This document shows, piece after piece, positions 1 through 59,474 of a stretch of 59,474 nt of DNA. The notes beneath the pieces were generated by a model that saw nothing but the letters and a program-made list of their open reading frames with translations, searched no databases and was not told where the DNA came from. Where the stretch lies: IMG/VR virus record IMGVR_UViG_3300044940_000380, positions 1 to 59,474 of that record. One strand, written 5' to 3'. How positions within the stretch are numbered: the first letter of the stretch is position 1; every line of letters starts with the position of its first letter. Both the position numbers and the translations under genes were made by a program. Source of the DNA: a virus (taxonomy: Duplodnaviria; Caudoviricetes).

Positions 1-295
1 TATAAACGAAATTTTTGTAATAAATTTAAAAAAATAAAAATAATTAAGTGAAAATACTTAAAATATTGATTTTAGAAATATTAAATCTTTAATAAGACTT
101 TTTGAATCTAAAATAGATTTAAACAAAATATATGAATGTGTTATATTTGAAATTTAAAAGTTTTCATTCTTATTTTTGAATTTTATTTATGAAGTTGTTA
201 ATTGCAAAAATATTATGATCAAAACTTCATTTATTTAAATAATTTTATTTTAATAAACAAATTTAATAAATAATTTTATTTTAAGGTACATTCAA

Positions 296-850
296 ATGAA
301 AATTTGGTTTGAAGGAAAAACAGTTGCTTTAATCGGAAACGCGATGTCGCTTTTTGATAAAAGTTATGGTACTGAAATAGATGAACATGATGTAGTTGTA
401 CGCCTAAATAAAGCAGCAATGTTATATACAAGATTTGATTGTGAATTAAGTCATGGAAAAAGAACAGATGTTTGGATGTTCTGGAATGCTGCAGAATACA
501 GAAACTTTTTTAATAAAACCACCGCAAAAAAGATGCATATGGGGCATCAACAAAGAGATTCTAATAATCTTTCAGATGTAGATTTTGTGTATCCATATGA
601 ATATTATTTAGAACTAAAACCAAAAGTTGGAAATCATCAAAATCCAACTACCGGTATTATGGCATTAGATTATATTAGTCGTTGTAATCCTTTGAAAATA
701 TCAGTCTATGGATTTGATTGGAAAGAAACACCTACTTTTACAGATCCATTGCGAAGAAGAGATAGAGGTTGTCCACACGATCATGCTGCAGAAAAAGAAT
801 ATTGTAAAAATGTGTTCTTTACTCAACCTCATATTATTCTTAAAAAATAA
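296..850 (+). CDS. Glycosyltransferase family 29 (sialyltransferase-like)
   Basis: Sialyl-motif-L-like VALIGNA..GTEIDEHDVVVRLN, motif-S-like PTTGIMAL..VYGFD, C-terminal HxxxxE (HDHAAE). Confidence 0.75.
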   Translation: MKIWFEGKTVALIGNAMSLFDKSYGTEIDEHDVVVRLNKAAMLYTRFDCELSHGKRTDVWMFWNAAEYRNFFNKTTAKKMHMGHQQRDSNNLSDVDFVYPYEYYLELKPKVGNHQNPTTGIMALDYISRCNPLKISVYGFDWKETPTFTDPLRRRDRGCPHDHAAEKEYCKNVFFTQPHIILKK

Positions 851-867
851 ATTTTGATATCGTTTTT

Positions 868-875
868 TATAAATA
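868..875 (+). promoter_or_regulatory. T4-type late promoter TATAAATA
   Basis: Exact TATAAATA about 30 nt upstream of the 906 ORF. Confidence 0.6.
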
Positions 876-905
876 TTAAAGAGATTTTATTTAAAGAGAT
901 TTAAA

Positions 906-2681
906 ATGGATGATTACATACAAAAAGATAAAAAGAAGAATAAACGTAAATTTAAACCTCTTTTTGATCCTAAGAAATATATAAATGTTAAACCTGTCAT
1001 GAATGAATCCAATAAAAAAGCAATAGTATTCAGTTTTGGAAGATTAAATCCTATTACTATAGGACACGAAAAATTAGTAAACAAAATCATATATGAAGCT
1101 GCAAAAAGAAAAGCTGATGCTGCTTTATATCTCTCTCATTTACATGATAAAAATAAAAATCCTCTTTCGTATGATCAGAAAATTTACTATGCTTCAAAAG
1201 CTTTTGGTAAAATAGTAAAAAAGTCACCTGCTCGTACAATTATAGAAGTTGCTAAAGAACTTAATAAAAAATACAATGAAATAATTCTTGTTGTCGGTTC
1301 TGATCGCGCAAAAGAGTTCGAACTTTTACTCAATAAGTATAATGGAAAAGAATATAATTTTGATAATATTGAAATCATTTCTATTGAAGAGAGAAATTCT
1401 AATAATGGTGACAGTGTTTCAAATATGTCAGCTTCAAAACTAAGAAACCTTGCAGCTCAAGGAAATTTAGAAGAATTTAAAAAAGGATTACCAAAAAAAC
1501 TTCAAAGTCTTGCAAAAGAAATATATGATGACATAAGAAAAGGTATGGGAATAACTGAGGATTTTATGACAGAAGAAGATCTTGCTGAAAAAGCTCCACT
1601 TACAATTGCTCAAAGAAGAAAACGTGCTCTTCTAATGAAACGTATAAAAACAAAACTTAAAATTGCAAGAGAAAAAGCAAAAAAACGTATGGCTTCAAAA
1701 GATAAACTAGAATTAAGATCAAGAAGAAAAGCACTACAAATTATAAGAAATAGACTTTCAAAAAAACCATATAATGAATTATCACCATCAGAAAAAATAG
1801 AACTTGATAAAAGATTATTACGAATTCCACAATCTGTAATTGATCGGATTGCAAAAAAACAACTACCAATTGTAAGAAAGGCAGAAATGGAAAGATTGCA
1901 AAGAATTTTGAATCCTAATGATATGAAAAATGAAGCTTTTGAAAATTTTTATGAAAATTATTCTCAATTAAAAAATAAACTAAATTACTTCATAAAAAGA
2001 TACCATCATGGACTAACAAAAGATGGAAAGATAAATTTTGATAAGCGTTTTAAAATATTCCGTAAAAATGCTTATGATTCATTTTTACAAAAAAATGATA
2101 AAAATTTAAACTTATTAGAAGAAATATTAGATTTAAAAAAATCTGTATCAGAATACTTAAATGAAGTTCTTAAAAAAGAAAAAGACGATCCTTGTTGGGA
2201 TGGATATGTAAAATTAGGTATGAAGAAGAAAGGAAATAAAAAAGTTCCAAATTGTGTACCTATCAAAAATGAAAGCTTTGATACATCACAAGAAAATGAT
2301 AATCGTAAATCGATATATAAACGATTGATAAATTCAATAAAAACAAAAAACATTTCAAGAAAAAAAGAAATAGATAAAAGTGATCCTTCTAATCGAGAAG
2401 AGGGAACTGATTCTTTAGTTAAAATATTGAAAAAAGATACTCCTGGTCAAAACTTAAAAGAATATACTTTAAATCCTCACATTTCTATAGGTGATCGTGT
2501 AAGTTTTAAATATAATACAATTACTGGAGTTTCAAAGATTATTCGAGGAACAGTTGTTGGAACACAAACATATGCTCATTATGATGAAAGCGATCCCATG
2601 ATTAAAAGATCACTAAGAATAAGAGATGATTCTGGAAAACTATATTTTGTTAATCCTAAAGATGTTGATGTCATTGAATAA
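906..2681 (+). CDS. T4-like phage cytidylyltransferase-family (HIGH nucleotidyltransferase) protein with long C-terminal extension
   Basis: FSFGRLNPITIGHEKL, VVGSDR and MSASKLR motifs. Confidence 0.8.
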   Translation: MDDYIQKDKKKNKRKFKPLFDPKKYINVKPVMNESNKKAIVFSFGRLNPITIGHEKLVNKIIYEAAKRKADAALYLSHLHDKNKNPLSYDQKIYYASKAFGKIVKKSPARTIIEVAKELNKKYNEIILVVGSDRAKEFELLLNKYNGKEYNFDNIEIISIEERNSNNGDSVSNMSASKLRNLAAQGNLEEFKKGLPKKLQSLAKEIYDDIRKGMGITEDFMTEEDLAEKAPLTIAQRRKRALLMKRIKTKLKIAREKAKKRMASKDKLELRSRRKALQIIRNRLSKKPYNELSPSEKIELDKRLLRIPQSVIDRIAKKQLPIVRKAEMERLQRILNPNDMKNEAFENFYENYSQLKNKLNYFIKRYHHGLTKDGKINFDKRFKIFRKNAYDSFLQKNDKNLNLLEEILDLKKSVSEYLNEVLKKEKDDPCWDGYVKLGMKKKGNKKVPNCVPIKNESFDTSQENDNRKSIYKRLINSIKTKNISRKKEIDKSDPSNREEGTDSLVKILKKDTPGQNLKEYTLNPHISIGDRVSFKYNTITGVSKIIRGTVVGTQTYAHYDESDPMIKRSLRIRDDSGKLYFVNPKDVDVIE

Positions 2682-2762
2682 AAATACCCCAATATCATGT
2701 GAAATTTGTAATTAAATAAAATATTTGTAAAATAAAAAATTGGTATCTTATTAAGAATATAT

Positions 2763-2798
2763 AAAAAATCTCAGATCATTAAGATCTGAGATTTTTTT
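2763..2798. terminator. Bidirectional intrinsic terminator
   Basis: AAAAAATCTCAGATC-attaa-GATCTGAGATTTTTT between convergent genes. Confidence 0.8.
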
Positions 2799-2816
2799 AT
2801 AATAGAGATGGAAAAA

Positions 2817-3053
2817 TTATTCTGAAAAAGAAGCAATTTTTTGAATTTCAAAGGCAGTTTCCATACCTTCGATAAAGGCAATTGCTTCTTCAGCAGTTTG
2901 TTTTTCCCATTTGATTTTTTCAACTAGACCATATTTGTCAATCACACTTTTTGGAGGAAAGATAAAAACACCTTTATGTGAAGAATGAGAAAACTTCCAT
3001 CCTGCTTGTTCTTTCATTGAAAGTTTTTGGTGAATGAGCAGATCTCTGTTCAT
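2817..3053 (-). CDS. Hypothetical protein, paralog of 3166..3402
   Basis: 78 aa, AGGAGA RBS, TTGACA at 3105-3110 on minus strand; 49/78 identical to neighbour. Confidence 0.8.
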   Translation of the reverse strand: MNRDLLIHQKLSMKEQAGWKFSHSSHKGVFIFPPKSVIDKYGLVEKIKWEKQTAEEAIAFIEGMETAFEIQKIASFSE

Positions 3054-3165
3054 GATGTTTTCTCCTGATTTATTTAATGTTTTTTATAATCTATTTAAAT
3101 TTAATGTCAATTTTACGAATATATCTAACGAGTATAATATTACTTGAGATTTCATCGATACACAA

Positions 3166-3402
3166 TTATTTATGAAAAGAAGCAATTTCATGAATATTAA
3201 AAGCAGTTTCCATACCGTCAATAAACGCAATTGCTTCTTCGACTGATTGTTTTTCCCATTTGGTTTTTTCGTTCAGACCAAATTTATCGATCATTTTTTG
3301 AGGTGGATAAATTTTTATATGTCCATTAGACGCCTGTGAAAAGCTCCATCCAGATTCTTCTTTCATTGAAAGTTGTTGATGAATGAAAAGATTAAAATTC
3401 AT
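3166..3402 (-). CDS. Hypothetical protein, paralog of 2817..3053
   Basis: 78 aa, AGGAGA RBS, TTGACA at 3457-3462 on minus strand. Confidence 0.8.
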   Translation of the reverse strand: MNFNLFIHQQLSMKEESGWSFSQASNGHIKIYPPQKMIDKFGLNEKTKWEKQSVEEAIAFIDGMETAFNIHEIASFHK

Positions 3403-3761
3403 GACATTTTCTCCTTTAGTATTTAATGATTCTCATGTAATTTAATTTACTTCAAATGTCAACACCGATCTTGATATAGAATACTGATAATAAGAAGAAC
3501 TGATTATAATTTTTGAATTAGATAAATTATGTAACATTTGTAAATAAATATTAATCTATTTTATGTGTTAAGATTTTTACAAAATATAAATAACAATAGT
3601 AGCATATGAATAATATAAATTATTTGAAACTTAAAATTATGATAAATAAGAAAAGTAATATTATGTAATAATTAAAATTAATTTTAATGATGCTAGAAGG
3701 TAGTTTACAGTGATATCAAAAATGTTTATATTGATTTTACTAGTAAAGTGAAGGAAGAATC

Positions 3762-3977
3762 ATGATGAACGACATTATTCAAATCGGCCAGAAAATGATG
3801 AATCTTGCTCCATATGAAAAAAACGACATTATTTCAAACGCATATTCAAAACTTGGTGATGCTCTTGTTCGTATTGGCACTGTATTTTCTGCAAAAAATA
3901 TGGATGAACTTGAAAGAAAAACTGGTTTGAAAAAAGAAATCATCATTGCTCTTATTGATCGAGTGAAAAAACAATAA
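3762..3977 (+). CDS. Hypothetical protein
   Basis: AAGGAAG RBS, co-oriented with operon. Confidence 0.65.
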   Translation: MMNDIIQIGQKMMNLAPYEKNDIISNAYSKLGDALVRIGTVFSAKNMDELERKTGLKKEIIIALIDRVKKQ

Positions 3978-3995
3978 CAAAAAAAGGAGATAAAA

Positions 3996-4274
3996 ATGCC
4001 CTTGTGGGGAAAAATCGATAACGCAAATAACGCGCCAAAATTTCTTTTAAATAACTCAAATGCAAAACCACAAACTGATATTAATAATGCATATTTTGTT
4101 GATTTAACAGAAGCTTCATCTACAACAAACCGCAACAAAGGAATTAAGACACCAGGTTGGAATTTAATTCAAGATATTGGTAATGGTCGGCTTCGTGTCG
4201 AACCACTTGTTGCTATGAAAGTGCCAAGAACAATTTCTGGTGATTCTGACGGCGGTGTCATAGCAGATAGTTAA
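3996..4274 (+). CDS. Conserved T4-like protein (MPLWG N-terminus), likely virion-associated
   Basis: MPLWGK..PK start and TPGW motif recurrent in T4-like phages; AGGAGA RBS. Confidence 0.6.
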   Translation: MPLWGKIDNANNAPKFLLNNSNAKPQTDINNAYFVDLTEASSTTNRNKGIKTPGWNLIQDIGNGRLRVEPLVAMKVPRTISGDSDGGVIADS

Positions 4275-4651
4275 TGCTTAAATTAGAAGAATCAACCTTT
4301 CGTTTTTATGCTGCAAAACATTATGACAATCCTCAGTGTAGTTCAATTGAAGAATTTGAAGAAGATTTAAAAAGATTTCAATATTTACGAAAACTTTTTA
4401 ATAAGTATAGACAATTAGGAGAATTAAAAGAAAGGTTGATTCTTAACCATTTGATTATTTTATACAATTGTTTTGGTCCTGAAGCTACAAATATGCTTTT
4501 TATGAAATTAGAAGAATATCATGATTTACTTAAACCATTTGTTGAATATTTAAATTATATGCCCAAATATATAGAATACAATGGTAAAGTAATTTCATCA
4601 CATAATATAAAATCTGATGAAAATATAAGAGAAATATTAAGGAGAATTTAA
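4274..4651 (+). CDS. Conserved T4-like hypothetical protein
   Basis: YAAKHYDNP..EFEEDLKRFQYLRKL..LILNHLIILYN family pattern. Confidence 0.75.
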   Translation: MLKLEESTFRFYAAKHYDNPQCSSIEEFEEDLKRFQYLRKLFNKYRQLGELKERLILNHLIILYNCFGPEATNMLFMKLEEYHDLLKPFVEYLNYMPKYIEYNGKVISSHNIKSDENIREILRRI

Positions 4652-5209
4652 TTGATAGTTGATTTATGGTTAGTATATCAATTCATAAAAAGATTAACTA
4701 CTCCATTTAAAAAATGGGAAGCTTTTAAATTGGGCATAATTGATGAAAATGGTAATATTTTAAAGAAAAGAAAAGATTTTACAACAGCATCAGAAAGAAA
4801 AGCTTTTGGAATATTTGATTTGATGATTCTTAAAATTAAAAAACTATTAGCAAAAATACCAGGTGGATCTTCAACTATAGCTTCTTATGCTGCAGCATTG
4901 TATTTGATTCGCGAATGGAAACATTTTTCTGATTCTTCATTACTTACTGAAGATATACCAGATGAAACAATTGAAGAATCAATTAAATTATTTCATGACA
5001 AATATGTCAATTATATCATCCTTCAAGAAGTTGTCAACAAAAAAATATATGAAGATGCGCCGACTGTAAATGTTGGTTCAGGTGAAATTGCTGGACTTGG
5101 TTTTGGGCCGCAAGGAGAACCGGGTTTTACTGCATCACAAATGAAAAAATATAAAAAGAAAGCAAAAACAATAAAAAGACTTAGAGACATTATAGGGAAT
5201 AATTCATGA
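4652..5209 (+). CDS. T4 gp61.1-like conserved protein
   Basis: YQFIKRLTTPFKKWEAFKLGIIDENG..KRK pattern; lies upstream of primase. Confidence 0.6.
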   Translation: MIVDLWLVYQFIKRLTTPFKKWEAFKLGIIDENGNILKKRKDFTTASERKAFGIFDLMILKIKKLLAKIPGGSSTIASYAAALYLIREWKHFSDSSLLTEDIPDETIEESIKLFHDKYVNYIILQEVVNKKIYEDAPTVNVGSGEIAGLGFGPQGEPGFTASQMKKYKKKAKTIKRLRDIIGNNS

Positions 5210-6063
5210 TTACATTCTCACAATTTCAACAAATGATACCATCAAATCGTGAAGCTAATGTTTGGTATAATATAGCAAAGGATTTTTTTGAGAAATATGA
5301 AATTAATACTGTAAATAGAATTGCTGGATTTATGGCGCAGACTGCACATGAATCTAACGATTTTCGTGTTCTTGAAGAGAATTTGAATTATAGTGTAGAA
5401 GGTTTGTTGAAAACATTTGGTAAATATTTTATTAGAGGAAAAGCTAATCCAGAAGATTATGCAAGAAATCCAGAAAAATTAGCAAATTATGTTTACATGG
5501 ACTCTAACAGATCAAAATCTGCTGCACTTGGAAATACACAACCAGGTGATGGATGGAAATTCCGTGGCGGTGGTCTTATACAACTAACGGGCAGAAATAA
5601 CTATACAGCATTTGGTAGAGATATTGGCATGACAGCTGAGCAAGCTGCTGAATATGTTCGTACTAAAAGAGGAGCTTTTGAATCTGCATGTTGGTTTTGG
5701 AAAAAGAATAATCTTGCTCGGTTTGCAGATGCTGACGATATTGATGGTATGAGTCGTAAAGTAAATGGTGGAACTATAGGTCTTGAAGATAGAAGATCTA
5801 AATATGAACGTTTCAAAAGTATATTGAATGCTACAACGATTAATAATAATAGTACAACATCTGTTTCAAATATCTATCCAAATCTTAGCAGAAATTCAAC
5901 AGGTGATTTGGTGAAAAAAGTTCAAACAGCACTTCAAATTACACCGAATGGTGTTTTTGATCTTCAAACTGAGATTGCTGTAAGATCTTGGCAAAGAATA
6001 AATAGATTTACGCCAAATGGAATTTTAAATAACATCCAAATTAAAAAATTATTAGGAGAATAA
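5206..6063 (+). CDS. Endolysin: glycoside hydrolase family 19 plus C-terminal peptidoglycan-binding domain
   Basis: FMAQTAHES..ENLNYS, GDGWKFRGGGLIQLTGRNNY, SACWFW, VNGG..GLEDR; PG_binding-like tail. Confidence 0.9.
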   Translation: MITFSQFQQMIPSNREANVWYNIAKDFFEKYEINTVNRIAGFMAQTAHESNDFRVLEENLNYSVEGLLKTFGKYFIRGKANPEDYARNPEKLANYVYMDSNRSKSAALGNTQPGDGWKFRGGGLIQLTGRNNYTAFGRDIGMTAEQAAEYVRTKRGAFESACWFWKKNNLARFADADDIDGMSRKVNGGTIGLEDRRSKYERFKSILNATTINNNSTTSVSNIYPNLSRNSTGDLVKKVQTALQITPNGVFDLQTEIAVRSWQRINRFTPNGILNNIQIKKLLGE

Positions 6064-6064
6064 A

Positions 6065-6340
6065 GTGTCATTAAAAAAAATAATTAAAGAATCGATTGAT
6101 AAAAATCCTCTTGCAATTAAAGAGGCTATTGATGAAGAACTTTTGTCACGTGCTCTTTTGGCTATAAAAGAAAAAATGGAAGTAAATCTTCAAGAAATTA
6201 CAAGAACTGCAATAAAGAAAGCTATTACTTATATTGGTAAAGATGGTCACGAACACATTAGAATAGTACCGATAAAAAGAGTTCCAAAAGAAAAAAATAC
6301 TAATTTAGATAAAATAAGGAGTGATGAAGATGATAATTAA
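6065..6340 (+). CDS. Prohead core gp67-like protein, paralog of 6321..6632
   Basis: N-terminal helix KKIIKESIDKNPL..EEL.SRA shared with next gene. Confidence 0.45.
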   Translation: MSLKKIIKESIDKNPLAIKEAIDEELLSRALLAIKEKMEVNLQEITRTAIKKAITYIGKDGHEHIRIVPIKRVPKEKNTNLDKIRSDEDDN

Positions 6341-6632
6341 AAAAATAATTCAGGAATCAATTAATAAAAATCCTCTTGAACTTAAAGAGATACTTGAACA
6401 AGAACTTGGTTCTCGTGCAGCTCGTGTTATAATTGAAAAAATTACAAAATTAAAAGATGACGATGATGACGACGATCATAATCACGATGACGATTATGAT
6501 GACGAAGATCATGATTATGATGATGATGACTATGATTATGACGACCATGATCATGATGATGACGACGATTATGATCATGATGATGATCATGATGAACACG
6601 ATAAACATCACTATCATAAAAGAAAATATTAA
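6321..6632 (+). CDS. Prohead core gp67-like protein with Asp/His/Tyr-rich tail
   Basis: Short helical N-terminus plus long acidic tail, the architecture of T4 gp67. Confidence 0.5.
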   Translation: MMKMIIKKIIQESINKNPLELKEILEQELGSRAARVIIEKITKLKDDDDDDDHNHDDDYDDEDHDYDDDDYDYDDHDHDDDDDYDHDDDHDEHDKHHYHKRKY

Positions 6633-6644
6633 GATTAAATATAA

Positions 6645-7118
6645 ATGAAATCTTGGATTATTATAGGTGTTTTGACTTCAATTTTGCTCGGTGGGTGGTA
6701 TTACTATTATACCACCTCACAAAAACGTATTGCTTCTTTGATTGAAAATAATGCAAGATTAGAAGCTAATATTCAAATTGCAAATGCCGCAAATGAGCAA
6801 AATATTCAAACAATAAATAATCTTCTTTCGGAATATGATAGAATTCAAGAAAATTTTAATAGATTACAATCTGAATTTCAAATAATAAGATCTCAAAATG
6901 CTGAATTAAGAGAAAGATTGTCAAGACATGAATTAGATGTTCTTGCTGCTGCAAGACCTGCATTAATTGAACGTCGCATTAATAATGCTTCAGCTAACGT
7001 TTTAAGATGTTTTGAATTGATGTCAGGTGCACCACTTAATGAAAGAGAAAGAGCTGCAACTACCGAAAGAGAATTTAATTCTGAATGCCCATGGTTATTT
7101 CAGGAGTTAAAAAGATGA
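6645..7118 (+). CDS. Inner-membrane spanin (Rz-like)
   Basis: N-terminal TM helix, coiled coil, C-terminal Cys residues; overlaps lipoprotein gene. Confidence 0.75.
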   Translation: MKSWIIIGVLTSILLGGWYYYYTTSQKRIASLIENNARLEANIQIANAANEQNIQTINNLLSEYDRIQENFNRLQSEFQIIRSQNAELRERLSRHELDVLAAARPALIERRINNASANVLRCFELMSGAPLNERERAATTEREFNSECPWLFQELKR

Positions 7119-7453
7119 AATATATTTTTTTATGTTTAATGTTATTTTTGGCTGCATGTTCACAAACGCAGCCAATTGAACAGGTACCAATAATTGAAAC
7201 TAGAACAATTGAAGTTCGAAGACCAGCTCCAATAGTTCCTCCAGTTGATCAATTAAGATTAAGAACTGTAAGATGGTTTGTGATTACACCAGAAAATATT
7301 GAAGAAAAATTTGCTGAAATAACAAACGGTGAACGTGTCTTTTTTGCTCTTACAGCAGAAGGTTATGAAAATCTTGCTTTAAATTTATCTGATATAAGAG
7401 CATTGATTGCTCAACAACAAAGAATTATTGCTATTTACAAATCTCAATTTTAA
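7115..7453 (+). CDS. Outer-membrane spanin lipoprotein (Rz1-like)
   Basis: MKYIFLCLMLFLAAC lipobox, Pro-rich segment; ATGA overlap with i-spanin stop; AGGAG RBS. Confidence 0.75.
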   Translation: MKYIFLCLMLFLAACSQTQPIEQVPIIETRTIEVRRPAPIVPPVDQLRLRTVRWFVITPENIEEKFAEITNGERVFFALTAEGYENLALNLSDIRALIAQQQRIIAIYKSQF

Positions 7454-7468
7454 CGTATAAATATTCCC

Positions 7469-7771
7469 ATGAGTATTATTATTAATGATAATTGGATGCA
7501 AAAATATTGGAGGCCTTTAATGGCACTCACATATATGATAATTATCATTTTTGATTTCATATTTTTTCCAGTTTTTTGGAGTTTAATTCAAGTTTATGGT
7601 TCTGGTTCTGTTTCTGTACAATGGAGTCCTCTTACTTTATTATCTGGTGGCATTTTTCATGCCGCGCTTGGAGCTGTTTTAGGTATTGCTGCTTGGACTA
7701 GAGGTCAAGAAAAAGTGGAAAGACTTAGATCACAGCTAGAAGAAGGGAATGAAAATGTCACCCGCATCTAA
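7469..7771 (+). CDS. Holin
   Basis: WRP motif, hydrophobic helices, LG...TRGQEK end resembling GTA-type 3TM holins; in lysis cassette. Confidence 0.7.
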   Translation: MSIIINDNWMQKYWRPLMALTYMIIIIFDFIFFPVFWSLIQVYGSGSVSVQWSPLTLLSGGIFHAALGAVLGIAAWTRGQEKVERLRSQLEEGNENVTRI

Positions 7772-8228
7772 TAGCAGTACAAATTCAATCAAAACAGAAA
7801 TTGCTTTAATTAAACAAAATATCAAGCAAATAGAAGAAATATATAACAATTTACGTTCTACGGTAGATCAAATAACGGAAATCCGTAAATCATTTGCTGT
7901 TCAACAAAATATTTTAGATCATAAAGTACAAAAAATAGATAAAATAGAACAATCAATAGTTAAATATACAGAAAAACAACTAGAATATAATAAAGAATTA
8001 AGTGATAAATTAGAAAATATGAGAACTACAATTCAAGATGAAAAACAAAAACAATATAAAGATATCATGAATTCAATTGAAGCATTCAACAAAAATATTA
8101 ATGATAAAATTGAGGAACAAAATCGACGAATTACTTCTCTTGAAAATTGGAGATGGTATATCATTGGAGCAGCTGCAGTTATAGTTTTTATCCTCAATAA
8201 GATTCCTTTGATTGAACTATCATTTTGA
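7749..8228 (+). CDS. Coiled-coil protein with C-terminal TM helix
   Basis: Heptad pattern then LENWRWYIIGAAAVIVFIL. Confidence 0.65.
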   Translation: MKMSPASNSSTNSIKTEIALIKQNIKQIEEIYNNLRSTVDQITEIRKSFAVQQNILDHKVQKIDKIEQSIVKYTEKQLEYNKELSDKLENMRTTIQDEKQKQYKDIMNSIEAFNKNINDKIEEQNRRITSLENWRWYIIGAAAVIVFILNKIPLIELSF

Positions 8229-8290
8229 CATTTTTTAGTATTTTATATATTATATGTTTTATTACTTTCTCTGTATTTTAAGGTTTTGTA

Positions 8291-9304
8291 ATGGTGAATT
8301 ATATCGATCTTCATTATGCAAATTTGATATCCAGTAGAGTAGAACGATTTAAGATACGTTCAACAAATCCTTACAAAATAAATATGAGATGCCCAATATG
8401 CGGCGATTCTCAAAAATCAAAATCAAAAGCACGCGGATGGCTTCTTGAAAGAGAAGATAAAGATACTTTTCATTATTTTTGTCATAATTGTGGTGCAAGT
8501 CAGTCTTTTTCTTTATTTCTTAAAAATATAGATGGCTTGCTTTACAAAGATTATATAACTGAAAAATACATCAATAAAATCAAAGATGAAAAACTAACAA
8601 CAATAAAGAAAACAAGGTTTGAAACAACAAAAATCAAAGAGAATCCATTAAAAACTTTAAAGAAGATATCTCAATTAGATCCTTCACATCCGTTAAAAAA
8701 ATACATTGAAAAAAGAAAAATACCTTCAAATCAACATTATAGACTTTATTATGCTCCAAAATTTAAAACTTGGGTAAATAGTATTATTCCAAATAAGTTT
8801 CAAAATACTGAAAAAGATGAACCTAGGCTTGTAATTCCTTTTATTGATAAGGAAGGCGAAGTTTTTGGTGTTTCTGCTAGAGGATTTGATCCTAATGGTA
8901 TTAGGTATATTACAATTATGTTTGACGAAAGACCTAAAATTTTTGGATTGGATAAAGTTGATTTTACTAAAACCTATTTTGTAGTAGAAGGTGCTATAGA
9001 TTCAATGTTTCTTTCTAATGCTGTTGCTATGGCTGGAGCAGATGGAAATATGGATGGATTGGAAAATCTTGAAAATGCTATAGTCGTTTATGATAATGAA
9101 CCAAGAAACAAAGAAATTCATAAACGCATGGAAAAAATAATTAATCAAGGTTATTCTATTTGTATTTGGCCTCCAAATATAATTGGTAAAGACATCAATG
9201 AGATGATTTTGAATGGATTCAATAATATAGAAGATATAATACTTAAAAATACATATAAGGGCTTAGAAGCAAATCTTAAACTAATATCTTGGAAAAAAAC
9301 ATGA
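8291..9304 (+). CDS. gp61: DNA primase (T4 gp61)
   Basis: Zn finger RCPICGDS..CHNCG, EPRLVIP, Toprim VVEGAIDSMF, DNEPRN, KDINEM. Confidence 0.95.
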   Translation: MVNYIDLHYANLISSRVERFKIRSTNPYKINMRCPICGDSQKSKSKARGWLLEREDKDTFHYFCHNCGASQSFSLFLKNIDGLLYKDYITEKYINKIKDEKLTTIKKTRFETTKIKENPLKTLKKISQLDPSHPLKKYIEKRKIPSNQHYRLYYAPKFKTWVNSIIPNKFQNTEKDEPRLVIPFIDKEGEVFGVSARGFDPNGIRYITIMFDERPKIFGLDKVDFTKTYFVVEGAIDSMFLSNAVAMAGADGNMDGLENLENAIVVYDNEPRNKEIHKRMEKIINQGYSICIWPPNIIGKDINEMILNGFNNIEDIILKNTYKGLEANLKLISWKKT

Positions 9305-9813
9305 TTATAAACTCTATATTGGCTCATGATGATAACTATGGTATAGGTAAAAAAGGTCAACTTCCGTGGCCAAAAAATTCTACTGACATGAAATGGTTTC
9401 GTGATAATACAATTGGCCACGTAGTAGTAATGGGTAGAAAAACATGGGAATCAATTGGAAGTAAACCACTTAAAAATCGAATTAATATTGTAGTATCTAA
9501 TCAAAAATTTATAAATTCAAAAGAAGGCAAGCCCGATCATGTAATCAGTTTTGTTAACGGCAATTATATTAATACTATTTTATCAAATTTATATCCAGAT
9601 TCTAAAATTTGGATTATTGGAGGAGCAAACATTTATTCTCAAACTTTATTATATTGTGATAACATTTATGTCACAAAAATTCCTGGAAATTACGATTGTG
9701 ATACCTTCATTCATTTAAATAAGTATTTAATTAATTACACAGAAATTTTTAATAAAAACAAAGATGGATTGACTTTTAGTATATGGAGAAAAAATTGTGA
9801 AACAGTATCATGA
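9301..9813 (+). CDS. frd: Dihydrofolate reductase
   Basis: GIGKKGQLPW, DMKWF, VVMGRKTWESI, PLKNRINIV, IIGGA. Confidence 0.95.
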   Translation: MIINSILAHDDNYGIGKKGQLPWPKNSTDMKWFRDNTIGHVVVMGRKTWESIGSKPLKNRINIVVSNQKFINSKEGKPDHVISFVNGNYINTILSNLYPDSKIWIIGGANIYSQTLLYCDNIYVTKIPGNYDCDTFIHLNKYLINYTEIFNKNKDGLTFSIWRKNCETVS

Positions 9814-10687
9814 TTTATTGCAATATATTTTAGAAAAAGGCGTAGATTGTAAAGATCGAACTGGTATAGGAACAAGATCAATCTTCGGTTATCAAATGAG
9901 ATTTAACTTGAAAGATGGATTTCCTGCAGTGACTACAAAAAAACTTGCATGGAAAGCCGTTGTTGGTGAATTGTTATGGATGCTTGAAGGAAGCACGGAT
10001 GAAAGAAGACTTGCAGAACTTACTTATGGAAAACCTAGAACAGATTTAATAGGAAAAAGTACAATCTGGACTGCAAATGCAGATTTTCAAGGTAAAAAAT
10101 TGGGATATGAAAATAATGATCTTAAAAAAGAATTAGGACCGGTTTATGGTGCTCAATGGAGAAGATTTAATTGTTGTGATAATCCAAATTTTGGTAAAGA
10201 TCAAATAGAATATGTTTTAACTGAACTTAAAAATAATCCAGATTCTAGAAGAATTGTTATTTCTGCTTGGAATCCAATGACTTTGGAGAAACAAGCACTT
10301 CCACCCTGTCATTACGCGTTTCAATTATCATGTAAAGAAGGAAAATTAAGTGGAATGTTAACACAGAGAAGTGGAGATGCAGCTCTTGGTATACCTTTTA
10401 ATATTGCTTCATATTCTTTGTTGATTCACATACTAGCTCGTGAAGTTGAACTTGAAGTTGGTGATTTTATTCATGTAATTGGCGATGCTCATATATATAA
10501 TAATCATATAGATAAAGTAAAAGAACAGTTGACAAGAGAACATTATCCTCTACCACGTTTAAAAATCGATGAAAGTTTTGATCTTTCATATGGACTTAAA
10601 AATGGATTTAAGTTAACAGATTGCAGTTTATTTACACTCGAAAATTATAGATGTCATCCAATGATAAAGATGGATATGGCGGTGTAA
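9797..10687 (+). CDS. td: Thymidylate synthase
   Basis: DRTGIGT, ELLWML, LGPVYGAQWR, SRR, ALPPCH, QRSGD..LGIPFN, DAHIY. Confidence 0.97.
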   Translation: MKQYHDLLQYILEKGVDCKDRTGIGTRSIFGYQMRFNLKDGFPAVTTKKLAWKAVVGELLWMLEGSTDERRLAELTYGKPRTDLIGKSTIWTANADFQGKKLGYENNDLKKELGPVYGAQWRRFNCCDNPNFGKDQIEYVLTELKNNPDSRRIVISAWNPMTLEKQALPPCHYAFQLSCKEGKLSGMLTQRSGDAALGIPFNIASYSLLIHILAREVELEVGDFIHVIGDAHIYNNHIDKVKEQLTREHYPLPRLKIDESFDLSYGLKNGFKLTDCSLFTLENYRCHPMIKMDMAV

Positions 10688-10708
10688 AATTTTTGTAACG
10701 CTTGAAAC

Positions 10709-10754
10709 AGACCATATATTGAATTTCTATAGTTATAAATACTACATATTGACA
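10709..10754 (+). promoter_or_regulatory. Two tandem NrdR-box-like sites overlapping late promoter TATAAATA (10734-10741)
   Basis: agaCCATATATTGaat and ataCTACATATTGaca, 30 bp apart, directly upstream of the RNR gene. Confidence 0.5.
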
Positions 10755-10857
10755 CAAGTGCTTTAAATCAATCTACACGAAAAAAATATATAATCCCTAT
10801 TAAAGGGATGTGAAAATATTTTCACATTTTAATAGAGAAATAAAAGAGGAGACTAAA

Positions 10858-13101
10858 ATGCTTGATAACGTAATTCATTTCAATGGAGATCGTGATACTC
10901 GAAACATGATGGCTGATGCAAAATTCTTTGAAAGCTATTCACGCTGGAATGAAACAAAAAATAGATATGAAACTTGGGACGAAGCCGTAGAACGTGTCAT
11001 GAATATGCATAGAAATTTTTACAAAAATAAAATGACACCAGAGCTTTCAGCTCTTATTGATGAAGTAGAAGATATGTATAAAAAGAAATATTTTCTTGGA
11101 GCACAAAGAGCCTTGCAATTTGGAGGTGAACAGCTCATTAAACATCAAATGAGATTATATAATTGTACTAGTACTTATGCCGATCGCCCGGAATTTTTTG
11201 GTGAATTCTTTTATATTCTTTTGTGTGGTGCTGGTGCAGGCGTTTCAATTCAAAAACATCATGTAAATAAATTACCAGGCATACAGAATAGAACAAAAAG
11301 AGCAAAGATTCACCATGTAACTGATGATATAGAAGGATGGGCCACAGCTGCCGATGTATTACTTTCTTCATATTTTGTTGGCGGAGGTAAGCACCCAGAA
11401 TATGAAGGTAATAGAGTTTATTTTGATACTTCTGCTATAAGAGAAAAAGGAGCAATGATTTCTGGTGGATTTAAAGCACCGGGTCCAGAACCTCTGCGTA
11501 GAGCATTAGATAAAATTGAATACTTACTACAAGGTTTAGTTTTGAAAGGTGTAACTAAACTTTCTCCAATTCATGTGTATGATATATGTATGCATCTTGC
11601 TGATGCTGTTCTTGCCGGCGGTGTTCGTCGTTCTGCAACTATTTTTCTATTTTCTCCAGACGACGAAGAAATGATGAAAGCAAAAACTGGAAATTGGTTC
11701 ATTGAAAATCCACAAAGAGCCAGATCAAATAATTCCGCTTTGTTAGTCAGATCTGAAGTTACTCGAGAACAATTTTCTAAATTGATGTCTTATGTCAAAG
11801 AATATGGTGAGCCAGGATTTGTTTTTGCGGAAAATACAGAAATTACTGTGAATCCTTGTGTTGAAATAGGTAAATATCCTGTATATATTGATGAAAATGG
11901 AAATAAACATTCTGGTTGGCAAGGATGCAATCTCACAGAAATTAATGGTGCTATGGCAAATACAGAAAAAGAATTTCTTGCTGCTTGCCGAGGCGCCGCT
12001 ATTCTTGGTACTTTACAAGCTGGTTATACAGATTTTAAATTCATCAATCCTGTCTCTAAAAAGATATTTGAACGAGAAGCACTTTTAGGTGTTTCTATTA
12101 CTGGATGGATGAATAATCCTCATATTCTTTTGCAACCGGAAATTCTTCAAAGAGGAGCAACTCTAATTCGTGAAGTTAATAGATATGTTGCAAAATTGAT
12201 TGGTATCAATCCTGCTGCAAGAACAACATGTTGCAAACCTTCAGGAAATGCATCTGTACTTTTAAAGACCTCTTCGGGTGTACATGGTGAACATGCTCCT
12301 ATGTATATTCGTAATATGCAAATGAATAAAGAATCAGAGGTTGCACAACTCATAAAAGCTACAAATCCTTATATGGTTGAAGAATCTGTTTGGTCTCAAA
12401 ATAAAACCGATTATGTAATTTCATTTCCAATTATTGCACCTAAAACATCAATTTGGAAAAAAGATCTTTATGGTGTAAATCTTCTTGAAAAAGTTAAACT
12501 TATTCAACAAAATTGGGTTGAATATGGTACTGATGTATCTCTTTGTGTTGATCCTACAGTTCGTCATAATGTTTCAAATACTGTTGATGTTCTTCCGAAT
12601 CAATGGGATGAAGTAGAAGAATATCTATTTGATAATAGACAGTATTTTGCTGGAGTAAGTTTGCTTTCTTCTACTGGAGATAAAGATTATGCACAGGCAC
12701 CGTTTACTGCAATAGAAACAGAAGAAGAAATTGTTAAAAAATATGGTCGCGGTGCAATGTTTGCTTCTGGATTGATTGTTGATGGAATTAAGATTTTTGA
12801 TGATCTTTGGTCTGCAATCATGATAGCAAATTTCGGTGATAATCAAGGAAGTCAAGAAAAAGCTGATATACGCGCAGATTGGATAAGAAGATTTGCTAAA
12901 TATGCAGATACATATTTTAAAGGTGATCGAAAAAAAGCAGAATATTGCTTAAAGTCTGTTTATCTTCTTCATAAATGGTCAAAAATTCAACAAAATTATA
13001 AGGAAATTGATTTTGCGCATCAACTTGAGTCCAAAAAGTTTACCGATATTGATACGACCGGTGCCGTTGCTTGTTCGGGTCCTTTAGGATGTCAAATATA
13101 A
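10858..13101 (+). CDS. nrdJ: Ribonucleotide reductase, class II (NrdJ/RTPR-like)
   Basis: YNC, GGVRRSA, NPCVEI, CNLTEIN, KPSG and C-terminal Cys pair; no nrdB adjacent; GAGGAG RBS before ATG 10858. Confidence 0.75.
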   Translation: MLDNVIHFNGDRDTRNMMADAKFFESYSRWNETKNRYETWDEAVERVMNMHRNFYKNKMTPELSALIDEVEDMYKKKYFLGAQRALQFGGEQLIKHQMRLYNCTSTYADRPEFFGEFFYILLCGAGAGVSIQKHHVNKLPGIQNRTKRAKIHHVTDDIEGWATAADVLLSSYFVGGGKHPEYEGNRVYFDTSAIREKGAMISGGFKAPGPEPLRRALDKIEYLLQGLVLKGVTKLSPIHVYDICMHLADAVLAGGVRRSATIFLFSPDDEEMMKAKTGNWFIENPQRARSNNSALLVRSEVTREQFSKLMSYVKEYGEPGFVFAENTEITVNPCVEIGKYPVYIDENGNKHSGWQGCNLTEINGAMANTEKEFLAACRGAAILGTLQAGYTDFKFINPVSKKIFEREALLGVSITGWMNNPHILLQPEILQRGATLIREVNRYVAKLIGINPAARTTCCKPSGNASVLLKTSSGVHGEHAPMYIRNMQMNKESEVAQLIKATNPYMVEESVWSQNKTDYVISFPIIAPKTSIWKKDLYGVNLLEKVKLIQQNWVEYGTDVSLCVDPTVRHNVSNTVDVLPNQWDEVEEYLFDNRQYFAGVSLLSSTGDKDYAQAPFTAIETEEEIVKKYGRGAMFASGLIVDGIKIFDDLWSAIMIANFGDNQGSQEKADIRADWIRRFAKYADTYFKGDRKKAEYCLKSVYLLHKWSKIQQNYKEIDFAHQLESKKFTDIDTTGAVACSGPLGCQI

Positions 13102-13128
13102 AAAAAGAGGGGTTTAACCCCTCTTTTT
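13100..13128 (+). terminator. Intrinsic terminator
   Basis: AAAAAGAGGGG-tttaa-CCCCTCTTTTT. Confidence 0.85.
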
Positions 13129-13312
13129 AGTTTACAAAAATGATGATTTCGTTTTTTTTCTAATTAAAAAGAAATTCTTTAAAAAAGAAAAATGATAAAA
13201 AAATTATTGAATATTTGTAAAAGACTATAATATTTACAAGAAAATTTTTGTTGTTGACATTTATTTTGAAGATGTTATTATAATAATTGTTCATTTTTTA
13301 AAAGGAAAAAAT

Positions 13313-13630
13313 ATGAATTCACTAGAAGAAAAGCTTTATTCATGTGAGTCTCTTTCGGTTGAACTTGCTCAAGAAGCTTTGCAGCAAATTCAAGAATTAA
13401 AAAAAGAACTTGAAAAAACAAAAGCAATTATTGAACTCTATCAAAGAGAAAGAGAAAGATTTCGTCATAGTAAACCAGAAATTACAGGAGAATATTTTAT
13501 TGCTGGAGGATATGGTGAAGTTGATGAAAATCTTCTTCCACAATTTATTCGTATTTGTCCTGCATATGGAGCAAATTGGGAACAAGTTTATCAAAAAACA
13601 GACAAAATAATTTCTTATGAAGGAAGTTGA
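13313..13630 (+). CDS. Hypothetical protein
   Basis: AAAGGA RBS, TTGACA promoter at 13254. Confidence 0.7.
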   Translation: MNSLEEKLYSCESLSVELAQEALQQIQELKKELEKTKAIIELYQRERERFRHSKPEITGEYFIAGGYGEVDENLLPQFIRICPAYGANWEQVYQKTDKIISYEGS

Positions 13631-13652
13631 TTTTTAATATAGGAGATCTTTT

Positions 13653-14381
13653 ATGAAAATTCGAATTGATCGGCCCAAAAAATGGTTTGGGCCATATCAA
13701 CTTGCTCAGGTTATTATGTTCTGGGTTCCTAAAGAAAAGGACGAATATGGTTTTCTTCACACTGCAGAACGAGTTCATAAATTTGGCGAATGGCTTGCAC
13801 ACGGATCTATCGAAAGCGATTTTGAAGTAGGTGAAATTCGAGTTTTTAATGAAAAACGACCAGAAACTTGGCTCTATCGCTTTCTTAAGTGGATTGATAA
13901 AAAGAGGAAACGTAAAGTAAAAGTTCATATCGATTATTGGGATACGAGGAATATGGATGAAACTTTAAGTTTCATTATTCTTCCTATGCTCAAGCAATTA
14001 AAGAAAAATAAAAATTATATACCAGCAGTTGATGATGAAGATGTTCCTGAAAGTCTTCGAAAAACATCCACGATTTCTATTGCTGACGAACAAAACAACA
14101 TTGAAGATGATAATTATATCAATCGTTGGAATTGGATTCTTGACGAAATGATTTTTGCCTTTGAAACAAAAACCGGTTCTCTTGTGAACTGGAGGAATCA
14201 ATTTACAAAAGGCGAAAGTGAATTTTTATTGAAAAAAATTGATGAAGAAGGAACATATGAAATTATAAAAAGTCCTAACTATACAGAAGAAACAAATTTG
14301 GAAGAACTTGAGAAATATTCAGCTCGTATTCAAAATGGATTCCGTTTGTTTGGAAAATATTATCAATTTTTGCGAGAATAA
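13653..14381 (+). CDS. Conserved phage hypothetical protein
   Basis: AGGAGA RBS; RWNWILDEMIFAFE and GFRLFGKYY pattern. Confidence 0.75.
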   Translation: MKIRIDRPKKWFGPYQLAQVIMFWVPKEKDEYGFLHTAERVHKFGEWLAHGSIESDFEVGEIRVFNEKRPETWLYRFLKWIDKKRKRKVKVHIDYWDTRNMDETLSFIILPMLKQLKKNKNYIPAVDDEDVPESLRKTSTISIADEQNNIEDDNYINRWNWILDEMIFAFETKTGSLVNWRNQFTKGESEFLLKKIDEEGTYEIIKSPNYTEETNLEELEKYSARIQNGFRLFGKYYQFLRE

Positions 14382-14467
14382 AAATTGCACACTCACTAAA
14401 AAATTTAATAAAATATAAATTTATAAAAACAAATAATTTTTTTCAAAAAAGTTTAAATGTTTTTGTA

Positions 14468-14496
14468 TTGACATTCATACAAAAACAATATATATT
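14468..14496 (+). promoter_or_regulatory. Sigma70-like early promoter
   Basis: TTGACA-N17-TATATT. Confidence 0.7.
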
Positions 14497-14525
14497 GATT
14501 ATGAAATAAATGAAAGGAGCAATAA

Positions 14526-14750
14526 ATGCTGAATAACTATGCAATCGAAGTTTTTAAAGTTGGAGGAGAAGCTTTACTTGCTCTTGCAAATAAAGAATTC
14601 AAAAAAGGGTTTTTTATCGTAGCTCGTACACCCGAGTATATCGTTCTTGGAGATAATGAAAAAAATGTAAAATTCGATTTAGGTAGTAAAATTCGTATTT
14701 CTGAAAAATATATCTTTGATAAAAGACAAAATCTTGAAAGAAAACGATAA
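14526..14750 (+). CDS. Hypothetical protein
   Basis: AAAGGAG RBS; promoter before and terminator after. Confidence 0.75.
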   Translation: MLNNYAIEVFKVGGEALLALANKEFKKGFFIVARTPEYIVLGDNEKNVKFDLGSKIRISEKYIFDKRQNLERKR

Positions 14751-14779
14751 TAGCTAGGATATTTCCTAGCTATTTTTTT
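14748..14779 (+). terminator. Intrinsic terminator
   Basis: AATAGCTAGGA-tatt-TCCTAGCTATT followed by T run. Confidence 0.8.
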
Positions 14780-14868
14780 AATAATAAATATATATGATAA
14801 TTCATATTAATTAATTCATCACAATTGACAATAATAAACCAAAATTAATTAAAGGGGGGTATATTATT

Positions 14869-15135
14869 TTGGAAGTCTTATTTAATGGAAAATATTACAA
14901 TACAAAATATATACCTTTCTTTCGTGTTAAGAAAATGAAAGATTATCATATATTTGCTATTAGATATCCATCCGGAAGAATAGAAAAATTTGCCATAGTT
15001 AATACAAAGAATCCAATTCCTGAATTAAAAAGATATTTAGAATTCTTGATTCAAGAATATTTATTAGAAGAAAAAGATGCTCTTACACCGTTTGGGCAAA
15101 AGCTTAAGGAAGATGTTCATGAACTTTTCGAATAA
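14869..15135 (+). CDS. Hypothetical protein
   Basis: ORF with upstream G-rich RBS. Confidence 0.6.
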   Translation: MEVLFNGKYYNTKYIPFFRVKKMKDYHIFAIRYPSGRIEKFAIVNTKNPIPELKRYLEFLIQEYLLEEKDALTPFGQKLKEDVHELFE

Positions 15136-15280
15136 TAAAAATGATATTGTAGAAGAATTTATTGAACATTTTGGTGGTTTGAAAAATATTCCAAATCCTG
15201 ATCAATATCCTATTAGATTTGCTTTTTTTGTAAAATCTTTTAAATATTTTAAAATGATGCAAGAAAAGAATATGAAATAA
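15113..15280 (+). CDS. Small hypothetical protein
   Basis: AAGGAAG RBS; IPNPDQYP..F pattern. Confidence 0.55.
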   Translation: MFMNFSNNKNDIVEEFIEHFGGLKNIPNPDQYPIRFAFFVKSFKYFKMMQEKNMK

Positions 15281-15418
15281 TTAACTTAGATCACAATTAG
15301 TTTTATACAAGATTTATCTTAAAGAAAACGTTCAATGTTTTTAATATGATCATTTGTTGACTAAGATTACTTATCAAAGATAATGTTTTGTTCAAAGTAA
15401 CATATAAGGGAAAAAAGA

Positions 15419-15835
15419 ATGAAAATCACTAAAGTTTTTTGGTTTATTTTAGGAATAATTTTATTGGGAATAGCTTATATTGGTTTTATAGTACCTGGTA
15501 TTCCTTGGAGCACTCCAGCCGTTGGAGCTGCTTTTTGTTTTGCAAAATCTAGTGATCGAATGCATAGATGGATATATAATCACAAAATTTTCGGACCTTT
15601 CTTGAATAATTGGAAAGAAAAAAGAATATTCCCAACAAAAGCTAAATATTTAATGGTAGTAACCATGTTAATGTCCTTGATCATAACTTGGTTTACGACT
15701 AAAAATATTATTTTAATTCTATTTGTTTCTATACTTATGATTATTTGTATTATTTGGGGATGGAGATATCCTGGTTCTGAAGAAGAGTATGAAAGACGTG
15801 TAAGAGAAGGAAAAAAGATAGCATGGTTGAAATAA
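15419..15835 (+). CDS. ybaN: YbaN/DUF454 family inner-membrane protein
   Basis: LGIAYIGFIVPGIP, FCFAKSS.RMHRW..HKIFGP..NW. Confidence 0.85.
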   Translation: MKITKVFWFILGIILLGIAYIGFIVPGIPWSTPAVGAAFCFAKSSDRMHRWIYNHKIFGPFLNNWKEKRIFPTKAKYLMVVTMLMSLIITWFTTKNIILILFVSILMIICIIWGWRYPGSEEEYERRVREGKKIAWLK

Positions 15836-15941
15836 TTTTATTTATGATATAAATTAATTATTTTACATGTTTATATTGATCATATGAATCAATAGAATAT
15901 AAATTTAAATTAGTTACAGTTTTGTGTCAATAAAAAGGTAA

Positions 15942-16637
15942 GTGATTATGAGAAATTCTAAAAAAATCGATCTTACAGAAATATTTGGAAATGGAATAAA
16001 ACAGGATGATAGACAATTTCATAAACAAATGGTTAACATCCATGAATTTTATTTGTCAGGTGAAATAGGGCCACCTGAAGAATATATTCAATGGTTTGAT
16101 ACAATACGTCATGCTGGAGAAACAGACGTCATAAAAATATACATTAATTCTCCTGGAGGTGATGTTTTTACTGCAATACAATTTATGCGCGTTCTTCAAG
16201 AAACTGCAGCAAATGTAGTAATTTCTGTAGAAGGTATTTGTGCTTCTGCAGCAACTATGATCATGCTTTGCGGTGATTCTTTTGAAATTTCAGATCATTC
16301 TATGTTTATGTGTCACAATTATTCTGGTTTAACATTTGGTAAAGGTGGAGAAATGCTTGATCAATTACAACATGAGCGTAAATGGTCAGAAAAATTGTTG
16401 CGTAATGTATATAAAGATTTTCTTACTGAAGCTGAAATTACTTCAGTTCTTGAAAATAAAGATATATGGATGGACGGAGAAGAAGTTGTAAAAAGACTGC
16501 GTGCTCGACAAGAAAAAATCGAAGCAGAAATAAATTTTCAACAAGAAAAAGAAGAAACTGAAGAAACAAAAGCAGATAATATAAAAAAATCAAATAGTAA
16601 AAAAACTGCAAATCGTTTGACAAAAAAATTTAAATGA
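15942..16637 (+). CDS. ClpP-like (S14) protease
   Basis: IYINSPGGDV, GICASAAT (catalytic Ser), FMCH, DIWM. Confidence 0.85.
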   Translation: MIMRNSKKIDLTEIFGNGIKQDDRQFHKQMVNIHEFYLSGEIGPPEEYIQWFDTIRHAGETDVIKIYINSPGGDVFTAIQFMRVLQETAANVVISVEGICASAATMIMLCGDSFEISDHSMFMCHNYSGLTFGKGGEMLDQLQHERKWSEKLLRNVYKDFLTEAEITSVLENKDIWMDGEEVVKRLRARQEKIEAEINFQQEKEETEETKADNIKKSNSKKTANRLTKKFK

Positions 16638-16649
16638 AATGAGGTTTAG

Positions 16650-17186
16650 ATGATGACAAAATATGTGAATATTTTTGGTGGTCCTGGAACTGGTAAATCC
16701 ACGTTAGCCGCCGAACTTTTTGTTACTATGAAAAAATCTAATCATAATGTTGAAATTGTAACAGAAGTTGCAAAAGATTTTGTTTGGGAAGGTAAATCAA
16801 CTGCATTTATAGCTCAACCTTATATCACAATTAAACAATTTTATAATTTAGCTCGATTGAAAAATAAAGTTGATTATGTTATCACGGATGCACCCATTCT
16901 TCTTGGTTGTGTTTATGCAGATAAATATGCTCCAAATCTTCCAACATCTTATAAGCAACTGATTGTAGATCTTCACAATCAAGAATTAAACCCTTCTATC
17001 AATATAGTTCTTCAAAGAGCTTTTTCATACGATAAAAGAGGTAGATATCAGTCAAAACAAGAGGTACACGAAATCGATGTAGCAATTGTGAATATGTTAG
17101 TAAATAATAATATTTGCTGGAGACCGATAAATCCTAAATTCACTTCAGTTGAATTTTTGGTTGATCTTATAACAAAAATGAGTTGA
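16650..17186 (+). CDS. P-loop kinase/ATPase, NadR-like
   Basis: GGPGTGKST, VTEVAK, VITD.P, GRYQ. Confidence 0.75.
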   Translation: MMTKYVNIFGGPGTGKSTLAAELFVTMKKSNHNVEIVTEVAKDFVWEGKSTAFIAQPYITIKQFYNLARLKNKVDYVITDAPILLGCVYADKYAPNLPTSYKQLIVDLHNQELNPSINIVLQRAFSYDKRGRYQSKQEVHEIDVAIVNMLVNNNICWRPINPKFTSVEFLVDLITKMS

Positions 17187-17248
17187 CAAACATATTTTAA
17201 AATTATAAAATATTACTATAAATTGTTCTCAAAATATGAGACGATCAA

Positions 17249-17692
17249 ATGGATTATATTAACAAATTCAAGCCTTTTCTTACACCATATGAAATGCTTG
17301 AATTGGGTGTTTTTGATGGTTCATATTTTAGTGAATACTCAGATTTTAAATATACACCTGTTGTAAGGAAAAAGAATTTATTTGCTTCTTGTGTTTCTTC
17401 ATCAAAGGAAGAATGGATTAGAAACGGTTGGATCACAAAAGAAGATCCTCTTGGTTGGTTTCAGTGGTATGTTCGTTTTTGGCATGGGCGTCGTATTGAA
17501 GACGTAGATAAATTTCAGATTGGGCGCTGGTGTTCCTTTGTTGCTCGTCATAGCGCTCAAGTGAAAAAACATGGAAATGGTGATGTGAAAAAAAGACTTC
17601 GACAGAGACAATGTCTGATTCATTGGGCTGCAGATCCAATTCCAGATATTGAAATTGAAAACAAGATTTCTTATCTGAAATCCTTGAAATGA
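17249..17692 (+). CDS. Conserved hypothetical protein
   Basis: LTPYEMLELGVF.G.YF, DPLGWFQWY..GRR..D..QI.RW, RQ.L.HW conserved-looking motifs. Confidence 0.7.
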   Translation: MDYINKFKPFLTPYEMLELGVFDGSYFSEYSDFKYTPVVRKKNLFASCVSSSKEEWIRNGWITKEDPLGWFQWYVRFWHGRRIEDVDKFQIGRWCSFVARHSAQVKKHGNGDVKKRLRQRQCLIHWAADPIPDIEIENKISYLKSLK

Positions 17693-17770
17693 ATCAGATA
17701 ACAGAAATATAAGATTGAATAAATTTTTTTAAACATGTATTTAACTAAACTTAGACACGGAGTAATTTTC

Positions 17771-17893
17771 ATGTCATTAGTTCAAGAATTAGAAGCACTT
17801 ATTAAAAGAACAGGCTCATATCAAGATCGTTTACTTTTAATAAAAGTTCTAGAAGTACTCAAAAAGAATAATTATGCGTGTATTTGGAGTTAG
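17771..17893 (+). CDS. Small protein (40 aa) absent from ORF track
   Basis: GGAG RBS; MSLVQELEALIKRTG... Confidence 0.5.
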   Translation: MSLVQELEALIKRTGSYQDRLLLIKVLEVLKKNNYACIWS

Positions 17894-17964
17894 AATATTT
17901 TACTATTGACATTCATCTACATATTATGTATATATGATATATCCAATACGGAGGAAAATTAAAT

Positions 17965-18114
17965 ATGAAATCCACACCAAAGCGTTTCAAGTTTGAATTC
18001 AAAACTGAACAGGGAGCAGAGGGATTTGCTTCTTGCAAGAAGCGTGAACCCTTTGTTTCGGATGTTGTAGTGAAAGGTAATATTGTTTATTGGACAGAAG
18101 AAACTACCGATTGA
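17965..18114 (+). CDS. Small protein (49 aa) absent from ORF track
   Basis: TTGACA promoter at 17906, GGAGG RBS; MKSTPKRFKFEF... Confidence 0.7.
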   Translation: MKSTPKRFKFEFKTEQGAEGFASCKKREPFVSDVVVKGNIVYWTEETTD

Positions 18115-18200
18115 CAATATATTTTAGATAGTATATATTGATTCTGTAAGGTAATTAAGTTACCTTACAGAATCTTTCAAACACAAGAGGTAAAATAATA

Positions 18201-18434
18201 ATGGCCGATTTCATCCACATCTGTGTTCTCGCCGAAAGTCCCGATAAACCCCTTGCAGTTACTTCGGCGGAAGTCGGAAAACAGATGTTTATAAAATCGT
18301 CTTATGGTCCTGATGTTAAGTTTGTAAAGGAAGTTGGGTTGGGATTCTGGTCGGTTTGGAAGGATAATAAAAAAATTGGCTGGATTAACCTGTCTCGTAT
18401 TGTTGATGAAAAGTTTGCAGGTATCGAAAGTTGA
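18201..18434 (+). CDS. Hypothetical protein
   Basis: Promoter 18111-18139 (TTGACA-N17-TATATT), GAGG RBS. Confidence 0.7.
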   Translation: MADFIHICVLAESPDKPLAVTSAEVGKQMFIKSSYGPDVKFVKEVGLGFWSVWKDNKKIGWINLSRIVDEKFAGIES

Positions 18435-18460
18435 CATTTAAATTAAACCATTAATATATA

Positions 18461-18498
18461 GATTTTCCTACGTCATTATTTGACGTAGGAAATTTTTT
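18461..18498 (+). terminator. Intrinsic terminator
   Basis: TTTCCTACGTCA-ttatt-TGACGTAGGAAA followed by T run. Confidence 0.75.
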
Positions 18499-18518
18499 AA
18501 ATTAGAAAACAATCAAAT

Positions 18519-19007
18519 ATGCCTAATCTTACTGTTCTCGTTGGTCTTCCTGGTTCAGGTAAATCATCTTCTATTTCAAATGGTTTTTCGGGTTTTATTT
18601 ATAGCACAGATCGTTATATTGATGAAATTGCTGCTAAAACTGGTTTGACTTATGATGAAGTTTTTAATGATCATATCAAGAATGCTACTTTTGTGATGAA
18701 TCGTATACTTTCTGAGGCCATTGCATCGAATACTGATGTCATTTGGGATCAAACAAATTTGAATTCAAAAAAACGCCAGAAAATTCTTTCTCTCTTTCCA
18801 AAGAATTATAAGAAAATTTGTATTTGTCGAGTTCCTCCTCGAAACGAAGAGGAATTCACTGAACTGAAACGAAGAATTGCTTCACGTGAAGGAAAAAATA
18901 TTCCTTATTATGTAATTCAGTCTATGATCAATTCTTATGTCGAGCCGACTTACAAAGAAGGATTTGATGAAATTTATATTTACGATATCTATGGAAACAC
19001 ACTTTAA
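18519..19007 (+). CDS. Polynucleotide kinase-like P-loop protein (PseT kinase domain only)
   Basis: LVGLPGSGKSS, STD, WDQTNL..R, EGFDEI. Confidence 0.75.
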   Translation: MPNLTVLVGLPGSGKSSSISNGFSGFIYSTDRYIDEIAAKTGLTYDEVFNDHIKNATFVMNRILSEAIASNTDVIWDQTNLNSKKRQKILSLFPKNYKKICICRVPPRNEEEFTELKRRIASREGKNIPYYVIQSMINSYVEPTYKEGFDEIYIYDIYGNTL

Positions 19008-19138
19008 AATAGATTTAATGACAAACAAAAAGTAAATTTTAAAATAATATGATTTAATATAAGTATAGAATTTTATTTAAAAAAAATTATTACATGAAAT
19101 AAATTAATAAAAAATTACTGTATAATGGAATTAAGTTA

Positions 19139-19354
19139 ATGACCAATCATACTCAACACATTCAACGTAAAATTCGACAGCTAGCATTTCTTCGTGCTCA
19201 ATATGCAAATACTCTTTTTAATGAATGTTCTGTTGATCAAAACAAAGAATATGAGTTGATTTATAATAAATGGCAGAATGGATATATTACTTCTCATAAT
19301 ATTCAAAACGAAATCGATGAATATCTTAAACTCATAAAAGCCACTCAAAACTAA
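19139..19354 (+). CDS. Hypothetical protein
   Basis: Co-oriented ORF. Confidence 0.55.
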   Translation: MTNHTQHIQRKIRQLAFLRAQYANTLFNECSVDQNKEYELIYNKWQNGYITSHNIQNEIDEYLKLIKATQN

Positions 19355-19366
19355 AGGAGCTTCATC

Positions 19367-19795
19367 ATGTCTACACATAGCAATATTGGTATTTTAAATC
19401 AAGACGAAAGTGTCACATCAATTTACTGTCATTTTGACGGTTATTTAGATGGCGTTGGTCGTATACTTTTTGAACATTACAAAGATGAAACAAAAATTCG
19501 TCAATTAATGGATTTAGGAGACATTAGTTCTCTTGGTCCTGAAATTGGAAATAAAGTAGATCGTACTTCATATGATTTAGATGATCAACAATGTATTGCT
19601 TATGGCCGAGATTACGGTGAAAAAAATTGTGAATCACAAAATTACATCTCTGAAAAAGAATATCTTAAAAATGCAAATGATTTTGCATACCTGTTCAAAA
19701 ATGGTGCTTGGTATGTTAGTATTAGAAAATCAAACTTCTATTTATTAGAATCCATGTTAAAAAAGTATATACGAAATAAAATAAAAAATGATTAA
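19367..19795 (+). CDS. Conserved phage hypothetical protein
   Basis: MST.S.IG..SIYCHFDGY..GVG..L, GDISSL, YGRD.GE; AAGGAG RBS. Confidence 0.8.
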   Translation: MSTHSNIGILNQDESVTSIYCHFDGYLDGVGRILFEHYKDETKIRQLMDLGDISSLGPEIGNKVDRTSYDLDDQQCIAYGRDYGEKNCESQNYISEKEYLKNANDFAYLFKNGAWYVSIRKSNFYLLESMLKKYIRNKIKND

Positions 19796-20009
19796 AAACA
19801 AAAATAATTTTATGAGTTGAATCGTAAAAGACACTAAAATTTATAATTCATTCATTAATAAAATATATTGTGAATGTTTTGATATATCATGATTCTTTGT
19901 GTATAAACTTTTTGAATTTTTTGTTTCAATTAAGTATATTGTTGACATTTTCTTTTGAATAGTATATTTTATTTTTTATCAAAAATCGATCAGATAAGGA
20001 TCATATATT

Positions 20010-20825
20010 ATGGAAACGAAAGTTCAAATTCAAAAATCAGATGCTCGCACCAAAATTCTTCAGCGCGTTTTGAACCTTCGAGCTCTTGCTGAAAATTCTG
20101 CTGCTTCAGAAGCAGAAGTAAATACGGCCATTACCATGGCTATGAAGCTTATGAATAGCTATAATATTGAAGAAGCAGAACTTGCTCTTGCCGAAGCTTC
20201 TGGTGAAATCAAACTTGATGTAATCACCAAAAATATTAGTTCTACTATTTTTAAAGGTTCTAAACAGAAACACAAGATCGTTAATTGTCTCCCAGCAATT
20301 CAAAAATTTACGGAAACTAGATGTGTTTTTGACATTTATACCGGAGCAATTATTTTTACTGGTCATCGCCCCGATGTAGAACTTGCAGATTTTCTTGTTG
20401 CTGTGATCAAGGAAGCTCTTGATCGTGAATATAATAATTATCGTACTTCTAATCCCGTCGTTGGGTATGGTGCAAAAACTGCCTTTCAACATGCAATGGC
20501 ATCGAGAATTTCACATCGTCTTTTTGAAATGGCTAAACAGCGTGATAAAGAACGCGAATACAACAAAAAAGAAGCAAAAAGAATGATGATTGAAAATTCC
20601 GCTACTGCTTCTTCGACTGCATTGGTGATTGCTGATATTGCTAATCAGAAAGCAAAAATGGTTTCAGAAGAATTTAGTAAAGCTCATCCCATTATTCGAA
20701 AATTTTCTAAAACCCTTACTCGAATTGATAATGTAAACGCCTTTAGTGCCGGGCGAGCGGCTGGAGATAAAGTAAATCTTGGTCGCGCAATTAATCAAAC
20801 ATCTAAAAAAGCAATTACATCTTAA
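20010..20825 (+). CDS. DUF2786-domain protein
   Basis: KI..L.ALA...EAE..A..A.KLM..YNI N-terminus; G.AAG..V.L C-terminus. Confidence 0.7.
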   Translation: METKVQIQKSDARTKILQRVLNLRALAENSAASEAEVNTAITMAMKLMNSYNIEEAELALAEASGEIKLDVITKNISSTIFKGSKQKHKIVNCLPAIQKFTETRCVFDIYTGAIIFTGHRPDVELADFLVAVIKEALDREYNNYRTSNPVVGYGAKTAFQHAMASRISHRLFEMAKQRDKEREYNKKEAKRMMIENSATASSTALVIADIANQKAKMVSEEFSKAHPIIRKFSKTLTRIDNVNAFSAGRAAGDKVNLGRAINQTSKKAITS

Positions 20826-20884
20826 GAATTGACAAATTTCATCTTTTTTAATATATTATCTTTATATATGAAAGGATGAATTAA

Positions 20885-21334
20885 ATGCTTCATATGATCG
20901 AAACTCGAGGATGGGAAACAAACACTGCATGGTGTGTTCCAACTGCAATCAGTTTTCTTACTGGTATTCCTCTTATTCATTCTCATTCTCGAGCAGCATT
21001 CATTCAAAATAAGAAACTTAATGAAGTTTCTAAAGTATATGCTGCAGAAGCACTTTTGATGCTTCGTGAACAGGGTTATAAAGGTGAACAAATTAAACTC
21101 ATTGATAAGTATTCGAAACCTCCTATTTTGAAAGTATTTTTGGCAAATAGAACATCATATGAATATTGTATGCCTTTGATGATTCAAATTGAAGATTCAA
21201 ACAAGTTTTGTCACATGATTACTGCACATTATGATTTTGCTGCTGATAATTATACTATGAAACCCGTGCCAATCAAACAATTCCCTCATATGAATAAATA
21301 TGTCACTAGTGCGTGGGTTGTAAGTAAATTGTAA
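20885..21334 (+). CDS. Hypothetical protein
   Basis: Promoter 20829-20857, AAGGA RBS; WCVP motif. Confidence 0.7.
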   Translation: MLHMIETRGWETNTAWCVPTAISFLTGIPLIHSHSRAAFIQNKKLNEVSKVYAAEALLMLREQGYKGEQIKLIDKYSKPPILKVFLANRTSYEYCMPLMIQIEDSNKFCHMITAHYDFAADNYTMKPVPIKQFPHMNKYVTSAWVVSKL

Positions 21335-21655
21335 AGAATTTTCAAATATGCAAACATTAGAAATAATTGTTAATATGTAAATAAATACAAAAATATCTTT
21401 ATGTCTTTTAATAAAAACTTAAATAATTTCAATCGTTTTTATTATGATGACAATTTGTTTTCTTCAAGTTTTGTATTTTTTGAAAATTTCTAAACAATAT
21501 AATAAGCGATAAATATTTGTTAAATTAATTATGCCTAATGATATTAATGAATATATTTCTATATTTGAAAATTTTGATATATTGATTATGATAAAAACAC
21601 AAACTTCTTTAAAATGATAACATAGTTTTATTTCAATTTAAAAAGGAGAGTAAAA

Positions 21656-21832
21656 ATGGCCACTATTGAAAAATACGCAAAATGGTGTTTAATGCTCATT
21701 GAAGGAAATGATTACATTGTTGATGAAATTTACGAAGCACTTTATGAAGATGGATTTATTGATGAAAATCAAAAATGGAATAATAATGAAGATGAATATG
21801 AAGATGAAGAGTCAATGGGCAATCGATACTAA
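21656..21832 (+). CDS. Small acidic protein (58 aa) absent from ORF track
   Basis: AAGGAG RBS; MATIEKYAKWCLML... Confidence 0.65.
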   Translation: MATIEKYAKWCLMLIEGNDYIVDEIYEALYEDGFIDENQKWNNNEDEYEDEESMGNRY

Positions 21833-21870
21833 AGCATCAATCAATTGTTGACTATTAAAATATCTTTGTA

Positions 21871-21947
21871 TTCCGTGTTAGTTCAGTTGGTAAAGTAAGT
21901 GGTTGTTAACCACTGGGTCATAGGTTTGAGTCCGTCTATAGAATCCA
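21871..21947 (+). pseudogene. Degenerate tRNA-Asn(GTT)
   Basis: Anticodon arm AGTGG-TTGTTAA-CCACT intact and CCA end, but D, T and acceptor stems mispaired. Confidence 0.6.
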
Positions 21948-21998
21948 AAATTAAAATCGGTGTAACTTATTAGTAAAACATTGATTGAATTATTTTAT

Positions 21999-22517
21999 TT
22001 AAAATTCATTTGTGGTTCTTGGAATATTGTTTGGACTCATGATTGGAAGTTTTATATTTGGATTTGGAAATGAAGTTGGCCATCTAGTTGCTAAAAGTCT
22101 GTTTTTTGCAATTCTAGATATGTTTACAGAATTCGATTGATTCCCACCAAGAACATAATAGTCTGTTGAATCTTCACCTACTAAAAATCCTACGTGGCCG
22201 CCTTCATTTCGAGAAAAAACTGCTATAGCCCCATAAACTGGAACCGTTGGAACACCAAAATGAATCCAATTTCTGGCCCAGTATGGATTCTTTGCTAATT
22301 CACCAGTGAAAGTTTCATTTGGTAATGATTTTTTAATGGCAGTTTCAACATAATCGCCACACCAAGGAAGTGCTTTTGGATCTCCAAGTGTTTTTCCATC
22401 GCTTTTTAACCAAGCTTTTAATTCTGCATTATTGTTAATCTCGTGTAATCCAAAAACTTTTTTACCTTCTACTATCCAAGGTAATTCAGTTTCTTTCTTT
22501 TTGAATAATCCAAACAT
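21999..22517 (-). CDS. TIGR02594-family NlpC/P60-like peptidoglycan hydrolase
   Basis: PWCG.YV, ARNW, GGHVGF, VLGGNQSN.V. Confidence 0.85.
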   Translation of the reverse strand: MFGLFKKKETELPWIVEGKKVFGLHEINNNAELKAWLKSDGKTLGDPKALPWCGDYVETAIKKSLPNETFTGELAKNPYWARNWIHFGVPTVPVYGAIAVFSRNEGGHVGFLVGEDSTDYYVLGGNQSNSVNISRIAKNRLLATRWPTSFPNPNIKLPIMSPNNIPRTTNEF

Positions 22518-22789
22518 ATTATTTCCTTTTATTGTTAAATCTATACATATATATATTTATCAAAATAAAGAAATCATCTATAAGTAATAAACAACAATTT
22601 TTTGAGTTTGAATAAATTTTCATTGATAAAATTTACTATTTTAGAATCAAATATGTTTTGGATTTTCTTATAATTATGGTTTATTATTGAATTAAAATAA
22701 TTTAATTCATTTATTTTGAAAAAATGTGTTGACATTAACCTAAAAATATTGTATTTCTTAATTACAAAGTAAGAATCGAGAATGGACTC

Positions 22790-22963
22790 ATGATCTACGC
22801 TGTCTATGATACTCAATTCGATACTCTGGATAGCCTCAAGGGGCTCAAAATTATCAATCATCTTGATGCTGTCTATGATGATTTTGATTCAATGCTGAAT
22901 GATTGGGCAGATCATATTATGGCCGGTACTCATGTCTTCTTTGTTCTTTTGGACGACAAATAA
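22790..22963 (+). CDS. Small protein (57 aa) absent from ORF track
   Basis: TTGACA promoter at 22729, GGA RBS, hairpin terminator near 22990-23020. Confidence 0.6.
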   Translation: MIYAVYDTQFDTLDSLKGLKIINHLDAVYDDFDSMLNDWADHIMAGTHVFFVLLDDK

Positions 22964-23243
22964 TTTATAACAAAAATAGAAATTTAAGAAACTATCATGC
23001 TAATTTAGCAGATAGTTTTTTATGAATATTACGAAATTACAAAAATAAATAAAAAAAATGAATAACAATCATTATATAGAATTAATTAATATTTTTTCTA
23101 AACACTATATCATTTTCTGTTGACATTCATCAAAAATAGTATATACTGATATTCGAAGAAAACGGTTGATGAATAAGTTTGAATGAAAATGATGAATTTT
23201 TAATGAATTAAATTAACTTATGCGATTTATATTTAAGATTTTT

Positions 23244-23321
23244 GGGTCTCTGGTGTAATCGGTTAACACACTCGCCTCATAAGCGATGAGATTCGCGGTT
23301 CGAATCCGCGGAGACCTACCA
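23244..23321 (+). tRNA. tRNA with CAT anticodon (elongator Met or Ile2)
   Basis: Acceptor GGGTCTC/GAGACCT, loop CTCATAA, GGTTCGAATCC, CCA; lacks initiator features. Confidence 0.85.
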
Positions 23322-23336
23322 AAGTAATTTAGTATT

Positions 23337-23370
23337 GCTTACTTACTTCAGTTGGATAGAGCAAGTGCCT
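23337..23370 (+). pseudogene. 5' half remnant of a tRNA (Arg-like D arm)
   Basis: CAGTTGGATAGAGCAAGTGCCT then abrupt AT-rich sequence. Confidence 0.4.
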
Positions 23371-23405
23371 AAATTTAAATAAATAAATTAAAGATGATTT
23401 TTGAT

Positions 23406-23484
23406 GGGCCCGTAGCTCAGCTGGATTTAGAGCAGAGAACTTCTAATTCTCAGGTCGTAGGTTCGAGTCCTACCGGGTTCGCCA
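23406..23484 (+). tRNA. tRNA-Arg(TCT)
   Basis: Canonical cloverleaf; GAGAA-CTTCTAA-TTCTC; GGTTCGAGTCC; CCA. Confidence 0.95.
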
Positions 23485-23813
23485 TAAACCATCTTTGATT
23501 TAAAAGAGATTTTTTATATCAGGTCTACAAGTATTGTAAAAAAGAATTTAGTAAAAAGGATATAGCTAATCATAGCAGATGGTGTGATTTTAATCATCAA
23601 CAAACAATTATGCTAAAACATAGATCATTTGTTGACCTTCCAGAGTATGATAGATACCTCGATTCTAAAAACAAACGTGCTATAAAAGTCCAAGAAAATA
23701 AACTAAAAATGTTGTTGACACGACATAAAAACATTGATATATTTGATTCACTTGAAGGTTATAGAACTTTTACTATTGAAGATTAGAATTTCTTAGGAAG
23801 CGCCAAGTTTAAT

Positions 23814-23972
23814 CGTCCTAGTACCCGGGGCGATAGAGAAAGCCTGTCTCTTTACGCGGGTTTTTCTTGAGTGGGAATTAACCCATAATTAGTAAAGATA
23901 CGGTTACGCTGCCGCTCGGCGTAACAAGAGATCAATGCACACTGAGTTATTCGGGGTGTATAGGGGCGGCCA
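23814..23972 (+). ncRNA. Putative structured ncRNA ending in CCA
   Basis: GC-rich island with several hairpins; promoter 23715-23743; 5' CGTCCT can pair with 3' GGGGCG before G-CCA. Confidence 0.55.
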
Positions 23973-23979
23973 TATTTTT

Positions 23980-24058
23980 GGGGAATGGGACTGCTTGTGG
24001 TGGTCACCGAGTTTGCACCTCGGACATCAGGTGGGTTAGAATCCCACATTCTCCACCA
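23980..24058 (+). tRNA. Atypical tRNA-Ala(TGC)
   Basis: Acceptor GGGGAAT/ATTCTCC with G3:U70; CCGAG-TTTGCAC-CTCGG; CCA; non-canonical position 8, D loop and T loop. Confidence 0.8.
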
Positions 24059-24290
24059 AAAAACAAAAGATTGATCGTAGCAAAATAAAAAAGAAATTAG
24101 AAATTCAAAAGTTAATAAACTTAATGATATATTTGACAAATAACTCATAATATTTTATCATAGTAGAAAAAAGATCAATAGTTTTATCATGATCATTTGT
24201 TGACTGTCGATATGTTAAATTTTGTTGTTGACATTCATCTGTGAATATGATATATATTATATAGAAAATAAAAAAACTGCTTTTTGACAA

Positions 24291-24451
24291 TATAATGGCA
24301 CTGGCATAAAACGCACCGATGAGCTGGCTGTCGTAAACCCAGTGCTTTTATAAGTCTCTCGGATCTATTGGTTCGACATTTTTTCTGACAGTAACCCTGC
24401 CGACAAACTGGTTGTGGTAAACTCAGAAAAAGAAACCAAAGATCCGAGAGA
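24291..24451 (+). ncRNA. Putative ncRNA: two hairpins each capped by a related 34-nt loop motif
   Basis: GCACTGG/CCAGTGC and TCTCTCGGATCT/AGATCCGAGAGA stems; promoter 24228-24256. Confidence 0.65.
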
Positions 24452-24517
24452 AGCTAAAAAATACTATCTCAAATATATTTAATATTAACTAAAGAGCATT
24501 AATCATATTTAAATTTT

Positions 24518-24595
24518 GCCCTGATGGTGAAATTGGTAAACACAACGGACTTAAAATCCGTCTTTTTGTGGGTTCGAGTCCCACTCAGGGTACCA
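24518..24595 (+). tRNA. tRNA-Leu(TAA)
   Basis: GCCCTGA/TCAGGGT, ACGGA-CTTAAAA-TCCGT, GGTTCGAGTCC, CCA; short variable region. Confidence 0.9.
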
Positions 24596-24601
24596 ATAAT
24601 T

Positions 24602-24675
24602 GCGGGTGTGATGTAATGGTAGCTTCTCAGCCTTCCAAGCTGATGGTACGGGTTCGATTCCCGTCACCCGCTCCA
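24602..24675 (+). tRNA. tRNA-Gly(TCC)
   Basis: GCGGGTG/CACCCGC, TCAGC-CTTCCAA-GCTGA, U73, CCA. Confidence 0.95.
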
Positions 24676-24743
24676 AGTTAATATAATTTATTTAAGCTTC
24701 TACAACGAAATTGATATACGTAACAAATTCAAATTAAATATTT

Positions 24744-24820
24744 TTCCGCCTTAGCTTAGTTGGCAGAGCAAGTAGCTGTTAATCACTGAGTCGTAGGTTC
24801 AAGCCATACAGACGAAACCT
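24744..24820 (+). pseudogene. Degenerate tRNA-Asn(GTT), second copy
   Basis: TAGCTTAGTTGGCAGAGC D arm, CTGTTAA loop, GGTTCAAG; stems broken, no CCA. Confidence 0.55.
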
Positions 24821-25291
24821 ATTTTGATTTAAACTTTGTCATTCAACCAAATTTATCAATTAAATCAGATTTTACTTTTTGAATAAAAGTTTATAATAAT
24901 TCTTATAATATGATAAAATTGTAGACACATAAACTTAAAGCATTTGTAATGAAAATCATAGAAGTTTGAATTTATCTATAAGTATCAATATTTCATTAAT
25001 AATTTTTTTTACATTTTTTTATTGTAAAAAATAGAAATATTGTTAATAATATTTTTGAATGGTGAATAAGATATTTAATCTTATTCGCCTTGTTTATATT
25101 ATTGTTTTGATTAATTTACATATAAAATAAATAAACAAAAAATGATATCAAAAATAATATTGATTACAAAGAAAATTATTTCTTAAATTTTAAGAAAAAC
25201 TCATTAATAACTTTTAATATAAAATGCTTTAAAAGTAAAAAACTTTAATTCATAATATCAAAAAATTCATTATTTATAGGAGATATTTTAA

Positions 25292-26308
25292 ATGATTGTT
25301 TCAAATCAATTTATTTTTGAACAACTAATCGATGAACAAAGAAAAAACTTTTCTCATGTATGTATGACCGATAAAGCTCGTGCTGACACTGATCATTTTT
25401 TTGGTAAAGATAATGATATTGTTTACGGTGAGATTTCAAATGACGCTGGACATATAGAACACAAGAGTGAAATTCATCGCGCTGTAGAAAGACATATTGG
25501 TCAAAAAATTCATCAAGATGATTATAATTGTGGCATAATAAAAGATAAATATGGCCGAGATATTAATATTGTACATCTAATTAAAGATGAAAAATTAAAG
25601 AATGAATTTTTGTTAGATAATACACGCAAAAATTCAAAAAAAGATAGTCTATTTAAGACGACAACTGTTCGTGGTATTAAAATAATAGACAAAACAAACA
25701 ATGTGGAAGATTTACATCATTCAAAAGAATATTCGCAACATCAACTAAATTCTATGAGCTTCAATAATGGATTAGATGCACGACAATATTTAGAAAATGA
25801 AATCCGTCACGGAACTGTAGTTCATCGTGTTCATGATCATGCCGGTCAAGAAATTTATCATGCTACATTGCAACCTTATCATAATGATCAAGGTCATGTA
25901 GCCTATGATGTTGATTCAGAATATGGAATCAATCATCCGGTCTTTACAAAGACCGCTGTTGAAGTTGCAAAAAGGCTATCTGGCGAATACAAACCTGGTT
26001 TATTTAAGAAACATCCAGATGTATATAGTGAAAATGAAAAAGAATATATTCTTCATCCAAATGCAACAGCAGAACATTTACATAAAGCACTCAATGATAA
26101 AAACAAGAGCGTAAGAATTGCAGCTGCTAGACATCCAAATTTGAATTCAGATCATTTACATAAAGCATTAAATGATAAAAATTGGACTGTAAGAGCAATT
26201 GCTGCAAGCCATCCAAATGCAAATGCAGAACATTTACATAAAGCATTAAATGATGAAAATGCTTATGTAAGAGAAGCAGCAGCAAGAAATCCTAATTATA
26301 ATAAATAA
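25292..26308 (+). CDS. His-rich HEAT/LRV-like repeat protein, paralog 1 (3 repeats; 4th cut off by stop)
   Basis: MTDKARADTDHFFG N-domain; 26-aa HPNANAEHLHKALND..VR.AA repeats. Confidence 0.85.
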   Translation: MIVSNQFIFEQLIDEQRKNFSHVCMTDKARADTDHFFGKDNDIVYGEISNDAGHIEHKSEIHRAVERHIGQKIHQDDYNCGIIKDKYGRDINIVHLIKDEKLKNEFLLDNTRKNSKKDSLFKTTTVRGIKIIDKTNNVEDLHHSKEYSQHQLNSMSFNNGLDARQYLENEIRHGTVVHRVHDHAGQEIYHATLQPYHNDQGHVAYDVDSEYGINHPVFTKTAVEVAKRLSGEYKPGLFKKHPDVYSENEKEYILHPNATAEHLHKALNDKNKSVRIAAARHPNLNSDHLHKALNDKNWTVRAIAASHPNANAEHLHKALNDENAYVREAAARNPNYNK

Positions 26309-26395
26309 TAATATCATTTAAAAAGAATATTGAATGATGAAAATAAAAAAGTAAGAAAAATTACAAAGAAAAAAACTATAAAAGGGGTATTTTAA

Positions 26396-27589
26396 ATGAT
26401 TACTTTAAAAAAATTTCTTACCGAATATCTAACTGAAGATCAAAAAAAGAGTTTTGCTGATGTATCAATGACTGATAAAGCAAGAGCTGATACAGATCAT
26501 TTCTTTGGTAAAGGAAATGATATAATTCATGGTGAAATTTCAACTCATTTTACAGGAAGAGGATTAAGAAAAAATTCATTCAAGACTTCAACCGCTCGTG
26601 GTACTAAAATAATTGACAAAACAAACAACACGGAAGATTTACATCATTCAGGATTAAATAAACGACAATATTTAAAAAATGAAATTCGTCATGGAACAGT
26701 CGTTTATCGTGTTCATGATCATGCCGGTCATGAAATTTATCATGCTACATTGCAACCTTATCATAATTATCAGGGTCATGTAGCCTATAATGTTGATTCA
26801 GAATATGGAGTCAATCATCCGATTTTTACAAAGAAAGCTTTTGAAGTTGCAAAAAAGCTATCTGGTGAATACAAACCTGGTGTATTTAAGAAACATCCAG
26901 ATGTATATAGTGAAAATGAAAAAGAATATATTCTTCATCCAAATGCAAATATAGAACATTTACATAAATCATTGAATAGTAGAAATATTGATGAAAGGTT
27001 AGCAGCAGCTGCTCATCCAAATTTAAGTTCAGTTCATTTACATAAAGCTTTAGAAGATGAAGATAGTCATGTAAGATATGTTGCTACATTACATCCAAAT
27101 TTGAGTTCAGATCATTTACATAAAGCATTAAACGATAAAGATTGGACTGTAAGAGCAAATGCAGCAAGCCATCCAAATGCAGCCGCAGAACATCTACATA
27201 AAGCATTGAATGATAAAGATGAAAGAGTAAGAGAAGCAGTAGCAAAAAATATAAATGTAAATGCAGAACATTTACATAAAGCATTGAATGATGAAGATGT
27301 CTTTGTAAGAAAAGCAGCTGCAAGTAATCCAAACGCAAATCCCGAACATTTGAATAAAGCATTGAATGATAAAGATAAAAGAATAAGAGAAGCAGCAGCA
27401 AGTCATCCAAATGCAAATGCTGAAAATTTGTATAAAGCATTAAATGATGAAGATATCTTTATAAGAAAAATAGCAGCAAAACACCCAAACGCAAACACAG
27501 AAAATTTACATAAAGCATTGAATGATAAAAATAAAAGAGTAAGAGAATCAGTAAAAAGAAATCCTAACTATAAGATGTATTTTCAATGA
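26396..27589 (+). CDS. HEAT/LRV-like repeat protein, paralog 2 (8 repeats, N-domain with deletions)
   Basis: Same N-domain and repeats. Confidence 0.85.
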   Translation: MITLKKFLTEYLTEDQKKSFADVSMTDKARADTDHFFGKGNDIIHGEISTHFTGRGLRKNSFKTSTARGTKIIDKTNNTEDLHHSGLNKRQYLKNEIRHGTVVYRVHDHAGHEIYHATLQPYHNYQGHVAYNVDSEYGVNHPIFTKKAFEVAKKLSGEYKPGVFKKHPDVYSENEKEYILHPNANIEHLHKSLNSRNIDERLAAAAHPNLSSVHLHKALEDEDSHVRYVATLHPNLSSDHLHKALNDKDWTVRANAASHPNAAAEHLHKALNDKDERVREAVAKNINVNAEHLHKALNDEDVFVRKAAASNPNANPEHLNKALNDKDKRIREAAASHPNANAENLYKALNDEDIFIRKIAAKHPNANTENLHKALNDKNKRVRESVKRNPNYKMYFQ

Positions 27590-28494
27590 TTAGGTTCAAA
27601 TAATTTTTTCTTGAATACTTAATTGATGAATAGTGAAATCGTTTTCCTCATGTATCTATGACAGATAAAGCGCGCGCTGATAGCGCGCGCTAATTACTCA
27701 TCATTTCTTTGGAAAAGGAAATGATATTGTTCATGGAGAAATTACTCATGATGCAGTGCATAATGAACACAAAAGTGAAGTACATCATGCTATTGAAAGA
27801 CATTTTGGTCAATAAATTCATCATGATGATTATCGCCGTGGAATTATTAAAGACAAATATGGACGGGACGTGAAGATCGGTCGACTTATCAAAGATGAAA
27901 AATTAAGAAATGCATTCGCTTCTGATTCTACAAGAGAAGGGTCAAGAAAAGGTAATACATTCAAGATGACAACTGTTCGTGGTATCGATGTTGCTGGTAA
28001 GACAAACAATACACCAGATCCACATTATCCAAAAGGACATTCATGCGCTCAATTGAGTTTTAAAAATGTAGACACCGGTTCAAATTGTCATTATCTAGAA
28101 CACGAAATTCGTCATGGAACTATCGCTCGATAAAGTTTATGATCATATAGGTCATGAAATCTATCGAGCTAAATTGCAGCCACATCATAACGAATATGGT
28201 CATGTTGCCTATGTTGTTGATTCAGAATATGGAATCAAACATCCTGCTTTTACGAAGAGCTCTCATGAAGTAGTAAAGAAATTATCTGGTAAATATAAAT
28301 CTGGCGTTTTCAAAAAATATAACGCTGAACATCTACATAAAGCACTGAATGATAAAGATAAAAGAATAAAACAAGCAGCAGCAAAAAATCTAAATGCTAA
28401 TAAATATCATTTAGAAAGAGCATTGAATGATGAAAATGAAAGAATAAGAAAAGCTGCAAAGGAAAATCCAAATTATAGGAAATATTTTAAATGA
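27586..28494 (+). pseudogene. HEAT/LRV-like repeat paralog 3, disrupted
   Basis: MIRFK*FFLEYLIDE**NRF start, short insertion near 27680, further stop near 27812, frameshift near 28130; fragments 27870..28133 and 28114..28494. Confidence 0.85.
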
Positions 28495-29825
28495 TCACGT
28501 TCAAACATTTTCTTCTTGAATACTTAACTGACGAACAAAGAAAACGTTTTGCTCATGTAAAAATGACCGATAAAGCTCGAGCCGACACGGATCATTTCTT
28601 TGGAAAAGATAATGATATAGTTCATGGTGAAATTTCAATTGATGCAGGGCATCATGAACACAAGAGTGAAGTACATCGCGCTGTTGAACGTCATATTGGT
28701 CAAGAAATTCACCACGATGACTATCGCCGTGGATTGATAAAAGATAAGTATGGAAGAGATATTAAAATTGGACGTTTAATCAAAGACGAGAAATTAAGAA
28801 ATGCATTCGCTTCTGATTCGACAAGAGAAGGAGTAAAAAAAGGTAGTTTATTTAAAACATCAACTGTTAGAGGAATTGAAGTTGCCGGTCAAACAAATAG
28901 CACACCAGATCCACATCATCCAAAAGGACATTCTTGGGCACGGCTTAGTTGTAAAAATGTAGATACTGGTTCAAAAAAACACTATTTAGAAAATGAAATC
29001 CGTCATGGAACTGTTGTTCATCGTGTTCATGATCATACAGGACAAGAAATCTATCGCGCTACTTTACAGCCTTATCATAATGAACGAGGTGACGTAGCTT
29101 ATACCGTAGATTCAGAATATGGAATCAAAAACCCTGCCTTCACAAGAAGTGCTCATGAAGTAGCAAAAAAACTTTCTTGTGAATTCAAACCAGATTTATT
29201 CAAAAAACATCCAGAAGTATATGATGACAATGGTATAAAACATATTCTACATCCAAAAACTACACATGAAGATATTACAAAAGCTTTATCTAATAAAGAT
29301 TCTAATATAAGAGCAGCAGCAGCAAGTCATCCAAATGCAACTGCAGATCATTTACATAAAGCACTTAATGACGAAGATTGGGCTGTAAGATTAGCCGCAA
29401 CAACACACAAAAATGCAAATGCTGAACATTTACATAAGGCATTAAATGATGAATATTTTAAAATAAGAAAAATTGTTGCGAGTCATCCAAACGCAAATGC
29501 TGAACATTTGCACAAAGCGTTGAATGATGAATATTTCTTTATAAGAAAAATAGCAGCAAGTCATCCAAATGCAAATGCTGAACATTTACATAAAGCATTG
29601 AATGATGAAGATTTTTCTGTAAGAGAAGTAGCAGCAAGTCATCCAAATGCAAATGCAGAACACCTGCATAAAGCTTTAAATGATAAATATTGGATTGTAA
29701 GAGAGTCCGCAGCAAGAAATCCTAATGTTGATAAATATCATTTAGAAAGAGCATTGAATGATGAAAATGAAAGAGTAAGAAAAGCTGCAAAGGAAAATCC
29801 AAACTATAAAAGGTATTTTCAATGA
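28491..29825 (+). CDS. HEAT/LRV-like repeat protein, paralog 4 (7 repeats)
   Basis: Full N-domain including HSWARLSCKN; repeats. Confidence 0.9.
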   Translation: MITFKHFLLEYLTDEQRKRFAHVKMTDKARADTDHFFGKDNDIVHGEISIDAGHHEHKSEVHRAVERHIGQEIHHDDYRRGLIKDKYGRDIKIGRLIKDEKLRNAFASDSTREGVKKGSLFKTSTVRGIEVAGQTNSTPDPHHPKGHSWARLSCKNVDTGSKKHYLENEIRHGTVVHRVHDHTGQEIYRATLQPYHNERGDVAYTVDSEYGIKNPAFTRSAHEVAKKLSCEFKPDLFKKHPEVYDDNGIKHILHPKTTHEDITKALSNKDSNIRAAAASHPNATADHLHKALNDEDWAVRLAATTHKNANAEHLHKALNDEYFKIRKIVASHPNANAEHLHKALNDEYFFIRKIAASHPNANAEHLHKALNDEDFSVREVAASHPNANAEHLHKALNDKYWIVRESAARNPNVDKYHLERALNDENERVRKAAKENPNYKRYFQ

Positions 29826-31228
29826 TTAGATTCAAACAATTCCTTATCGAATACTTAACTGACGAACAAAGAAAACGTTTTGCTCATGTATCGATGACTG
29901 ATAAAGCGCGAGCTGATACAGATCATTTCTTTGGTAAAGGTAATGATATAGTTCATGGTGAGATTTCAACTGATGCTGGTCATCAATTTCATAAGAGTGA
30001 AATTCATCGTGCTGTTGAACGCCATCTTGGACAAGAAATTCACCACGATGACTATCGTCGTGGATTGATAAAAGATAAGTATGGTCGAGATGTGAAAATT
30101 GGACGTTTGATCAAAGACAATAAATTAAGGAATGCATTTGCTTCTGATTCGACAAGAGAAGGAGTAAAAAAAGGTAATGTATTCAAGACTTCAACGGTTC
30201 GCGGTATTGAAGTTGCCGGTCAAACAAATAGCGCACCAGATCCACATCATCCAAAAGGTCACTCTTGGGCTCAGCTGAGTTGTAAAAATGTTGTCAATGG
30301 AATAAACAGTGATTTTCTATATAATGAAATTCGTCATGGTACCGTAGTTCATCGCGTTCATGATCATACCGGCCAAGAAATTTATCGTGCTACTTTGCAG
30401 CCTCATCATAATGAAGAAGGTCATGTGGCTTATGCTGTGGATTCAGAATATGGAATCAAGAATCCAGCTTTCACAAGAAGTGCTCATGAAGTAGCAAAAA
30501 AGCTTTCTGGTGAATCCAAACCTGGTGTTTTTGTTAAACATCCACAAGTATATGATGATAATGGTATAACACATATTCTACATCCAAATGCAAATGAAGA
30601 ACATTTATATAAAACATTATCACATCCGGATGAAAAAGTAAGAAAAATGGTTTTAGATTATCCAAATCTGAAACCAAAACATATTTCAAAAGCATTAGAC
30701 GATATTTCTGATAATATAAGAATAGCTGCTGCACAACATCGAAATGCAAATCATGAAAATTTACATAAAGCATTAAATGATAATCATTATGCCGTAAAAG
30801 CAGTAGCAGCAAATCATCCAAATGCAACCGCAGAACATCTACATAAAGCATTAAATGATGAGTTTTACGGAGTAAGAGAAGCTGCTGCAAGTAATCCAAA
30901 TGCAACCGCAGAACATTTACATAAAGCACTTAACGATGAGGTTGATTATGTTAGATATGCTGCAATAAACAATCCAAATGCAAATGCTGAACATATTCAT
31001 AAAGCATTAAATGATAAAGTAATATCAATAAGAAAGGTTGCAGCAGAACATAAAAATGCAAGTGCAAATAATTTACATAAAGCATTAAATGACGAGAATC
31101 ATGCCGTGAGATTAGCTGCAATATTAAATCCAAATGCGAATGAAGAACATGCAAAGAAAGCACTAAAAGATGACTTCTATATGGTTAGAAATGTTGCAAA
31201 ACATAAATTAAATTTAAAAAATGAATAA
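29822..31228 (+). CDS. HEAT/LRV-like repeat protein, paralog 5 (8 repeats)
   Basis: Full N-domain including HSWAQLSCKN; repeats. Confidence 0.9.
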   Translation: MIRFKQFLIEYLTDEQRKRFAHVSMTDKARADTDHFFGKGNDIVHGEISTDAGHQFHKSEIHRAVERHLGQEIHHDDYRRGLIKDKYGRDVKIGRLIKDNKLRNAFASDSTREGVKKGNVFKTSTVRGIEVAGQTNSAPDPHHPKGHSWAQLSCKNVVNGINSDFLYNEIRHGTVVHRVHDHTGQEIYRATLQPHHNEEGHVAYAVDSEYGIKNPAFTRSAHEVAKKLSGESKPGVFVKHPQVYDDNGITHILHPNANEEHLYKTLSHPDEKVRKMVLDYPNLKPKHISKALDDISDNIRIAAAQHRNANHENLHKALNDNHYAVKAVAANHPNATAEHLHKALNDEFYGVREAAASNPNATAEHLHKALNDEVDYVRYAAINNPNANAEHIHKALNDKVISIRKVAAEHKNASANNLHKALNDENHAVRLAAILNPNANEEHAKKALKDDFYMVRNVAKHKLNLKNE

Positions 31229-31351
31229 TAATTTTGTAAAAATTACAAAATAAAAATTAAATATCAATGAATAACTAATTTTAGAAAATTAATTATTTAA
31301 ATATTCATAAAATTTATTTGCATTTAACAATTAAAATTAAGAATACATTTA

Positions 31352-31584
31352 TACAAACAAGGTTTATTCAAAAAACATCTATATAATGATAATGGTATAA
31401 AATATATTCTACATGCAAAAACTACACACGAAGATATTTTAAAAGTGTTAAATAATGAAATTTCTGATATAAGATTGGCTGCAGCAAGTCATCCAAATGC
31501 AAATGCTGAACATTTGCGTAGAGCGTTAAAAGATGATCATTCTAATGTAAGAATATTTGTAATGAGTAATCCAAACTTCAAATA
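31352..31584 (+). pseudogene. 3' remnant of a sixth repeat-protein paralog
   Basis: Reads GLFKKH..YNDNGIKYILH..AASHPNANAEHLRRALKDD..VR..SNPNFK* with no start or N-domain. Confidence 0.75.
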
Positions 31585-31766
31585 ATATATTTTGAATATT
31601 TTATACTCGATAAAAGAATAATCTTTGTCAATCTATTATAAAAGACTGATGATTTAGTTATACTCTTTGTTTATTATTACTTTTTTATATAAATCAAATT
31701 ATATTTGTTGACATTTGTTGTAGATGTATTTATTAAAATAACATCAGCAGAAAAAGGAATCAAAAA

Positions 31767-31922
31767 ATGTATTGGATTCAAGTTATCTCAAATCTTATTA
31801 ATGTTGACATCAACACTGCTCGTGCAATTTATGAAAAACTTAATTGGTTTGATTTCTCAGAATCTTCTAAAGAAGAAATTATTCGAGAATCCAAAAGAGT
31901 TTTGCTTTTTATGAAGTCTTAA
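31767..31922 (+). CDS. Small protein (51 aa) absent from ORF track
   Basis: TTGACA at 31708, AAAGGA RBS; MYWIQVISNLINVD... Confidence 0.65.
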   Translation: MYWIQVISNLINVDINTARAIYEKLNWFDFSESSKEEIIRESKRVLLFMKS

Positions 31923-31972
31923 ATCGTAAAAATTAAAATGAACAAACATAATAAGAATTTGATGTTTTAAGA

Positions 31973-33130
31973 ATGGAATACAATTTTCCTACAATCAGAA
32001 CAATCGATGATGTTCTTCCGCATATTTCTGGAAGATCTGAATTTATTATTGCAGAAAGACCATTTGGAAAAATTATCAACTATGCAGTTGCAATGTCGGA
32101 CACTTTTGATATGAAAGGTCCTGATGATATTGGTGGCGCTATTCGTCGAGAACTTCGTGGTATTATCTTTGATAATAAAGGTAACATCATTTCTCGTCCT
32201 TTTCATAAATTTTTTAATATTGGAGAACGCGAAGAAACAATGCCATATGTTTTAGATTTTTCTCGTGATCATATTATCACCACTAAAGTAGATGGCAGCA
32301 TGTTGCGGCCAATTGAATTTGATAATAAAATTCGTTGGGCTACTAAGATGGGTATCACTGATGTAGCAGAGTTTGCCGAAAAATACATCGAAAAAAATTC
32401 TCATTTTAATGACTTTGCTTCTTTTTGTATTTCTCAAAATCTGACTCCAATTTTTGAATATGTTGGGCCTTTCAATAAAGTAGTGCTTGATTATGAAGAA
32501 GGAATGATTCTTCTTGCTGTTCGTGAAAATATTTCTGGTAAATATTTGAATATTCATGAAGAAACTCAAGATTATTATATTCTTGAAATGATTTCTCGAT
32601 ATAACATTCCAGTTGTTCAAGTTCATTCACGTTTTGAATCTGCTAAAGCTTTGATTGAATATACAAAGCCTCTTATTGGCGTTGAAGGCTTTGTTGTAGA
32701 TTTTAACGGCCATAAACTAAAAGTAAAGGCTGATCAATATGTTATGATTCATAATATTAAAGAATTGATTCGTGAAGAGCGCAATATCGCAGCAATTATT
32801 GTAAACGAAAAATTGGATGATATCATTCCTTTTTTGGATGGACCATCTCTTGAAACCATTCGTGCATATGAAATTCGCTTTTGTGCTGCTCTTGATAATG
32901 TTTTGAATCGACTTGAAAGTCTTGTTAATCTTGCGCGAGTTCTTCATGGTGGAGTAAAGAAAGAAGTTGCAATCAACTTTGTTCAAAATCTAATTAATAA
33001 AGAAGATGCTTCATTTATTTTTTCTGCTCTTGATGGAAAAGAACTTCGTCCTTTAGTAATCAAGAAGATTAAAGACTCGGTGTCTAACGGTCAAAAATAT
33101 GAAAAACTAATGCGTTGGTTGGAAGCTTAA
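31973..33130 (+). CDS. rnlA: RNA ligase, T4 Rnl1 family
   Basis: RELRGIIF, RPFHKFFN, motif I KVDGS, TPIFEY, EGFVV, K.KA..Y. Confidence 0.9.
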   Translation: MEYNFPTIRTIDDVLPHISGRSEFIIAERPFGKIINYAVAMSDTFDMKGPDDIGGAIRRELRGIIFDNKGNIISRPFHKFFNIGEREETMPYVLDFSRDHIITTKVDGSMLRPIEFDNKIRWATKMGITDVAEFAEKYIEKNSHFNDFASFCISQNLTPIFEYVGPFNKVVLDYEEGMILLAVRENISGKYLNIHEETQDYYILEMISRYNIPVVQVHSRFESAKALIEYTKPLIGVEGFVVDFNGHKLKVKADQYVMIHNIKELIREERNIAAIIVNEKLDDIIPFLDGPSLETIRAYEIRFCAALDNVLNRLESLVNLARVLHGGVKKEVAINFVQNLINKEDASFIFSALDGKELRPLVIKKIKDSVSNGQKYEKLMRWLEA

Positions 33131-33131
33131 A

Positions 33132-33392
33132 ATGAATAAATTTATTGACCTTTCTTCTGAAGATCTTGAACAAGCTACAAAATTCTTGCATTCTATCAAT
33201 CCAAAATTGAAAGATAAAACTGTATTTGGAATTGAAAAACACAAAAATGGAGATCGAAGTGTTGTTTTTCATTTGATAGATAATAAAGATAATAATAACA
33301 CAAAAAATCAAAAAGATACACAGCTTTTTATTCTTTCTACATTATATATACTTGAACGTTTTTTTGTGGAAAATTTTTTTGATAATAAATAA
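33132..33392 (+). CDS. Hypothetical protein
   Basis: Abuts rnlA. Confidence 0.55.
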   Translation: MNKFIDLSSEDLEQATKFLHSINPKLKDKTVFGIEKHKNGDRSVVFHLIDNKDNNNTKNQKDTQLFILSTLYILERFFVENFFDNK

Positions 33393-33467
33393 TATTAAAG
33401 AACATAATCGACTATAAAAATATTTCATATATGTTAAAAGTAAATAAAAATATAAAAAGATACTATT

Positions 33468-34205
33468 ATGACAATTTTCAAAAAAATTATTAATCAAACA
33501 TTAAATAAAGTAAAAGATAATCATATTATTGTAGATGAATCGATTCGTTTTAAAATAGACTTATCTAAATTAAAAAAACTTAATGAATCATCAGTATTAA
33601 TTAATTTAAAAAATAAAAATATAGGTGATTATGGTAATCATAATCATCTTTCTGATTTATTGCACCAAGCAACTGCTAAAACTATAAATGACCAAGAAAA
33701 AAAATATATTCATCATTACACTTGCCATGATGAAGACGCCAATAAAAATTATTCTGAAAGATTAAATCATTCTTTAATAAATGGAACTGCTTTGCACGAT
33801 CATGATCAAAAAATTCATGATACAATCATGAAACACGCAAAGCCTTCCGGATATTCATTTCATTTGTTTTCTGGTGTCAAAAGAAATTTTAAAAAAATGT
33901 CAGAAGAATCTGGATCTGACACTTTTCATTTTCCGGCACATACATCAACCACGCATGACATCGAAATAGCATATGAATTTGCTTCTAAAAAAAGAGATGA
34001 TAAAAATAATATGCACCTTATTCATATTCATGTTAAACCGCAAGATAAAGTTTTACATATAAGTCGTTTTTCTGAAAATCCATATGAACACGAAACAATT
34101 TTACCTGCGGGTACTACATTAAAATATCACGGTACCACAACTGAAAAAAGAGGAAAATATTTTACTCAACACATTCATCACATGACCATTCATTCACAGA
34201 AATAA
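33468..34205 (+). CDS. ADP-ribosyltransferase (VIP2/Alt-like), His-rich
   Basis: YT..LN.SL helices, LFSG, HTSTT, EHETILPAGT (ExE) motifs. Confidence 0.7.
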   Translation: MTIFKKIINQTLNKVKDNHIIVDESIRFKIDLSKLKKLNESSVLINLKNKNIGDYGNHNHLSDLLHQATAKTINDQEKKYIHHYTCHDEDANKNYSERLNHSLINGTALHDHDQKIHDTIMKHAKPSGYSFHLFSGVKRNFKKMSEESGSDTFHFPAHTSTTHDIEIAYEFASKKRDDKNNMHLIHIHVKPQDKVLHISRFSENPYEHETILPAGTTLKYHGTTTEKRGKYFTQHIHHMTIHSQK

Positions 34206-34237
34206 GAACAGAACATAAAATTATAGAGATCATTATT

Positions 34238-34993
34238 ATGATAAGTTTCAAAAAATTTATCAATCGAGCTTTTAATAAAACAGAAAATAAGTACATTATT
34301 TTAAATGAACCAATTCATTTTAAAAAACATCAAATGAAAATAAAAGAAATTAATGAGTCAATTTCTAATTCAAAAATTTTGAATGATTTGAAATATAAAA
34401 ATTTAGAAAAATATGGTGGTCGTGAACGTCTTTCTGAAATATTACATAATTCGACTGCTAAAAATTTAAATAAAGACGAAATAAAACATATTCATTATTT
34501 TACATCTGATATTAGTCATTTTAATAAAACTTATAGAAATGGATCTACAAGATTAAATTATTCTTTAATAAATGGAACTGCTTTGCACGATCATGATCAA
34601 AAAATTCATGATACAATCATGAAACACGCAAAGCCTTCTGGGCATTCATTTCATTTGTTTTCTGGTGACAAGAGAGATTTTAAAAAAATATCAAAACGAT
34701 CTGGATCTAACATTTTTTATTGTCCAGCTCATACATCAGCAACGCATGCTATTGAAGTAGCACATGGTTTTGCTCATGAGAAAAGAGATGAAAAAAATAA
34801 TATGCACTTCATTCATATTCATGTAAATCCACACGATAAAATTTTACATGTAAGTCATTATTCTGAAAATCCAGATGAACACGAAACAATTATACCTGCG
34901 GGTACTACATTAAAATATCACGGTACTACAGTCGAAAAAAACGAGATGAATACGTATCATATTCATCATATGACCATTCACTCACAAAAATAA
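34238..34993 (+). CDS. ADP-ribosyltransferase paralog, His-rich
   Basis: LFSG, HTSAT, EHETIIPAGT; identical end HIHHMTIHSQK. Confidence 0.7.
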   Translation: MISFKKFINRAFNKTENKYIILNEPIHFKKHQMKIKEINESISNSKILNDLKYKNLEKYGGRERLSEILHNSTAKNLNKDEIKHIHYFTSDISHFNKTYRNGSTRLNYSLINGTALHDHDQKIHDTIMKHAKPSGHSFHLFSGDKRDFKKISKRSGSNIFYCPAHTSATHAIEVAHGFAHEKRDEKNNMHFIHIHVNPHDKILHVSHYSENPDEHETIIPAGTTLKYHGTTVEKNEMNTYHIHHMTIHSQK

Positions 34994-35081
34994 GTTACTT
35001 TTAAATAAATAAGTTTAGGTTTAAACAATTACATATTAAAAATTTCATTTAAAATGAAAATATAAAAGGAAAATAATAATT

Positions 35082-35530
35082 ATGATAAGCTTTAAAAAAT
35101 TTATTAATCAAGCTTTTAATAAAGTAAAAGATAATTATATTATTGTAGATGAACCAATTCATTTTAAAATGAACCGGATGCCATATGAAATAACAGATGA
35201 CGATTATGTGATTCTAGATGAACCAATTCATTTTAAAATGAACCAGATGCCATATGAAATAACAGATGACGGCTCTGTGATTGTAGATGAACCCGTTCAT
35301 TTTAGAATGAAATAGATACCATATGAATAAACTTAATGAGTCAAAGACATCAATATTAAATAAATTGTCATGTGATAATGTAAATGATTTTAAAAAAGAT
35401 TCGATCCTTTTTTCTGAATTACTTCATGATATGACAGTTAGAGATATAACAGAGGATGAAAGAGAAGATATTTAATATACTCGATTATTCTGTAAAATTA
35501 AATTATGTTCTAATAAACAGAAATAAGACA
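35082..35530 (+). pseudogene. Third ART paralog, truncated, with 3 x 69-bp internal repeat
   Basis: MISFKKFIN start; homology (KLNES, SELLHDMT) continues past stops. Confidence 0.7.
35145..35330 (+). repeat. 69-bp tandem repeat (DEPIHFKMNxMPYEITDDxxVIx)
   Basis: GAACC units at 35151, 35220 and 35289. Confidence 0.85.
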
Positions 35531-35604
35531 TTTCTATCATGAATATATTGACATTTATGAAAATTATTATATTATCGTGTATATGCTAAAAATAAAGGTG
35601 AATC

Positions 35605-36024
35605 ATGAGCTATATGAATCTTAATGAATTTTCAACGCGTTTTATTTCAAATGAATTTCAAGATTCTTCGGTTAAAAAACAAATTGAAGCCGGCTGGCGT
35701 GAATGGTCTTGTGAAAATACTTCTCTTCCAGCAAAAACAAAGAAACTTGGTAATAAAGTCATTCAATTGATGAAATCTCATAAAATGAATCCTGAAAAAA
35801 CTTATGTATTGTTTAAAAATATCCTTCCTTTAAAAGGAAGGGATTATGATTATATCAATTTTGTTGATATTGAGACTGACCATTTGCTATATACGATTGT
35901 TCCTTCTTCTGGTCATGAAAGCACAAAGGGTCAGGCTCAAGTTTGGGGTCGTGAAAATTTTTTTCAAAAACCACTTGTTGCTGGAACTTGGAAAGATATA
36001 AAAGATTTTTTTAATGTAAAATAA
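35605..36024 (+). CDS. Hypothetical protein
   Basis: TTGACA at 35548, AAGGTG RBS. Confidence 0.75.
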   Translation: MSYMNLNEFSTRFISNEFQDSSVKKQIEAGWREWSCENTSLPAKTKKLGNKVIQLMKSHKMNPEKTYVLFKNILPLKGRDYDYINFVDIETDHLLYTIVPSSGHESTKGQAQVWGRENFFQKPLVAGTWKDIKDFFNVK

Positions 36025-36083
36025 GCAAAAAATATAATTATTTCAAATTAGTTGTAAAATTTATCTTATTGAAGGAAGAAAAA

Positions 36084-36467
36084 ATGATATTAAAAACAAT
36101 ATATAGTCTTTTAATTATGCTTATTTTTTCTGTAAATTCTGCTTTTGCTAGAGATTCATTTAAATGGGGCGGTTATTATGGCGGAATTATGACAGAATCA
36201 TCTATAACTTTAGTTAGAGCAGAAACTCATTTTGCTAATTTAATAATAACAAATAGACTTAGCCCAAATTTACTTATTGATCGTATAGTGTTAAGTATAG
36301 ATGACGTAGAAGTAATAGTTACTTATGATGATAGATCCGGCAGTCAACCAGATGCTGTGACTGTGACTATTCCACCGGGATATTATATTTTACCTAATCG
36401 GGAAGAATTCATCATTCATGAAAACGATACAATGATAATTGAAATACATCAAATGTTATTGGGATGA
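36084..36467 (+). CDS. Secreted/periplasmic hypothetical protein
   Basis: Signal peptide ending in SAFA. Confidence 0.65.
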   Translation: MILKTIYSLLIMLIFSVNSAFARDSFKWGGYYGGIMTESSITLVRAETHFANLIITNRLSPNLLIDRIVLSIDDVEVIVTYDDRSGSQPDAVTVTIPPGYYILPNREEFIIHENDTMIIEIHQMLLG

Positions 36468-36547
36468 ATATTTGTAAGTAAAAAAGTGTACATTTACTAT
36501 AAACATAATAAATGCAATAATACAAATAAAAATTGGAGAAATGAATT

Positions 36548-36808
36548 TTGATTTTAAATGCTATTTACAAATATTTTAAAAGAGTAGGAATAGCATTGTC
36601 AGTTTTATTGAATACTATACTTGGTGGCTATAGTAATCAAACGTTTAGTGCAAGAAATTATGCTTGGAAAAGAGAAGGAAAACCAAATCTTGTTTGGTTA
36701 ATAGATAAAATATTCTGGTTTGACCCTAATCATTGTCTAGAATCTTGGGTTTATTGGTATACAAGAAAAAAACTTGGAGATACAAAAAATGATAACAATT
36801 TATGGTAA
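36548..36808 (+). CDS. Hypothetical protein
   Basis: LLN..LGG...QTFSAR..ID.IFW..NHC pattern. Confidence 0.65.
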   Translation: MILNAIYKYFKRVGIALSVLLNTILGGYSNQTFSARNYAWKREGKPNLVWLIDKIFWFDPNHCLESWVYWYTRKKLGDTKNDNNLW

Positions 36809-37040
36809 TGATAAATGCACGTGGTGCAAAAAGTCTAAATCAATTGCTGAACAATATAATTTAAAATATGAATATTTGAATATCGACAATAAATCCGTTT
36901 TAGAAGATTTAAGAAAACGTCTTCCAGAAGTTAAAACAATTCCACAGATTTGGTGGTCTGATCGTTATATCGGTGGTTATCATGAATTCCTGATTGCAAT
37001 ACACAATTATATAAACGAATCTAAAGAACAAAAAATTTAA
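36789..37040 (+). CDS. nrdC: Glutaredoxin
   Basis: CTWC, TIPQI, YIGGY. Confidence 0.9.
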   Translation: MITIYGNDKCTWCKKSKSIAEQYNLKYEYLNIDNKSVLEDLRKRLPEVKTIPQIWWSDRYIGGYHEFLIAIHNYINESKEQKI

Positions 37041-37061
37041 ATCAACACTTAATTATAAATT

Positions 37062-37379
37062 ATGAGATCTTCTATGAAAAAGAAAAAAAGAAAATCACTT
37101 GTGGAAGCAGAACTTTCGATGAAAAAATTTTTAGAGCGTATTGGATATACTGGAAATTTTAAAGGTCAATCTGTAAACGAAATACCAGATTATCGTATAA
37201 AATCAGATCTTCCTTCCACTTCAAACGTAATTCCAGGTAAAACACCAAAGAAAACACCAAATATATATACAGGCAATAAAATTATTGGAATTGCTGTTAC
37301 ACACAAATCTAATCTTGTACCAATCAGTAAAAATAATAAACAAGCAGCAATAGATATTGCACAGATGCGAAGAAGCTAA
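37062..37379 (+). CDS. Conserved T4-like hypothetical protein
   Basis: YTG..I.GIA..HKSNLVP..A.MRR motif. Confidence 0.7.
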   Translation: MRSSMKKKKRKSLVEAELSMKKFLERIGYTGNFKGQSVNEIPDYRIKSDLPSTSNVIPGKTPKKTPNIYTGNKIIGIAVTHKSNLVPISKNNKQAAIDIAQMRRS

Positions 37380-37505
37380 AAACTAATATAAAAAATATAT
37401 GTGAGTTTTATAAAAACTCATTTTTTGTATTAAAAAATATTTATTTAAAAATTATCAAATCTTTTTCTTTTGATAAATACCTCTATAATAATATAGAGGT
37501 ATTTT

Positions 37506-38060
37506 ATGTCAATTATAGCAGGAATTGATTACAGTTTAACCAGCCCAGCAATATGTGTACACAAAGGATCTGAATGGTCTATAGATAATTGCACCTTTTA
37601 TTACATGTCACATAAAAAACAATGGATTTCTGTAACTGGGCAATTTATCGGTGAAATATACGAAAAATTTGATTGTGATGCACATCGATATGATAATATA
37701 TCAAAGTGGTCATCAAAAATATTAAAAGAAAATAAAGTAGAAAAATGCTTTATTGAAGGATATTCCTATAATTCAATAGGAAGAGTTTTTCAAATAGCAG
37801 AAAATGGTGGTCTTCTTAAATACAAATTATGGAAAGAAAATATTCCATTTCAAGTTTTTGCTCCCTCCGAAATTAAGAAATTTGCTTCTGGTAAAGGTAA
37901 TGCAAATAAAGAAAAAATGTATAAATCATTCATAAATGAAACTAATATTGACATTCGTAAAAAACTTGATATAATTAATAAAAATATATGGAATCCTATA
38001 TCAGATATTGTAGATTCTTATTATATAGCAAAATTTGGATTTATAAAAAAAAGAAATTGA
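37506..38060 (+). CDS. RuvC-like nuclease
   Basis: IAGIDYSLTSPA, IEGYS, KKFASGKGNANKE.M, DIVDSY. Confidence 0.8.
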   Translation: MSIIAGIDYSLTSPAICVHKGSEWSIDNCTFYYMSHKKQWISVTGQFIGEIYEKFDCDAHRYDNISKWSSKILKENKVEKCFIEGYSYNSIGRVFQIAENGGLLKYKLWKENIPFQVFAPSEIKKFASGKGNANKEKMYKSFINETNIDIRKKLDIINKNIWNPISDIVDSYYIAKFGFIKKRN

Positions 38061-38112
38061 CACTTTTAAATGTTGAATATATAATCATATATTATAAAAA
38101 TAAGGGAGAATT

Positions 38113-38328
38113 ATGATGTATATTAAACGAAAAAGTGTTATTACAGGAATAGAACACACTCGTAACATTCCAGTAAATCCTGATGATTATTTTGCATGGA
38201 ACGCTGGCTTAGGTAGTATTGAAGAAATAATGCCTTATCTTAATGATAATGATCGTGAATTCATTCTTTCAGGTATTACTCCAGAAGAATGGAATTCTGC
38301 ATTTGTCTATAATGAACGGGATATATGA
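38113..38328 (+). CDS. Conserved hypothetical protein
   Basis: MP.L...REF..SGITPEEW. Confidence 0.7.
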   Translation: MMYIKRKSVITGIEHTRNIPVNPDDYFAWNAGLGSIEEIMPYLNDNDREFILSGITPEEWNSAFVYNERDI

Positions 38329-38331
38329 CAA

Positions 38332-39003
38332 TTGATAATAGTTTTTAATGGACCTCCTTTTTCGGGTAAAGATGAAGCATGCACATATTTTAAAAAATTA
38401 GGATATGTGCATCTTTCTTTTAAAGAAGAACTTTTTAAAGAAACAATTGGCTTTTTTCAAGTATCAAAAAAATGGTTTATGGAAGGATATAATGATCGAA
38501 AAATAAAAGACTTACCTGTCGATCAATTACAAATAAATGGTATAAAATTAAGTAGACGTAATGCTATGATTTATGTTTCTGAAAATTTGATAAAACCAAA
38601 ATTTGGTAAAGAATATTTTGGTTTGAAATTGTCAGAACAAATTCAAAATAATTTGAATTATTGTATTAGTGATGGAGGTTTTGAAGAAGAACTCACGCCT
38701 ATTATAAATAAAATTGGAGTTGATAATATAATAATAGTTCAACTCGCACGCGATGGGTGTGATTTTTCTTCTGATTCAAGAAAATATTTAAATGGTAATA
38801 TAATAAAAGAATATATAATTAGAAAAGAAACAAAAATTTCTAATATTCACATTCTTCCAAAAAAATTGGATATTCGCACCTATCGTGTTCATAACAATGG
38901 AACTATCGAAGAGTTCCAAAAAGTTCTTCAATCAATACACGAAAAGGAAAGTGATGTCCAAAACAAAAAAACAAAAAGAGAAATCCGCGCGGATTTTTTT
39001 TGA
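38332..39003 (+). CDS. Deoxynucleoside monophosphate kinase (gp1-like)
   Basis: FNGPPFSGKD, ISDGGF.EE, DSR, NNGT. Confidence 0.75.
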   Translation: MIIVFNGPPFSGKDEACTYFKKLGYVHLSFKEELFKETIGFFQVSKKWFMEGYNDRKIKDLPVDQLQINGIKLSRRNAMIYVSENLIKPKFGKEYFGLKLSEQIQNNLNYCISDGGFEEELTPIINKIGVDNIIIVQLARDGCDFSSDSRKYLNGNIIKEYIIRKETKISNIHILPKKLDIRTYRVHNNGTIEEFQKVLQSIHEKESDVQNKKTKREIRADFF

Positions 39004-39172
39004 AAACCCCTATGATTTAGAAACTTTTTTTGAATCTTTAAATATTTCTAGTGAAAATGAAAAAGAATTGTTGTTTGTTGATAGATTCATAGCTTCTTTA
39101 AGACTAAATCCTACGGGTGATATTACTACAATAAGTTATAACATACTAAAAGATCTTAAAATCATTAAATAA
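38954..39172 (+). CDS. Hypothetical protein
   Basis: AAGGA RBS before ATG 38954. Confidence 0.55.
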   Translation: MSKTKKQKEKSARIFFENPYDLETFFESLNISSENEKELLFVDRFIASLRLNPTGDITTISYNILKDLKIIK

Positions 39173-39187
39173 AGGAGTGAATATAAG

Positions 39188-39445
39188 ATGTCAAAAAAGA
39201 ATAGTGGTGGAAAAACACACACCTCAAAAGGAGAACGCAAATCTTCTATGAGAACTCGTTCTTCAGATCCAGCTCAAAAAATGCTTAATTTGCAAAAGGC
39301 TTGGGCAAAAGGTCAAAATCCTTGGATCACGATTGAAAATCCAAATAAAAATGAAACAAATAAGCGTTTCATTCGTGTTCGAATGAATGACACAAATCTC
39401 GGTAATCCAAAAGAACGTTACAAAAAAATGTTTATAATGAATTAA
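39188..39445 (+). CDS. Conserved basic hypothetical protein
   Basis: SKGER..AW.KG..TIENPN..TN.RFI.V; AAGGAG RBS. Confidence 0.7.
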   Translation: MSKKNSGGKTHTSKGERKSSMRTRSSDPAQKMLNLQKAWAKGQNPWITIENPNKNETNKRFIRVRMNDTNLGNPKERYKKMFIMN

Positions 39446-39446
39446 C

Positions 39447-39710
39447 ATGAATATGCAGATCTTTAGTAAAGAATATATGATTCCTTATCTAAAAGAAGGA
39501 ATATGTACTGTAACATTTGAGAAAAAAGACGGTACAATTCGTAAAATGAAATGTACTCTTAATAAAGAATTTATTCCGTCATTGGAAATTCATGAAGAAG
39601 CACAAAGGAAAAAAAGAATTGAAAATTCAAATGTGCTTTCAATTTACGACGTCGAAAATAATGAATGGCGATCTTTTAGATTGAATTCTGTTATTGAATT
39701 TAAAGGATAA
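39447..39710 (+). CDS. WYL_2/SH3-like (DUF2693-type) protein
   Basis: VTFEKKDGTIRKM.CTL..YDVE..WRSFR. Confidence 0.75.
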   Translation: MNMQIFSKEYMIPYLKEGICTVTFEKKDGTIRKMKCTLNKEFIPSLEIHEEAQRKKRIENSNVLSIYDVENNEWRSFRLNSVIEFKG

Positions 39711-39713
39711 TTC

Positions 39714-40694
39714 ATGAGCTGTGTTTATAAAGGTTTTGTGATAGATACAGATCTATCAAGGAATGCTAAAGGTGGAACCGAAATGATGCGGCAACGTTTA
39801 ATTAATAACGTGAGCCCTAATTTGTTAAATCAATTTGCCATACATATTTCAAGACCTAGAAAATTGTATGAAGATGTTCCAAATATTCTTTGGTGTCATG
39901 ATTTAGCAGAAGATAAAGAAAACGATATATTATTCAACGGTGGTTGGAAAAAATTTGAACATTTTGTGTTTGTTTCTTATTGGCAAAGAGATCAATATAT
40001 TGAAAGATTTAAAATTCCTTATTCAAAATGTTCAGTTATTCAAAATGCTATAGAAACCGAATACGATCCAAAATCTTTAAGTCTTGAAAAAGCTCACAGT
40101 CCAATTCGTTTCATATATCATACAACTCCTCATAGAGGTCTTGCACTCGTCTATCCAATTTTTGATGCACTTTCAAAAGAATTTGACGATATTCATCTTG
40201 ATGTGTATTCTTCGTTTAAAATTTATGGATGGGAAAATAGAGATAAACCATATGAGCAGTTATTTAATAAAATAAAACAACATCCAAAAATGACCTATCA
40301 TGGCACTCAGAGTAATGATACTGTAATTGCTGCACTTAAAAAATCACATATTTTTCTTTTTCCATCAATATGGAAAGAAACTTCATGTATTTCAATGATT
40401 GAAGCAATTAGATGCGGTTGTATAGTTATACATCCAAGTTATGGTGCTCTTACTGAAACATCTTCTGGTGCTACTTTGATGTATGAGTTTACTGAAAATT
40501 TAGAAGATCATGCAAACAGAAGTTATAATGTAGCAAGAAATTTACTTCTTTCACATAGAAAAAATCCAGATATTTTTGAACATATTAGAGATCATGTAAG
40601 ATCTCAATTGCCATATCATAGTATTAGTGTATTTACAAATTCTTGGAATGATTTACTTCAAAAATTATTGACAAATCTGAATAAAAAAATATAA
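39714..40694 (+). CDS. GT-B glycosyltransferase
   Basis: GGTE, FVS.WQ, TPHRGL, ETSCISMIEA..G..GALTET. Confidence 0.85.
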   Translation: MSCVYKGFVIDTDLSRNAKGGTEMMRQRLINNVSPNLLNQFAIHISRPRKLYEDVPNILWCHDLAEDKENDILFNGGWKKFEHFVFVSYWQRDQYIERFKIPYSKCSVIQNAIETEYDPKSLSLEKAHSPIRFIYHTTPHRGLALVYPIFDALSKEFDDIHLDVYSSFKIYGWENRDKPYEQLFNKIKQHPKMTYHGTQSNDTVIAALKKSHIFLFPSIWKETSCISMIEAIRCGCIVIHPSYGALTETSSGATLMYEFTENLEDHANRSYNVARNLLLSHRKNPDIFEHIRDHVRSQLPYHSISVFTNSWNDLLQKLLTNLNKKI

Positions 40695-40778
40695 TAAAAT
40701 GAAAGAAGAAACAATCATCTAAAATGTAGATAAATATCATAAAGTAAATTCAAGTTAAGCGCGTTGCGCGGGAGGTGT

Positions 40779-41642
40779 GTGATTATACTCGTTGATTATA
40801 ACCAAGTAATTTTGGCTTCTTTGTTTTCTAGTATTGGAAATCATTATAATGTTGAAATTGAAGAAAACCTTATTCGTCACATGTTTCTTAACTCTTTACG
40901 TGTAAATCGTAAAAAGTTCTTTAATGATTTCGGTGAAATAGTTATTTGTACAGACGGAAAGAACTCTTGGAGGCGTGAAGTATTTCCTTACTATAAAGCA
41001 GGACGTCGAAAGTCAAGAGAAGAATCTGAACTCGACTGGAATGAATTATTTAGAATTATAAACGTAATTCGAAATGAATTAATTGAATATTTTCCATATA
41101 AAGTCATATATATTGATCATTGCGAAGCAGATGATATTATTGGTACGATAATTGAAAAATATGGAACAAAGTTAAATACGAGCAATTCAGAACAATTTCT
41201 TATCTTATCTGGTGATAAAGATTACATTCAACTTCATAAATATGCTAATGTTAAGCAATATGATCCAGTAAGGAAAAAATGGATTGAAAATTCTAATCCC
41301 GATAAATATCTTATGGAACATATACTTAGAGGTGATACAGGTGATGGTATACCAAATGTTCTTTCTTCAGATAACTCGATTGTTATAGGAGAACGTCAAA
41401 AAGCTATGACATCGAAAAGAATGGCTGAACTTATGAAAGGTCCAGAATATATGGATGAATTAACTCTATTGCGGTTTCATCGAAATAAGATGATGATTGA
41501 TCTTTCAGAAGTTCCACAAAAATATAAAGATCAAATTCTTGAAGAATATAATAAAGACAAAAAAGTTGGTCGATCTCAACTTTTTAACTTTTTTGTCGAA
41601 AAACGTCTTAAAAATTTAATTGCAGATATAGGTGACTTTTAA
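40779..41642 (+). CDS. rnh: T4-type RNase H / 5'-3' exonuclease
   Basis: ILVDYNQ, WRR..FPYYKA.R, EADDIIG, SGDKDYIQL, GDTGDGIPN. Confidence 0.92.
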   Translation: MIILVDYNQVILASLFSSIGNHYNVEIEENLIRHMFLNSLRVNRKKFFNDFGEIVICTDGKNSWRREVFPYYKAGRRKSREESELDWNELFRIINVIRNELIEYFPYKVIYIDHCEADDIIGTIIEKYGTKLNTSNSEQFLILSGDKDYIQLHKYANVKQYDPVRKKWIENSNPDKYLMEHILRGDTGDGIPNVLSSDNSIVIGERQKAMTSKRMAELMKGPEYMDELTLLRFHRNKMMIDLSEVPQKYKDQILEEYNKDKKVGRSQLFNFFVEKRLKNLIADIGDF

Positions 41643-42085
41643 TGCTATTATCAATATCAGAAATTGTTAAAAAAGCTACAGAACTTAAAACTGATGAAGA
41701 GAAAATATCTTGGTTAAAAGCTCATGACAATCCAGCTCTTCGAACTGTTTTAAAATATACATATGATAAGGAAAACATCAAATTCTTGATTCCAAAAACA
41801 CCTCCTACATGGAAGAAAAATAACTATTTTGATGTAGAAGGAAAGCTTTATAAAGAAGCACGACGTCTTCGAATCTTTATACAGGGTGGTGGTTATGATA
41901 ATTTAGATAGAGAGAAAAGAGAAAATCTATTTATCGATCTTTTAGAAAATATTGATAATGGAGATGCAGAACTTTTATGCAAAATGATAGCACAAGAACC
42001 TATTGAAGGTCTTTCAAAATCAGTTGTTGTTGCAGCATTTCCTGAAGAGTTTCCGCAAAATCAAGTTGACAAATCAAATCAATAA
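41642..42085 (+). CDS. Conserved T4-like hypothetical protein
   Basis: ISEI..K..K...L, LYKE.RRL..F, RE.LFI.LLE pattern. Confidence 0.7.
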   Translation: MLLSISEIVKKATELKTDEEKISWLKAHDNPALRTVLKYTYDKENIKFLIPKTPPTWKKNNYFDVEGKLYKEARRLRIFIQGGGYDNLDREKRENLFIDLLENIDNGDAELLCKMIAQEPIEGLSKSVVVAAFPEEFPQNQVDKSNQ

Positions 42086-42118
42086 TGATAATGTAAAAAT
42101 ACAAGTAATAAGTAAAGG

Positions 42119-42283
42119 ATGAAAAATCTTATGAAAAAGTCTTTCAAGAAATTTCGTGATGAAGATTGGAATCAAGATGAAGATTATCGTCGCAAAGATA
42201 AAAAAATGCGCGATCGGCGTCAAAAACGCAAAATGAAAATTGATTATCGTTTTTCACAATTTAAAAATAATAAAGAAGAGTAA
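42119..42283 (+). CDS. Small basic protein absent from ORF track
   Basis: TTGACA at 42066, AAGGA; MKKSFKKFRDEDW..RDRRQKRK. Confidence 0.55.
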   Translation: MKNLMKKSFKKFRDEDWNQDEDYRRKDKKMRDRRQKRKMKIDYRFSQFKNNKEE

Positions 42284-42360
42284 ATATTGAATGATACTTT
42301 ATTATTATCATAATAAACACTGTTTTATTTTATTTTCAAAAAGTTTGAGGTATTTCATTA

Positions 42361-42954
42361 ATGCAACCTTATGATAATGTTATTGTTGTAGATGCCGATG
42401 GTGTTCTGCTTTATTATGAACATGCATTTCACATGTGGATGGTATCAAAAGGTTATACTGTAACCGAAACGGGATTTTATAATATACACGAAAAATATTC
42501 TATTTCTAAAGAAGAAAGTAAACAACTTGTTGAAACTTTCAATCATAGTGCAGCTTTAAGTCGTCTTCCTCCGGTAAGAGATGCAATTAAATATGTTCGT
42601 AAATTGCATGAAGAATACGGTTATGTTTTTCATTGCATTACTGCTATTCCAAATACTGTAGATACTTATAATGCTAGAATGAAAAATATTGAAAATCTTT
42701 TTGGAAAAACTGCATTTGAAAGATTAACACTCTGTGATCATTCAGAAAACAAAAAAGAATTGCTTAAAGAATATAAAGATACAGGCTGTTATTGGATCGA
42801 AGATCTTCACGAAAATCTTAAATACGGTGTTGATCTTGGTATGAAAGGAATTTTAATGGATCATCACTATAATAGATTTGAAAGAAATGATTTCGAATAT
42901 AAAAGAGTTTACAATTGGAAAGAAATTTACAAAGAAATAGTGGGTATAGACTAA
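42361..42954 (+). CDS. HAD-family phosphatase/nucleotidase (T4 gp30.2-like)
   Basis: DADGVLL, ITA, WIED, HHYN, V.NW. Confidence 0.8.
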   Translation: MQPYDNVIVVDADGVLLYYEHAFHMWMVSKGYTVTETGFYNIHEKYSISKEESKQLVETFNHSAALSRLPPVRDAIKYVRKLHEEYGYVFHCITAIPNTVDTYNARMKNIENLFGKTAFERLTLCDHSENKKELLKEYKDTGCYWIEDLHENLKYGVDLGMKGILMDHHYNRFERNDFEYKRVYNWKEIYKEIVGID

Positions 42955-43003
42955 AAATGATAAATATATTTGTAGATCAGAAACATTCCATAATTTTGGA
43001 ATC

Positions 43004-43030
43004 AAGTGATCTACATAGATCACTTTTTTA
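43004..43030 (+). terminator. Intrinsic terminator
   Basis: AAGTGATCT-acat-AGATCACTT followed by T run. Confidence 0.65.
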
Positions 43031-43054
43031 TTTTTTAGGAGATTGATTGACTGA

Positions 43055-43291
43055 ATGCCTATCTATTCGATGCGAAATAAAGAAACTCAAGAAGAGTTTG
43101 AAATTAACATAAAATATTCTGAATTAGAAGAATATTTAAAATCAAATCCTCATATTGAACAAATTTTTACAAAATTTCCTGCAACAGGTGATCCTGTACG
43201 TCTTGGTTTAAGAAAACCGGACGAAGGTTTTCGTGATGTTCTTAGAAATATCAAACACCGCAGCAAAGGGAGCAATATAAACACATTTTAA
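43055..43291 (+). CDS. FmdB-like small protein
   Basis: MPIY.....T.EEFE..NP...Q, GF.DVL..IK; usual neighbour of phage phoH. Confidence 0.65.
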   Translation: MPIYSMRNKETQEEFEINIKYSELEEYLKSNPHIEQIFTKFPATGDPVRLGLRKPDEGFRDVLRNIKHRSKGSNINTF

Positions 43292-43325
43292 TTGCTCTCT
43301 TTTTTTAATAAAAACAGGAGCTTTC

Positions 43326-44078
43326 ATGTCAACAAAAAAACGTCTTACTAAAGCAAAAAGAAACCAAATAGAAAGAGAAACAGATTACCTGTTAAATACA
43401 AAATTCAGAATGAAACGAATTGAACCAATTACAAAAAACCAAGAAAGATTATTTAATTCTTATAAAGAAGGTAAAAATATATTAGCAATAGGATCTGCAG
43501 GTACTGGAAAAACTTATATTTCTCTCTATTTGGCGATTAAAGACGTTATGGATAAAAATCAATATAAGGACGTTATAATAATTAGATCATCAGTTCAATC
43601 TCGCGAACAAGGATATATGCCAGGCAGCGCAGCCGAAAAAATGTCATATTTTGAAACTCCATATATTGATATAATAAATGATTTGTTTGAAAGAAATGAT
43701 GCATATCAAATTATGAAACAAAAAAAGATGATTCGTTTCATGAGTACATCTTTCATTCGCGGTCTTACATTTGATAATTCGATCATTATAGTTGATGAAT
43801 GTCAAAATATGAGATGGGATGAATTAAGAACCATTATAACGAGAGTAGGAGAAGAATCTAGAATCATTTTCTGTGGTGATACAAAACAAGATGATTTAGC
43901 TTGTTCAAAAAACAGACTTGATGTTTCAGGTTTAAGATATTTCAAAAAGGTTATTGATCGCATGAATAGTGATTGTTTTGCAACAATTGAATTTACTATA
44001 GAAGATATTGTAAGATCTAATTTAATTAAAGAATTCATAATAGCAGAAGAAAAGTTAGAATTGGAATTATCTTACTGA
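43326..44078 (+). CDS. phoH: PhoH-family ATPase
   Basis: GSAGTGKT, GYMPG, FIRGLTF, IVDECQN, TRVG, GD..Q.DL, DIVRS. Confidence 0.93.
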   Translation: MSTKKRLTKAKRNQIERETDYLLNTKFRMKRIEPITKNQERLFNSYKEGKNILAIGSAGTGKTYISLYLAIKDVMDKNQYKDVIIIRSSVQSREQGYMPGSAAEKMSYFETPYIDIINDLFERNDAYQIMKQKKMIRFMSTSFIRGLTFDNSIIIVDECQNMRWDELRTIITRVGEESRIIFCGDTKQDDLACSKNRLDVSGLRYFKKVIDRMNSDCFATIEFTIEDIVRSNLIKEFIIAEEKLELELSY

Positions 44079-44365
44079 TGCCTTTAATAGCAGTAGAAGG
44101 AGATGAAAACACTCATGGCGCCGGCGCTCTTATAGCAGCCGGCGGCTCTTCTCCGCAGAAAGTTTTTATTTCAAATAAACCAATAATAGTTCATCCAAGT
44201 CCTGCTGAACCGGATAATTTTTTACATCCTCCACCACCGACTGATACGGCTGAAGGTTCTACTAAAGTAAGTGCTTATGGATTACCTATTCATCGAGATG
44301 GAGATCTAAGAGAATGTGGAGCCGCTACTGTAGTTACAGGTCAATCAAAAGTATTTGCAGGATAA
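44078..44365 (+). CDS. PAAR-like spike tip protein (gp5.4-like)
   Basis: GD..THG, H, GS.KV..G.PIHR.GD...CG..V..G..KVF. Confidence 0.8.
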   Translation: MPLIAVEGDENTHGAGALIAAGGSSPQKVFISNKPIIVHPSPAEPDNFLHPPPPTDTAEGSTKVSAYGLPIHRDGDLRECGAATVVTGQSKVFAG

Positions 44366-44515
44366 AACTTTAAAATATCTGATAAAAACAATTCTATCAG
44401 CACTTTAAAATGTGAATTGACAGTCTTACCTGTCATATTATAAAGTATTGACTTTTTTTAATATTTTATTATAATAATATACATACAAATCAAATGCATA
44501 TAATAGAGGAATAAT

Positions 44516-45172
44516 ATGTTTGAACACATAACTGGAATTGAACTTCCAGATTTAAAAGTTGAAATGACAGATTTGGGTCGTTTTTACATTACACCAGAAG
44601 GAAAAAAATATCCTTCTGTAACAACTGTATTATCTGCGGCTTCAGATAATTCTTGGAAAGAAGAATGGATTGCAAGAGTAGGAAAAGAAAAAGCTGAAAG
44701 AATTTCTCGTAAAGCTACTTCACGTGGTACTGCTGTTCATGAAATTATAGAACAATATTTGAAAAATAATAAGAATTATGCACAAGGACATATGCCTTCA
44801 AATATTGCAAATTTTAAATATATCAAACATTTTCTTGATACACATATAGGAAAAATAGCAGGTTTAGAGCTTCCTCTGTATTCTGATGTTTTGCGTATTG
44901 CGGGCCGTGTTGATTGTATAGCTGAATGGGATAAAACTTTAGCAATAGTAGATTTTAAAACAAGCAGAAAAGAAAAATCTAGAGATGATATTCATAGCTA
45001 TTTTTTACAATGTAGTGCTTATTCCTATATGTTTTATGAAAGAACAAGTCTTTTAGCAAAAAAACTTGTTGTAGTCATGTCAGTTGATGAAGGTGATTCA
45101 ATTGTATTTACTGAAAAGGTAAGTGATTGGCTACCAAAATTTGTAGAATTAAGAAAAAAAGTGCTTTTTTAA
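44516..45172 (+). CDS. PD-(D/E)XK exonuclease (Cas4-like)
   Basis: YPSVTTVL, RGTAVH, AGRVD, IVDFKTS, YFLQ..AY. Confidence 0.88.
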   Translation: MFEHITGIELPDLKVEMTDLGRFYITPEGKKYPSVTTVLSAASDNSWKEEWIARVGKEKAERISRKATSRGTAVHEIIEQYLKNNKNYAQGHMPSNIANFKYIKHFLDTHIGKIAGLELPLYSDVLRIAGRVDCIAEWDKTLAIVDFKTSRKEKSRDDIHSYFLQCSAYSYMFYERTSLLAKKLVVVMSVDEGDSIVFTEKVSDWLPKFVELRKKVLF

Positions 45173-45392
45173 AAATTTTAATGATTTTTGAAATATCATC
45201 TTTATACTTTATTTATGAAAAATATTCAAAAAATTAGTAGTTGACATTTATTTTTAAATAATATATATACTCATTATTATCAAATATGTGCAAAAATGAG
45301 TTTTAAATGATGGTACAATACAAATTATTTTAGTTTTAACTATTATTCAATTCAAAATTTCTTTTCATAGATTTTTGAAATGAAATAAATCA

Positions 45393-45704
45393 ATGACAAA
45401 AGCACGTTTTGATATCACTGCCATTATTTATGATAAACGCGGTCGAGTTCTTTCTATTGGAAAAAATAGTTACATCAAAACTCATCCTGAAATGAAAAAA
45501 CATGCAGAAAGGGTCGGTCTTCCTCAAAAAATTTTCTTGCATGCTGAAGTTCATGCTATTGTAAGATGTAAAAATTTGCAAAAAGCTCATAAAATTTCTA
45601 TTATGCGTTTTGATAGTAAAGGTAATCCTAAAATTGCAAAACCGTGTCCTGTATGTGAAAGTGCTATTAAAGCGGCTGGTATAAAGATTGTAGAGCACAC
45701 TTAA
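45393..45704 (+). CDS. Zn-dependent cytidine deaminase-fold protein
   Basis: HAE and PCPVC motifs. Confidence 0.8.
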   Translation: MTKARFDITAIIYDKRGRVLSIGKNSYIKTHPEMKKHAERVGLPQKIFLHAEVHAIVRCKNLQKAHKISIMRFDSKGNPKIAKPCPVCESAIKAAGIKIVEHT

Positions 45705-45732
45705 AGTCATATCATTTATTTTATTAATAAAA

Positions 45733-46302
45733 ATGAATATTTTCATTTTGTCTGAAAATCCTGTTGAAGCAGCAAGTATGCTTTGTGATAAGCATGCAGG
45801 CGGTAAAATGGTAGTTGAAAGTGCTCAAATGCTTTCAACTGCACATCGAATGTTAGATGGTATGCTTACACGTGGACCTTCTAAATCTGGTAAAACTATT
45901 TCTAAAAAATGGATACATCCAGATGAAGAAATGGATCGTGTTCTTTACAAAGCTGTGCATATGTCACATCCATGTACAATATGGACAATGACTTCAAGTT
46001 CAAATTATGAATGGCATTATGAATACTATATTGCTCTTTGCAAAGAGTATACATATCGTTATGGTAAGATTCATAGCACTGATAAACTTTTAACTGAATA
46101 TCTTAAACATATTCCAAAAAATATTAAACACGGTCCTCGCACACAATTTCCTCTTGCTATGAAATCAAATCCAGAGTGTATGTTTCCAGATGATCCAGTT
46201 AAATCGTATCGTATGTTCTATCAGACTAAACAAAATCGCTTTAAGATGGTATGGACTAAAAGATCGGTACCAGAATGGTTTAAACAAAGGGAACCATTTT
46301 AA
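45733..46302 (+). CDS. DenV-related pyrimidine-dimer glycosylase family protein
   Basis: MNIF.L..CDKH..KM.VESAQMLSTAH, HPCT.W, EYTYRYGK.H. Confidence 0.7.
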   Translation: MNIFILSENPVEAASMLCDKHAGGKMVVESAQMLSTAHRMLDGMLTRGPSKSGKTISKKWIHPDEEMDRVLYKAVHMSHPCTIWTMTSSSNYEWHYEYYIALCKEYTYRYGKIHSTDKLLTEYLKHIPKNIKHGPRTQFPLAMKSNPECMFPDDPVKSYRMFYQTKQNRFKMVWTKRSVPEWFKQREPF

Positions 46303-46640
46303 TGGTTTCATATAAAAGAACATCTAAAAACATATCAAAAAATATAAGAAAAACAACAACTCAATTATCTAATGGTTCATATTTAAATACGACTTCAATT
46401 AAAACTGGAACCGGTAGAGTTTCATATACACAAAAATCAAATGGTCAATCTTACACAACGGTAACTACAAAATTTGGTAATGGTTTTGTTGAACGCCGCA
46501 GAATTTCAAGTAATAATTCTAAAAAATCAAAAAATATTTCAAAAGAAAATCCACTTATTGGCTATCTGATGTTGATTATTCTTCTATTTTTTGTATATTT
46601 TGTTTCTCTTTTCATAAATATAATCAAAAGTTTAATATAA
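46302..46640 (+). CDS. Basic protein with C-terminal TM helix
   Basis: Hydrophobic C-terminus. Confidence 0.6.
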   Translation: MVSYKRTSKNISKNIRKTTTQLSNGSYLNTTSIKTGTGRVSYTQKSNGQSYTTVTTKFGNGFVERRRISSNNSKKSKNISKENPLIGYLMLIILLFFVYFVSLFINIIKSLI

Positions 46641-46675
46641 AAAGCTCAAATATCAATCAATACGGAGACGCAAAT

Positions 46676-46978
46676 ATGAGCCGTTATATTATAATAGAAA
46701 AAGATTTGGGAGTATTTGCTGGAGTTTTTGATAAATATCCTGTATTTGCAAAAAATGATATTTTTGGATTCAACAGAATAACAAGTTTTTCTTCTCGTGA
46801 AAATGCAGAAGAATGGATTCATAATTATCTTAATAAAGATAAGAATGAATTTGATATAGTTGAAATTGAAACACCATATGATTTCGTTACAATTATAGAT
46901 GTAATTCGTAGTGGTTATGGTCAATATACACATTATATGATGGACAATATTCCTATGATTTCAGATAAAATACATTAG
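46676..46978 (+). CDS. Hypothetical protein
   Basis: GGAG RBS. Confidence 0.7.
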   Translation: MSRYIIIEKDLGVFAGVFDKYPVFAKNDIFGFNRITSFSSRENAEEWIHNYLNKDKNEFDIVEIETPYDFVTIIDVIRSGYGQYTHYMMDNIPMISDKIH

Positions 46979-47096
46979 ATATAATTTTGTTGTTCTGATG
47001 TAAATGATATATTTTAAAATCAAAATATAGTTGACATTTGTAAAGAATCAGTTTATATTTTCAAATATAAGTAAATATTCATTTTGTAATCAATTA

Positions 47097-47169
47097 ACGA
47101 ATATATACAGTAATGGTAAAATAACGATCTTCAAAACAGTTCATGAAGATTTCATTCATTCCTCCGTCA
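47097..47169 (+). pseudogene. Heavily decayed tRNA-Trp-like remnant (loop CTTCAAA)
   Basis: TAATGGTAAAATAACGATCTTCAAAACAGTT..ATTCATTCCTCCGT follows the tRNA-Trp pattern; promoter at 47031. Confidence 0.45.
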
Positions 47170-47226
47170 TCAAAATATTAAAAATAACGTAAATTGTAAC
47201 ATATATAAAATGAAAGGAAACATACT

Positions 47227-48183
47227 ATGACACATATGATTGAAATGATAGATGGGCGCGCACAAATGGCATATCGTTCTTCTCAGGGAAAACCTTGGCA
47301 CAAACTTGGTGTTCCTGTTGATGATGATATGACACCCGAAGAGATGATGAATGCTGCTGGTCTTAACTGGACAGTAAAAAAAGTAGATACATTTATCGAT
47401 TTTAATGGAAAACAAATTAAAACTGGAATTCAAACACTTATTCGTGAAAGTGACGGCAAAATTCTTACACAAGTCGGTCCTGGTTGGAACCCCGTTCAAA
47501 ATAAAGAAGCATTTGAATTCTTTACAGATTTTGTAGAAAAAGGTGATATGATCATGGATACTGCGGGTTCATTAAAAGAAGGTCGTATTGTGTGGGTTTT
47601 AGCTGATATCCGTGATGGATTTACTCTTTTTGGCGGTGATGAGGTTAAAGGTTATCTGCTCTTTTCAAATCCTCATCTTTATGGTAAGTCAATAGATATC
47701 AAGTTTGTTTTGACACGCGTTGTTTGTTATAATACCATTTCAGTTGCTTTAAATGAAAAAGGTCAACCTTCTGTTCGTGTAAATCATCGTTCTAAGTTTG
47801 ATGCTGAACGCGTAAAAGAAGTTCTTGGTCTTTCTCATCGTAAAGTTGAAAAATTCAAGGAAGTAGCTGAATTTCTTGGATCGAAGCAAGCAAATGTAAT
47901 TGATATTCGAGATTATTTTGGTAAGGTATTTGGAAAATCTAATAAAGAAGATAAGGATATCAGTCGTACTGCAGAAATGGTTATGAATCTAATTGAAACA
48001 CAACCCGGTGCAGAATTTCAAAAAGGAAGTTGGTGGCAAGTCTATAACTCTGTGACTTATGCTACAGATCATATTCTTGGACGTTCTGATGATACTCGTA
48101 TGACTTCTGCGTGGTTTGGTACAAATGCAAAACGCAAAATTGATGCTCTAAATCTTGCAGTAAAATATGCTGAGGCTGCTTAA
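47227..48183 (+). CDS. DUF932/DUF945 family protein
   Basis: PWH.LG, AGLNW.V, VQN.EAF.F, TAGSL..GR, RVVC.NT, W..YN.VT. Confidence 0.85.
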   Translation: MTHMIEMIDGRAQMAYRSSQGKPWHKLGVPVDDDMTPEEMMNAAGLNWTVKKVDTFIDFNGKQIKTGIQTLIRESDGKILTQVGPGWNPVQNKEAFEFFTDFVEKGDMIMDTAGSLKEGRIVWVLADIRDGFTLFGGDEVKGYLLFSNPHLYGKSIDIKFVLTRVVCYNTISVALNEKGQPSVRVNHRSKFDAERVKEVLGLSHRKVEKFKEVAEFLGSKQANVIDIRDYFGKVFGKSNKEDKDISRTAEMVMNLIETQPGAEFQKGSWWQVYNSVTYATDHILGRSDDTRMTSAWFGTNAKRKIDALNLAVKYAEAA

Positions 48184-48401
48184 TGCAGCTTCAGCGCAAT
48201 ACTTATCAAGAAATGTTACCATCAACGTATGTTTCTAACTATAAAATTTTCATAGATTGAAGATGATTTCTATAATCATAACAGTTTCTAGAACTCAACC
48301 AGTTGATCGCTCATTGACGAAAAAGCATTTTATATATTGATATATATCAGAACAAATCGGTAAACTGGTGATCAACTGATCTACATAAATAATCTATATT
48401 C

Positions 48402-48430
48402 AAACCAACCAGTCAAAACTGGTTGGTTTT
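48402..48430 (+). terminator. Intrinsic terminator-like hairpin
   Basis: AAACCAACCAG-tcaaaa-CTGGTTGGTTT followed by TT. Confidence 0.65.
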
Positions 48431-48493
48431 TGTGTTTACATTTTTTGAAAAGTAGTTTATATATACTTTATAGATAGTAGAGGGAAGAATCAT

Positions 48494-49024
48494 ATGACCA
48501 ACTACGCTCAGATCGAACAGCGGACCGCTTTTCTTCATACCGAATTCGGTGAAGAACTTGCTCGTCGGTGGTTCGGCGATGAATCCGTCAACGCACTTCC
48601 TCGTTACAAGCGCGGTAAACATAAGGGTAAAATCAAAGGTGCAGTCACTTGGTCAAAAGTTCTTCGTGGCGGTTGGGTTCGTGATGGCTTGTATGGTTAC
48701 GTTGAAAACCGCGTTGGTCACGTCTTTGAACGCAAGCTTCACGAGATTTATTTCAACTTTAATGGAACTCATGTGGGTCGAGTTTTGCGCGATCTTGATA
48801 AAGAACAAGAAATGAATCAGATTTCTGATACTGTTCGTATTGATATCGACAATCAAATTCGCAAAATTGATCGCTATCGTTCCAAACTTGAAACCACTAT
48901 TCTTTCCGAAAAGTTTGATGAATATGCTGAAGATTTTCGGCGAATCATTTCTGAATACAATGAAGAAATCGCTGCTCTTATCGAGCAGCTCAAAAAACTT
49001 CAAATAAATAAATTTAATGAGTAA
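48494..49024 (+). CDS. Hypothetical early protein
   Basis: TTTACA..TATACT promoter near 48435, GAGGG RBS, elevated GC. Confidence 0.75.
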   Translation: MTNYAQIEQRTAFLHTEFGEELARRWFGDESVNALPRYKRGKHKGKIKGAVTWSKVLRGGWVRDGLYGYVENRVGHVFERKLHEIYFNFNGTHVGRVLRDLDKEQEMNQISDTVRIDIDNQIRKIDRYRSKLETTILSEKFDEYAEDFRRIISEYNEEIAALIEQLKKLQINKFNE

Positions 49025-50390
49025 AAAACAAAAAATACCCTCAAAAGAAGAAATATTAGAACTTTATGAAAGAGAAGGATGTACAATTTCTTCTCTTTCA
49101 AGATACTATAATAAGTCAAATCCTACAATAAGATCTTGGCTCATTCATTATGGAATACCAAGAAAATCTCAAAAACAGGCTTCTGCAGAAGCCAATAAAC
49201 TTAAAAGTAGCTCTCCAAGTAAAACTGAATTAAAAGAAGCATATTCAAAATCTTCATTAAAAGAAATTCAAAGTACTTTCAAGATAAGACAAAACAAGAC
49301 TTATAGTTTATTAAAAGAATATAATTTACCTATAAGAACACATTCTGAAGCGACATCTTTAGGTAAAAAGAAACAATATTCAGAAAAGCAATTTTCTAAA
49401 GAATTATTGGAAGAAATATATGAAAGAAATCAACCAATCGAAAAATTAGCTTTTCAACTTTCTGTATCTGTTTCTCATTTAAAAAAACTTTTTAAATCAT
49501 ATAATATTAAACCAGAAATACTTTATAGAAGCAAAAAAGAAATGGAATTATTTGATTATTGTAGAGAAAAATATAAAGAAGATGAATGGGTCTATTGTGA
49601 TAAGAGTGTAATAGCTCCATATGAACTTGATATAGTGAATAAAACAAGAAAAATTGCAATCGAATATTGCGGATTGTATTGGCATTCAGAAAATACCGGT
49701 AAAAAAGATTCAAATTATCATTTCAACAAATTTCTTATGTGCAAAAAAGCCGGTTATAAGCTGATAACTGTTTTTGAAAATGATGACATGAATAAAATCA
49801 AATCTTTACTTGATACTTTACATCAAAAAAATAAAAGAATATATGCAAGAAACACAGAAATTGTTGAAATAAATCCTTATTCAGCTCGTCGTTTTTGTGA
49901 AAAATATCACATGAATGGTTTTGTCGGTGGTAAGTATCATTATGGTCTTGTGCACAATTTAAATTTAGTTATGGTATGTTCTTTTGGTGTATCTCGTTTC
50001 AATAAAAAAATGGAATATGAGTGCACACGAATGGCATGTGCATCAGGTATTACTGTTGTTGGAGGAGCTTCTAAACTTTTCAAGCACTTCATCAAAACAG
50101 TAAAACCGTCTTCGTGTGTTACATATGCAGATCTTCGTTTTGGTGAAGGTGACGTTTATAAACATTGTGGATTTAAATTTGAACAATATACTGGAGCAAA
50201 TTATTGGTATTTTCATAAAGATAACACGTCAGTTCTTTTTTCAAGAGTAAAATTTCAAAAACACAAATTGAAAGATAAACTGCAATTTTTTGATGAAAAC
50301 TTGACAGAATATCAAAATATGTTAGCAAATGGTTGGGACAGAATATGGGACTGTGGAAATGCTAAATACATTTGGCATTCCAATGAATAG
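49017..50390 (+). CDS. Hef-like putative homing endonuclease (HTH repeats + nuclease + GNAT-like domain)
   Basis: ELDI..IAIEYCGLYWH; YAR..HM.G..GGASKL..YAD.RF..G.VY..GF..DCG. Confidence 0.75.
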   Translation: MSKKQKIPSKEEILELYEREGCTISSLSRYYNKSNPTIRSWLIHYGIPRKSQKQASAEANKLKSSSPSKTELKEAYSKSSLKEIQSTFKIRQNKTYSLLKEYNLPIRTHSEATSLGKKKQYSEKQFSKELLEEIYERNQPIEKLAFQLSVSVSHLKKLFKSYNIKPEILYRSKKEMELFDYCREKYKEDEWVYCDKSVIAPYELDIVNKTRKIAIEYCGLYWHSENTGKKDSNYHFNKFLMCKKAGYKLITVFENDDMNKIKSLLDTLHQKNKRIYARNTEIVEINPYSARRFCEKYHMNGFVGGKYHYGLVHNLNLVMVCSFGVSRFNKKMEYECTRMACASGITVVGGASKLFKHFIKTVKPSSCVTYADLRFGEGDVYKHCGFKFEQYTGANYWYFHKDNTSVLFSRVKFQKHKLKDKLQFFDENLTEYQNMLANGWDRIWDCGNAKYIWHSNE

Positions 50391-52065
50391 AGAAGAAGTT
50401 ATTTCTTTTATATTAGAAACTATAAAGAAAAGTCCATATGGATATATGAAGATTTTAAAATCAAAACGCTCTGAAATAGAACAGCATTTTACTTTAGTCA
50501 CAGATTCATTTAAAGAAAATTTATATTTACTTGTTCATGGTATAAAGGAAATTCCTTTATGTCAAGTGTGTAAAGAAAAGAAGAAAGTCTTTTTTGATTT
50601 CAAAAAAGGTTATGGAAAAACATGTTCAAAATTATGTTCTGCAAAATTGGGCGGAGAAGCAAATAAAAGAAAATTGTCAAAAATAACACTTGAAGAAAAA
50701 AGAAAAATTGAAGAAAAAAGAATTAACACAAATCAGTTATTATATGGAGTAAATTATCCTCTTCAAAGAGAGGAATCAAAGAAAAAATTCAAACAAACTT
50801 GTAAAGAGCGATACGGTGATTCACATTTTATGAAAAATGAATATTTTTATGAACACTATAAATCAAAAATAAAAGAAAAATATGGAGTAGAATTTTACTT
50901 TCAAACTGAAGAATCTAAATCTAGAAGTTCGATATTGATTCATCAAAAACATTCAAACAACTTTTTCAAAAATTATTTCTTTCAAAGATATGGTGTAGAA
51001 AATTATTATCAAACAGAAGAAGGTTTACGAAAACAATTAAGAGAAAGAAATTGTGAATTTCTTTTTGAAACAATTGAACAATATTTAGACGGAAGGACAT
51101 ATCTTGAGATAGCAAATCAATTCAATATAACAGATCATATGATCAAAAAAATAATTTTATTTAAAGGAATTGATTATACACCAATTAAGTATGAAAGTTC
51201 TTTTGAAAGAGAAATAAAAGAATTCTTATTGAAACATATAAGCCCTCAAGATATGATATTCAATGATAGAACAATTTTAAATGGTCTTGAATTAGATGTG
51301 CTGATACCAAACAAAAATTTAGCAATAGAATGTAATGGTGTATATTATCACACAGACCAATTTAAAGAACCAGAATATCATAAACAAAAATATGAGATGT
51401 GCAGAGCTCTTAATATTCTTTTAATACAAATAGATGATATAGATTATTATAAAAATAAAGAAAAATGGCAATATTTTATACTATCTAAACTTAATAATAA
51501 TATGAAAACTGTATATGCAAGAAACTGTGAAATAAAGGAAGTTTCATCTCAAGATGCTAAAGTTTTTATAGAAAACAATCATCTTCAGGGATATGCTAAT
51601 TCAAGATTTAAATTCGGATTATATGATAATAAATCAAATGAATTAGTTGCTATATCAACTTTTGCTAAACCAAGATTTTCTCAAAAATATGATTATGAGC
51701 TTGTAAGATTCTGTTCTAAAAGAGGAATCAGAGTTTTGGGTGGTTTTTCTAAATTAATTTCACATTTTTATAAAAATGTGATGAAAAAAGACGAAACATG
51801 TGTTTCTTATGCAAATTGTTTTTGGTCAAATGGTGATGTTTATGAAAAAACTGGATTTTCTTTTGTGAGAACTACAAGTCCAAATTATGTATGGTCGGAT
51901 GGAAAGACAAAATTGAGTAAATATCAATCTCAAAAGAAGAAATTATTTGAAAAATACGGTGATATCGTAAAAACAGAAGAAGATTTTATGCGAAATGTTC
52001 TTCGAATGAATAGATATTATGATGCTGGAAATAGAATTTATGTATTAAAAAAAGGCGAGATTTAA
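50383..52065 (+). CDS. Hef-like putative homing endonuclease
   Basis: CxxC..CS..C Zn motif, KYG repeats, ELD..P..NLAIECNG.YYH, same C-terminal domain. Confidence 0.75.
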   Translation: MNREEVISFILETIKKSPYGYMKILKSKRSEIEQHFTLVTDSFKENLYLLVHGIKEIPLCQVCKEKKKVFFDFKKGYGKTCSKLCSAKLGGEANKRKLSKITLEEKRKIEEKRINTNQLLYGVNYPLQREESKKKFKQTCKERYGDSHFMKNEYFYEHYKSKIKEKYGVEFYFQTEESKSRSSILIHQKHSNNFFKNYFFQRYGVENYYQTEEGLRKQLRERNCEFLFETIEQYLDGRTYLEIANQFNITDHMIKKIILFKGIDYTPIKYESSFEREIKEFLLKHISPQDMIFNDRTILNGLELDVLIPNKNLAIECNGVYYHTDQFKEPEYHKQKYEMCRALNILLIQIDDIDYYKNKEKWQYFILSKLNNNMKTVYARNCEIKEVSSQDAKVFIENNHLQGYANSRFKFGLYDNKSNELVAISTFAKPRFSQKYDYELVRFCSKRGIRVLGGFSKLISHFYKNVMKKDETCVSYANCFWSNGDVYEKTGFSFVRTTSPNYVWSDGKTKLSKYQSQKKKLFEKYGDIVKTEEDFMRNVLRMNRYYDAGNRIYVLKKGEI

Positions 52066-52075
52066 ATCTCGCCTT
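52049..52075. terminator. Terminator hairpin between convergent genes
   Basis: AAGGCGAGAT-ttaa-ATCTCGCCTT; A run gives a U tail for the gp23 transcript. Confidence 0.75.
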
Positions 52076-52109
52076 AGTTCGATTCGGTTGATTCCGAATT
52101 CTTTTTTTA

Positions 52110-53414
52110 TTAAAGAAGGTTGATGACGCGCATCTTTCTGTAGTAAACGTTACTATTTGGAGTGAGTGCTCCAAGATTTTGTGCAGCACCTCCAGCGAAT
52201 GGGTTTGCAACCATGCCATATCTTGTTTTGAAGCCGATTTTTGGCTGGAAGCTGTGCTCACCGACGGCGCGGTACATTTGTAGAGGTACATATGGGCAAT
52301 AGAAAATACCCGCGTCAAATGCAGAACTACCCTTATAACCAACAATTAGATAGTTTCCTCCAGAATATGGATCAATATAAACACGGTAGCGGCTATTAAG
52401 AACACCAGCAAAAGTAATACCCGTATCATCTACGTTAAGAGCATTGCTGTTAAGAGCTGGTGCATAATCAAGAACACCGGCCATTTGCAATGCTGAAGCT
52501 ACGTCAGAGGAACAAATAACGATGTTACCCTTCCCTCTACGAGTCGCTTTTGCGACGGCGTTAGCTTCTGTTTCAATTTGCATCATGAGCCCTTTATACT
52601 TTTCAACTGACCAGCGACCATTTGCATCTACATCAAGGTCGAAAATACCACTGTTTGCAGTATTAACAGCACCAGTAACTGCAGCACTATATATTGTACG
52701 AATAACTTCTCTGTTAATCTCAACGAGAATTTCAGATGAAAGAATATTTGCAAGCTCAGTTTCAGCATCCAAACCATGAATTGCTTTGAGGTCCTGTGCA
52801 ATTTCAGTGGTGTATTCTGTTTTTAGTGCGCGGCTTTTAGCAGTTACAGTTACTTTTTCAATTGAGAATGCCATTTCTGCGAAGTCGTTAGTTCCTGGAA
52901 TAGAACCAAGAGCTTCTGCATCGGCAGTATTCATAGCAGTACCGTAGTTAGTATTGTTTGGAAGTCCTGCCGTGTTTGGAGTGCCTGTACCAGAAAATGC
53001 AGTATTTGCTTCATCGTAAAATGCTTCTGGACCTGACATTGAATTGTATCTAGAACGCATTGCAAAAATAAGACCTGTAGGACCCGTCATTGGCTGAACG
53101 CCTGCAATATCATATGCAATGAGATTGGGCATTGCACGACGAACTAGACTGATAAGAACTGGATCGTAACCAGCAACAGGACCAGCTGCTGGAGAAGAAC
53201 CACCAAATCCTCCAGTTCCAACCGCATTAGTTGGAGTTTCAAAAAGAAGTGAAGTCATAGAAACACCAGAACGGTCTTCCATAAGAGCTTTTTCTGTGTT
53301 TTCAAGAACCACAGCAGTCACAAACTTCTTTTTATTATCATTAATTGGATCAAAGGCTTTATGCTCAAGTAGAGGACCCCACTTTGACATCAAGTCTCTG
53401 TTTAATTGATTCAT
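52110..53414 (-). CDS. gp23: Major capsid protein
   Basis: DPVLISLVRRAMPNLIAYDIAGVQPMTGPTGLIFAMR, SRALKTEY, FYCPYVPL, PKIGFKTRYG; TATAAATA at 53447-53454. Confidence 0.98.
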   Translation of the reverse strand: MNQLNRDLMSKWGPLLEHKAFDPINDNKKKFVTAVVLENTEKALMEDRSGVSMTSLLFETPTNAVGTGGFGGSSPAAGPVAGYDPVLISLVRRAMPNLIAYDIAGVQPMTGPTGLIFAMRSRYNSMSGPEAFYDEANTAFSGTGTPNTAGLPNNTNYGTAMNTADAEALGSIPGTNDFAEMAFSIEKVTVTAKSRALKTEYTTEIAQDLKAIHGLDAETELANILSSEILVEINREVIRTIYSAAVTGAVNTANSGIFDLDVDANGRWSVEKYKGLMMQIETEANAVAKATRRGKGNIVICSSDVASALQMAGVLDYAPALNSNALNVDDTGITFAGVLNSRYRVYIDPYSGGNYLIVGYKGSSAFDAGIFYCPYVPLQMYRAVGEHSFQPKIGFKTRYGMVANPFAGGAAQNLGALTPNSNVYYRKMRVINLL

Positions 53415-53472
53415 TTTGTCTCTCCTTATTGTTGTTATTCTAGTTTTATTTATAAATTTTTATTTTTTACAA

Positions 53473-54453
53473 TTATTTGAAAACACGATTATTAAGAGCT
53501 TTTACTATAGCATCAACAGATGAATAACCGGAAGGAGAAGATTTTGTTTCTTCTGTAAGAAGAGGTTCTTCTTCATCGTTGAATTTTTCATTAAATGTGG
53601 ACACGGAAGAATTTTTCTTTTTGAAGAAAGATTCTTTTAAAGTCTGAAGAGAAGAAGCATATTCGTCAAGATCGCTCTTATCTATTTTTTCAGAAAGTAT
53701 TTTAAGTCTTTCTTTTTGAGAAACTGTAAGTCCTTCTGCAATTTCGTTAAAGACCTTTTCTGCTTGCATCTCAGAAATTAATTTAATAAGTTCAATATTT
53801 TCATTAATAACTTCATTTGCTTTCTTTTCTAATTCAACTACTTGATTCTCAAGAACAGATACAACATCAACTTTTTCGTCATCTATATCTATATTATGCT
53901 CTATAAATAACGTTTTTAGTCCTTCCATAAAGGACTCTGCCATTTCTACTTTAATACCAGATTCAATAGCAATTTTATTATCTTCCATCCATTCTGAAAT
54001 GATATAATCAAGATATGAATCAAGACTTTCTACAATTTCATCAATTATATCATTTACTCTACTTTCAATTTTATTAGACATTTCTTCTTCGATTTGTTCA
54101 GTAATTTTTGATGCCTTTATGGTAGCAGCTTCATTTACTGCTGCTTCAAAAACCATTGAAACTTTTTTCTTAAAATCTTCAGAAAGATCCATTCCTTCAA
54201 AAATTGAAGCTATGGATTCTCGTATAGAAATTTCTTCAAGAGAATCTTCTTCATCAAGATCTTCATCTTCTTTAAGATTTTTTTCTAATTCTTCTTCGTC
54301 TTCGGGCATTGTTAGTTTTTTTGGATCCTGATCAACCTTTTTATTTAAATCTGCTAGACGCTTTTTTACTTTTCCTCCAGCTGGTATAACTGGGCTTGGA
54401 ACACTAGAAACACCGTCATCAGCAACAAATTTTTCTTTTAAATCATGTGACAT
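53473..54453 (-). CDS. gp22: Prohead core scaffold protein
   Basis: LSEDFK.K...FEAAV, DSYLDY...EW..N..AIE.GIK.E.AESF..GLK..F.EH; TATAAATA at 54489-54496. Confidence 0.92.
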   Translation of the reverse strand: MSHDLKEKFVADDGVSSVPSPVIPAGGKVKKRLADLNKKVDQDPKKLTMPEDEEELEKNLKEDEDLDEEDSLEEISIRESIASIFEGMDLSEDFKKKVSMVFEAAVNEAATIKASKITEQIEEEMSNKIESRVNDIIDEIVESLDSYLDYIISEWMEDNKIAIESGIKVEMAESFMEGLKTLFIEHNIDIDDEKVDVVSVLENQVVELEKKANEVINENIELIKLISEMQAEKVFNEIAEGLTVSQKERLKILSEKIDKSDLDEYASSLQTLKESFFKKKNSSVSTFNEKFNDEEEPLLTEETKSSPSGYSSVDAIVKALNNRVFK

Positions 54454-54517
54454 TTTTATCTCCTTTTTATTGGACATTTTCATATTATTATTTATAATAA
54501 TTCATTTATCAAATGAA

Positions 54518-56219
54518 TTAATGAAAATTCGAGTATACAAAACAATAATTACCAGCATCTAATAATTTTTTATTATTTATAATTTGAATATTTTCTTTTA
54601 CATTTTTGAAAATATGATTAGAGTTACTATGATAAATTTTATTCATTCCAATTTCTTTAAAAACTGATCCATCAGAAAATCTTGCATCTGAATAAGCTAT
54701 TACGTTTCTTGGACTGAAATCTTCAATGAATTTTTTCCAAAGTTTTTCTGCTCCTCCTGATACATAAAAACCAAGACGAGAACATATTGTAATTATTTTC
54801 CATTTATGGATATCAGATGTATCTTGAGAAAAAGAAGCAATTTGAACAATGTTGTTTTCTGAATCTATAAGACCATAATTAACAGATCCCGGTTCACAAA
54901 ATTCTATACTATTATCATTGATAAATTTTTGAGCAGAATTAAAAGAGATTTGAATGATCCGACAATTTTCAATATTTATTCTTTTAAAAAATTTTAAAAC
55001 ATCTTTCAAAAGAAACATTATTTTCTCATACTTTTCAATCAATTCCCAATCAAAAAATTGTAATAAACGTATATTTGCTTTTTCTGCTGCAATTGCTTTT
55101 TCTCTATGTTGATCACCAACTTTATCTTCTGTATGCCAATAAGAACCATGATATTCTATACCCAAATTATAATCTGGAAGCCAAATATCTATTTCTTTTG
55201 GAAAAATTACAGAACGAGTGTTTCTTATTATTTTGATATTCGGGTCAATTTCAAGTAACATTTTACAAATGATTTCTTCACCGCTTGAAGTAGAACAAGA
55301 ATAAGATCTGTCTAATATCGAAAATCCATTCTTTTTAAATTTTCGAGCAAGTGTATTGCGATCTATTCCTAAAGATTTTGCGAGCTGATTGATTGAAAGT
55401 GAATCGTTTTTATAATAATCATTATAAAGATTTTCAACATCATAAGTAAGAATATGAAATAGATCTTCACCATAATAATTGAATTTTTTTCTCTTTGAAG
55501 ATTTTTGAGATATTAAAGAAGATTGCATAGCATTACGTACATTGTATTTTTCTTCATTTGTTTTTTCTATTTTAGAAAGAAGAATTTTTGAAGAAAATCC
55601 TCTGCCGCCATATTTAGATTTTAGTGTATTTGTTATAGATTCTATAATTTTTTGAGAGCCAAATGGATTTTCTGAACCATATTTTTCTAAACACGTCTTT
55701 TTGATTTGATCAGAATTTCTATAATTTTCATTTCCATATTTTTTTAATTTTGTTTCTTTAGCTTTACTTATATTTACAAAGAATTCATCTCCATATAAGA
55801 TCTTTTTTGTCCTTCTTGCTTTGATGACCATAGAATTGTAATCAAAGAATGTTTCTGATCCATATTTGTTCAAACAAGTTTGTTTACGTTTTTTAACAGC
55901 AGAATTCCAATCTATTTTTTCTTTTCTTTTTTTCTTGTACACATTCTTTATGAGCATAAACGCGTTTTCTTCTATTACTTATATTGAAAAAATCTAATTC
56001 ACCGCCACAAATATTACAAAAAGGTATAACGCAATTTTTGTTGATAACAATATCAACAATCAAATCGATTGGTGCTCTTTTTAAAAAAGTCTCATAAAAA
56101 AGATTTTCTACAATAGAATCTTTAGTTAAATCTCTTTTAGAATTAAGAGTATTGTTTTTAGTTAATAATTTTAATTCTTTGAATAATTCTAAAAAAGGCG
56201 TGTCACATGGTGTTATCAT
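54518..56219 (-). mobile_element. Hef-like endonuclease split by a one-base frameshift (ORFs 55893..56219 and 54518..55957)
   Basis: N-terminal CxxC fragment continues in the +1 frame at an A7 run into KYG repeats and EIDI..IEYHGSYWH. Confidence 0.7.
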
Positions 56220-56230
56220 GATTTAAAAAA

Positions 56231-56932
56231 TCAATAGTTATTTTTAAGATTATTTACAAAATCTTCAAAAATTCTTATTGCTTTTCTTTCATCAATTTTT
56301 GGACTTGTAACTTTAGATTTTGGTTTGATATATTCTTTTTTCAATTCTTTAACTGTTTCTTGAATATACTGTTGAACTTTCCAAGTTCCAGAAGCTATAT
56401 CATAATAGTATTCTGTATTTTCCATTATACCATTTACAAAGCATTGAGGACCGCTAGGATCCGTCACGATATCTATAGCAGCAAGATGAAAATCATCTTG
56501 AACTTCCATAATACCATTTTTTATGGGCTTTACAGATCCAAGACCTCTTGTAGAAACGCCTATTTTCACGCCTTCTTCGATAAATGTTTTTGCAATTTGG
56601 CCCATAGGAGTTGAAAGAATTTTAGCTTTACCTAAGAAATTTGAACCTTCACGTTTCATTTCTGTAATCAAATGCGAAACACGATCCTGATTAATCTGAG
56701 GTCCATTTGGATGACCGAGTTCACCAAGAGCTCTGTTTGTTTTGATAAATGTTTCATTATATCTGTTCATTTCTTTTTCTAAGACATGTGAAGGATAGAT
56801 GCGGCCGTTCCTATTCTGAATATCACCTTGCATAAAAATGCCTGTAATATAAAGAGACTTTTTTCCACTTTCGTTTGATTCAGTAAGAACTTCACAATTT
56901 TCGTTAAATACTTCTGTTATAAGTAGTGCCAT
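56231..56932 (-). CDS. gp21: Prohead protease
   Basis: GIFMQ..N.NGRIY, ALGELGHP, RVSH, GVSTRGLGS, DIVTDPS; TATAAATA at 56965-56972. Confidence 0.95.
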   Translation of the reverse strand: MALLITEVFNENCEVLTESNESGKKSLYITGIFMQGDIQNRNGRIYPSHVLEKEMNRYNETFIKTNRALGELGHPNGPQINQDRVSHLITEMKREGSNFLGKAKILSTPMGQIAKTFIEEGVKIGVSTRGLGSVKPIKNGIMEVQDDFHLAAIDIVTDPSGPQCFVNGIMENTEYYYDIASGTWKVQQYIQETVKELKKEYIKPKSKVTSPKIDERKAIRIFEDFVNNLKNNY

Positions 56933-56963
56933 TTTTTCCTCTTAATTTTTTGTTATTATTATT

Positions 56964-58646
56964 TTATTTATAATAAACAAAAACTTTATTACCAGCATCA
57001 AAAATTATTCTATAACCATTAGATAACATATTTTCTTTTTCTGATAATTCAGGATTAAATCCTTCTTTAAGCAAATTTTTCAGTTTATGTTTTTGCGCAG
57101 AAATTCTTGATAATTTATCTTGTCCTTTAATATACCAGTAATTTGGAGAAGAATCATGAGAATAGTTAAATCCAAGTTTTTCATATAATTTTCCATTAAA
57201 TAATCTATTATCTGAAAAACTTATAATTGAACTAAAATTAAAGTTTTTTGTAAAATAACTGAATAATTTGGAAGCACCTCCTCTTATAGAAGAATATTTT
57301 TTGTTACAAAATCGTATCATTTCATAATCATGATTACTTTTTGATCTAGGTCTTGAAAAAGACATAATTGAAACTAATTCATCTTTATGAAATAAACCTA
57401 ATTTAATTCGAGAAGGAGCATAACCCTGCATATGATTTTCTTCACAAAAAAGTTTGTACTCTTTTAAAGAAATTTCTTTTACAAGACAATCTCTTGCATT
57501 AATTTTATGATCGTAAAAACCAAATCTAGATTTAATTAGAGAAAAAACGATATCTTCTTTTTCTTCTAATTCCCAATCAAATAATTGAATTAATTCTATG
57601 TTTGCTTTTTTAGCTAATAAGTATTTATTTTGATGTTTACTTTCTTCTATATTTGAATGCCAAAAAGATCCATGATATTCTATACCTAAATTGAATTCAG
57701 GAATGTAAAGATCTATTTCTTTTTGACCGCCTAGTAATTTTCTATCATGAGAAATGATTTTTCCATCATAAAAAGACTCTATAAATTGTTTAATGATGAG
57801 TTCGCCATTAGATACATAATATCTTCTTATTATCGGCAGATTCAAATCTATTAATTGAGATTTTACATAATTAAAAGGTAAATTATATTTCTTACATATA
57901 TAAGAAATAGTATGACCTTCTTCTACATGCTCTTTATCATAGATTTCCTTTAAAGATTTAATTGAATTCTTTTGTTCTTCCAAAAAAAGATTCCAATAAT
58001 TTTCCATTCTAGTTTTTATTGATTTTTGAATTACATTAAAATTTTTATTTGGATGATCAACACCATATTTTTGAATAAAAGTTTGTTTTCTTTTTTCTTT
58101 TACTTCAAAAGAAGAAGATACATTTTCAACACCATATTTTTCTATATTAGTTTTCTTAATTTTTTCCTTAACTTTTTCTGATTGAAATGGATTACTTACA
58201 TTATGATTTTTATTTAATGTGTTTAATCTTTTTTGTTTAATTTCATTATTTTTGAATGAATGTTCAACGCCATATTTTTTTATGCAAGTTTCCTTATACT
58301 TTTTCTTAGTAGAGTTCAATTGAGAAATATGTTCAACACCATATCTTTTTATTGTTGTGATTTTTCTCTTTTCATTTTTTTCTTTTTTTCTACAATCATA
58401 ACAAATGAATTTACGAAAATCAAGTTTCTTAGTAAGAGGAGAACTACAAATGATACAAATAGTATTTCCTGTTTGCAATAAACAATTAATTTTATCTATA
58501 AGTTGTATTTCTTCATCAATTTCAAACAAATCTTCTATTTTAGAAGCTAATTCTTTATCTATTTTTTGATGAAGATTTTTTCTGATAATTTTGTTTGAAT
58601 TAGTTAAAAGCTTACTCTTAATTTCAGCAATCACATCTTGAATCAT
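56964..58646 (-). CDS. Hef-like putative homing endonuclease
   Basis: CxxC..CxxC, KYGV repeats, EIDLYIP..GIEYHGSFWH, NHMQG..RFC..GGASKL..DAG. Confidence 0.75.
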   Translation of the reverse strand: MIQDVIAEIKSKLLTNSNKIIRKNLHQKIDKELASKIEDLFEIDEEIQLIDKINCLLQTGNTICIICSSPLTKKLDFRKFICYDCRKKEKNEKRKITTIKRYGVEHISQLNSTKKKYKETCIKKYGVEHSFKNNEIKQKRLNTLNKNHNVSNPFQSEKVKEKIKKTNIEKYGVENVSSSFEVKEKRKQTFIQKYGVDHPNKNFNVIQKSIKTRMENYWNLFLEEQKNSIKSLKEIYDKEHVEEGHTISYICKKYNLPFNYVKSQLIDLNLPIIRRYYVSNGELIIKQFIESFYDGKIISHDRKLLGGQKEIDLYIPEFNLGIEYHGSFWHSNIEESKHQNKYLLAKKANIELIQLFDWELEEKEDIVFSLIKSRFGFYDHKINARDCLVKEISLKEYKLFCEENHMQGYAPSRIKLGLFHKDELVSIMSFSRPRSKSNHDYEMIRFCNKKYSSIRGGASKLFSYFTKNFNFSSIISFSDNRLFNGKLYEKLGFNYSHDSSPNYWYIKGQDKLSRISAQKHKLKNLLKEGFNPELSEKENMLSNGYRIIFDAGNKVFVYYK

Positions 58647-58694
58647 TTCATTGATTTTTCTTTATTAACAAAAATTTTATTAATAGATTAAAAA

Positions 58695-59039
58695 CTATTC
58701 TATTTCATTTAATGAGTCGACTTCAGATATCATACTCAAATTATTTTCAGATAAAACTTCATTAAAGTGATCTAAATCAGTTATATCATCTCTAAAGCTA
58801 TATATTAAATTGTCAATAATAGGTTGAGCGTATTCCATTCCGAGTGGAAGAGGTTCTATTTTTTTAATCCAATTTTCAAATTGTTCGCTTGTATAAGCAT
58901 GAAGACCGTAATGTGTGACGGAATGACCATCTGAAGAAAGAGGAACAGAATAGTTATTATTTCCCCATCCCATTGCATAAGCAACTTGATTTGCAAAGTC
59001 CACTAAATTATTTGGAATTATAAGAACTGTACTGCGCAT
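58695..59039 (-). CDS. Hypothetical protein downstream of adhesin-like gene
   Basis: ATG 59039 just after the upstream stop, GGAGG RBS. Confidence 0.6.
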   Translation of the reverse strand: MRSTVLIIPNNLVDFANQVAYAMGWGNNNYSVPLSSDGHSVTHYGLHAYTSEQFENWIKKIEPLPLGMEYAQPIIDNLIYSFRDDITDLDHFNEVLSENNLSMISEVDSLNEIE

Positions 59040-59041
59040 GA

Positions 59042-59474
59042 TTAATAACCTCCTGTAACGGTCACTGTCCAACCACGTGAACGTAGAGTGTCAATTGCTG
59101 CTTGACCTACTGCGCTTGGAGCTGAACCTCCTGATTGATTGAATACACGCGTTCCAGAATTAATTCCTGATGCAACTAGTGATACAAGTATATTATCTAT
59201 ACTAGTCTGTGTAAGATTTGTATTAGTGAAAGCATTAGTAAAATTGCCACCTCTTATATTATCAAACATATTTGCTGGAAAATGAGCTAATGAAGAACAA
59301 TTTCTCCAAGCTTCTTGAAAATTAGTTCCAGAACTAGTGTCAATCAGTGGAAAACTCGTAAGAGAAGAACAATTATGCCAAGTCGATTGAAAATTAATTC
59401 CAGAACTAGTATCAATCAATGGAAAACTCGTAAGAGAAGAACAATTATGCCAAGTCGATTGAAAATTAATTCCA
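59042..59474 (-). CDS. C-terminal part of a BspA/DUF285-like repeat protein (possible tail/receptor-binding); runs off window
   Basis: 24-aa repeats IDTSSG.NF...W.NCSSLTSFPL and cap ending L.SRGWTV. Confidence 0.7.
   Translation of the reverse strand, partial: GINFQSTWHNCSSLTSFPLIDTSSGINFQSTWHNCSSLTSFPLIDTSSGTNFQEAWRNCSSLAHFPANMFDNIRGGNFTNAFTNTNLTQTSIDNILVSLVASGINSGTRVFNQSGGSAPSAVGQAAIDTLRSRGWTVTVTGGY
59270..59474 (-). repeat. 72-bp coding tandem repeat
   Basis: GGAAAACTCG.. units at 59349 and 59421 identical over the visible overlap. Confidence 0.85.

What the first reader, a model, noticed from the sequence alone, without database searches (positions are those of the whole stretch)
23814..23972. 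Second structured non-tRNA RNA with a tRNA-like CCA end, directly upstream of tRNA-Ala
Seen: GC-rich non-coding island after promoter 23715-23743. Hairpins include GTTACGCTG/CGGCGTAAC (23903-23925), TGGG/CCCA, GAAAGCCTG/CGGGTTTTT and TGCAC..GTGTA. The 5' CGTCCT can pair with the 3' GGGGCG, followed by G-CCA, as in an acceptor stem; a competing GGGGCG at 23827 permits an alternative fold. Established: T4 encodes stable non-tRNA RNAs of unknown function in its tRNA cluster. Inference: a processed tRNA-mimic or decoy RNA.
Basis: partly seen in the sequence, partly recalled or inferred. Interest (0 to 1): 0.7.

Follow-up and report, generated by a model that had tools for sequence, protein, structure and literature searches.

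The report
New folded RNA in phage tRNA arrays
The stretch is a real, conserved, folded non-coding RNA that a few uncultured phages carry among their tRNA genes, but it is not shaped like a tRNA, its "CCA end" is a quirk of this one copy, and its job is unknown.

Summary
Window 23812-23971 is a genuine structured RNA gene, on the same strand as the tRNAs and 8 nt upstream of an odd tRNA-Ala(UGC). Each one that varies keeps its pairing through compensating changes, both in two divergent strain contigs from the same sample and in three unrelated metagenome contigs (L093, L094, L095).

These four loci share no proteins. In three of them a ~80-nt 3' core is letter-identical over 35 + 12 nt, better kept than the neighbouring tRNAs. 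No Rfam family matches, and nothing matches in GenBank phages, IMG/VR or GTDB species genomes.

The tRNA-like reading fails:
- The 5' CGUCC pairs with the nearby GGGGCG (hairpin 1, which covaries with L094), not with the 3' GGGGCG.
- The 3' tail finds no better upstream partner than shuffled sequence does.
- The end reads CCG, not CCA, in 3 of 4 loci.

Best reading: a new family of passenger RNAs in phage tRNA arrays, cut out by the tRNA-processing enzymes, with a probable loop-tail pseudoknot. It resembles T4 rnaC/rnaD in kind but is unrelated to them. Function is unknown. This scan has already met other, different RNA families in phage tRNA arrays.

The parts
23715..23743 (+). sigma-70-like promoter (TTGACA, 17 nt, TATATT, TG extension) that would start the RNA + tRNA-Ala transcript near 23750
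   Evidence: 11 of 12 matches. This is a consensus match only. The scan found 31 promoter-like sites in the region against 24.6 expected from shuffles.
23812..23834 (+). Hairpin 1: AUCGUCCU pairs with GGGGCGAU, 7-nt loop. It uses up the supposed 5' acceptor strand.
   Evidence: Folds. L094 has AUCAACC/GGUUGAU at the same place before the shared AUAGA, with two middle pairs changed on both sides (G-C to A-U, U-G to A-U; read).
23836..23868 (+). Hairpin 2a: 12 pairs with one bulge
   Evidence: 12 of 12 pairs are standard in both the window and L094, and 3 pairs changed on both sides; in strain contig 2, 23843 C>A goes with 23860 G>T.
23871..23886 (+). Hairpin 2b (GUGGG / CCCAU)
   Evidence: The stem is identical in L094, so it is uninformative. 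Both strain contigs change 23871 G>C and insert a G after 23886.
23903..23925 (+). Hairpin 3: 9 pairs with an invariant 5-nt loop CCGCU. This is the start of the conserved 3' core.
   Evidence: 36 of 36 cells paired across 4 loci; 23906 A>G goes with 23922 T>C (both strain contigs); 23907 C>T goes with 23921 G>A (contig 2).
23926..23934 (+). Single-stranded purine-rich linker AAGAGAU(C)A. It is invariant except for one extra C at 23933 that only the window copy has.
   Evidence: both strain contigs lack one base at 23932/23933.
23935..23961 (+). Hairpin 4: variable sequence with kept pairing
   Evidence: pair 48:71 is A-U, G-C or G-U, and pair 50:69 is A-U, C-G, U-A or U-G across the 4 loci; 23939 A>G goes with 23957 T>C.
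23962..23971 (+). Invariant 3' tail AGGGGCGGCC, the probable pseudoknot partner of the hairpin-3 loop
   Evidence: invariant; L095 has one G fewer; 7-bp duplex with the hairpin-3 apex at -14.4 kcal/mol, the best partner in each of the 4 RNAs; 51 of 2000 tail shuffles and 101 of 2000 loop shuffles are as good.
23972..23979 (+). AU-rich spacer and leader of the next tRNA. The 'A' of the supposed CCA is its first base.
   Evidence: the spacer is 6-8 nt with U at -1 in 4 of 4 loci. The first base is A here and G in the other three.
23980..24058 (+). tRNA-Ala(UGC), atypical D arm, G3:U70 present
   Evidence: ARAGORN. It is below the Rfam tRNA threshold. It is 76-84% identical to the tRNA-Ala of T5-like phages.

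Best explanation
Window ~23812-23971 encodes a member of a small, uncatalogued family of 150-240-nt structured RNAs that ride inside the tRNA gene arrays of uncultured phages.

TRANSCRIPTION AND PROCESSING (inferred). The RNA is transcribed on the tRNA strand. In the window it is made together with tRNA-Ala from its own early-type promoter; elsewhere it lies between two tRNAs. It is freed by the enzymes that process the tRNAs. RNase P cutting at the 5' end of the tRNA 6-8 nt downstream would make its 3' end, which exonucleases then trim back to the folded core. Its 5' end would come from tRNA 3' processing of the upstream tRNA, or from the transcription start or RNase E.

FOLD. The RNA has a variable 5' domain (hairpins 1, 2a, 2b) and a strongly conserved 3' core. 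The core is a 9-bp hairpin with loop CCGCU, an invariant purine-rich linker, a covarying hairpin, and an invariant tail GGGGCGGCC. The tail probably pairs with the hairpin-3 loop to lock the 3' end in a pseudoknot. The hairpins are shown by compensating changes. The pseudoknot, the processing and the stability are inferred.

FUNCTION. It most likely acts in trans as a stable RNA that binds one invariant partner, either a protein or an RNA of the host or phage translation/tRNA apparatus. It is not a tRNA mimic.
For: (1) HOMOLOGUES. Three other contigs hold the RNA, always on the tRNA strand: L093, L094, L095. The covariance model scores them at 99.7-105 bits and finds nothing else in 1.2 Mb of phage loci.

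(2) UNRELATED CONTEXTS. No window ORF of 50 aa or more matches these contigs, except the antisense frame across the RNA itself. The flanking tRNA-Pro and tRNA-Ala genes differ widely. Yet 35 + 12 nt of the core are identical in L093-L095.

(3) COMPENSATING CHANGES.
- Across the 4 loci, 97.1% of 68 cells are paired, against 26-46% when the partners are slid. Two pairs changed on both sides.
- Hairpin 2a, window against L094: 3 pairs changed on both sides and 100% paired.
- Hairpin 1 covaries with L094.
- In strain contig 2 from run X1, 10 pairs of the fold are touched. Eight stay standard pairs, 4 of them by changes on both sides (23843/23860, 23906/23922, 23907/23921, 23939/23957), and 2 are broken.

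(4) SPACING. The next tRNA or tRNA-like gene starts 6-8 nt downstream, with U at -1, in 4 of 4 loci.

(5) PSEUDOKNOT. The loop-tail duplex is -14.4 kcal/mol and is the best partner of the hairpin-3 apex in all 4 RNAs.

(6) PRECEDENT. T4 keeps rnaD and rnaC 1-6 nt apart behind tRNA-Arg.
Against: - There is no expression evidence. No listed run that holds the stretch is on record as RNA, so ends and stability are inferred.
- The family is only four loci plus two strain contigs from the window's own sample.
- With four sequences the shuffle control is weak: 25 to 100 of 500 shuffles reach the observed covariation measures, and 83 of 500 do so for the two-sequence 5' domain.
- Folding energy is unremarkable: z = -1.85, and -0.37 to -2.52 for the four loci.
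- The loop and tail never vary, so the pseudoknot cannot be tested by covariation. RNAalifold instead prefers a long-range stem that uses the same tail.
- 33 of the 41 differences of strain contig 5 were not listed, so that contig is only partly evaluated.
- No partner or function is identified.
Confidence: 0.65

Rival explanations
1. It is a cis-acting structured leader. The RNA is not a product in its own right but the 5' leader of the next tRNA. It would control or assist that tRNA's processing (RNase P access) or protect the precursor, and it would be degraded after cleavage.
For: It is always 6-8 nt upstream of a tRNA or tRNA-like gene (4 of 4 loci). In the window it shares one promoter with tRNA-Ala. 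In strain contig 2 the RNA and tRNA-Ala stay together while the upstream context is replaced (joint 23319 to 23827).
Against: The downstream gene is not the same: tRNA-Ala in 3 loci, a non-canonical tRNA-like gene in L093. The three tRNA-Ala genes differ strongly while the core is letter-identical, which is not expected if the core works through the tRNA body. No terminator-like element is present. The 6-8 nt spacing is simply the normal spacing in these arrays (e.g. 24595/24602).
Confidence: 0.15
2. It is a small catalytic or ligand-binding pseudoknot RNA, i.e. a new self-cleaving ribozyme or aptamer serving tRNA-array processing. Its invariant loop, linker and tail would form the active site, and hairpin 4 would be a variable peripheral stem.
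For: The conservation pattern is typical of such RNAs: invariant unpaired segments, one stem that varies freely, and a likely pseudoknot. Phage tRNA genes are known to carry adjacent ribozymes; theta ribozymes are proposed to cut tRNA 3' trailers (PMC10879173, passages read).
Against: No ribozyme or riboswitch family in Rfam 15 matches, even at E up to 10 on the 196-nt stretch. The core lies 60-170 nt from the upstream tRNA, not within 5 nt as theta ribozymes do. No cleavage data exist. RNase P already provides the downstream cut.
Confidence: 0.08
3. One reading: a tRNA mimic whose 5' CGUCCU and 3' GGGGCG form an acceptor stem ending in G-CCA, so that it is handled like a tRNA (RNase P, CCA enzyme, perhaps a synthetase) and acts as a decoy.
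For: The pairing and the GCCA exist in the window copy. If the loop-tail pseudoknot forms, the window copy would present a helix with a 3' (G)CCA overhang. This recalls the pseudoknotted acceptor arms of plant-virus tRNA-like structures (recalled, not tested).
Against: The CCA is present in 1 of 4 loci; the others read GGCCG, although their tRNA genes encode CCA. The 5' strand is used by the conserved hairpin 1. The tail-upstream duplex is no better than shuffles in any of the 4 loci. ARAGORN and the Rfam tRNA, tmRNA and YrlA models give no hit. No G3:U70 can be formed in either acceptor register (read).
Confidence: 0.05
4. It is not an RNA gene. The identical 35 + 12 nt would be a DNA-level signal or a recently transferred patch, for example a target or by-product of the homing endonucleases that populate these tRNA arrays.
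For: GIY-YIG-type homing endonuclease genes lie in the same arrays: L094 2525-3217 and 4345-4941 match phrog_314 at 7e-49 and 1e-43. The letter-identical blocks sit in otherwise unrelated contigs.
Against: Recent transfer would not leave hairpin 4, which lies between the two identical blocks, about half diverged yet still paired. Compensating changes in four hairpins indicate selection on a folded single strand. The element is on the tRNA strand in 4 of 4 loci.
Confidence: 0.05

Closest known systems
Phage T4 stable RNAs rnaC (species 1) and rnaD (species 2)
   Same: They are non-tRNA RNA genes of 119-139 nt inside a phage tRNA cluster. They lie on the tRNA strand and are separated from the neighbouring tRNA or RNA gene by 1-6 nt. 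They are of unknown function according to the record's notes.
   Different: There is no sequence or model similarity: R1 finds nothing in the whole T4 genome. T4 rnaC ends in a canonical T-arm followed by an acceptor-like strand, and this RNA has neither. This family has a variable 5' domain plus an invariant pseudoknot-like core.
HDV-like theta ribozymes next to phage tRNA genes (PMC10879173; passages read)
   Same: They are small structured RNAs tied to phage tRNA genes and proposed to serve tRNA end-processing. Both have a pseudoknotted core.
   Different: Theta ribozymes lie within 5 nt of the tRNA they serve and have the HDV fold. Here the core is 60-170 nt from the upstream tRNA, and no HDV-like Rfam model matches.
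YrlA / bacterial Y RNA-like RNAs (Rfam RF02553)
   Same: They are structured RNAs found in phage and bacterial RNA-gene clusters. A YrlA-like module does lie in the same array in L093, about 130 nt downstream (43 bits, E 1e-8, below the gathering score of 69).
   Different: The RNA studied here gives no YrlA hit. It has no tRNA-like module and no long terminal stem.
Other uncatalogued structured RNAs in phage tRNA arrays noted by this scan (e.g. e1-5786791, e1-5856252)
   Same: Same setting and same state of knowledge: GC-rich folded RNA, no Rfam family, compensating changes, function unknown (AI notes, not checked here).
   Different: No look-alike of this core was found among the scan's windows, so this is a separate, rarer family.

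Membership tests
tRNA / tRNA-like RNA | 5' and 3' ends pair in a 7-bp acceptor stem | tested here: not met
   The 5' strand is used by the conserved local hairpin 1. The 3' tail pairs with upstream sequence no better than with shuffles (77-124 of 500).
tRNA / tRNA-like RNA | Conserved 3' N-CCA end | tested here: not met
   GGCCA occurs only in the window. L093, L094 and L095 read GGCCG, while their tRNA genes encode CCA.
tRNA / tRNA-like RNA | T arm, D arm or cloverleaf detectable by tRNA models | tested here: not met
   ARAGORN makes no call. The Rfam tRNA, tRNA-Sec and tmRNA models give no hit on 23790-23979, even at E up to 10.
T4 rnaC / rnaD | Homology to the T4 RNAs in sequence or structure | tested here: not met
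   Model R1 has no match at E up to 1 in the 168,903-nt T4 record. blastn of the window stretch and of the L094 copy against 50,697 phage records matched only the tRNA-Ala, or nothing.
T4 rnaC / rnaD | Non-tRNA RNA gene inside a tRNA cluster, same strand, a few nt from the next RNA gene | tested here: met
   4 of 4 loci.
HDV-like theta ribozyme | Cleavage site within about 5 nt of a tRNA; HDV-type nested double pseudoknot | tested here: not met
   The distance to the upstream tRNA is 60-170 nt for the core. No HDV-like Rfam hit.
tmRNA or tmRNA-derived tag template | tRNA-like domain with a tag reading frame ending in a conserved stop | tested here: not met
   ARAGORN finds no tmRNA. The only frame with an Ala start and a stop runs through the 9-bp hairpin 3. 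It is changed non-synonymously by the compensating pair 23921/23922 and loses its stop in the window through the extra base at 23933.
YrlA (RF02553) | Match to the family model | tested here: not met
   No hit on the window RNA or on the L094 copy.
Any Rfam 15 family | Score at or near a family's gathering threshold | tested here: not met
   The best hits are 14.5 and 14.6 bits against thresholds of 95 and 70, and both are unrelated families.

The most novel reading that the evidence does not exclude
The 80-nt core is a new functional RNA fold, either a self-cleaving ribozyme or a high-affinity pseudoknot. It would plug into the host's tRNA or translation machinery, for example by blocking or recruiting an RNase, a tRNA-modifying enzyme or an anticodon-nuclease defence. 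That would explain why its unpaired letters are held more rigidly than those of the phage's own tRNAs, and why it travels with tRNA-Ala.
Probability: 0.12. Interest if true: 0.7.

Novelty: new variant of a known kind. Interest (0 to 1): 0.4.

Why it matters
Phage tRNA clusters have been known for fifty years to hold non-tRNA stable RNAs (T4 species 1 and 2) whose function has never been found. This RNA adds an unrelated family with an unusually rigid core. Over 47 letters it is kept identical in three phage contigs that share nothing else detectable and whose tRNAs have drifted apart.

Conservation that tight points to one specific, invariant binding partner. The small size makes this a tractable object for pull-down, probing and structure work. 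It also warns that a 'CCA end' read off a single sequence is not evidence of tRNA mimicry.

Tried and rejected
RFAM. The whole window at gathering score, 3.7 kb at E up to 10, and 196-nt stretches of the window and of L094 gave nothing relevant.

GENBANK PHAGES. blastn of 23500-24100 hit 262 records, all through the tRNA-Ala only. Megablast of 10 kb found none. blastn of the L094 copy at E up to 1 found none.

IMG/VR.
- Four pattern scans found nothing.
- 9 loci around paralogues of the HEAT-repeat gene and 79 loci around the CHAP-domain gene hold no copy by blastn, nhmmer or model R1.
- Two other flanking proteins gave no loci.
- R1 found nothing in five whole HEAT-locus records, all fragments of 5-17% completeness.
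- R1 found nothing in T4, S124, My1 or a 518-kb phage. L093's record was not held and was not searched.

GTDB SPECIES GENOMES. One pattern found none. A looser pattern gave 5 places, none of which is confirmed by R1; the best is 11.6 bits, E 6. They are taken as chance matches.

PROTEIN-DATABASE TRICK. I searched for the spurious antisense ORF that spans the core. It found only the window's own 98-aa ORF, and no shorter candidates.

EXPRESSION. No RNA holder was listed. All runs laid were DNA contigs, so no RNA ends could be read.

ALTERNATIVE LONG-RANGE STEM. RNAalifold prefers UACGGUUGC with GCGGCCGUA. I rejected it as the main fold. It has no pair changed on both sides and 3 broken cells, and it leaves the paired changes at 23921/23922 unexplained. 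My first count of it was entered one column off; the +1 slide row of that call is the intended structure (93% paired, no covariation).

OTHER READINGS CONSIDERED AND REJECTED.
- tmRNA-style tag frame: see the membership test.
- CRISPR-repeat mimic, antitoxin-RNA mimic or host-RNA mimic: no exact copy of the core in 185,579 species genomes. This excludes only exact copies.

NOT POSSIBLE OR NOT USED.
- Literature: 'species 1 RNA' with T4 and tRNA returned 0 papers. A broad ribozyme/tRNA-cluster search gave nothing on this RNA (search listing only). For the theta ribozyme paper I read passages only.
- Supplements were not consulted.

Full report
WHAT THE WINDOW IS. The window is a 59-kb fragment of an uncultured virus record, with completeness estimated at 33%. 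It is very AT-rich, with spacers at 10-25% GC. DNA runs labelled hot-spring or microbial-mat metagenome hold it. No GenBank phage is close: megablast of 10 kb found nothing. Bases 21.8-24.8 kb hold seven ARAGORN tRNA genes on the + strand, each group behind its own TTGACA/TATAAT-type site.

THE OBSERVATION. The stretch 23814-23972 is a 43-54% GC island. It lies behind the promoter-like site at 23715-23743 (11 of 12 matches, TG extension) and 8 nt before tRNA-Ala(UGC) at 23980-24058.
- Folding energy alone is not remarkable: -51.9 kcal/mol, z = -1.85, and 7 of 200 shuffles fold as well.
- Nothing in Rfam 15 matches, at gathering score or at E up to 10.

VARIANTS IN THE SAME SAMPLE. Laying the contigs of four runs of one sample on 23100-24900 showed two divergent contigs in run X1.
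- Record 5 covers 23647-24063 with 41 other letters and 8 gaps.
- Record 2 joins tRNA-Met, through 108 unrelated letters, to 23827-24063, with 32 other letters and 3 gaps.

I mapped the 22 listed substitutions onto the fold. In record 2, ten pairs are touched.
- Four are kept by changes on both sides: 23843/23860 C-G to A-U, 23906/23922 A-U to G-C, 23907/23921 C-G to U-A, and 23939/23957 A-U to G-C.
- Four are kept by a one-sided change to or from a wobble pair.
- Two are broken. One of these, 23871, comes with an inserted G after 23886 that may restore the pair.

Eight substitutions fall in unpaired positions. Record 5 shares the 23906/23922 double change. However, 33 of its 41 differences were not listed, so it is only partly evaluated. 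These contigs come from the sample that probably gave the window, so they are co-occurring strains and not independent phages.

HOMOLOGUES ELSEWHERE. A degenerate pattern for hairpin 3 found three metagenome contigs. blastn aligns them to the window as follows:
- L094 to 23832-23977 at 84% identity;
- L095 to 23899-23981 at 80%;
- L093 to 23895-23971 at 79%.

All three are phage tRNA arrays with 13, 6 and 9 tRNA genes, interspersed with homing-endonuclease and endolysin genes. None shares a detectable protein with the window. The RNA lies on the tRNA strand in 4 of 4 loci:
- between tRNA-Pro and tRNA-Ala in L094 and L095;
- between tRNA-Ala and an uncalled tRNA-like gene in L093;
- between a promoter and tRNA-Ala in the window.

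The next RNA gene starts 6-8 nt after the conserved tail, with U at -1, in 4 of 4 loci.

ANATOMY. The alignments show a ~80-nt 3' core made of five parts:
- UACGG leading into hairpin 3 (9 pairs, loop CCGCU);
- a purine-rich linker;
- hairpin 4;
- AUA;
- the tail GGGGCGGCC.

In L093-L095, 35 nt (hairpin 3 plus linker) and 12 nt (tail) are identical, while hairpin 4 between them is about half different. The window copy differs at three hairpin-3 positions and has one extra C at 23933, which both strain contigs lack.

On the four-locus alignment the two-hairpin structure has 97.1% of 68 cells paired, against 26-46% when partners are slid by 1-3 columns. Two pairs changed on both sides: columns 48:71 and 50:69, the latter with four different pair types. 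With only four sequences, 25-100 of 500 shuffles reach the observed measures.

The 5' domain is shared only with L094. Hairpin 2a keeps 12 of 12 pairs, with three changed on both sides. Hairpin 1 is a different sequence at the same place, before a shared AUAGA, with its two middle pairs changed on both sides. L093 and L095 have other, unalignable 5' parts, so family members range from about 150 to 240 nt.

THE tRNA-LIKE END. Three tests go against it.
1. The 5' CGUCC(U) is the 5' strand of the conserved hairpin 1.
2. In none of the four loci does the 3' tail find an upstream partner better than in shuffled upstream sequence: 124, 77, 85 and 78 of 500 shuffles are as good. In the window the best partner is not even CGUCCU.
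3. The tail is followed by A only in the window. The other three read GGCCG, although the tRNA genes beside them encode CCA.

In addition, ARAGORN and the Rfam tRNA, tRNA-Sec, tmRNA and YrlA models do not see the stretch.

WHAT THE TAIL DOES INSTEAD. The apex of hairpin 3 (GCCGCUC) is complementary to the tail (GGGCGGC). This gives 7 pairs at -14.4 kcal/mol. It is the best partner of that apex anywhere in each of the four RNAs, and only 51 of 2000 tail shuffles and 101 of 2000 loop shuffles do as well. An H-type pseudoknot, with the purine-rich linker and hairpin 4 as the long crossing loop, is sterically plausible and would bury the 3' end. Both strands are invariant, so covariation can neither prove nor disprove it.

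RNAalifold prefers a long-range stem between UACGGUUGC and GCGGCCGUA. That stem has no covariation and three broken cells, two of them in the window. It also cannot explain the matched changes at 23921/23922, so I treat it at most as an alternative conformer.

HOW IT MOST LIKELY WORKS. The RNA behaves as one more unit of a tRNA array.
- Shown: it is a conserved folded RNA-type element on the tRNA strand, with tRNA-like spacing to the next gene.
- Inferred from the established pathway of bacterial and T4 tRNA operon processing: RNase P cleavage at the downstream tRNA's 5' end releases it with a 6-8-nt trailer. Exonucleases trim this back to the folded (pseudoknotted) tail. The 5' end comes from processing of the upstream tRNA, or in the window from the promoter near 23750.
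- Inferred from the conservation pattern: the unpaired loop, linker and tail are held identical while the phage tRNAs beside them diverge. This argues for a sequence-specific partner and trans action as a stable RNA.

What the partner is remains unknown. No exact copy of the core exists in 185,579 species genomes, so it is not a literal copy of a host RNA or repeat.

THE tRNA-Ala LINK. tRNA-Ala(UGC) is the immediate neighbour in 4 of 4 loci, upstream in L093 and downstream in the others. Taking the RNA as placed at random among the slots of each array gives roughly 0.002. The arrangements may share ancestry, so I record this as unexplained rather than as evidence.

COMPARISON WITH WHAT IS KNOWN. 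The closest known kind is the pair of T4 stable RNAs, rnaC and rnaD, which lie 1-6 nt apart behind tRNA-Arg. There is no homology: R1 finds nothing in T4. T4 rnaC ends in a canonical T-arm plus an acceptor-like strand, which this RNA lacks. Theta ribozymes (PMC10879173; passages read) are also tied to phage tRNAs, but they abut the tRNA and have the HDV fold. R1 found only its four training loci in 1.2 Mb of phage loci. It found nothing in T4, two T5-like phages and a 518-kb phage, and nothing in five fragments related to the window by their HEAT-repeat genes. This scan's earlier notes list many other structured RNAs in phage tRNA arrays, but no look-alike of this core.

VERDICT. This is a new, rare family within a known and still unexplained kind, the non-tRNA RNAs of phage tRNA clusters. 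Interest is moderate: the setting is familiar and the function is unknown, but the rigid core is a good handle for experiments.

Noticed in passing
L093:13755-13837 (+) and L094:about 250-335 (-): A conserved tRNA-shaped gene lies directly after the RNA (L093) or after tRNA-Ala (L094). It has a long acceptor stem, a canonical T arm and an encoded CCA. Its anticodon-arm region is irregular, with loops of 5-6 nt, and it has a long extra arm. ARAGORN does not call it. The Rfam tRNA-Sec model gives 33.5 bits, below the threshold of 47. It is probably a non-decoding tRNA look-alike.
   Followed up: partly
L093:13882-13944 (+): The tRNA-like module of a Y RNA-like (YrlA, RF02553) RNA sits in the same phage tRNA array. 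It scores 43 bits, E 1e-8, below the gathering score of 69.
   Followed up: no
window 23980-24058: The tRNA-Ala(UGC) is atypical, with a 3-bp D stem, an 11-nt D loop and an A in place of the usual C in the T loop. It falls below the Rfam tRNA threshold. It is nevertheless 76-84% identical to the tRNA-Ala of T5-like phages of enterobacteria, in 262 records, although the rest of the window is unrelated to them.
   Followed up: partly
L090:1229-1504 (Salmonella phage S124, MH370375.1 78251-78526): About 275 nt without annotation, led by a promoter-like TTGTTATAAT stretch, lie directly upstream of the homologous tRNA-Ala of a T5-like phage. This is possibly another unannotated RNA gene. Model R1 does not match it.
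   Followed up: partly
window 24290-24470 and 22760-22960: Two further GC-rich islands lie in the tRNA cluster, each behind TTGACA-type promoter-like sites (24133-24161; 22731 and 24229 read). The first island has a terminator-like hairpin at 24359-24376. They have no match in L093-L095.
   Followed up: no
window 23330-23375: A short stretch after tRNA-Met resembles a tRNA D-arm region (…CAGTTGGATAGAGCA…), but no tRNA is called there. It may be a tRNA remnant.
   Followed up: no
window 21999-22517 (-): A CHAP-domain / tail-lysozyme-like gene (phrog_1259, 2e-32) sits on the opposite strand inside the tRNA cluster. Its relatives lie inside dense tRNA arrays (19-31 tRNA genes per 10-16 kb) in 6 of the 23 CHAP loci scanned; two of those records are 318 kb and 519 kb long. 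Three of these arrays include tRNAs with anticodon CUA.
   Followed up: partly
window 23319-23827 (strain contig 2 of run X1): A co-occurring strain replaces tRNA-Arg, the 58-codon ORF and the promoter with 108 unrelated letters, but keeps the RNA and tRNA-Ala together. It also skips 24063-24271. The array is therefore being reshuffled in modules.
   Followed up: no

What the first reader, a model, noticed from the sequence alone, without database searches (positions are those of the whole stretch)
24291..24451. Promoter-linked ncRNA with two copies of a 34-nt structured loop on unrelated stems
Seen: hairpin 1 (GCACTGG/CCAGTGC) encloses cataaaacgcaccgatgagctggctgtcgtaaac. Hairpin 2 (12-bp TCTCTCGGATCT/AGATCCGAGAGA, then TTGGTT/AACCAA and TTTTTCTGA/TCAGAAAAA) encloses cagtaaccctgccgacaaactggttgtggtaaac. 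Both loops are exactly 34 nt and 23/34 identical, while the stems share no sequence. Positions 9:28 covary (G-C vs C-G), and 10:26 and 11:25 stay pairable. A TTGACA-N17-TATATT promoter lies at 24228-24256. Inference: a conserved tertiary RNA module shown in tandem, such as a protein or ligand decoy (anti-defence sponge), an aptamer or a small ribozyme. I cannot match it to a family I recognise.
Basis: partly seen in the sequence, partly recalled or inferred. Interest (0 to 1): 0.85.

Follow-up and report, generated by a model that had tools for sequence, protein, structure and literature searches.

The report
Twin hairpins in phage tRNA cluster
Two neighbouring hairpins that share a duplicated 42-base tip sit between tRNA genes of an uncultured T4-like phage and are probably a small structured RNA made together with the tRNAs, but no relative or transcript could be found, so its role stays open.

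Summary
The sequence is as described. Hairpin 1 (24291-24352) and hairpin 2 (24355-24451) each enclose a 34-nt tip, and the tips are 23/34 identical. The region folds far better than shuffles (z -7.2).

Corrections:
- The innermost stem pairs CTG/CAG are shared, so the repeated unit is about 42 nt.
- The -10 hexamer reads TATATA, not TATATT.
- The tips alone fold no better than shuffles (z -0.4).
- The claimed 9:28 covariation uses a register with pair probability about 0.01 in copy 2.

Context: an uncultured distant T4-like phage at 29% GC. The element lies on the tRNA strand, 35 nt after an early-type promoter and 66 nt before tRNA-Leu/Gly/Asn.

Searches found no Rfam family. Four pattern scans, 51 related virus records, 19 CHAP-gene loci (five with 7-31 tRNAs) and the T4 tRNA region gave no homologue. 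No RNA run holds the stretch.

Best reading (0.45): a leader or stable by-product RNA of the tRNA operon, analogous but not homologous to T4 RNA C/D, showing one recognition module twice. The decoy, aptamer and ribozyme readings are untested. Interest is moderate to low.

The parts
24228..24256 (+). Early-type sigma-70-like promoter: TTGACA, 17-nt spacer, TATATA. Expected transcript start is about 24263-24266.
   Evidence: Letters read. The -35 region GTTGACATT(C/A)A recurs at 22727 and 23113/23120 in front of other small-RNA units (families D3 and D14). The start site is inferred, not shown.
24291..24352 (+). Hairpin 1: outer A-U pairs 24291-95/24348-52, G-U 24297/24346 and core stem 24298-24304/24339-24345. 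It is followed by TTTT.
   Evidence: Minimum-energy folds (z -3.1 alone; 2 of 300 shuffles as good).
24301..24342 (+). Module copy 1: 42 nt, made of CTGG, the 34-nt tip 24305-24338 and CCAG.
   Evidence: Alignment A1; 66.8 bits to model R1, which was built from it.
24355..24451 (+). Hairpin 2: 28 pairs in three helices (12 + 6 + 10), with one bulged A and a 5x1 internal loop, capped by module copy 2.
   Evidence: Folds (z -6.6 alone; 0 of 300 shuffles as good). The structure persists in minimum-energy folds at 50, 60 and 70 C.
24385..24426 (+). Module copy 2: 42 nt, made of CTGA, the 34-nt tip 24389-24422 and TCAG. It lies exactly 84 nt downstream of copy 1.
   Evidence: Alignment A1; 63.9 bits to R1.
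24359..24385 (+). Alternative small hairpin (7 pairs) plus T-run inside the 5' arm of hairpin 2. It is terminator-like and could form before the 3' arm is transcribed.
   Evidence: Consensus scan. That scan found 3 sites in the region against 1.8 +/- 1.1 in shuffles, so this is not significant on its own.
24278..24286 (+). 5' strand of a predicted 9-pair outer helix that would enclose both hairpins. Its partner is 24490-24498.
   Evidence: pair probabilities 0.80-1.00. This is a prediction only, and both strands are AU-rich.
24490..24498 (+). 3' strand of the predicted outer helix.
24518..24595 (+). tRNA-Leu(UAA), the first tRNA downstream. tRNA-Gly follows at 24602-24675 and tRNA-Asn at 24745-24819. 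The next terminator-like site is at 25061-25089.
   Evidence: ARAGORN, Rfam tRNA model and the terminator scan.
23980..24058 (+). tRNA-Ala(UGC)-like gene upstream. No terminator-like site lies between it and the element.
   Evidence: ARAGORN and the scan.

Best explanation
The element is a non-coding structured RNA domain of a phage tRNA operon.

Proposed sequence of events:
- Transcription starts at the early-type promoter at 24228-24256, or reads through from tRNA-Ala.
- It runs through hairpin 1, hairpin 2 and a 66-nt AU-rich spacer into tRNA-Leu, tRNA-Gly and tRNA-Asn.
- RNase P cleavage at the 5' end of tRNA-Leu would release the two hairpins as a leader fragment of about 250 nt, or a shorter trimmed form.
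- Its long stems should make it stable, like RNA C and RNA D of the T4 tRNA cluster.

The two hairpin tips arose by duplication of a unit of about 42 nt. The tip sequence has been kept while the supporting stems diverged but stayed paired. This argues that the tip is read sequence-specifically by one trans-acting partner, most likely a protein. That partner could be a processing nuclease or a bound or sequestered RNA-binding protein, seen twice per RNA.

Shown: the sequence anatomy, structure significance, paralogy, non-coding state and genomic context.
Inferred: transcription, processing, stability and the existence of a partner.
For: Genomic context:
- The element lies on the same strand as all 7 tRNA genes, in a 459-nt gap between tRNA-Ala and tRNA-Leu.
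- No ORF of 30 aa or more overlaps 24291-24488 on either strand. All six frames are broken or lack start codons.
- A TTGACA-N17-TATATA promoter ends 35 nt upstream. Its extended -35 region is repeated in front of other units of the cluster.
- The synteny is T4-like: a cell-wall hydrolase gene, then tRNAs, then the repeat-protein genes that an earlier, unchecked note (e1-6294499) reads as capsid-internal proteins.

Structure:
- Folding z is -7.2 on the + strand against -5.2 on the - strand.
- The inner hairpin uses G-U pairs that are lost on the - strand.
- The hairpins persist in minimum-energy folds up to 70 C, which matters for a hot-spring or mat source.

Paralogy:
- The 42-nt units share 23/34 tip positions plus the 3 innermost stem pairs. 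4 of the 7 closing-stem pairs are changed on both sides and still pair.

Precedent:
- T4 encodes two small RNAs in its tRNA region whose roles are unknown (passage read in PMC3014915; T4 annotation).
Against: - There is no transcript evidence of any kind.
- No homologue was found. The tally was 0 of 36 capsid-related virus records, 0 of 19 CHAP-gene loci including five with 7-31 tRNAs and 0 of 15 whole records. T4 rnaC/rnaD did not match. Four pattern scans gave only chance-level hits. Conservation beyond this one genome is therefore unshown.
- Related strains in the same sample align to 23700-24063 at roughly 87-90% identity, but no contig from them aligns to the element at 80% or more.
- The tips alone are not significantly structured, and the two copies prefer different inner registers.
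- Both DNA strands fold well, because the main stems are Watson-Crick. A DNA-level role is therefore not excluded.
Confidence: 0.45

Rival explanations
1. Purely cis-acting signals of the tRNA transcript. The long duplex of hairpin 2 and the shorter hairpin 1 would be double-strand-specific (RNase III-type) processing sites, 5'/3' stabilisers or leaky terminators/attenuators. They would separate the tRNA-Ala unit from the tRNA-Leu unit, and the released RNA would have no function of its own.
For: - Hairpin 2 has 28 pairs interrupted by small loops.
- Hairpin 1 is followed by TTTT.
- A small terminator-like hairpin plus T-run lies in the 5' arm of hairpin 2.
- The element sits between two promoter-driven units.
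- From recall: T7 early RNase III sites are hairpins with an internal bubble and share sequence among themselves.
Against: - Such signals need structure, not 23/34 identical tip sequence on diverged stems.
- Hairpin 1 has only 13 pairs and four U.
- The terminator scan is not enriched over shuffles: 3 sites against 1.8 +/- 1.1.
- The host and its nucleases are unknown.
Confidence: 0.2
2. The element has no present function. It would be a local duplication in a hyperplastic, fast-changing tRNA region, for example a remnant of recombination between promoter cassettes, with hairpins kept by chance or by recent origin.
For: - The element is an orphan in every search.
- Related strains in the same sample appear to differ here. 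One contig joins 24063 to 24271, skipping the 207-nt promoter spacer, but with only 21 letters on the short side.
- Promoter cassettes are repeated in the cluster, as in the terminator-promoter cassettes (PeSLs) of T4-like phages (passages of PMC4122927).
Against: - Two different, near-perfect stems of 13 and 28 pairs around the two copies are very unlikely without selection (z -3.1 and -6.6).
- Neutral decay should have eroded tips and stems alike. Instead the stems changed completely yet still pair.
Confidence: 0.1
3. A DNA-level element. The inverted repeats and the repeated 34-bp core would be binding or cleavage sites for a phage DNA protein (homing endonuclease, recombination or replication-origin function), or the scar of a small mobile element.
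For: - The - strand also folds strongly (z -5.2).
- The region is AT-rich with several promoters, as recalled for T4 and T7 origins.
- The window carries four homing-endonuclease-like genes, and an endonuclease-like zinc-finger remnant lies 500 nt upstream (my own reading of the translation).
Against: - The inner pairing uses G-U pairs that exist only on the + strand.
- There is no second copy elsewhere in the 59 kb.
- The two hairpins do not share terminal repeats as copies of one mobile element would.
- There is no turn in cumulative GC skew here.
Confidence: 0.1
4. One reading: an anti-defence decoy RNA. It could be a CRISPR-repeat mimic (Racr / solitary repeat unit), a pseudo-antitoxin of a type III toxin-antitoxin system, or a sponge for another RNA-binding defence protein.
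For: - A promoter lies directly upstream, as reported for viral solitary repeat units (passages of PMC10651486).
- There are two copies of a unit of repeat-like length (34-42 nt).
- The setting is a tRNA cluster. From recall, phage tRNAs can counter tRNA-cleaving defences.
Against: - The consensus pattern scan of one genome for each of 185,579 species returned 27 loci, each with a single match and none an array. All 27 lie in open frames, in differing frames and peptide contexts, and the one I read in full (L107) is a 475-aa ORF.
- The units are 68% identical, 84 nt apart and buried in hairpins. They are not head-to-tail (Tandem Repeats Finder lists no array).
- No cas or toxin-like neighbour appears among the 10 nearest ORFs.
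- The host is unknown, so its repeats could not be compared.
Confidence: 0.08
5. A small self-cleaving ribozyme or a metabolite aptamer present in tandem.
For: - Tandem similar domains on variable stems occur in some riboswitches (recalled: guanidine-II, NAD+-I).
- Copy 1 contains CCGATGAG...CGTAAAC, which loosely recalls the hammerhead core (my reading).
Against: - No ribozyme or riboswitch model comes near its threshold. The best riboswitch match is preQ1-II on the opposite strand, 22.7 bits against a gathering score of 47.
- Copy 2 changes the hammerhead-like letters, and no stem II can form.
- The element lies upstream of tRNAs, not of an ORF.
- The tips are not significantly structured.
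Confidence: 0.03
6. A decayed fragment of a protein-coding gene with an internal 28-codon repeat.
For: - The copies are 84 nt (28 codons) apart and in one + strand frame. They read TDELAVVNP and ADKLVVVNS.
- 6 of the 11 differences fall on third codon positions (my count).
Against: - That excess is not significant (binomial about 0.12, hand calculation).
- The frame is closed by stops at 24285, 24351 and 24480 and has no start codon.
- Strong stems across a coding remnant are unexplained.
Confidence: 0.03

Closest known systems
T4 RNA C and RNA D (species 1 and 2 stable RNAs, T4 tRNA region)
   Same: - Non-tRNA, non-coding, structured small RNA genes.
- They lie inside a T4-type phage tRNA cluster on the tRNA strand, next to a lysis enzyme gene on one side and internal-protein-like genes on the other.
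- Their function is unknown (passage of PMC3014915).
   Different: - There is no sequence or structure similarity: the best R1 hit in the T4 region is 12.4 bits, in an unrelated place.
- T4 RNA C ends in a tRNA-like T-arm (my reading). This element has none.
- This element lies in the middle of the cluster behind its own promoter, and consists of two paralogous hairpins.
RNA anti-CRISPRs (Racr) / viral solitary repeat units
   Same: A short repeat-sized unit directly downstream of a promoter in a viral intergenic region (passages of PMC10651486).
   Different: - The defining similarity to a host CRISPR repeat could not be shown.
- The units are embedded in long hairpins and are only 68% alike.
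PeSL promoter-terminator cassettes of T4-like phages
   Same: Repeated early-promoter cassettes in a variable region (passages of PMC4122927).
   Different: - PeSLs are short stem-loops in front of the promoter and recur many times.
- Here two large hairpins lie behind the promoter, and only the promoter part is repeated.
Phage RNase III processing hairpins (T7 early region; recalled, not tested)
   Same: Long imperfect hairpins with an internal loop between transcription units, related to each other in sequence.
   Different: - No cleavage data exist and the host is unknown.
- Hairpin 1 is too short for a canonical double-strand-specific site.

Membership tests
Any Rfam 15 family | Covariance-model score at or above the family's gathering score | tested here: not met
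   (whole window): only 5 tRNA matches. (24060-24520, E up to 10): 12 matches, all far below their thresholds. The best are preQ1-II at 22.7 against 47 on the - strand, and mir-3910 at 21.4 against 95.
T4 RNA C / RNA D type stable RNAs | Encoded within the phage tRNA gene cluster, on the tRNA strand, and non-coding | tested here: met
   T4 layout.
T4 RNA C / RNA D type stable RNAs | Sequence or structure homology to T4 rnaC/rnaD | tested here: not met
   model R1 finds nothing at rnaC/rnaD in L082. The sequences were read.
T4 RNA C / RNA D type stable RNAs | Co-transcribed with the tRNAs, processed, and accumulating as a stable RNA | not testable with these tools
   No run on record as RNA holds the stretch.
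Racr / solitary repeat unit | Sequence and structure similarity to a CRISPR repeat of the host | tested here: inconclusive
   The host is unknown. The consensus pattern over GTDB representative genomes gave 27 loci with 1 match each and no array. All lie in open frames, in differing frames and peptide contexts. An exact-pattern scan is a weak test for a 68%-alike unit.
Racr / solitary repeat unit | Promoter within about 250 bp upstream | tested here: met
   TTGACA-N17-TATATA at 24228-24256. The criterion was read in PMC10651486.
Type III antitoxin RNA (ToxI-like; features recalled) | Head-to-tail tandem repeats next to an endoribonuclease toxin gene | tested here: not met
   Tandem Repeats Finder lists no array in the element. 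The units are separated by 50 unrelated nt. No PADLOC match of note among the 10 nearest ORFs.
PeSL cassette | Short terminator stem-loop immediately upstream of an early promoter, repeated through variable regions | tested here: not met
   The hairpins lie downstream of the promoter and occur once. Only the promoter part recurs.
Intrinsic terminator | G+C-rich hairpin with a short loop followed by a U-run | tested here: inconclusive
   One search lists only the small alternative hairpin at 24359-24376 plus its T-run, and the scan is not enriched over shuffles. Hairpin 1 has a 34-nt tip and four U.
Self-cleaving ribozymes and riboswitch aptamers | Match to the conserved core of a described class | tested here: not met
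   none near threshold. The hammerhead-like letters of copy 1 are not kept in copy 2.

The most novel reading that the evidence does not exclude
The twin tips are a bivalent decoy. In this reading, an abundant early phage RNA presents two copies of a recognition site to a dimeric host RNA-binding protein and titrates it. The target could be a defence nuclease, a CRISPR repeat-binding protein or a tRNA-targeting enzyme. This would be a new class of RNA-based counter-defence encoded among phage tRNAs.
Probability: 0.1. Interest if true: 0.75.

Novelty: new variant of a known kind. Interest (0 to 1): 0.35.

Why it matters
Phage tRNA clusters are known to hold non-tRNA small RNAs, such as T4 RNA C and RNA D, whose roles are still reported as unknown (PMC3014915). 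A second, unrelated example would be a useful handle on what such RNAs do. Its obvious internal logic is one sequence module displayed twice on different scaffolds. It would matter more if the partner turned out to be a host defence or RNA-processing protein. As it stands the element is a single orphan in an uncultured hot-spring or mat phage, so it is a lead rather than a result.

Tried and rejected
Searches for relatives, all negative:
- GenBank phages: megablast of 23900-24900 gave no match. Distant blastn of 24200-24520 hit 43 records, none covering more than 15% of the query and none of the 40 rows listed inside the element.
- Own record: one copy only.
- IMG/VR pattern scans:
  - Strict 3' consensus: 0.
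  - Relaxed 3' consensus: 7 stretches, about what my rough estimate gives for chance. The best was 23.6 bits, partial, inside a 578-aa ORF of L084, and no tRNA lay in any of the 7.
  - 5' consensus: 20 stretches, best 16.6 bits.
- GTDB genomes, strict pattern: 27 single matches, all inside open frames in differing frames and peptide contexts. The best, L107 at 33.9 bits, lies in a 475-aa ORF that reads to me like a sensor kinase; no family search was run on it.
- Anchors on flanking tRNAs:
  - tRNA-Ala 3' part: 0 in IMG/VR. One JGI contig, L090, ends 54 nt after its tRNA-Ala and shows nothing alike.
  - tRNA-Leu 5' part: one IMG/VR contig, L091, with a different cluster of 11 tRNAs and no match.
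- Model R1:
  - 36 of the 80 capsid-related contigs were searched, those over 10 kb; the other 44 were not searched. Result: 0.
  - 19 CHAP-gene loci: 0 at E up to 1.
  - 15 whole records: 0; L090 is not held and was not searched.
  - The positive control on the own record finds only the two training copies. The model is built from 2 sequences and is narrow.
- Protein routes:
  - The phrog_421 neighbour found no relative in IMG/VR.
  - The 88-aa upstream frame found only itself.

Other tests that led nowhere:
- Sequencing runs: 8 rows, all DNA, from hot-spring or microbial-mat metagenomes. No RNA holder is listed. Laid contigs of related strains do not cover the element.
- Antisense targets: no complementary word of 11 or more bases in the window. 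Words of 9-10 bases occur at or below the shuffled expectation.
- Coding: rejected.
- Similarity to a hairpin upstream of tRNA-Ala in L090: this was my own impression, and I rejected it (R1 at most 8.5 bits, fold z -1.06).
- Earlier notes by sequence: none.
- Supplementary tables of the Racr paper, which list the candidates, were not seen.

Full report
WHAT IS THERE. The window is a 59,474-base IMG/VR virus record, estimated about one third complete, with 29.5% G+C.

Its genes mark it as a distant T4-type myovirus:
- a major head protein of PHROG 138, best GenBank identity 65.8%;
- primase, ribonucleotide reductase and an Rnl1-type RNA ligase;
- homing-endonuclease-like genes.

Seven tRNA genes lie on the + strand between 21871 and 24819. 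The finding sits in the 459-base gap between tRNA-Ala(UGC) (23980-24058) and tRNA-Leu(UAA) (24518-24595).

CHECK OF THE OBSERVATION.
- Hairpin 1 has the core stem GCACTGG/CCAGTGC (24298-24304/24339-24345). A G-U pair and five A-U pairs extend it to 24291-24352.
- Hairpin 2 (24355-24451) has helices of 12, 6 and 10 pairs.
- Each hairpin encloses 34 nt, and the two 34-mers are 23/34 identical without gaps.

This is not chance:
- The consensus pattern occurs twice in the window and never in 100 shuffles.
- 16 of 200,000 random pairs of window 34-mers are as alike.
- The 176-nt region folds at -61.8 kcal/mol, z -7.2. Hairpin 1 alone has z -3.1 and hairpin 2 alone z -6.6.

Four corrections are needed:
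- The innermost three stem pairs (CTG/CAG) are shared, and the pair next to the tip changes G:C to A:T. The duplicated unit is therefore about 42 nt, and the stems are not wholly unrelated.
- The -10 hexamer is TATATA, not TATATT.
- The 34-mers on their own fold no better than shuffles, z about -0.4.
- In copy 2 the thermodynamic ensemble prefers an inner register shifted by one.

If copy 1's register is imposed on both copies, all 14 pairs are standard and 5 change on both sides. Four of those five are in the outer stem, and 16 of 500 column shuffles do as well. The real signal is therefore two strong but different stems carrying a paralogous tip. It is not a demonstrated conserved inner fold.

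CONTEXT AND STRAND.
- No ORF of 30 aa or more overlaps the element.
- The two copies are 84 nt apart in one + frame and read TDELAVVNP and ADKLVVVNS. That frame has stops at 24285, 24351 and 24480 and no start codon.
- Six of the 11 differences fall on third codon positions, which is not significant (about 0.12, hand calculation).
- The promoter at 24228-24256 belongs to a small family of GTTGACATT cassettes that precede other units of the cluster, at 22727 and 23113.
- No terminator-like site lies between tRNA-Ala and the element. The next convincing one is at 25061-25089, after tRNA-Asn.
- The - strand also folds (z -5.2) but loses most of the inner pairing, which depends on G-U pairs.
- The hairpins persist in minimum-energy folds at 50-70 C.
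- A 9-pair outer helix (24278-86 with 24490-98) is predicted with probabilities of 0.8-1.0. It is AU-rich and untested.

COMPARISON WITH WHAT IS KNOWN.
- Rfam gives nothing at gathering thresholds beyond tRNAs, and nothing credible at E up to 10.
- T4 carries two small RNAs of unknown role, rnaC and rnaD, in its tRNA region (passage of PMC3014915). Its layout (lysis enzyme, tRNAs, internal protein) resembles this window's: a CHAP-family hydrolase, tRNAs and HEAT/LRV repeat proteins. The covariance model R1 built from the two copies does not match them. The relation is by position and kind, not by descent.
- Racr / solitary repeat units share the promoter-proximal placement. Their defining similarity to a CRISPR repeat could not be shown.
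- PeSL cassettes share only the repeated promoter.
- Type III antitoxin arrays are head-to-tail, and this element is not.
- No defence-related neighbour is seen.

SEARCH FOR RELATIVES. Every route was negative; the details are in the Tried and rejected section.
- Pattern scans of IMG/VR and of one genome per species of GTDB gave only hits at chance-level numbers. These lie inside open frames, or score at most 16.6 bits for the 5' scan.
- R1 found nothing in 36 capsid-related records, in 19 loci around the CHAP gene or in 15 whole records. Five of the CHAP loci carry 7-31 tRNAs.
- tRNA anchors brought in two other clusters without the element.
- In the sample that holds the window, contigs of related strains align to 23700-24063 at about 87-90% identity but not to the element. 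One contig joins 24063 to 24271, with only 21 letters on the short side, which is weak.
- The nearest capsid relatives are about 75% identical in protein. No truly close relative was available, and R1 rests on two sequences. Absence here is therefore weak evidence of absence.

MECHANISM. The best-supported reading is that the hairpins are part of the primary transcript of the tRNA-Leu/Gly/Asn unit.
- That transcript would start at the promoter at 24228, or read through from upstream. RNase P cleavage at tRNA-Leu would free the hairpins as a leader RNA protected by its long stems.
- The tip sequence has been kept on stems that were otherwise replaced. This implies sequence-specific reading of the tip by a trans-acting partner, twice per RNA.
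- I put this at 0.45. Only the anatomy and context are shown. Transcription, processing, stability and the partner are inferred.
- Rivals, with my odds:
  - cis-acting processing or termination signals only (0.2);
  - no present function (0.1);
  - a DNA-level site (0.1);
  - an anti-defence decoy (0.08);
  - a ribozyme or aptamer (0.03);
  - a coding remnant (0.03).
- No antisense target exists within the window.

VERDICT. This is a real, unusual-looking but orphan structured element. It is a new variant of the known kind 'non-tRNA small RNA in a phage tRNA cluster'. Interest is 0.35. It would rise sharply with a transcript, a handful of diverged homologues or a binding partner.

Noticed in passing
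window 23786-23979: A G+C-rich non-coding stretch lies behind a TTGACA-N17-TATATT promoter (23715-23743) and directly before tRNA-Ala. It folds at z -2.75 (1 of 200 shuffles as good). It has no Rfam match. Two contigs of related strains in the same sample align to it at about 87-90% identity. It is probably a second small RNA of the cluster (noted earlier as e1-6294500).
   Followed up: partly
window 23980-24058: The tRNA-Ala(UGC) called by ARAGORN is 79 nt and has G3:U70 and an encoded CCA (my reading). It is missed by the Rfam tRNA model at gathering. It gives a weak tmRNA tRNA-like-domain match (14.9 bits, E 6e-4). A near-identical tRNA-Ala occurs in another phage tRNA cluster (L090).
   Followed up: partly
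window 23499-23786: An open frame with a zinc-finger-like start (YKYCKKEF...HSRWC, my reading) has no ATG before 23610. It may be a remnant of a homing-endonuclease-type gene inside the tRNA cluster. Only the window's own 58-aa product was found in 5.8 billion proteins.
   Followed up: partly
window 23335-23375: The stretch after tRNA-Met reads like the 5' half of a tRNA (acceptor plus D-arm-like letters) without the rest. It may be a tRNA gene fragment. This is by eye only.
   Followed up: no
window 22727-22775, 23113-23131, 24221-24274; also 23623-23636 and 24191-24204: Repeated early-promoter cassettes (GTTGACATT...) and an exact 14-nt repeat GATCATTTGTTGAC recur through the tRNA cluster. 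They recall the promoter part of the PeSL cassettes of T4-like phages.
   Followed up: partly
window 21999-22517 (-); loci L140, L141, L145, L149, L152: The CHAP / TIGR02594-family hydrolase gene sits inside the tRNA cluster here. In other large phages, one of them a 518-kb record, it is likewise embedded among 7-31 tRNA genes. This looks like a recurrent linkage.
   Followed up: partly
L140 7178-7252 and L141 13586-13660: Two unrelated large phage contigs carry a tRNA with anticodon CUA, labelled tRNA-Pyl by ARAGORN. These are amber-suppressor candidates and hint at stop-codon reassignment in those phages.
   Followed up: no
   Followed up: partly
window 49017-58646: Four DUF7487 / homing-endonuclease-like genes (PHROG 3339/559) surround the major head protein gene.
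   Followed up: no
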